Shown here piece after piece: positions 1 to 34,641 of a stretch of DNA of 34,641 nt. The DNA is from Lama guanicoe. Taxonomy: Eukaryota. Below the pieces are notes generated by a model that worked only from the letters and a program-made list of their open reading frames with translations, was not told the DNA's origin and made no database searches. Location of the stretch: contig MU053785.1 of NCBI GenBank assembly GCA_013239625.1, forward strand, positions 1 through 34,641. The letters are read 5' to 3'. Both the position numbers and the translations under genes were made by a program. Within the stretch, counting starts at the first letter, position 1, and every line of letters begins with the position of its first letter.

Positions 1-1702
1 CTAAAATAAAATACACAAAAAGCAGCACATGTTAGAAATTTACTAAATGACATACCAGGTGGAAAAAATAAAATAATCTCAAAATATATGTGCTTCAATT
101 CATACCCGTAAAAGCTTGGATACTAATTACCACAGGATCCAGCCATAAACCATTCAATTGCAAGATTAGAAATGAATGTGACAGAGTCCTCTTTAAAATG
201 ATGGAGCCCAAAGAAATAATAATTTTCAAAATGTATACTAAAATCCTTCTATTCCACATTGAACTGTATGACGACAAACACGGGGGATGCAATCTGACCC
301 ACCGTACAATCAACCCTGTGGTGAAGCAAGGTTACTAATACAACCATTTAAAAACCATGCACGTGCACAGCCAGCAAAGAAAGAAACCAAGTTCGAACTT
401 CTTGATACACATCCACTTATTATATTCTTTAGGAAGTAATCTATTTTTTAACTAAAAATAAAATTGGATGAAAAAGATGCCCCTTGGAGAAAACTAAGAA
501 CAGTAAGCAGATTTCTTCCTGTTTATATTTACTGACTGTTCCCTTCAATAATTTTATCCTATAGGAATTATCCAACCAAGAAAATCAAACATATTCCATG
601 GGGTGAATTCTTGGAGGGAGAAGAGCAATGCTGTGCAGCAAACCAAGCTCTGGCCCTTTCGGTTCCTCTGCCTTTGGAATTCTGTGTAAAACAGAGGTCC
701 TTATAGAAAATGGTGCTTTCATTCGTTCATGCCACATTATCTGCAAAGTACACCAGACACTCATACACGACAGAGCAAAAGGGACCGTGAAAGGATTTCA
801 GTCTAAAATGGGACTGGAGGACAGGGAAGGGAGAACCTCAGTCACACGCCCCTAGAAAAACAGAACTAAGAACTGAGAGGCTGATTTGCCTTAATTACAG
901 AAGACAGAAACCTCTCTCCTGACCAATGAACGTCCGTCGAGAATCCCTCCCCATCCCTGAGCCAATGAACCTACTGCCTGGGCTCTGGCTGGACCTCCTG
1001 CTCTTTTCACTCCCTGAGCATAAAAAGGGCCACCTCAAACCCTCAATAGAATTCCTGAATTACAATTCCTCTGCTATTCCTGAATAAATGCAATTTCTGG
1101 TCATTTGAGCTTGCCTCAGCTTACCTCCTTTGTTTAGGTCTACACTACAGATAAAATAAGTTATGTGCCAACATTTGCATGGAATCCTTTCCCAGGGAAA
1201 GCACGGAGCCGTGACGTGGTCATGGACACACCACCAAGTGGGCATGATGCAGTCACCTCCAAGAATTGGCAGTTTTCTGACCCACAGCTTTTCCTACTGT
1301 CTCTGTGTCCATTCCACTCCATCCAGAAAGATGTGGGGAGGGAGGGCTGGGGAAAGAATGTGCTTATTACACCAGTAAAACCAAGAGTAGCAAATAGATC
1401 AAGAAAGAATGGCAGTAAGCCCGGAAGGACACATCCCACAGAGTCGGTGCCCCAGCCAGGTAATTCCCGAGCTAATCCACTTTCCATCCCATCCTCCACC
1501 TTCTTTCCCTCCAAGTGTTCATAAGATTATTAAATACAGGTAACTCCTGACCGTTCAAAACAATTCACTTAATAGAGTCTCCAGGTCTTCCTTTCCTCAG
1601 TCACCCTGGCTTTCCTTCCAGCCCTCCTCCTCATGAAACCAAGGCGTATTTACTGAATGGCTGTGCTGGGTTCTATGATAGAAACGGGAAAGATCTAAAC
1701 AG

Positions 1703-1820
1703 TCATCACTAGTATTCACTGGGCACTTATTACATGCCAGGTGTTGTGCTAAATGCTTTATCAATTCATCCCATTTAATCTTCAAGATAACCCCCAGAGG
1801 TAGGTACTGTTATTATACAT
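1703..1820 (-). mobile_element. MIR
   Basis: gcacttattacatgccaggtgttgtgctaaatgcttta...catttaatcttca...gaggtaggtactgttatt. Confidence 0.75.
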
Positions 1821-2427
1821 GAAAAATTTTAACCTGTGTGACCTTGAATAAATGTCCTAACCTCCTAAAAGATGGGATTGGAATCCACAGTTTAGGACAA
1901 GAGTGCTCCAAAACGCTCTGGGGAGACTCGGACGCCTGTGTTCATCACAGACCCGTGTTTCCATGGTAAACACAGGGACACAGCACACCTCCACATAACA
2001 TTTAATTTGCATGGGGACATATAGGGCGTGCTGCCTATTATGATACATGTGTTAGGTCCTCTGAGAGAGAAAATGCAGAACTGATGGTCAAGGAAGGAAG
2101 GTGTCTGAGAGGAATGACATCTAACTCTGAACAGCACTCTAGGAGAGAGTAGAGCTTAGCTGTGAAATCACAGTTCAGGATCAGCAGCAGCAGTGTGCAC
2201 AGAGCTCCAGGGTGGGACAGAGCACGGACAGCTGGGAGAACTGAGGTCTTCAGCAGGGGTGAAGGTTGGGGTTTGGAGGAACAGAAAGAAAAGTGGGTCA
2301 TGAGCTCAAAAAGAATGGAAGTGTTGAAGGCAGGAAGCAGATGATGGAAGTTCAAGGAATTTGGACTTCTGTAGGACAGAAAAAAACACTAAAAGGCTTT
2401 ATGTAGGAAAATGATACATCGAATGTG

Positions 2428-2627
2428 CAGGATTTGTCAACTGCTGACACTTGGCACTCACTAAGTCTTTTTTGGAGCAGAGGTCCTGTAAAATGCTTGG
2501 CAGCATCCCTGGCCTCCGCCCATTAGATGCCAGCTGTACCCTCCCCCCATTGTGGCAACCAAAATTGTCTTCAGGCATTGCCAGATATACCCTGGATGGC
2601 AACACGGCCCTGAACTGAGGACCACAG
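2428..2627 (-). mobile_element. MER20 (hAT-Charlie)
   Basis: gcagcatccctggcctc, tagatgccag, caggcattgccaga, tgaggaccacag. Confidence 0.8.
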
Positions 2628-2779
2628 GGCTAGAGTAAGGAGACTGGACTGGAGACTGGTAATCGACAGACCCAAGATGATAACTGGAAAGGCTGATGTG
2701 ATAAGCCAAGCAACTGATGGCTGATCGGACAGGAGATTTTCCTGATTCCTCTCATATAACGTGGCCTCACAATCTGGCC

Positions 2780-3950
2780 CCCAAGAATCACCTAGAGGAC
2801 AGTCCAAGCCCACCCTGTGCAGAATCCTCTCCACCTCTGAAGCTCATCTCCCCCAGCGGTGCCATCGTCTCCCCTCCCCCGTGCGGACCCTGACGGCCTC
2901 ATCAGCACAGCCTTCCTCTCGCTCCATCACATGGTCCAGTGCCTGCTTCCCAGCACCACCCCCACAATCCTGGGGGACACCAATCTCAGCCAACACCCTG
3001 AGCTCCTCAGTTCTAATCACTCTGTAGACTGGACTTTGGAATCAGGAGCCCAGCTCCGCCTCTCAGATCTTAAACACAATATCCTCTGGCCACAGCCACC
3101 CATGAATCCATTCTCTCTCCATGCTCACTCCACCCACTCTTCACTGTCCTTAAGAACTTTAATCCCAATTTACTACTCGCCACTTTATCCTAATTTACTA
3201 GATTTATATGCTTGTCTTTTTAGCTTATAACCCATGGCCTATACTGGTAGTCCCTGTTCCTTTGCCCTCGATCAACTGCTACCATGATGTCCCAAAGGAT
3301 CACAAATTCCAGAAGTCCAGAAGAAAGTGATCATCTTGCGTGAAACCTGCTCTTGCTTCCGTATTCTGATGCTTACTAGAGTATCACCATCCATCCAGAC
3401 ATGTGAATCCGAAACCAAGGAAATCATCGACTCCTTTGCTTCTCCACATCTAATCAGATGTCAAGTGCTGGCAATTCTAAATCCTAAATATTCCTCAAAT
3501 CTCTCTGCCCATCTCCACTGCCTCCATTTCAGTGTAGGCACTTTTACTGACCACCCAGACACTCATTTTGAATTTCTTCAATCCACTCACCATTCTGCCA
3601 CCAGAATAATTTTTTTAAATAAATGCCAATCTATTTATGGCTTAACTACTCAAAATTATTTAAAGCACATAGTATGACATCAATGTCCTTGTTTACATGT
3701 CTGGCCTCCTTTCCACTTGTCAGTCTCCCAATTTACAATCTAGAAATTCTTATAAACTATGGTCACCTGCATCTCCATGCCTGGTATACATACTTCTCTT
3801 TTTATAGCCGATTCCTGCAAAGAACTCCTAGGTGTCTCTCAAGGTCTTGCCCAAGTGTTATCCCCTGAGCTACCAAGAAGACTCAGTTACCCTTTCCCTT
3901 CCCGTTTGTCCCCCTACTGTGCATATCTCCACTGGGACCCATAACATGGT
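2780..3950 (+). mobile_element. Ancient L2 fragments
   Basis: Decayed C/T-rich L2 motifs (caccatccatccag, tcatcgactcct, tgccaccagaataatttt). Boundaries approximate. Confidence 0.55.
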
Positions 3951-3969
3951 TATGACCTGGGTGGAGTGA

Positions 3970-4185
3970 CAGTTTACATACACTGAACACTTATCATATA
4001 CCCCATACTGTGCAAAGTGTTTTACTTGTATTCATGCTCTTCTTACTCAGAAACCACTATATTACTCCTCATTCTACAGAAGAAACAAACTTTGAGAAAT
4101 TAAGCCATTTACCTAAGTTTGCACAATAAGTGGAAAATCCAGGGCTCAAATCCAGAACAGTCTGACTACAGAGTCGACTTCAACT
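3970..4185 (-). mobile_element. MIR
   Basis: cattctacagaagaaacaaact...aattaagccatttacctaag...ctcaaatccagaacagtctgact. Confidence 0.65.
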
Positions 4186-5993
4186 ACTAAATTCCAATAA
4201 TTTGTTTATATGTCTTATGTAAGTCAGTGTCAATCAGTAAGATATTTAGAATACAGAGAGAAAAAAAGAAAGGAAAATTATATGTTTTTTCTCCTAAAAG
4301 GAAAGAAAAGAAAGAAAGGGAACAGAAGGGAAGGGAGGGCAATCAAAAACTTTGTTGTGCTGGATGTGGGCTCCCTGTGTCAGAAAGGGATAAACCAAAT
4401 GAAAATTAAATTAAATATAGGATACTTTTGAGTGATTGTTTATTCAGATAACAGGATCCATTTGAACTTGACCCCATGAACATCCTAGTTTGAGTGGTCT
4501 GGGCACTGTGATGTTGAGAAGGAAATGAAATCAGAACACAGTCCTGCTTCTGCAGGGCAATATTTACAGTATCCATATCTTCTTCAACTTTTGCTATAAA
4601 TGTATCAATAAAACATTAACCCTAAAAATATACCCTAAGGATAAAAGTGAACCTACTGGGAGCCGGAACAGTCCAGGCTTGGACTAGATGGAGGGGACGG
4701 TAGAGGCACTAACAACAGGCGAGGTGGCAGGAGATAGGATGTGAAGTTGATGGAACAACAGCGGCAAATCAGAAAGCTTACTATTTAAGTTTCAAAGCAA
4801 ATTACTAAAGGGAAACCAGAAAAACAATATTAACTATGCTGGGAGGAATGGGGAGGGGCAGGGAAGGTGGTACCTAAATCCTCACCATGACAGCCAGAAG
4901 GTGGCAGTAATGTTGATGACTGCATCTATAAACTTAAAATACCAGAAGTCAAAACCAGCTAAACAAGAGCCAGGACAGCACATGGGGGGGACACTGACAG
5001 TGGGGGGCGGGGCGAGGAGCAGGGCTGCTGCATGACTTCCAGCCTCCCTGCCCTTCACCCAGGTCAATGGGGTACTTTAGATCTTTTAAGTCTCTCAAAT
5101 TAAAAAAAAAAAAAACCTATATAAGTAAAACTGAGAAAGGATTACAGCTTCAATCTTCTTTTGTTACCCGGCTTATAATGGATTTATGCAGTGATTACCT
5201 AGGTAAAGGAATGGATAGAAAACATGGCTACTAAATGAATTTCAGAAAATGAAATCTATTTTGCTACTGAACTCTAAGTTGACATTAGAGGTAAGTCTGC
5301 AGAAAAAAGAAGTATTTCAGCTAAAATGATTTTAAAAGCTGATCTGAAAATTAAGTATAATTTTAACACCACAAATAAAACAACTTCTGAGAGTTAATAC
5401 TGTACATAATGTTTCAAAAGTAAAAATAGAGCCCTGCACACACACATGCTCTTACAGCTGAAAGACACATCATAGCTTTTATTGCTTCTCAGGAAAATAA
5501 TTGTGTAGGTTTGACTAAATAGCATCTGAGTATTCTTCCTGCTCTGAAAAAAAAAATGAATACAAATACAAATGATCATTTCCATTGGTCAATCAAATCT
5601 CCACTCTCACTCTCGAGGACAGTGAGTAGAGTGCATTCCATTCATTTCCTGCTCTTGTTATTGATTAATGACATCTTTCAACAGGTTCGAGATCATGTTT
5701 CTTTTATTCTTTTTGGCCTGAGTTTTTATGTCTTCCTCCTCTTTAATTTTAGCCTCACTAATCCAAACACTCATCCAAACCTACGCTCATTTACATACAC
5801 ACCAAGGAGTTCCTGCCCATGTGGGCAGCATGCAGACCACTACATATACAGCAAAATCGGCACATCTGCCAAACCCAAAATAGCCCAGCATCCAGAAATA
5901 CTCTACTAAAAAGACATTTAAGGTAGGTTCTATAGGATTAAGTGGATATAACCATATAGTCCTGCCAAAATGCTTGGGCCAAATAAACTTGCT

Positions 5994-6131
5994 GTTTTAA
6001 ATTTTTTAAATATATTTTTATTGAAGTATAGTCAGTTTACAATATGTCAATTTCTGTTATACAGCATAATGCTTCAGTCATATATGAACATGCATATATT
6101 CGTTTTCATATTCTTTTTCCCCTTAAGTTAC
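5994..6131 (-). mobile_element. Short L1 3' end
   Basis: tttttattgaagtatagtcagtttacaat; TSD aa(a/g)taaacttgct at 5981-5993 and 6132-6144. Confidence 0.8.
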
Positions 6132-7049
6132 AAGTAAACTTGCTTTATTTTTTGTGAGTAAAGAGTTGAAGTGAAATCTGACATAGTTAATGATTGAAGA
6201 AATCCTAGAAGAGCTCACTAATGGATAATCAACAATTATATAAGATAATTTAGTGGTTTGCTGAAAACAGCTGCTGATGAATATGACCCAGAAAAAGGGA
6301 TCTCAAAACGAATAAAGGCATTCTAAGAAAAAGTATCTTAAGGGACCACACACTAATTCTTGCAAAATGACCTCCATCCACACCTAACAGGCAATGAGCC
6401 GGGGTCCGAGGTCCACAGTAGGCTGAGGACTGTTAATACCTCGTCCACAGGTTGCAAGCCAATGGCCTGAAACTTCAAATTACGTGATGTGTCATAATAG
6501 TGAATGTTTTGCTATTTCTAAAGATTTAGAAATCACAGTAAATATTTCAGGAGAGATTTTTCCCCACACTTGAGAGAGATGACTAGACCAGGTTCCAAAA
6601 GGAAAAAAATCTTTCCCCAGACCACAAAAAATACCATGATCCACAACCCAGCGGTACGACCTACCAGGCTGCAAGCACGAGCACTATTCATATGTTTTCC
6701 CCGGCTATCTTCAGAACTGCTCTAGCTTAGAATTTTGTTTGAAACATAAAACAAAAACAAACCAACAAAGCAAAAGGCAAGTGTGAGGATAATGGGCAAT
6801 GCTACTCGGCCATTAGAGGAACACAATCTTTCTCATCTCTGAAAGCAGGGCTACAAAAAGGGCTATCAGCCCTTTTGATGGCTGAAATAATTTTAAGTGT
6901 CATGGCCCTAATTTTGATCAGCTAATAAAGTGAACATTCCACTCAGCAAAAAGCAAAAGCTAATGTGTGTCAGGTCATATGCTAGGTATTAGTTTTCTCA
7001 ATAAACAGAATTTTATTCAAGAAAATATAGAGCACCATGTACTTCTGCC

Positions 7050-7935
7050 CTTATAATATTTTCCTCCTAAAACTGACTTGTCTTCTCTACCTCAGTAAAT
7101 GGCACTACCATCCACCCAGCCACTTAAAATCAGAACCAAGGAGCCATCTTTGATTTCCTTTTTCCGTTGCCCCCATTCGAGACCCACCAGAAGAACCAGC
7201 AGCTCTGCCTCCAGAATCCATCCCACACCCACTGACCCTCTGTCACCTCCACCACCACTGCATCTCACTCCACTCCTGCCATCAGTCCCTCTGGTGTTCC
7301 GGCTTCTGCTTCTGCTCCTACACAGTGCTGCCCAGAGACCAGGCCACGAGATCCATGTGCAGTATGGAACAAATATGTTCTTACCCTGCACAAAACATTC
7401 CAAAAGCTCCCACTTGAAAAAAAAATCCATTTTCCTTCCATAGCTTTCAAGACCCCAAGTGTTCTGGCTCCTGAGGCCTTTCTTTCTGTCCTCATCTCCC
7501 AAAACAGCAGCTACACAGGCCTGCAGGCTGTGCTCTGCTTAGGTCAGGCCTGCCTGCGCTCCCTGGGCCCTGTGCACCTGCCCGGGGCTTCCTGGAATGA
7601 CCTTCCCTCTAACCTGAACTCATGGCTCCTCACATTACATGTGAGACTTGCTTCACTCCACATTCACTGCCCCCCCATTCACTGATCACAGTACTTGAAT
7701 TTATTTCCTTCATAGTGCTTATTAGAATCTGATGGAAATTCATTACGTATGTTTCATTTGTTTTTGTTTTTGTTTTTGATCTGTCTCACCCCACTGGGAA
7801 GAGGATATAAATTTCAGAAGAACGGAAATCATATTTCTCTTGCTCATTAATATGATATATGCTCATAATATCTCTGGAGCCTGCAACACTGCCTGGCATG
7901 TTGAATGAATTCAGTAAACATCTGTGAGTGAATTA
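7050..7935 (+). mobile_element. L2 3' region
   Basis: aaatggcactaccatccacccag, tcctggaatgaccttccc, ending gcctggcatgttgaatgaat. Confidence 0.7.
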
Positions 7936-8937
7936 ACATTATCACTCAAAGCTCTTTGCCTTTCAGTATTCTTGAGATTTTAACCAAGTCAAAATGTGAG
8001 AGAAAATGTGAAATCCTTTCATCTTTTCTATAGCATTTCTAAAGCACAATCTTAGGCCCTAAAAATGTATACAATTCCATGGACCTAAATCAAAAGGGTT
8101 GACTGAAGTTGGCTAAACCGCATGAGTAAGGTCTCCAGATCAAAACTCTAGTGCTTTTATTAGGAGTGTAGACAGAGATGAAGCGGGGAGGGGAGGGGGA
8201 GGTTTGTTCTCAGGGAAGGGAGCAAAGCTGGGGCGGGGAGAGAGCCGGTTGTGAGCTTCTTCCCACAGGGTGTTCTGTCTCAAAGGGCCACTGTCTTCGA
8301 GAGAACTGTTGGTTAGAAGTCCTCCCAGCAGCAATTTTCTGGAAACCAGCAGAGGGGCTAATTACCAGAAACTTCTCTCCCTACAGAAAAGAGCCGTCCT
8401 CCCCACAGCCCCACTAACACCTCAGTTCACATAACTCCCTGTGCTGTTACCTCTGCTTGGCTTTGGAGAAAATTCTTGATGATGCGAACCGTAAATACAC
8501 ACTTCTGTGCTGAAACGCTATTTAAGTGTGTGGAATAACATCTGTTACTAGAGCACCTTTAATTTCATATTTGTTTTGGATTAGGTTGGACTAGGTTTGG
8601 ATTTGCTAGAGAGGAAGAACAGAGCCAACAAATACAGTAAGGAGAAAATGCAGTCACAAAGTTGGGGAAAGAAACTCCCCGTTCTGAGGAAATCTCTTCA
8701 CACCAGCATAAGGGACTGTATGTATTTTGCTTTTCACTGTCTATGCCACACCCAGCCGCCTTCCAAAATGACAAGTGGGAGGGGTCACTAGTCTAACACA
8801 AGAATGGAGTGAGGTGGAGGGCAAGAAACAGACTGTTTATTGATTCAGCGATTTTTAAAATGGAGGAATAGGATTATTCTATTCTTTGCAGCTTATTCCA
8901 AGTCCACATTTACTGACTGATAAGACTATTTCTGTTC

Positions 8938-9061
8938 TTTTTTTAAGGGGGGGGCAGGAATTAGGTTTATTTATTTCTTTTTAAAGGAGGTACTGGGGAT
9001 CGAACCCAGGACCTCATGCATGCTAAGCATGTGCTCCACCACTTGAACTATACTCTCCCCC
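8938..9061 (-). mobile_element. tRNA-derived camelid-type SINE (Vic-1-like)
   Basis: Reverse complement reads ggggagagtatagttcaagtggtggagcacatgcttagcatgc...gggttcgatcccc (A and B boxes) with an A-rich tail. Flanking repeats aagactattt and aagactgttt. Confidence 0.85.
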
Positions 9062-9134
9062 AAGACTGTTTGAGCTCTAAGGGAGGAAAATGCAGTCAAC
9101 TTGGGAACAGTTTTAATCAAAAAGCAGTTGTTAT

Positions 9135-9262
9135 GGGGAGGGCATAGTTCAAATGGTAGAGCACATGCTTAGCATGCACAGGGTCCTGGGTTCAATCCCC
9201 AGTACCTCCTCCAAAAGTAAATAAATAAATAAACAAACCAAATTATCTAAACCCCCGCCCCC
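9135..9262 (+). mobile_element. tRNA-derived camelid-type SINE (Vic-1-like)
   Basis: ggggagggcatagttcaaatggtagagcacatgcttagcatgc...gggttcaatcccc with a (taaa)n tail. Target-site duplication (TSD) aaaaagcagttgtta / aaaaagcaactgtta. Confidence 0.85.
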
Positions 9263-9759
9263 AAAAAGCAACTGTTAGACACGCCTAGTGTTTGCCTTTG
9301 TACCATATTTATTTTACTTCCTAGATGCAAACTGATACATCTCCTAGAATACAGCTCCATAAAGCTTTCAGCCCACCACATTCCACGGGTTCTCTCTCTC
9401 TAATAACACACACCTCTCAAAAAGGAAAAGGGAGAAAAAAAATTCATTGTTAATTCTTCTCATAGAAGAAAAAGATCTACCGAGCAGTGATTAGCTGCCA
9501 CGTCATAAATGAACAGACAGGCCACTCGATCAGTCTTAAGAAGAAAGCTTCACAAGCCACAGCACGTCCCGAGGACCCTTCTTTCACACGGGAAGTATCA
9601 AAAAGATCTCACAATATCTTATGTGACTTACGTCCCTAATACCGAAAGGAGACGACAGTTACGACGGGTAAAGCAGAGGAATTAGAAAAGCAGGCACACA
9701 CACACATTTTATTATTTCCTGTCACTTCCTGATCCCAGCCAGGGCTCATTCCCATTGTC

Positions 9760-9970
9760 TTCCAAAGCGCACATCATCGCCCGTCTCGTTCAACAGCGGG
9801 TCCACGGAGAGGAGCCGCGGGTCAGAAGCCCTGAGTAACCGGAACTAACCCGCGCGGGTGAGAGCCAGCGCTCCGCCGCCCAGACACCGGGCGCCAGCGA
9901 GTGAGCCACGCAGGCCTCCAGTTTCCTCGCGAGAACGCCCTAGGTGAGAATTCTTACCCACGTGGGTTTA
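9760..9970. promoter_or_regulatory. Small CpG-rich patch, possible promoter or first exon
   Basis: Dense CpGs; CCTCGCGAGA at 9925-9934 (9/10 match to TCTCGCGAGA); ETS-like CCGGAA at 9839-9844; palindrome ACCCGCGCGGGT at 9848-9859. Confidence 0.45.
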
Positions 9971-10569
9971 GATGCACACTCATCACAACCCCCAAGGTCA
10001 CACACATACCACACACCTGAGAAAGGTTAGCAATACTCTGGCCTGAGAATGATAATCCAGCTGTTCATTATGAATTATGAAATGGCTTTGGGACTGTTGT
10101 TTGGCAGTATTAACGCTCCTGGTGAATGGGAGCCGGGGGAGAAAGCAGACAGCGCTGCTTCATGTCACCAGTCAGTACACAGACGAGCTATGAACACACT
10201 GAGATCGCATTCCGGGCCCTGGGAAACCCACCGTCTACGGGGAACACAGCTCTTGCCCTGTCGAGATGCTTCTGAGGGCACGTCTATGACCAGCAAAGTC
10301 AGAAATACTGGCTCAGAACCACTTCAAAGCCATCGGGCTAGCAAAGTGTCAAGAGTGGCCATCTGTTAAGAAAAGGACGTTTGGCAAATATACTGACGAA
10401 TACCCTAGTGAAAAAGGAAACAAACAAGCTGAGTGGCAGAGAGGAGGAGGGCCTGCGTCACATACGGGTTTTTAAATTTTAGGCTGATTGGGGCCGACAC
10501 ACAGCACAGCTGCTATTCTGACTGCAGTCTGCCTCCGAGCCAGTGAGTTCTGTGGAGTCTCCTACTTAC

Positions 10570-10736
10570 ATCAAATGGAGCTGAGCTGGACTGGGCACTC
10601 TGCCCCCACGGTTCCCCGAAGCAGCCACTGAAAGGAAGGAGGAGACCCACGGCAATGATCCGCGAGCAAAGCTGCTCTGCTTCTTCTGGAGGCCCGTTCT
10701 CCTGCTGGCTGAACAGCTTCTCCAACAGAGTTCGCC
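10570..10736 (-). CDS. FMN2: Internal exon homologous to formin-2 exon 2; authentic FMN2 or a duplicated fragment
   Basis: Acceptor tctcacccgcag|GG and donor GAT|gtaagt. Length 167 nt, phase 1 to phase 0, no stop. Translates [56 protein letters not shown], matching recalled human FMN2 [56 protein letters not shown]. No other FMN2 exon recognised in the window. Confidence 0.88.
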
Positions 10737-11994
10737 CTGCGGGTGAGACACGGTCATTAGGCGGGAGCACTGGCAGGTCCCCTGGCTCAGAACTCCCCCG
10801 AGGAGAGGCCAGCAACACAGCCTGTGGAACACTGTTGCCAAGGCTACGGACTTGCGCAGAGAGAGCTCTGCAGTCAGGCCTGGGACACCACACTGGACAG
10901 GGGAGCTCTGGTTCACACCCACATCCTCCAAAACAACTCCTACTCCCGAAAAGGATGGGTCCCGTTATGAGTCCTACCTCTTCTTGTACCTGCAGAAGCA
11001 CCCGACCTTCTGGATTTCTTTGGAAACCCCCCTTCTGCTCTGTGTTATCCCTGCCCCTGGCTCTCTGAGGAAGAAGTCAGTAGCCACCATTTGGGCTAAG
11101 AAATGTCAGTGGCTAACATTCAGTCTGGGATGTGGCAATGGGGAGGGGGAGGAATAAGGAAACAGGGAGGTAGGCACCAGCCTCTGAGTAGGGGAGAGGG
11201 CTGGCCAGAAGGAAAATTCACTCAGAAGAGGAAAATGTTAGAAACGCAAAATTTTCTTCTATGCACCTCAGAAACATAACTCTAGGGTAGGTCTACACAG
11301 CAGGCTTTTATTATTTCCCTAAAAGAGATAAGAAAAGAGAGGCACAAGGAGAGGAGGACACTGGCTGAGGACCGGGGCCCACCTGTCCCACGGTTCTCGG
11401 TCCCGGTCCTGGCTGTCCCTCAGATCACCTGAGAGCAGAATGAAGGGGACGGGGACTCAGGCATCAGTACCTGACTGGGCACCAACTGATTCCAACCTCA
11501 GCCAGAGCTGAGAGCTGCAAGTCTAGTCCCTCATCCATTTCTGAAGCTACTCATTCTGACTCATCATCCTTTGGGAAGTTAGTCAGCAGGTGTCTGCACT
11601 AACCGTAGGAGAACTACAACGTCTCCCCGGTCCCGTCCAGGGCCGCCCGCGGGTCACTCAGCCCCGGCCCTGCTCCTGCCCACCCTCCCACCAACAGAGT
11701 CAGTCCTCAGACTTAAAGTCACTCATCCAGAAAAGCTTCCAGTGACCCCTTCCACACTCTTATGGCATCCTTCAAAGCTTCTTTGTGTAATTATTTTAGT
11801 TAATTATTTGTGCAATTATTAATTTAATGTCTGCCTCCCTTACTAAAACAACCTCTCTGACAGCCAGCACACATCCTGCAAATTCGGCCACTTGCACATA
11901 AGAAATATGAAAACATATTTTTAGGATTTCTAAATGAATACAATGTTACGATTCTCTGATGAAGATTCATTCGCACCATGGTCGGAAGTGGAAA

Positions 11995-12175
11995 TGACCT
12001 GCAAACTTTCTCTGTACAGGGTCAAATCGTAAATATTTTAGGTTTTACAGGCCATGTAAGGTCTCTGTTGCACATTCTTCTTTGGCTTTATTTTGCTTTG
12101 TTTTCTTTTTAACAACTTAAAAAATCTGAAAAGCCCTCTTAGCTGGGGGCTGCACAGAGCCAGGCCCAGGTCTGT
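11995..12175 (+). mobile_element. MER58-like (hAT-Charlie)
   Basis: gcaaactttctctgtacagggtcaaatcgtaaatattttaggttttacaggccat. Confidence 0.7.
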
Positions 12176-12634
12176 GCATCAGTCACAACGTTGAAATTTC
12201 AAACATGTTAAGTGCTCAGTCCTGCGCAGTCTAGGAGCCATGCAATTTTCATGCCTCCTCCTATTTTTGTTTGTAAAACGAAACTAAACTCCAAATCTAC
12301 CTGGGACATGTAAAACGTCAGAGCAGGGCAAAGGAGCTGTTCTCTCCACTCCTGCAGGTCACTAGAGAACACTTGTTGGTCTCCCAGGACTTTTCTAAGG
12401 AGAAATAAAAGATTTTTTTCCCTACAGAACTTAAGTTTGCTTGCAAACCTGACTGGACCCAAACACCTAGGAAATCACATCCCTCAATCCTCAAGTGATT
12501 AATTATAATGACAGTGCACCCACGTCATACATCTTACAGCAGGCCAGAAAACAGCCAGAGAACTAGTGAGTTCTTTTCTGAAACTCAACATTGTATATGA
12601 CAGAAAATAGGGGAGACAGGATCTTGCCTGGGGG

Positions 12635-12677
12635 GTGTGTGTGTGTGTGTATGTGTGTGTGTGTGTGTGTGTGTGTA
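12635..12677. repeat. (GT)n microsatellite with one interruption
   Basis: About 20 GT units read directly from the sequence. Confidence 0.95.
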
Positions 12678-12804
12678 TTTGGGAGCAAAAAAATGTATAT
12701 TTGTATATCGAGTCAAAAATTAACAAAAGTGGCTAGGGAACAGAGTGGAAGAGGGGGCTTGCAACCCCCAGAGCTTCAGTTCCCTGAGGAGCAAACACCC
12801 ATAC

Positions 12805-13002
12805 ATCGGGAGCTCCTCAGCCACAGCTCCCCTGGGCCGGGCCACCTGTGCTGGGGGCGGTCCAGTGCGCTGCACCCCGACCCAGACTCCCAGGATGCCC
12901 GCAGCCCCGCCACAACTCCTCTGGTTTTAACAGCCTGATGTGTCTCCAGACAATGCCAAACGTCTCCTGTGTGGCAAAATGGCCCTGGATTGAGAACTCC
13001 TG
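12805..13002 (-). mobile_element. MER20 (hAT-Charlie), GC-enriched copy
   Basis: tgtctccagacaatgccaaacgtc...ggcaaaatggccctggattgagaactcctg. Confidence 0.7.
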
Positions 13003-13199
13003 CCTTAGCCTCTCTGAAGGGAAGTCCACCTCCTCGCATTAACAACAGCCCAGCTGCCCCGGGGCCTTCCTCTTACAGACCTCTCAGTGGAGACGTTTTA
13101 TGTCAAACCCCACCTATCTCAGCGATCAGAAGTCAGTGGTGATCTCTGATCCCCACCCGCACTTTCAAATAGTTTGACTCCTTCAAACTGATCAGCTCC

Positions 13200-15060
13200 C
13201 TTGAAACTCTTGCCACTGGCGAGACCCCCTGCCATCCACAGCCTTCTTGTCCTCCTCTCCCCTTCACTAACCCTTCACCCCCTGACTCACTGCCCTCGTT
13301 TCCACCTCGATTCCTCTCATCCTTGTCACAGACACTCAGGGAGATAACTCACCTGTGACCTTGAATCCTGCCTCCTGAGCTTCCTCCACCCCCCGCAGGG
13401 ACCCGCCCCAGTGATACTACCAGTACCCACACCAACGTCCAAGGCCACTCCCACCCTCCAGGGCTCGCCAACCCCCTCAGAGTAAAGCCCTGACTGAGGA
13501 GCACCCCTGCTGCCCTGCACCTCCTGCCCCGCCCACTCCAGGCTCCCCTGCCGGCCTCCTCCTCCTCCAGCACCCTGACTCCCCCACCTCGGAGCTTCTG
13601 CATCAGAACACTCTTCCCCAAATACCTGAATGACCCACTCACCCATTGTCACTTCATTCATGCATCTGCTCAGTCGTCACTGCCCGAGAGGACGTCCTGA
13701 CCACTCTGTCACCCTTTCCCCCTTACTTGCCTTCACCCTGCAAAGAGCTCGTCCCTTGAGTTTAGGTCCATCTGGGGCCGACTCCTTCCCATGGAGGGAG
13801 ACCCTGTTTTAGCAGATGCACTTAATTTTATGAAAAATCTCCCGGAGCCCACATCCCTCCCTACTCCCAGCTACTGTCCCATTTCCTAGTTTCCTTTACA
13901 TCAAAACTACCAGCTAGATCATCAAAAAGTCTACAAATAAATATTGATGAAAATGTGGAATAAAGGGAACCCTCATACACTGTAGGTGGGAATGTAAACT
14001 GGTGCAGCCACAATGAAAAACAGCATGGAGATTCCTTAAAAAACTAAAAATAGAACCACTCACTATATGATCCAGAAATTCCACTCCTGAGTTTATAACC
14101 AGAAAAAAACAGAAACTCTAATTCTAAAAGGTAACATGCATCCCAATGTTCACAGCCACACTATTTACAACAGCCAAGACATGGAAACAGCCTAAATGTC
14201 CATTGTCAGATGACTGGACAAAGAAGATGTGGTGTATACACACACACACACACAATAGAATATTACTCAGCCATAAGAAAGAATGAAATATTGCACTTGC
14301 AGCAATGTGGATAAGCCTAGAGAATAATTTATGCATAGTGAAATAAGTCGGACATTGAGAAAAGAGAAACACAAATACTGTATGATATCAGTCAGATGAG
14401 GAATCTAAAAAATAATACAAATGAGTGTATATAAAACAGAAACAGACTCACAGACATAGAAAACAAATGTGTGCTTACCACATAGTGGGGGGGGGCAAAT
14501 TAGGGGCATGGGGTAACAGATACAAGATACTATAAATAAAATAGATAAGCAACAGGGATTTACTGTAGAGCACAGGGAGTTATACCCAATTTCTTGTCAT
14601 AACCTATAATGGAGTACAACCTGCAAAAATACCAAATCGCTGTGCTGTACACCTGAAACTAACACAATATTGTAAATCAGCTATATCTCAGTTAGAGAAG
14701 ACGACTGGCTGGAATTACCTATACCTGCTACCTCGAGCCCCTCACTCCGGACCCAGCCCACTCTCATCTGACAAGTCTAATTTGACTTCCACCCCCACCA
14801 AAGCAACAGAAACTGGTAGCCAGCATTGTACCAAAAATACTTACGCCTTTATCTTACTCAATTTCTTAATCTCTCCAAGAACACTTTCCAGGCATCTTCC
14901 TGATGCTGCCCTCTGTTTTCTCTACCTCCCTGGCCACTATCTCTCAAGGCCCGTGTACTGGCTTCTCTATTAAATGTTAACATTTGAGTGCGTCTGAGCT
15001 CATCCTATGGCATTCTCCCCACTCTTCCCATATCCTCTCCTGTGGTCTCTCTCAGTCTAT
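13200..15060 (+). mobile_element. L2 fragments split by the L1 at 13919-14697
   Basis: C-rich decayed L2 on both sides of the L1 (ctactgtcccatttcc...; aagcaacagaaactg). Boundaries approximate. Confidence 0.5.
13919..14697 (+). mobile_element. L1 3' fragment inserted into an L2
   Basis: gtgggaatgtaaactggtgcagcc, ccaagacatggaaacagcctaaatgtcc, and 3' UTR ending ctgaaactaacacaatattgtaaatc. Confidence 0.9.
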
Positions 15061-15447
15061 ACTCCTCTCCCTAAAACTGGAAAAGCTTTTGTAACTGCAT
15101 CAACTACATGCAGCAGAAGCAACATGGTGCGTAGAAGGCATGAGGCAGCTCTGTGAAGATCCTCAAGGCTGTAGCATAGTGGCAGGAGGCCTGGGGAAGA
15201 AGATGAGAGTTCAAAAACCCACCAAACCAGCGGGAGATTTCTTCCCCCAGTATCCCTCAACCTGGACTCAAGGACCCAAAACCCAGAAGTGGGTATCAGC
15301 ACTGACTGGGAAAGAAAGCTTTAGGGGGCAATCTGGCAATGTGTGTCAATAATCTTAAAAATTTCACCCCTTGACCCAAAAATTCAACTTTGGAAAATCT
15401 ATCCTAGGTAAATATTCAGAGGTATATTCAAAAAGTGATGCATCACA

Positions 15448-15530
15448 GGATTATTGTGAAGATTAAATGAGATAATGCATGTAAAGTGCTTAGCACAGTT
15501 CCTGGTACTGTAATAAGTGGACAGTTATTA
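15448..15530 (+). mobile_element. MIR 3' fragment
   Basis: ttgtgaagattaaatgagataatgcatgtaaagtgcttagcacagttcctgg. Confidence 0.7.
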
Positions 15531-15599
15531 GGGAAAAAAAATGAAAGAAACTGAAATGTCCAACAATAATGACATAGATTTTTTTAAAGATAGCTGTAT

Positions 15600-15825
15600 A
15601 TATATATATGATGGAAGGATAAATTAGGAGTTTGAAATTTACAAATATTAACTACTATATATAAAAATCAATAAAAAAATTTTGTTCTGTATAGCACAAT
15701 TCAGTATTTTATATAATACCGTAAATGAAAATGAATATATGTATGTATGTGTATGATTGGGACATTAGGCTGTACACCAGATACTGAGATATTGTAACTG
15801 ACCATAGTTCAATTAAAAAAAAAAG
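15600..15825 (+). mobile_element. Short L1 3' end
   Basis: ggataaattaggagtttgaaattt...ctgtacaccag...ttcaattaaaaaaaaaa. Confidence 0.8.
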
Positions 15826-17859
15826 AATATATATTAATGATGGCCTACTATACAGCCATCAAGTCATGTTGTTATAGAAAGAACAACAACTTAATTAATG
15901 TAAACACATTGAATGTATGGAAAGGAATAAGAAAAGTAACACTCAACAGATATCACTGGAGAACACCAGTGCACCCACCAGTCATCACTGATAACAGAAT
16001 AAATGGGAAATAAATGAAGCATTTAATCTACCTTTCCTGGAATGAACTGTATTTTAGGGTATTAAAACATACCTAGTGATTAAAGAAGTTCACAGTACAG
16101 AAAAATTCCAGCCAAAAAATACGAAGAAATGACAATATTAGAAAATTGCAATCTGTAATGACTCGCTTAATGAATAGATGGGAAACCCATTAGAAAAAAG
16201 ATCAATTGAAAAATTTGCAAAGAAGAGATCAAACTGTCATCTCCAAACCCACAAGTCCTTCACAGAGTCAACACAACTGAGACAGGCAAACACAGTGAGC
16301 CTCTAGATGGGCGGGGTTATAAAGTCCACAGGGCTGCCCATCAAGCACATGTGCTGTCCCTCTGGGAAAAGCACGGGTCAAACCATGTCAGATTGGACCT
16401 AACCTCTCATCTCAGGTATCAGAGAGCTGTGTGAATGCGCTGATCAACAGGTAACACTAAACGAATTCTATACGCATTCAATACAATAATGAAGTTATGG
16501 CATATTCAAAGTACATTTTTGAGATGCAAATTTAAGTATTTGAGATTAAAATAACATGATGCCTGGAACTTGTCTCAAATTAGTTCATAAAAGAAGGGTG
16601 GCAGGTTGGGGGACAGAGGGAGACGAAGCTATTATGGCAACGATAACACTGATAATTCCTGAAGCTGGGTACATGGGACGTCATCATACTTCTACTTTTA
16701 TGTATGATCAAATTTTCACAATAAATATCTTAAATCATGCTACTAAAATGATTTAAGGACATGGAAAATGTGTCACAAGTGTTATGTGAAATAATCAAGA
16801 TTACAAAGCTCAGCAAGGCATGCTCCTGATTCTGCAAAAATAGCAGATGTGACTTCGCTTATTAAAGAGTCACACCACTGTGGTGAGAACATGGAAAGTT
16901 TTCCTTGTTTCTAGGACCTGCACACTAGCTGGACTGCACCGATCTCCCTTTCTGACCAGTGAATGTAGTTTGACTAGAGCAGGGGGAGTGGACAGAGACA
17001 TGACCTTCTGTTCTGCTTCCTACAGTTGATGGCCAGGGATTTAATTGGGGCACACAGGCCCTATCAGACATCAGATGTCCTGCATCTCAACTGGGGACAA
17101 TGGGCTGACCTAAGGCTTCTGAACCAAAGCTTACTTCTTAACTGAACAAACTAGCTGGCTGTGACCAGGAAACAGAGGCCCCCAGGTTCCCTCTGGCACC
17201 CCCTTCCCCACCCCACCACCCACCCCACACTGACAAGCAGTTCAGGGGGCCCCCCAAATCCTGGGCCTTCTACTCTGCTCCTTGGTCAAAGCACCTGTTT
17301 CTAGACTGGATGTGTCGATCACACTAACAAATGAAAATAATTGGCCCTAGAATATGAATAAGCATAACTTTTCTAAGTGCTCTGCTATTTAAACCATTTT
17401 ACTTCATATTTTCATTCATTACGTACTCAACATTTACAGAGCTCTTACTACATACAAAGCAGCATTAACAGGTTGGTATAAACTCCATAGGCACCCAGGA
17501 AGCACCTTCTGGTGAATCTATGACTCCAAGTATGTGGGCAGGAGAGGGGTGCAGCTTCTCAGGCTCTCCCTTCCTCCCAATAACAGAAGACCCAGTGGGA
17601 GGGGCAGTCTTTCTATTCTTCAAACCCAGCCTCCAAGTGTCATTTTATAAATTAGGAAATGCAGGCCCAGGAATGCTAGGTCACACTGTCTTTACCTAGG
17701 AAAGCTCATCTCACTAATCACATACATCACATACCTAATGGATGGCTGAAGAAATCTAGGGAAATTCTTTCTCTTTTTTTATAGAATGGTGTCCTTTCTG
17801 CCCATCCCTTTCCACTGTAAACATCTGTCACTAGACTCCATGAGGCCATCCAGGCAAAG

Positions 17860-18094
17860 CAGCGCAGCCTAGGCAACCAGGAGCTTAGGCTGTGGAGCCC
17901 CTGCTTGGGGCCTCCTGATGCTGCCACCGCCCCAGCTGTGGCCTCAGGCAACTGACTTGACCCCTCTTAAGCCTCAGTTTCCTTGCCTATACCTGGAATA
18001 ATTATCCTCACTGCCTCCTATGACAGTTTTTAAAATTAAATTAAATAATTTTTGTAATGGGCTTAACATAGTGCCCAGTAAATGTTACCTATTA
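17860..18094 (+). mobile_element. MIR
   Basis: gctgtggcctcaggcaactgacttgacccctcttaagcctcagtttcct...gcttaacatagtgccc. Confidence 0.7.
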
Positions 18095-18331
18095 CCTTTT
18101 TTTTTCCTCAAAGGCTCTGTACTTGGATAAATAAAAATTTGTCTCAATTTAATGGAAGTCATAAGTAAATAATGGAATCATAAGAATGTACCCAGAATCT
18201 AAAAGAAAAAATATAAGCAAGGTTAACACAGATTAAAATATCTTCAACCATCAAGTGTTTTTTTTTACATTTAGCGTATGTTAATTATATCAACAAGGTA
18301 AATATTTATGATTTTCCTAGCTACAATTCTT

Positions 18332-19035
18332 TTTTTTTAACATTTTTTATTGATTTATAATCATTTTACAATGTTGTGTCAAATTCCAGTGTTCAGCACA
18401 ATTTTTCAGTCATTCATGGACATATACACACTCATTGTCACATTTTTTTCTCTGTGATTTATCATAACATTTTGTGTATATTTCCCTGTGCTATACAGTG
18501 TAATCTTGTTTATCTATTCTACAGTTTTGAAATCCCAGTCTATCCCTTCCCACCCTCTACCCCCCTGGTAACCACAAGTCTGTATTCTCTGTCCATGAGT
18601 CTTTAGATTCCACATATGAGCGATCTCATATGGTATTTTTCTTTCTCTTTCTGGCTTACTTCACTTAGAATGACATTCTCTAGGAGCATCCATGTTGCTG
18701 CAAATGGCGTTATGTTGTCGGTTTTTATGGCTGAGTAGTATTCCATTGTATAAATATACCACATCTTCTTTATCCAGTCACCTGTTGATGGACATTTAGG
18801 CTGTTTCCATGTTTTGGCTATTGTAAATAGTGCTGCTATGAACATTGGAGTGCAGGTGTCATCCTGAAGTAGATTTCCTTCTGGATACAAGCCCAGGAGT
18901 GGGATTCCTGGGTCATATGGTAAGTCTATTCCTAGTCTTTTGAGGAATCTCCACACTGTTTTCCATAGTGGCTGCACCAAACTGCATTCCCACCAGCAGT
19001 GTAGGAGGGTTCCCCTTTCTCCACAGCCTCTCCAG
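18332..19035 (-). mobile_element. Young 5'-truncated L1 (ORF2 C-terminus and 3' UTR)
   Basis: Open ORF2 end at 18603-18980 ([13 protein letters not shown]...YTMEYYSAIK), poly-T at left, perfect 16-bp TSD cctagctacaattctt at 18316-18331 and 19036-19051. Confidence 0.95.
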
Positions 19036-19260
19036 CCTAGCTACAATTCTTAACTTCAGTTTAAAAAAAGATGCTTTCATTGTCTGTTTTACTATTTTAT
19101 TAAATTAATGATAAAATCATATTCACCCAATGACAGTCAGGGAACTTACTAATCATTAATGCTCTCCAATTATTTCTGCACTAATTCCCTCTCCCTCCTC
19201 CCACATACACTTACACACTAATAACTTTAGCACGTGGAATCGCTTTGCAGGCTTAAGCTA

Positions 19261-19574
19261 CAGTTGTCCCACAGCATCTGTGGCGGATTTGTTCCAGGAC
19301 CCCCTCAGATATCAAAATCTGCAGATGCTAAGTCCCTTATATCAAATGGCTTAGTATTTGCATATTACCTATACGCATCCTCCCTTATACTTTAAATCAT
19401 CTCTGGATTACTTATAATACCCAATACAATGCAAATGCTCTGTAAATAGTTGCTGGACCCAGCAAATTTAAGTTTTGCTTTTTGGAACTTTCTGGATTTT
19501 TTGTTTTTAATTTTTGACCTGCCGTTGGTTGAACTGGTGGATACAGAGAACCTGTAGATACAAAGGGCCGACTA
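19261..19574 (+). mobile_element. MER2/MER2B-like Tigger DNA transposon
   Basis: ttccaggacccc...tactttaaatcatctct...ttttgctttttggaactttc; termini cagttgtccc and gggccgact flanked by TA. Confidence 0.85.
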
Positions 19575-19871
19575 TATCCATATCTATAAATACTCCTCTA
19601 GCACTGGTAAGCAAACATCACAGGGCTAGATAAACATAGAAACAACAGCCAGGGGACAATCTGAAAGGACTATTTACCATCACAACACACACAGTGATCT
19701 TGCACAATGAAGTAAAATCATCAGTCCCTACAATGGAGTGCTGTCGGGTAAGGAAGCCGTGACATTATATAAAGCAAGAAACCTTCTATATGAATAGAAC
19801 TATACAATGAAAAAGACATATCCACAACTATTGTCAGCTTTGTAAAGCAGAGCAAGAGTTTATCATCATGA

Positions 19872-20499
19872 ATTCATATGGACTCGAGTGTTCACAGCAG
19901 CACTATTTACAATAACCAAGGCATGGAAACAATCCAAATGTTCATCAACAGATGACTGGATAAAGAAGTTGTAGTATATTTACACAATAGAATACTACTC
20001 TGTCATAAAAAGTAATAAAATAATACCATTTGCAGCAGCATGGATGGACCTGGAGATCGTCATTCTAAGTGAAGTAAGCCAGAAAGAGAAAGAAAAATAC
20101 CATATGGTATTACTCGTATGTGGAATCTTAAAAAAAAAAGACACAAAATAACTTATTTATAAAATAGAAACAGACTCATAGACATAGAAAACAAACCTAT
20201 GGTTACCAGAGGGGAAAGGGGGTGGGAAGGGATAAATTCGGAGTTGGAGATTTGCACATACTAACTACTACATGTAAAATAGATAAACAACAAGTTTCTT
20301 CTGGATAGCACAGGGAACTGTATTCAATATCTTAAGGTAACCTACAGTGAAAAAGAACATGAAAATGAATATATGTATGTATAAATATGCCTGAAACATT
20401 ACACTGTACACCAGAAATTGATAAACATTGTAAACTGACTATACTTAAATAAAAAGATGAATATTTCTAAATCCCCAAAAAAGCAAACCAAAAAAATAA
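19872..20499 (+). mobile_element. 5'-truncated L1 3' end
   Basis: ORF2 end (cacagcagcactatttacaata; gactggataaagaag), 3' UTR and A-rich tail. 18-bp TSD aaga(g/a)tttatcatcatga at 19854-19871 and 20500-20517. Confidence 0.9.
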
Positions 20500-22586
20500 A
20501 AGAATTTATCATCATGATTTCAAAGAAACCAAATGAGGAATGAAAAGATTCTAGAATCTGCCTGATGTCATAGACTTGGCAGCACCAAAACTGGACACGT
20601 ACTCTGCTCTCCTAATTTTTATTCTAAGCATCTCCCACTTCTGTGTGGGCCAGCACCTCTGGGAAAACTTCTGACCAACATTCTGTTCTAAGATATAAAA
20701 GAGACCACAAGGTCTGTGCCCTGCAGGGGCTAACAACTAATCACACTGACCAAAGCTCAAGAAGGAATACTTTTAAGTGCATTCTATTCAGAACATACTA
20801 TCTTAATTAAACATCTTTAGTGGAACTGGGGGGCAGGACATAGCAAAGACAAGATATAACCAAGCTCTTAGGGGTCATCATGTGCCGAATAATCTCCTGG
20901 GTTCACCAAAGGATATCATCCTGAGGAAAACATGCTCCCTGTCCTTAACTAATGACAATATAATAGGCCAACGCAGGCAGGACACTCTTGTAGAAGAGAT
21001 GTAGACAGAGTATGGGCTCCTGACGAGTGATAACACAGAGCAGGGAGAGTCCCTGGCTCCTTCTCTGTCTACTGGAGACTATAAAGTGTCCAAACAGGAA
21101 GAGAAACTTTCCATACTGATACTAGCTCTTGGAGACAACAGGAGACCTCTTTTCCCACTAGCCTTGATGATACATGCAACTTTTCTGTTTTCATTGGACC
21201 CAAATACTAACAATTGTTTGTTGTTATTAGGATTAATGACTCAGTGACAATCCACCACTTAATTTCCAGTATTTTAGAGCCAGAAACCTTAGAGATTATT
21301 TGGCTTAATACTCTAATTTTTCCTGCAAAGAAATCAAGAGCCAAATACTTAGGTAACATGTCCCAGCTCATACACGGGGGAAGGTTAGGTGTGAGTTTTG
21401 GGTTATTTTATGTACCATAATATCATTAATTTGTAATAGTCTGTTTTCAATTTATACTTTAACAGCCTAGAAACATATAGTGGATATTTTTTCCTTTTGG
21501 ATATTTTTTAATGGTTGAAGGATGAATATAATTGCTATATTTTGAAAGGTATCAATATAAGTTTTTATTTCTACAGGCCACATCTCTTATGCAAAATGAA
21601 TTAAATAAGTCTCATTATGTTAATTTTTTCTGATATCATAGCTCAGACATATCTATTTAATAAATTTCTCTTGAAATCCTATATTATCTACCAATTTAAA
21701 TCATAAGAGGAAATGCAGTTGACCAGCAAATCCAGAGTTAGACATTAATGATGATTCCTTAAGTTCATGATGTAGAGAATAGAGAGAGATCACATATTAT
21801 GTATCATCATATACTGATGGCCTATGCTGGATAAATAATAAAAACAGACAAGGCCAATTACAATCACATGGAAATTAACATGTCTAATGTCAGATCCAAA
21901 GCGCTGCAAGTTTTACAGTGGAAGAGTGGCTCTTATGAGAATAAACATTTGGCAATTTCTCAAGAAAAGAAGGCGAGTGAGTGGTCAGATGGCTGGATGG
22001 GTCATGGGAGGAGCAAGGACCCAAGTGGGCCCCACCTGCAGAGATGACACCCACAGCTCAGGAAGGGACTCAGCACAAGGGGCCAAGCTCCCTGCTTCCC
22101 AGGGCTCAGAACCCACTGGGCCCGTGGCTGGTGCTGATCCAGACACTCTTACAGCAACACTCCCACACTCGGGCTCAAAACTCCAGAGAAAGAAGGAAGC
22201 CTTAGATATTTTAAACTTATAAAATGCAGATGGGGTACAGATGTGCTGGTTTCCTTAGTCCTTAATAGTAAGTGACCATAATGTATCTTCATAATAGTTT
22301 TGAAGAAGGTGACTGCTCTGTCTGATGAAGCAGGACTCACATGTGTTGCATTTTTTTCTTTTACCTGAACTAAGAATATGGAGAAAAAGTAGCAAAAAAA
22401 GTGTTCAAAATCAATTACAATAAAACATCACACAGCGACAGAGCATTCAAAAAGTGACCTGATAGAGAGAGCTCTGACTACAGTCACTATACAGTCACTA
22501 CTAAAATTTGTATAAATTTAAAGTTCAATTTTGGCATCCATGAAGGCTTTTTTGGGGGGAGAAGAAAAGAAACCGTGAAACTTCAA

Positions 22587-22781
22587 CTGTATATAAAATA
22601 GAGAAACAACAAGTTTCTTCTGTACATCACAGGGAACTATACTCAATATCTTGTAATAATGTATAATAAAAAAGAATATGAAAACAAATATATGTGTACA
22701 TATATATGACTAAAGCATTATGCTGTACACCAGAAATTGACACAACATTGTAGACTGACTATAACCCAATAAAAAAGAAAG
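22587..22781 (+). mobile_element. Short L1 3' end
   Basis: cacagggaactatactcaatatc...ctgtacaccagaaattgacacaacattg; degenerate TSD aagaa....tgaaacttcaa on both sides. Confidence 0.8.
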
Positions 22782-23263
22782 AAGAATCTATGAAACTTCA
22801 ATTGATCAAGGACTAAAACATGACAAGAACAAGCTGAGAAATTTACTCTAAAGAATCTAATAAAATTGCCCAAAGAATATCCTAGAACATATGTGACAAT
22901 GACAAACAACCCCTCTCAGGACCTATGTTAGATGATGGATTTCTCCAGTAATTTCTTCAAAAATCATGAAATAAATCAAAGTTCAAAGAAAACAATATAA
23001 AAATGTCAAAAGGAAAATGCCTTTAAAAACTTCATGTCAATCTATTATGTTAAATCCATAAAAGCAAGTCTAATAAATGTCAGCTTTAAAATACCTCTGA
23101 GTGAAGGGTTTTCCACAAATTTAAAGCAGTCTCGTAAAAGGAATGAGACACACTGACCATAGTTGCCACTCAACTTTTGAACTCAAACATCAGATTGACT
23201 CTTGCAGTTGGAAGGAAAGTCAGTGGTCAAGTTCAGCCTCTCCAGGGTTGTGGTCACCTCATA

Positions 23264-23312
23264 GATCTCCAGCCAGTCTCTGAACATCTCCAATCAGTCT
23301 CTGAACATCTCC
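23264..23312. repeat. 21-bp tandem duplication (atctccannCAGTCTCTGAAC, about 2.3 copies)
   Basis: atctccagccagtctctgaac atctccaatcagtctctgaac atctcca. Confidence 0.85.
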
Positions 23313-23459
23313 AGTGAATAGTGCAATCACTCCAACTGGGACCAGCCATTCCAAGGCTGGACACCCTAGGATGGATGCCTCCCTTATGCTGCATTGAATC
23401 ACAAACTGTTAGCAAATCCATCACCTCCATCCTGAACACATTCAATCTTCTGCTTGAAC

Positions 23460-24020
23460 ATAAATCTCAGGTTTAAAATTTGTCCTGGTAGTTAATGGAG
23501 AGCCATAGAATAATTCTGAGAAGAATGTTAAAAATCTACCTGGAAAGGAGGAGATGAGGTTTTTGTTTTTGTTTTAATTTTGGAGGTAAATTTTAACAGG
23601 AAATTAGTGAAATTGCCTAGCTGGATACAAGAATGAAATGTGAGGAACTTACTAAGTTGTACACATCCCAGGTTTTTGGCAGAAGAGACTGGGTAAAGGA
23701 TTGTGCAGACACTATTACCATCCACCAGGGCAGGCAATGAACAGGGGAGCAGAGTGGGATTGGAGAAAAGGGAAGTTCAGTTTGGATCACGTCCCATACC
23801 CATACAGAGAATTTTAAAAAGCAACAGGAAATTTGAGTCTGGAATTCAGAGAGATCTGAGCCAGAAATTTGAATCTGGAGTCATAAAAACACAAGGAAAG
23901 GGTTCCTGAGGATAGATGTTAAGACGGACTAAGCATGAAGCTTAGGGGAAGTGGTATTTAGTTAACAAGGGTCAGGTGGAAGAAAAGGATGAAAAGAAGA
24001 TACATAAAAGCCAGCCCAAA
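23460..24020 (-). mobile_element. L2 fragment
   Basis: aatggagagccatagaataattctgagaag, gttcagtttggatcacg, aaatttgaatctggagtcat. Confidence 0.55.
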
Positions 24021-24384
24021 ATATAGAAGGTAAGCCAGAGAGAAATAAGTAACAGAAACCAAGAAATTAGTGTTTCTCTATTTGGACTAAATATACATTT
24101 GTTTAAATGATGCTTTTGAAGAATTTTAAATAATTAGAGATTTTTATTAATGTTGAGTGTAAAACACAACCTACTAAATTAAAATATAAATAATGTTTCT
24201 GGATTTTAGGATTATAGCTCCCCCAAAAGGGCACAGCTTCACAAAAACTGATCCTACATAAGGTCAAAAAGAAAGCCACAGTAATTTCAAAAGATTCTAC
24301 AAAGTGTATACTAACTTCTCTGATTGTTTCAATTATTTTGCTGTAAACAAATAAAAATTTTGCTTTTAAAATCTCATATGACTA

Positions 24385-25170
24385 TTGTGATATTGTGATT
24401 TATAATGAGAAATATGTGTTTGGTCTTTGACCAATTTCTGGAACAGATCTCCTAAACCTTTGGAATTTCATAAGTGATTGAAGTAAAAAAAGGTGTCTTG
24501 ATATTCATAACAAGCTACACCTGAGTTTATGTTAATGCGGTGACTTGCAGATAGCATCTAAGGATGGGGTTGGTGGTCAGGGGGAACCAACTGAGTTATT
24601 AGAGAGTTGGAACTTTCAGTCCCACCCCTGACCTCCAGGGAGAGGAGAGAAGAGCTGGCGACTGAGTTCAATCATCAATGGCAATGATTTCATCAGTCAA
24701 GCCTGTGTAATGAAGCCTCCATAAAAACCCAGAAGGTTGAGTTTCAGAGAGCTTCTGGGTCAGTGAACACGTGGAGATTCAGGGAGAGTGGCACACAGGA
24801 GCTCCACACCCATTCCCCATACCTTGCCCTGTGCATTTCTTCCATTTAACTATTCCTGAGTTATATCATTGTATAATAAAATGGTAATCTGGTGATTGAA
24901 ATGTTTCTCTGAGTCCTATGAGCTTCTCTAGAGAATTAATGAAACCCATGGAGGGGACTGTTGGAACCTATAAGCTGCTCAGTCACAACTTTTGATTGGT
25001 ATATGAGAGCGGGCAGTCTTGCAGGACTGAGCCCTTCATCTGTGGACTCCAACACTATCTCCACATAAACACTGTCTGAACTGAGTTGAATTGTAAACAC
25101 CCAGCTGGTGTCACAGAGAATTGCTCACTGGTGTGGGGAGAAATCCCTAACATCTCAATTAGTGTTAGAC
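24385..25170 (+). mobile_element. Solo LTR, MER21-like (ERVL)
   Basis: ggaactttcagtcccacccctgacctccagggagaggaga, aatggcaatgatttcatcagtc, gtaatgaagcctccataaaaaccc, tttctctgagtcctatgagc. Confidence 0.75.
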
Positions 25171-25259
25171 TCTTTTAACTATGACGTATAGGTACTATTA
25201 ACTAACATTTAGGTTTAAAAATATTCATAAGGGAGATCATATAATTCTTACCACTGAAA

Positions 25260-25610
25260 GACACTGAAAACATTTCTTTACCCTCAAAATAACTAGAAAT
25301 AATACAAAAATAAAATACCATTCCCATGAGCAATGAAACATACGAAGTACCTAGAAACTAGCTCAGCAAAGAAAACACAAACCTTCTTTAAAGAAGTCTA
25401 AAACTCTAAAACTCTATTAAAAAGACATAAAAGGTGATCTGAACAAATGGAGATCTTTCATAAAGGAGATCTTGGATAATATTATTATAATGCTTATAGT
25501 CCTCAATATCATTTACAAATGTAATAAATTGAACAGCATCAGGATTTTTTAAATAAACTTAACCACTTATTTTAAATTTATATAGAAGACTGCAAGGTCC
25601 ATCAAGAATT
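25260..25610 (+). mobile_element. Old L1 ORF2 fragment
   Basis: A-rich decayed ORF2 motifs (aaaataccattc, ctgaacaaatggaga, aaatttatatagaag). Confidence 0.55.
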
Positions 25611-25629
25611 AAGTCTTAATGATGTTGAA

Positions 25630-26570
25630 ACTTTGAAAACTCCCAGTTTATCCCTCCCCTCAACACTTTTCCATTTGGTAACCATAGTTTATTTGCTATG
25701 TCTGTGAGTTCAACTCTAGTTTGTAAAAATTTCATTTTTGTCATTATTTTTTGATATCACATATATATGATATATGGCATTTGTCTGTCTCTGTCAGATG
25801 TAATTCACTTAACATAATAATCTCTAGGTCTATTCATGTTGTTGCAAAAGGTGTAATCTCATTTTTTAAAGGCTGAGTCATATTCCATTGTGTATTTATA
25901 TACCACATCTTCTTTATCTAGTCATCTGTTCATGGACATTTATCCTGCTTCCATATCTTGGTTATTGTAAATAGTGCGGCTAGGATCACTGGGGTGCATA
26001 CATCTTTTCATGTTATGGTTTTACTCAAATATATGTCCAGGAGTGGCATTGCTCAATCATACAGGAACTCTCTTTTTAGTTTTTTGGGGGAACTTCCATA
26101 TTATTCTACATATTGGCTGCACCAGTTTACATTACCCACAACAGTGTAGGAGGGTCCCCTTTTTCTCCATACTCTCCCCAGCATTTATTCTTTGTAGACT
26201 TGTAAGGATGGCCATTCTGACTGATGTGAAGTGGTATCTCATTGTAGTTTTGATTTGAATTTCTGATAATCAGAGATATTGAGCATCTTTTTATGTACCT
26301 GTTGGCCAGCTGTCTGTCTTCCTAGAGAAATGTCTATTTAGATTTTCTGCCCATTTTTGATTGGGTTGGTTGTTTTCTTTTAAATCATGTTATATGTGCT
26401 GTTTGTATATTTTGAAATTTAATCCCTTGTCAGTCTCATCATTTGCAAATGTGTTCTCCCATTCTGTACATTGTCTTTTCATTTTGTTTTTGGATTCATT
26501 TGCTGTACATAATCTTTTAAGTTTAATTAGGTCCCACTTGCTTATTTTTGCTTTTATTTCCATTACACTA
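25630..26570 (-). mobile_element. L1 ORF2 3' region and 3' UTR, decayed
   Basis: ggctgcaccagtttacattacccacaacagtgtaggaggg, gtggtatctcattgtagttttgatttg, ttaattaggtccca. Confidence 0.9.
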
Positions 26571-27834
26571 TGGAGGTGTTGGAAAAAATATTAACACAGT
26601 CCATAATTTGCAATGTCTTGGCTCTTGCTTCTGGATACAAAATAAGAAAAGGTCCTCACTGAGGACCCTCACCAGGACACAGCCAGGAAGAGCCAAATGT
26701 ACAGCTTGGGGGGAAGAGCCAAATCCTGGGAAGAAGTACAAACATTTGAGACCCAAGCTAGACTTGGATCCTGCCCACAAATACCAGAAATATGATCTGT
26801 GGCACATTGTATAAGGAATAACTGGCTCAGATTCTTATATGATTCTTCCTTCATAATCTGAATTTTGAGTATGCAGGAAATGTCCTTTGGTGACCCCCAC
26901 ATCCCAGTTCTGTCATCCACGGGAGAGCCAGTGGCTTTCTCCCAGTTGTGTCCCAGGGAAAGACAGACACTCCCAGTAAACTCCCAAGGACTGAACCTGA
27001 TTGTCAATCTACACAAGGCCAGGCCAGGAAAGAGCAGAAGCTGATACTGACAAGCCATCCAGAACTGTGACCCTCCAGACTGGTCACACATGCATCCATG
27101 GACATGCAAACTTCCTCACACTCAGAGGGGAGACACAGTGGCAGAATATGATGCTTCCCAGTAGCTACCCATCCTCAAGCTTCAATCAGTACAAGTTGCA
27201 CCGCTGGTAGCCACATTTAAGTCTTTATTAAGTAGTTACTTATTTATTTTAGCTTTTCCTCCATTATTTTCTATTAAATCTTCCAAAGCCAAAGGTTACT
27301 TCCCATGAAAAATGAAGAAATTAGTTTTATATCAGCCAACTAAAGAATGACTGAACTATGCTCGCATATACATTCACATGCAGATTTGGAAAAAGTCATA
27401 GGTTTATTAAAATAAAGTGAAATATATTATTGATTCTCATGCAACTCATTCTTTCATGTGCATTCATACTGCATTATGTAAAGTGAATTACATTTGGGAT
27501 AAAGCAGTAACAAACTGATTAAAAAAGTCCTTTCTGGAATTCCAATTCAGTTAAGAATTAGACAATTCACAAAAGACTGTACTTTACATGCACATGGTAA
27601 TAAAAGCTTGAAGGGAAATGAGGCAGGGAGGTGGGACGGATAGTGATGCATGGGACTGTCATCATTGTTCTCACTGGGTGATCACTACAAGGGATCCTGG
27701 GAGATCTTACTGACAAGCAGGCATTTGAGCCAAGACCTGAAGGAAGGAGGGAGACCACGGAGGGTCTCCCCAGGGAGGATTCAACGCAGAGGGAAGAGCT
27801 AATGCCAGGCCCTGGGGAAGGACATTCTCAAGAA

Positions 27835-28310
27835 AGTAATGGACAACCCACAGAATGAGAGAATTTTTTTCCAAATCATATTTCTGAAAAGAGCATTTTA
27901 TCTAGAATACATAATTGCTAATACATATTGCTCCAAAGAAGATATACAAATGGCCAACAAGCATATGAAAGAAGCTCAATATCAGGGAAGCGCAATCCAA
28001 AACCACAAGGAGATGCCACTTTAGAACCACGAGGATGACTGTATCAAAAAGATAGACGATAACAGGTGTTGGCTATAATGGAGAGATAAATTGGAACTCT
28101 CATAATCTACTAGTGGAAATATGTAAAACGATGCAGCCACTTTGGAAACAGCCTGGAATTTCTAAAAAGGCCAACCATAGAGTTTCCTTATAACCCAGCC
28201 ATGACAATCTCAGGTATGCAGCTGTGAGAAATAAAACCTAGATCCCCAAAAAACTGGTTACAAATGTTCACAGCAAAATTATTTCTCATAAAAAAAAAAA
28301 TTGAAAACAA
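27835..28310 (+). mobile_element. Old L1 (L1M-type) ORF2 3' fragment next to the CpG island
   Basis: aaagaagatatacaaatggccaacaagcatatgaaa; gcagccactttggaaaca; aatgttcacagca. Confidence 0.8.
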
Positions 28311-29100
28311 ATTGCGTGGACACCAGTTCACATAACCCGTCTCCACCCTGAGGCGCAGCCCCGCCCCCAGACCACAGGAGCCAATCCGCGCTCGCGCTTC
28401 CCGGCCCCGCCCCAGAGCTCTCCTGAGCTGCGCCCCTCCCTCCGCCTACCGGCCCGCCAGTTGGTCAGGCAGGGAAGCGGCGGGCGGCGGTTGGCAGTTG
28501 GTCTGAGCGTCTGGCCGTTCCGACGCCCCGCAGCTCCCCTGAGGCTGTTGCTGTGGTGGCGGCGGCGGCGCGGTCCCTCCGGGAGGAGCGGCATGGGCCG
28601 AGCGGCGCCCGCGGAGTGTTGAGCCCAGCACGGCGGCAGCAGTGGAGACGGCGGCAGGCGCGGGCCCCGAGCTGGTCCGCGGGCAGGTGTTCGACGTGGG
28701 GCCGCGCTCCAGCAGTCTCATCCTCGAGGGCTCCTACCGCGTGGTGTGGTGAGTGTCCGCGCCCCGCGTGCCGGCCACGCCCGCCCGGCCTCCCGCTCCG
28801 CCTCGTCGAATGCGACCGTTGCCCCGGCCTGACCCGCGACTCCGACCCTGGCCGGACCGCAGCCGGGCTGCCCCGTCGTCCGCGCGCCGGGGGTCTCGAG
28901 CGGGGTCGGGTCGCTTGGGCGGGGGCGTTACTCGCAGCGCTTCCCGGGCGGCCCTCGATGGCCCGCGGAGTGGGGGAGGGGAGCTGGGGTCGGAGGCCGG
29001 GACCCGGGGAACCCGGGACCTCAGGACGCGAACGGACCCCCACCCCAGAGTGCTCGCCTAGCGGCCTTCCCTTGACGTCCCCATAGTGAAGCCGCGAATT
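28310..29100 (+). promoter_or_regulatory. CpG island promoter derived from MAPK1
   Basis: Very GC- and CpG-dense. GC boxes (ccccgcccc near 28359 and 28405) and CCAAT at 28381-28385 lie just upstream of the MAPK1-like exon. No TATA box. Confidence 0.8.
28430..28748 (+). pseudogene. MAPK1: Degenerate unprocessed copy of MAPK1 (ERK2) exon 1, probably now a non-coding first exon
   Basis: 28630-28748 reads (T)[38 protein letters not shown] versus ERK2 [40 protein letters not shown]. It ends at the MAPK1 exon 1 boundary GTGTG|gtgagt (donor at 28749). Upstream sequence resembles the MAPK1 5' UTR (gcccctccctccgcc; ggcggcggcgcggtccct). No in-frame ATG. Confidence 0.9.
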
Positions 29101-29599
29101 ACTTCAGATGCTTGAGGAGGCGGCTGTGGTCTGGTTGTCAGCGGTGGGTGTGCACAACCCTGAAGTCATCGTCTTGTTTTCCTCCCTTCCCTGCCTTTTC
29201 CGCGGTCGGCTTTGGTTCAGCACCTTCCGTGGTGCCAGGGGTGCTCCCCTGCGCAGGCTCTCTAAAAGGCATGTAGTGGCACCAGTGTGGGTGTGAAATG
29301 GGTTTGGGTACTGTTCGCGTTTCAGGAAGGGTAAGTCAGCATCGCTGTTGTGATTTAAGGAGTCTTTTGGAGTTGGCCCCTTTTATATATTTTTTTATAT
29401 TTATATATTTATTATTATATTTTTCCCCCCTTATACCCCGCGTCGGCTCTCGTACTACCATAAAGGCGTCCAGAGGTTTTAGCACAATGACTGTGGACTT
29501 TTCCTGTTAAAGCTTTAGTAGCCAGTGCCACTTTCCATTAGTAAATTTTGTTTTCCCTTCTGCTTTAACCCATAGTGAGTGGTTTTAGTTAATACTGGC

Positions 29600-29930
29600 A
29601 TTGACATTTTTTAGCTCTTAATTTTATATAAGAAAAAAGTAAATTAAAAAGAACTATTATTCATATAGTTGAACTTGTTTTGTTTTATGAATTGCTAATT
29701 TAAATATATGCCTAATTTATACATATATATACTAATATATATATAATATATAAAGCTATTTTAAAATATATAAAACTAATACATATATAATGTATACTAA
29801 TATACGCTAGTTTAAACATACCAATATAAGTGTATTTATATATTTATATAAATTTAATCTAAACAGTAATTTAAATATATTAAATACTAATTTAAATATA
29901 TTGAATTTATATAAATATATACTGTTGAAT
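29600..29930. repeat. AT-rich low-complexity tract
   Basis: Almost pure A/T with repeated atactaat and aaatata motifs. Confidence 0.8.
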
Positions 29931-30148
29931 TTTCACCACTTAAAAATAAGGCCAGTAAGTTGTTTTTATTACCTTGGTATGTAGGAAACTAGAGATAAAA
30001 TATCCAATATATATGGATTGAGCGGGCATTCCCTGGACTCCAGGAGGGCTCCCTCCAAGCTCCCCTCCTCCGCCTGAGGGACTCAGTTCAAGCTACTGAT
30101 GTTAGCACTTCTCCGTTACAGACTAGGCTTAATTCTAACCTAACCTAT

Positions 30149-30827
30149 NNNNNNNNNNNNNNNNNNNNNNNNNNNNNNNNNNNNNNNNNNNNNNNNNNNN
30201 NNNNNNNNNNNNNNNNNNNNNNNNNNNNNNNNNNNNNNNNNNNNNNNNNNNNNNNNNNNNNNNNNNNNNNNNNNNNNNNNNNNNNNNNNNNNNNNNNNNN
30301 NNNNNNNNNNNNNNNNNNNNNNNNNNNNNNNNNNNNNNNNNNNNNNNNNNNNNNNNNNNNNNNNNNNNNNNNNNNNNNNNNNNNNNNNNNNNNNNNNNNN
30401 NNNNNNNNNNNNNNNNNNNNNNNNNNNNNNNNNNNNNNNNNNNNNNNNNNNNNNNNNNNNNNNNNNNNNNNNNNNNNNNNNNNNNNNNNNNNNNNNNNNN
30501 NNNNNNNNNNNNNNNNNNNNNNNNNNNNNNNNNNNNNNNNNNNNNNNNNNNNNNNNNNNNNNNNNNNNNNNNNNNNNNNNNNNNNNNNNNNNNNNNNNNN
30601 NNNNNNNNNNNNNNNNNNNNNNNNNNNNNNNNNNNNNNNNNNNNNNNNNNNNNNNNNNNNNNNNNNNNNNNNNNNNNNNNNNNNNNNNNNNNNNNNNNNN
30701 NNNNNNNNNNNNNNNNNNNNNNNNNNNNNNNNNNNNNNNNNNNNNNNNNNNNNNNNNNNNNNNNNNNNNNNNNNNNNNNNNNNNNNNNNNNNNNNNNNNN
30801 NNNNNNNNNNNNNNNNNNNNNNNNNNA
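30149..30827. other. Assembly gap (679 N)
   Basis: Run of N. Confidence 1.
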
Positions 30828-31356
30828 AAAAAAAATGCGTGTAAACATGTTTCAGACTGTGCTTAGCATGTGTTCAGTATCCACTAAGACTCTTGTCTTT
30901 TCCCCTTGGTTTCATCAGGCAGCTGCTTGTTTTGTTTGTTTTTAAGGAACCAGCCTTTAGATTTCTTTCTTTCTTAATTTCTCAGTTCTCTCATTCATTT
31001 ATATCTGTTTTCATTTTTCCGTCTTTTACCTTCTTTTAGGATTTCTTGCTGATCTCATAGTGTCTTCATTTATTGAAAATTCAATTGCACACCTTCCACA
31101 CACCAGGCTTTGTGCCACGTGTTGGGAATGCAGTGGTCAGCAGATAAAGATGCCCTGTCCCCAGGAAGCTTATAGTTGAGCCCAGAATTTAATTCTCTTT
31201 AATTAATAATAAAAATATATCTATATACAGATACATAGGCATATGTATGAGTGTAGATATGGCTGCTTTCTGTAATTTTTGTTATAGAGTCATATTCTCA
31301 TCATTGTCTAAATCTCTACTGTATAATGTTGAATCATAGAAAATTGTTGATATTCA

Positions 31357-31760
31357 GGATCAACACAGGATCAACCCAAAGAGGAACACACCAAGGCACA
31401 TGGTCATCAAATTGACCAAAATAAAGGATAAGGAGAAAATATTAAAATTAGCAGTAGAAAAGCAACAAAAAACATACAAGGGAACTCCCATAAGGCTATC
31501 AGCTGATTTTTCAGCAGAAACTCTACAGGCCAGAAGGGAGTGGCACGATATATTTAAAGTAATGAAAGGGGAAAATTTACAACCGAGAATACTCTTTCCA
31601 TCCAAAGTGTCACAGATAAATGGAAGCTAAAAGATTTCAGCACCACCAAACCAGCTTTACAACAAGTGTTAAAGGACCTTCTTTAGTCATCAAACCATAA
31701 GAAAAGAAAACAAAAAGAAGAAAGTGGAGAAAAAAATAAAAAAGACAGACCTACAAAAGA
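31357..31760 (+). mobile_element. L1 ORF1 C-terminal fragment
   Basis: Encodes KDKEKILKLAVEKQQKTYKGTPIRLSADFSAETLQARREWHDIFKVMK, typical of L1 ORF1p. Confidence 0.9.
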
Positions 31761-32280
31761 TTGCTTTGGCTGTTCAGTGTCTTTTATGGTTCCTTACAAA
31801 TTTTGGAATTGTTTGTTCTAGTTCTGTGAAGAATGTCATGAATATTTTGATGGGGCTGCATTGGATCTGTGGGTTGCTTTGGGCAGTGTGGCCATTTTGA
31901 TAGTGTTGATTATTAAAATCCAAGAGCACAAGAAGTCTTTCCATTTCTTTGTGTCATTTCAGTTTTCAGGATATAGGTAACCTCCTTGGATAAGTTTATT
32001 TCTAGGTATTTTGTTGTTTTTCATGTAATAGAACTGCCTCTGCCAGTTAAAAATGTCTGGTTTTTGAAGTGAAAAGAAAAGTGAATGAAGGGCAGCAAAT
32101 GGCAAAATATCCTTCTTTTTTATGAGTGAGTTGTATTCATATATATATATATATGATATATATATATACTGCATCTTCTTTATCTATTCAACTATTGATG
32201 TACACTTAAGATGCTTCCTTATCTCAGCAATTATAAATAATGTTGCTGTTAATAGCAAGGCATATGTATCTTTTTCAATT
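31760..32280 (-). mobile_element. L1 ORF2 fragments, antisense and discontinuous
   Basis: ttgctttggctgttcagtgtcttttatggttcc...ttgctttgggcagtgtggccatttt, followed by gcaaatggcaaaatatccttc...catcttctttatctattc. Confidence 0.8.
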
Positions 32281-32414
32281 AATTCTTATTTTGTGGTTGG
32301 CTTTATTCCTTTGATAATGATGTAAGTTTAAAAAGCTAAAGTGCTAAACGTTCTTACAAACAATAAACAGTTCATATAGGTAAATTTTAAAAATATAGTT
32401 GCAGTAAAAAAAAA

Positions 32415-32912
32415 GCTAAAGCCATGAGAGACAGGGAAGTAACTTAAAAGACCTATTACTAAATGAAAAGAGCCAGTCTGAAAAGGCTACAAACTGTAGG
32501 ATTCCAACCAAATGACATTCTGGAAAAGGCACAGCTACAGAAACAATAAAAAGATCCTGGGGAGAGGGAGGGAGGGATGAATAGATGGTGCACAAGGGAT
32601 TTTTAGGGCAATGAAATTATTCTGTGTGATTCTATAGTGGCTACATGTCATGATGCATTTGTCAAAGCCCACAGAATGTACAACATCAAGAGTGAACCCT
32701 AATGTAAACTATAGACTTTGGTTGATAATAATGTGCCCATGTTGGTTCATCAGTTGTACCAAACATGCCACACTGATGCGGAATGTTGAGGCTAGGGGAG
32801 TATGTGTGTGTGGTGGTGATGATGAGGGATATGTGTGAACACTCTGTATTGTCTGCTCAATTCTGCTGTGAATCTGAAACTGCTCAAAAAGAATAAAGTC
32901 TATTAAAAAAAA
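32415..32912 (+). mobile_element. L1MC-type 3' end
   Basis: agccagtctgaaaaggctac, tttgtcaaagcccacagaatgtacaac, gtgaaccctaatgtaaactat, then aataaagtctattaaaaa. Confidence 0.85.
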
Positions 32913-33715
32913 NNNNNNNNNNNNNNNNNNNNNNNNNNNNNNNNNNNNNNNNNNNNNNNNNNNNNNNNNNNNNNNNNNNNNNNNNNNNNNNNNNNNNNNN
33001 NNNNNNNNNNNNNNNNNNNNNNNNNNNNNNNNNNNNNNNNNNNNNNNNNNNNNNNNNNNNNNNNNNNNNNNNNNNNNNNNNNNNNNNNNNNNNNNNNNNN
33101 NNNNNNNNNNNNNNNNNNNNNNNNNNNNNNNNNNNNNNNNNNNNNNNNNNNNNNNNNNNNNNNNNNNNNNNNNNNNNNNNNNNNNNNNNNNNNNNNNNNN
33201 NNNNNNNNNNNNNNNNNNNNNNNNNNNNNNNNNNNNNNNNNNNNNNNNNNNNNNNNNNNNNNNNNNNNNNNNNNNNNNNNNNNNNNNNNNNNNNNNNNNN
33301 NNNNNNNNNNNNNNNNNNNNNNNNNNNNNNNNNNNNNNNNNNNNNNNNNNNNNNNNNNNNNNNNNNNNNNNNNNNNNNNNNNNNNNNNNNNNNNNNNNNN
33401 NNNNNNNNNNNNNNNNNNNNNNNNNNNNNNNNNNNNNNNNNNNNNNNNNNNNNNNNNNNNNNNNNNNNNNNNNNNNNNNNNNNNNNNNNNNNNNNNNNNN
33501 NNNNNNNNNNNNNNNNNNNNNNNNNNNNNNNNNNNNNNNNNNNNNNNNNNNNNNNNNNNNNNNNNNNNNNNNNNNNNNNNNNNNNNNNNNNNNNNNNNNN
33601 NNNNNNNNNNNNNNNNNNNNNNNNNNNNNNNNNNNNNNNNNNNNNNNNNNNNNNNNNNNNNNNNNNNNNNNNNNNNNNNNNNNNNNNNNNNNNNNNNNNN
33701 NNNNNNNNNNNNNNN
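32913..33715. other. Assembly gap (803 N) hiding the 5' part of the cTAGE-like ORF
   Basis: Run of N; the ORF is already open at the right edge. Confidence 1.
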
Positions 33716-33716
33716 A

Positions 33717-33998
33717 GAGAAGGAGCCAGTAAACGTACCCAGCCTCACTAAGGCTTACAGACACTTGATGACGGTCAACCTGAGTTCAAGGAAGGAAATC
33801 ACTTTTCTCATTGAAGAACTGAGGAAAGAGAGATCCCTGCAGTCTATTCAAGCAGAGGTGGTGGAGATGCTGAAACTGCGCACGTTCCTAGAAGAGGTCA
33901 CGAGAATCAGCACATCACAAGGGGCTGTTACAAACCAGCCAGGGGACCAGGCACCAAACCTTGATGATCCCTTTCCCAGGAGTGGGCCCTCGTATTAA
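33717..33998 (+). CDS. 3' part of a diverged cTAGE5/MIA2-like retrocopy ORF; 5' end in the gap; retrogene or processed pseudogene
   Basis: Open from the gap edge to TAA at 33996-33998. EKEPVNVPSLTKAYRHLMTVNLSSRKEITFLIEELRKERSLQSIQAEVVEMLKLRTFLEEVTRISTSQ aligns with one gap to recalled cTAGE5 [69 protein letters not shown]. The following DPFPRSGP resembles cTAGE5 GPFLRRGP. Confidence 0.72.
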   Translation, partial: EKEPVNVPSLTKAYRHLMTVNLSSRKEITFLIEELRKERSLQSIQAEVVEMLKLRTFLEEVTRISTSQGAVTNQPGDQAPNLDDPFPRSGPSY

Positions 33999-34580
33999 AG
34001 CTTTGCTGTGCCCTCCCCTCCACCCAGGCCTCCCAAGCTGCCGGGCTGCATTCACTCACCCTGTCAGATCTCCACCTGCGCTGCAAGGAGGCCAGTGGAT
34101 GGAGGAGCATCCCCTCCTTTGGACCAGAGTCCCTCCAACTGTACCAGTGAGCACAGCAGTGAACTTCTTCATGGTCACCTTCTCCATCTCAAATGTATGG
34201 AATTCCCAGAAAACACCAAGAAATGTGGGACTTTCTCAATATTCACAGAATGCTCGAATTGTCTCTAATTAGCAGTGAAAGAAATGTGTTTAAGAGACTG
34301 ATCTTTTACTCAGTTTGAACCTTCCTTGCACCACATTTCTTAAGGCAGTTTTAGTAGCTATTGTACATCAATTGTAGAAATGTATATATAGGTTTCTGTA
34401 TACAAATATTGCAGTATAATTAGATAACACATGTAGTTTATCAGTATAGAGTTTAAGTTGGCCATAGTATTTTTTCTAGAGTTGAAATCTTAAAAGTCAT
34501 CAGTTTAAGGAAATGAGTTTTTATACTTATATTCTGTCATAACAATAGATATATTTAAAAATAAATTTGGTGAATTTCAT
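33999..34580 (+). other. Putative 3' UTR of the cTAGE-like gene, containing the decayed cTAGE5 C-terminus
   Basis: About 34146-34230 encodes SEHSSELLHG, similar to cTAGE5 SEGRSEFPSG, and contains ccagaaaacaccaagaaa, similar to the PEPQQET codons. gactgatcttttactcagttt near 34296 resembles the recalled CTAGE5 3' UTR. The rest is AT-rich. Confidence 0.55.
34560..34565 (+). terminator. Polyadenylation signal AATAAA
   Basis: AATAAA followed about 13 nt later by CA and then a T/GT-rich tract (ttgtttctttttcc). Confidence 0.5.
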
Positions 34581-34641
34581 GGAGATTGTTTCTTTTTCCT
34601 GCAGTAATGCTACAGTATGAGTTTTCTGACCAAACCAAGAA

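Follow-up and report, generated by a model that had tools for sequence, protein, structure and literature searches.

A probably relaxed copy of a short, multicopy cTAGE5-like protein family in guanaco DNA

The window, by which we mean the whole 34,641-nt stretch of Lama guanicoe DNA analysed here, contains near its 3' end a reading frame that emerges from an assembly gap and belongs to a family of short coiled-coil proteins, here termed mini-cTAGE5. A decayed copy of MAPK1 (ERK2) exon 1 lies 4-5 kb upstream of this frame. The features discussed below are the following.

28400-28754, + strand: decayed MAPK1 (ERK2) exon 1 in a CpG island (ERK2 match, E 1.7e-6)
32913-33715, no strand: assembly gap of 803 N, with room for 116 missing codons (348 nt)
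33717-33998, + strand: 3' half of the mini-cTAGE5 family frame, 93 codons plus TAA (open reading frame and homology)
33717-33911, + strand: distal coiled-coil helix, boundaries approximate (placed by projecting helix 124-182 of the P0028 model)
33912-33995, + strand: short disordered Pro/Gly tail up to the family-wide stop (P0028 model and family alignment)
33999-34270, + strand: 3' UTR common to the mini-cTAGE5 family, with an in-frame PPP run just past the stop (family comparison)
34560-34565, + strand: AATAAA, candidate polyadenylation signal (sequence)

Beginning at the border of the N gap, the frame has 93 codons without a stop (33717-33995, + strand); it ends in ...DPFPRSGPSY and is closed by the TAA at 33996-33998. 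It corresponds to residues 117-210 of the 210-aa family member P0028. Only 0.85% of shuffled 279-nt stretches of the same composition stay open (20000 shuffles), and the homology with family proteins settles that the frame is real. After the TAA, the same frame reads SFAVPSPPPRPP..., and the PPP run is thus located downstream of the stop. Four family proteins (P0008, P0009, P0025 and P0026) align over 33999-34270 in shifted frames, and we propose that this region is a remnant of the parent's proline-rich C-terminus; the post-stop frame found no support as a conserved protein (E 0.42). The join of coil 1 to a distal proline-rich region fits what we take to be the cTAGE5 layout. The preliminary description, made from the letters alone, had placed the stop ahead of a polyproline run and had judged the upstream gap large enough for the missing N-terminus, and both points hold, the 803 N exceeding the 348 nt needed. 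The 5' half of the frame was not found elsewhere within the window.

Searches with the 93-aa peptide place it in a protein family. Among longer proteins, two of 94 candidates matched, both from Camelus, with 86% and 84% identity to the peptide. A library clustered at 50% returned 24 matches, 22 of which are mini-cTAGE5 family members at 33-89% identity; the remaining two (P0016 and P0027) are unrelated repeat and sensor proteins and were dropped. With four more members, the family set comprises 26 proteins, all of which are predictions in which some frame breaks may be errors. The models LOC116156032 (P0003), LOC141579233 (P0029), LOC116666871 (P0030) and CB1_002658001 (P0004) from camels belong to the same family as the window copy and are annotated merely as uncharacterized or hypothetical. 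No paper on the family was found in open-licence PMC and bioRxiv, and MIA2, CTAGE and MAPK1 are unmentioned in the main text of the alpaca genome and Y papers (PMC6598621, PMC7830431). The short cTAGE5 family is real and appears to be undescribed.

The family members reveal the probable layout of the missing half. In the C. ferus homolog P0004, whose 203-aa form spans residues 89-291, 115 residues precede the position equivalent to the window's first codon, and this layout predicts about 209 aa for the window copy if the gap is intact. P0028, P0010 and P0021 are 210, 205 and 202 aa long, respectively, and all stop where the window does. The same position is the end of 9 of the 26 family proteins, while the other 17 depart from the frame, end prematurely, continue past the stop or are fusions with other sequence; in P0005, the family coiled coil is fused to an aminotransferase-like stretch. 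A transmembrane helix is present ahead of the coiled coil in the full-length homologs, with a 19-residue hydropathy peak of 1.9-2.6 at residues 39-50 in seven full-length members (133 in the fused model P0004), and the equivalent stretch of the window copy lies inside the gap. The Camelus homologs and P0028, P0010 and P0021 thereby bear out the prediction of a product about 210 aa long that has a transmembrane helix near its N-terminus and lacks the proline-rich domain.

The AlphaFold model of P0028 (mean pLDDT 71, pTM 0.28) contains two long helices after the N-terminus. Specifically, an N-terminal helix is followed by a long one (33-118), within which the hydrophobic stretch lies, then by a second long helix (124-182) and a disordered tail. 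In a protein tree of 25 rows, from which P0020 and P0029 were omitted as too short, the window copy groups with P0003, P0004, P0009 and P0030 at 100/100, in a group whose internal order is not resolved. The ESM Atlas cluster nearest to P0028 has 69 members, with Chordata the commonest. The divergence within the family suggests a wide range across mammals, taxon names being attached to 4 of the 26 proteins, all Camelus.

The frames of P0021 and P0028 are collinear with the window over 91 codons at 33-46% identity. Assuming one indel per 12 substitutions, which is a rough rate, the neutral survival of an open frame is about 2% when the DNA has diverged by 15% and falls to near 0 at 25%. Furthermore, the best 12 of the 25 indels among paralogous contigs all fall 3' of the stop and none in the frame; they represent about six independent events in 33999-34210, in a UTR with a C-rich tract. 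Against distant members, a mild conservative bias of the mismatches was seen in 4 of 10 comparisons (P<=0.05), an outcome that local alignment favours. Collinear frames and a common stop at 33-55% identity indicate that the source lineage was selected for most of its history, and it is very unlikely that the mini-cTAGE5 design arose by neutral decay without having been selected somewhere in the family. The DNA loci of the relatives were not found in metagenome, genome or viral contigs.

The query 33716-34641 was compared with the contigs of two camelid-like DNA runs and two RNA runs. The DNA runs contain 194 and 297 family contigs, most at 80-95% identity, 27 and 35 of them at 99% or more and 126 and 205 below 95%, and a single site has an alternative letter in up to 26 contigs of one run. 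The locus, which had been presented as a lone gene, is accordingly one of many copies; contig depths were used neither for copy number nor for expression level. P0004 joins two N-termini on one 18.7-kb contig, pieces of two copies, which suggests that copies can be neighbours. At 34255 and 34257, every contig of both DNA runs has a letter different from the window's, and the window's letters there are likely assembly errors or private variants.

The RNA runs X16 and X20 contain 146 and 116 family contigs, respectively, of which 8 and 4 reach 99% or more, and the contigs over the frame, among those listed, are 81-88% identical to the window. One RNA run is labelled reproductive system, and contigs of X16 and X20 cannot show transcription or the source copy. 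The RNA libraries contain relatives of the window copy, from which the window copy's own transcription does not follow. In X16 and X20, which have just 4-5% of words in common with the query, no RNA contig has the window's letter at 33958 or 33967. The last 8 of 30 bins are uncovered in X20, from which a 3' end cannot be deduced.

The recent history of the window copy looks different from that of the family. In the dromedary model P0003, the frame is likewise open across the 92 codons compared, and 79 of 92 residues are identical to the window copy, while the neighbouring MAPK1 pseudo-exon, read in frame, is identical to P0003 at 56 of 65 positions. The frame is thus no closer to P0003 than the pseudo-exon is, which indicates neutral-looking drift, although constraint on this CpG-rich comparator is itself conceivable. 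Consistent with drift, seven of the eight window-private changes in the frame (relative to the contig majority, among the best 40 of 291 sites) are nonsynonymous, with a neutral expectation of 0.70-0.76; the probability of such a count is 0.01-0.03 if dN/dS is 0.3 and 0.06-0.12 if it is 0.5. Three of the eight alter conserved tail positions (codons 81, 82 and 84), and these letters are not assembly errors, because a minority of the DNA contigs carry them too. Where the window differs from P0003 and P0004, the replacements show no more conservatism than under simulated neutrality (P=0.70 and 0.64).

Retention of hydrophobic residues was also considered as evidence of selection and rejected: it is no better than neutral, with 0 of 12 comparisons at P<0.05, and the kept hydrophobic heptad positions, previously read as a mark of selection, lose that meaning. 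Two of the three MAPK1-linked camel models (P0029 and P0030) shift frame near codon 16 of the window segment, into QQPHQQTVDD, and a loose end of RNA run X20 at 33757 reads, by eye, the same shifted stretch; frame breaks in orthologues had been named beforehand as a sign against selection. The neutral survival of an open frame at 5-8% divergence is about 13-29%, and some open frames are expected among many copies, so that the openness of this one is compatible with neutral decay. The family evolves fast even where it is intact, so a dN/dS near 1 over eight changes does not distinguish decay from selection that is weak or positive. In these small numbers, no purifying selection on the window copy since the camel split was detected, and we infer that the copy is neutral. 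The claim in the preliminary description of selection rather than neutral decay therefore stands for the family design, with its collinear frames and common stop, and finds no support for the window copy, whose recent divergence is neutral-looking. On the sequence comparisons made, the window copy probably (roughly 0.65) descends from an old mini-cTAGE5 family as a duplicate that is relaxed or dead.

The strongest alternative, that the window copy is a working gene for a membrane-anchored protein of about 209 aa under selection, appears unlikely. The absence of any stop or frameshift in the 93 codons up to the family stop, the room in the gap, the open frame of P0003 across the same 92 codons and the location of the best 12 of 25 paralogous-contig indels beyond the stop would all suit it. 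However, the indel pattern tells of the family's source lineage, not of this copy, and the neutral-looking divergence, the loss of three conserved tail residues and the frameshifts in P0029 and P0030 speak for a relaxed or dead duplicate, to which the absence of the window's letters at 33958 and 33967 from X16 and X20, runs with little overlap in words, adds little.

The copy of MAPK1 exon 1 has a two-codon deletion and no Met in its open frame, and it keeps the splice donor GTGAGT (28749-28754); CpG observed/expected in the island at 28.4-28.75 kb is 0.9-1.0. A second assembly gap (30149-30826, 678 N), which ends in an A-run, is located within the presumed MAPK1 intron copy and possibly conceals a young insertion. 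Models from three Camelus species (P0003, P0029 and P0030) splice the MAPK1 exon to the family frame just past the transmembrane stretch, and their same join indicates that the arrangement of MAPK1 and mini-cTAGE5 is common to Camelus and the window. The island and exon are possibly a borrowed promoter.

A functional chimeric unit, in which the duplicated MAPK1 promoter and exon 1 would be spliced to a cryptic acceptor, is improbable. The acceptor would lie at the end of the transmembrane-coding stretch, and the RNA would lack the anchor and encode at most a soluble coiled-coil fragment of about 100 aa from an internal Met. The three Camelus models make exactly such a join, P0030 lacks the hydrophobic helix, and the window retains the MAPK1 match (E 1.7e-6), the CpG island and the donor. 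These models are automatic, however, and two of the three are frameshifted downstream; moreover, the MAPK1-derived frame has no Met after a stop near 28540, and the acceptor position falls inside the gap. As a transcribed pseudogene, the chimeric unit can coexist with a relaxed or dead duplicate.

Upstream of the 803-nt gap, the region 31340-32912 contains what we take to be L1-like fragments in both orientations, including a presumed ORF1-like frame at 31340-31630 (+), and the gap is directly preceded by a presumably L1-like 3' end that carries an A-run. A further segment, at 18330-19040 (-), is presumably a young-looking L1 3' end with the C-terminal frame of ORF2 open for 145 codons. An exon-like frame at about 10570-11076 (-), followed by a GTAAG donor, gave no Pfam or PDB match, and we tentatively take it to be formin-2 (FMN2), either the true gene or a duplicate.

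The 926 bases at 33716-34641 are collinear with the family proteins and have no introns. An A-tail is absent from the remaining 76 bases 3' of the AATAAA at 34560, and the DNA contigs extend to the window's end, which together fit DNA-level duplication for the window copy. No convincing direct repeat flanks the copy among the repeats listed, its 5' end being inside the gap. High copy number, the many broken copies and the L1-like 3' end beside the gap, whose repeat identity is our assumption, might instead indicate that the copy was carried along by a mobile unit of L1 origin, which would have spread a truncated cTAGE5 fragment in camelids, with no working member in the family. This has only a slender chance of being correct, because members at 33-55% identity keep frame and stop, with 9 of 26 ending there, neutral survival at 15-25% divergence is about 2% or less, all seven full-length members retain the cTAGE5 residue K89 (see below), and the sequence past AATAAA continues in DNA contigs with no A-tail.

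The parent assigned to the family, cTAGE5, is the short isoform of MIA2 and an ER-exit-site scaffold of 804 aa. According to the binding experiments in Tanabe 2016 (PMC4927275), Sec12 binding maps to cTAGE5 aa 61-115, the mutants name R61, S65, S68, R69, Y71, E75, K76, K89, L93 and S97, and changing K89 alone reduces binding; in the same study, the equivalent segment of TANGO1, which starts at residue 1199, does not bind Sec12. Coil 2 (aa 301-650) is described as the TANGO1-binding part and the proline-rich domain (aa 651-804) as the Sec23-binding part (PMC4927275; bioRxiv 10.1101/452904; PMC4862334).

We used the ten spaced residues, leaving out L112, as a fingerprint, which was scored in homologs, the segment falling inside the gap for the window copy. 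The fingerprint is matched at 8 of 10 positions in P0010, P0018 and P0028 (0/5000 shuffles each), at 7 in P0009 and P0012, and at 6 in P0004 and P0021, with shuffle P values from 0/5000 to 0.007 across these seven full-length members; P0003, P0029 and P0030 match at 5 of 10 (shuffle P 0.04-0.09). The matches sit directly after the hydrophobic helix, at offsets of -6 to +6 relative to cTAGE5 numbering (P0004 counted from its second Met). Specifically, K89 is kept in 7/7 full-length members, E75 in 6/7 and K76 in 5/7, while L93 and S97 are both kept only in P0028 and are replaced in most full-length members.

The 93-aa peptide itself has no full-length MIA2/cTAGE5 match in word-limited or cluster-representative searches and no Pfam family, with sub-threshold coiled-coil matches only. 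The parent cTAGE5 was likewise not found by a profile search among longer proteins, in which the top 8000 word-sharing candidates were scored, or by PDB sequence searches, and the cTAGE5 link of the window peptide runs solely through family members. The identity of about 30% to cTAGE5 and the resemblance of tail and UTR to its C-terminus, both put forward in the preliminary description, were not confirmed in these searches. The ESM Atlas, a single source, gives neighbours that are TANGO1-like by features (0.93) and MIA2 isoform X8 by structure (TM 0.52). The fingerprint supports descent of the mini-cTAGE5 family from cTAGE5. A generic coiled coil without cTAGE5/MIA2 ancestry, or descent from TANGO1 (MIA3), is most improbable: a direct MIA2 match is absent from the searches made and the best named Atlas feature matches carry the TANGO1 label, but the fingerprint sits at nearly cTAGE5 numbering from the start Met, the TANGO1 segment begins at 1199 and lacks Sec12 binding in the reported experiments (PMC4927275), the structural neighbour in the Atlas is MIA2 isoform X8, and the MIA2 search scored just those 8000 candidates.

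The history that probably accounts best for the data as a whole is an old, much-copied retroderivative with a relaxed or dead copy in the window. An old intronless derivative of cTAGE5/MIA2 would have kept its N-terminus with the transmembrane helix and the beginning of coil 1, while an internal deletion would have removed the rest and a stop would have been acquired just ahead of the polyproline motifs. The resulting mini-cTAGE5 of about 205 aa would have been maintained by selection as an open frame, in one or more source genes of each lineage, and duplicated many times over. The window copy would lie within a duplicated mosaic block, downstream of the decayed MAPK1 exon, with its 3' half still open and drifting at the neutral rate. 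We infer the internal deletion, the retroposition and Sec12 binding; the frame, the family and its architecture, the multicopy state, the residue fingerprint and the MAPK1 neighbour are observed.

Working members may, tentatively, be an ER-anchored Sec12-binding module that has lost the TANGO1 and Sec23 contacts. Because cTAGE5 is reported to reach exit sites via TANGO1 (bioRxiv 10.1101/452904), such a protein would keep Sec12 away from these sites or place it elsewhere in the ER; that most members have replaced L93 and S97 counts against this role. Equally speculative is the broader picture, in which many mammals would carry an uncharacterised, fast-evolving, multicopy mini-cTAGE5 family whose ER-anchored Sec12 module, uncoupled from TANGO1 and Sec23, withholds the Sar1 exchange factor or moves it elsewhere, with reproductive tissue a plausible setting. 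Some camelid copies would stand behind a duplicated MAPK1 promoter, and the window copy would be a family member whether it works or not. The window locus alone matters little, being probably a spare copy in a duplicated block. The family, in turn, is a natural deletion construct of cTAGE5, with the Sec12-binding segment retained and the TANGO1- and Sec23-binding parts gone, and if its members do bind Sec12, they would regulate COPII in a new way, a possibility that published assays could test.

Compared with cTAGE5, the family shares an N-terminal membrane anchor followed by a coiled coil, and the full-length members retain the Sec12-binding segment with its residue spacing. In contrast to the 804-aa parent, members are about 205 aa long, fast-evolving and present in many copies. 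They end at 202-210 aa, with no room for coil 2 (aa 301-650), whose loss the preliminary description had also proposed, and the window's stop at 33996 precedes the PPP run, so that the Sec23-binding proline-rich domain is not encoded.

The closest parallel is the primate CTAGE cancer/testis family, which is described as a set of retroposed cTAGE5 derivatives that arose in the Haplorhini ancestor, multiplied by DNA duplication and remained highly homologous to cTAGE5 (PMC4949931), and which is reported to have coding members and pseudogenes (bioRxiv 10.1101/452904). Like the primate family, as those accounts present it, mini-cTAGE5 is cTAGE5-derived and has many copies, whereas it is found in camelids, is far more diverged and has a quarter of the length (about 205 aa). 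Its camelid occurrence, divergence and short length indicate an origin separate from that of the primate CTAGE family. The genomic setting resembles that of primate GOLGA6/GOLGA8 and NPIP and of rodent Speer/takusan, truncated coiled-coil genes in mosaic segmental duplications: in each case, a truncated coiled-coil gene is amplified in blocks that carry unrelated gene fragments, but the parent gene in those families is not cTAGE5.
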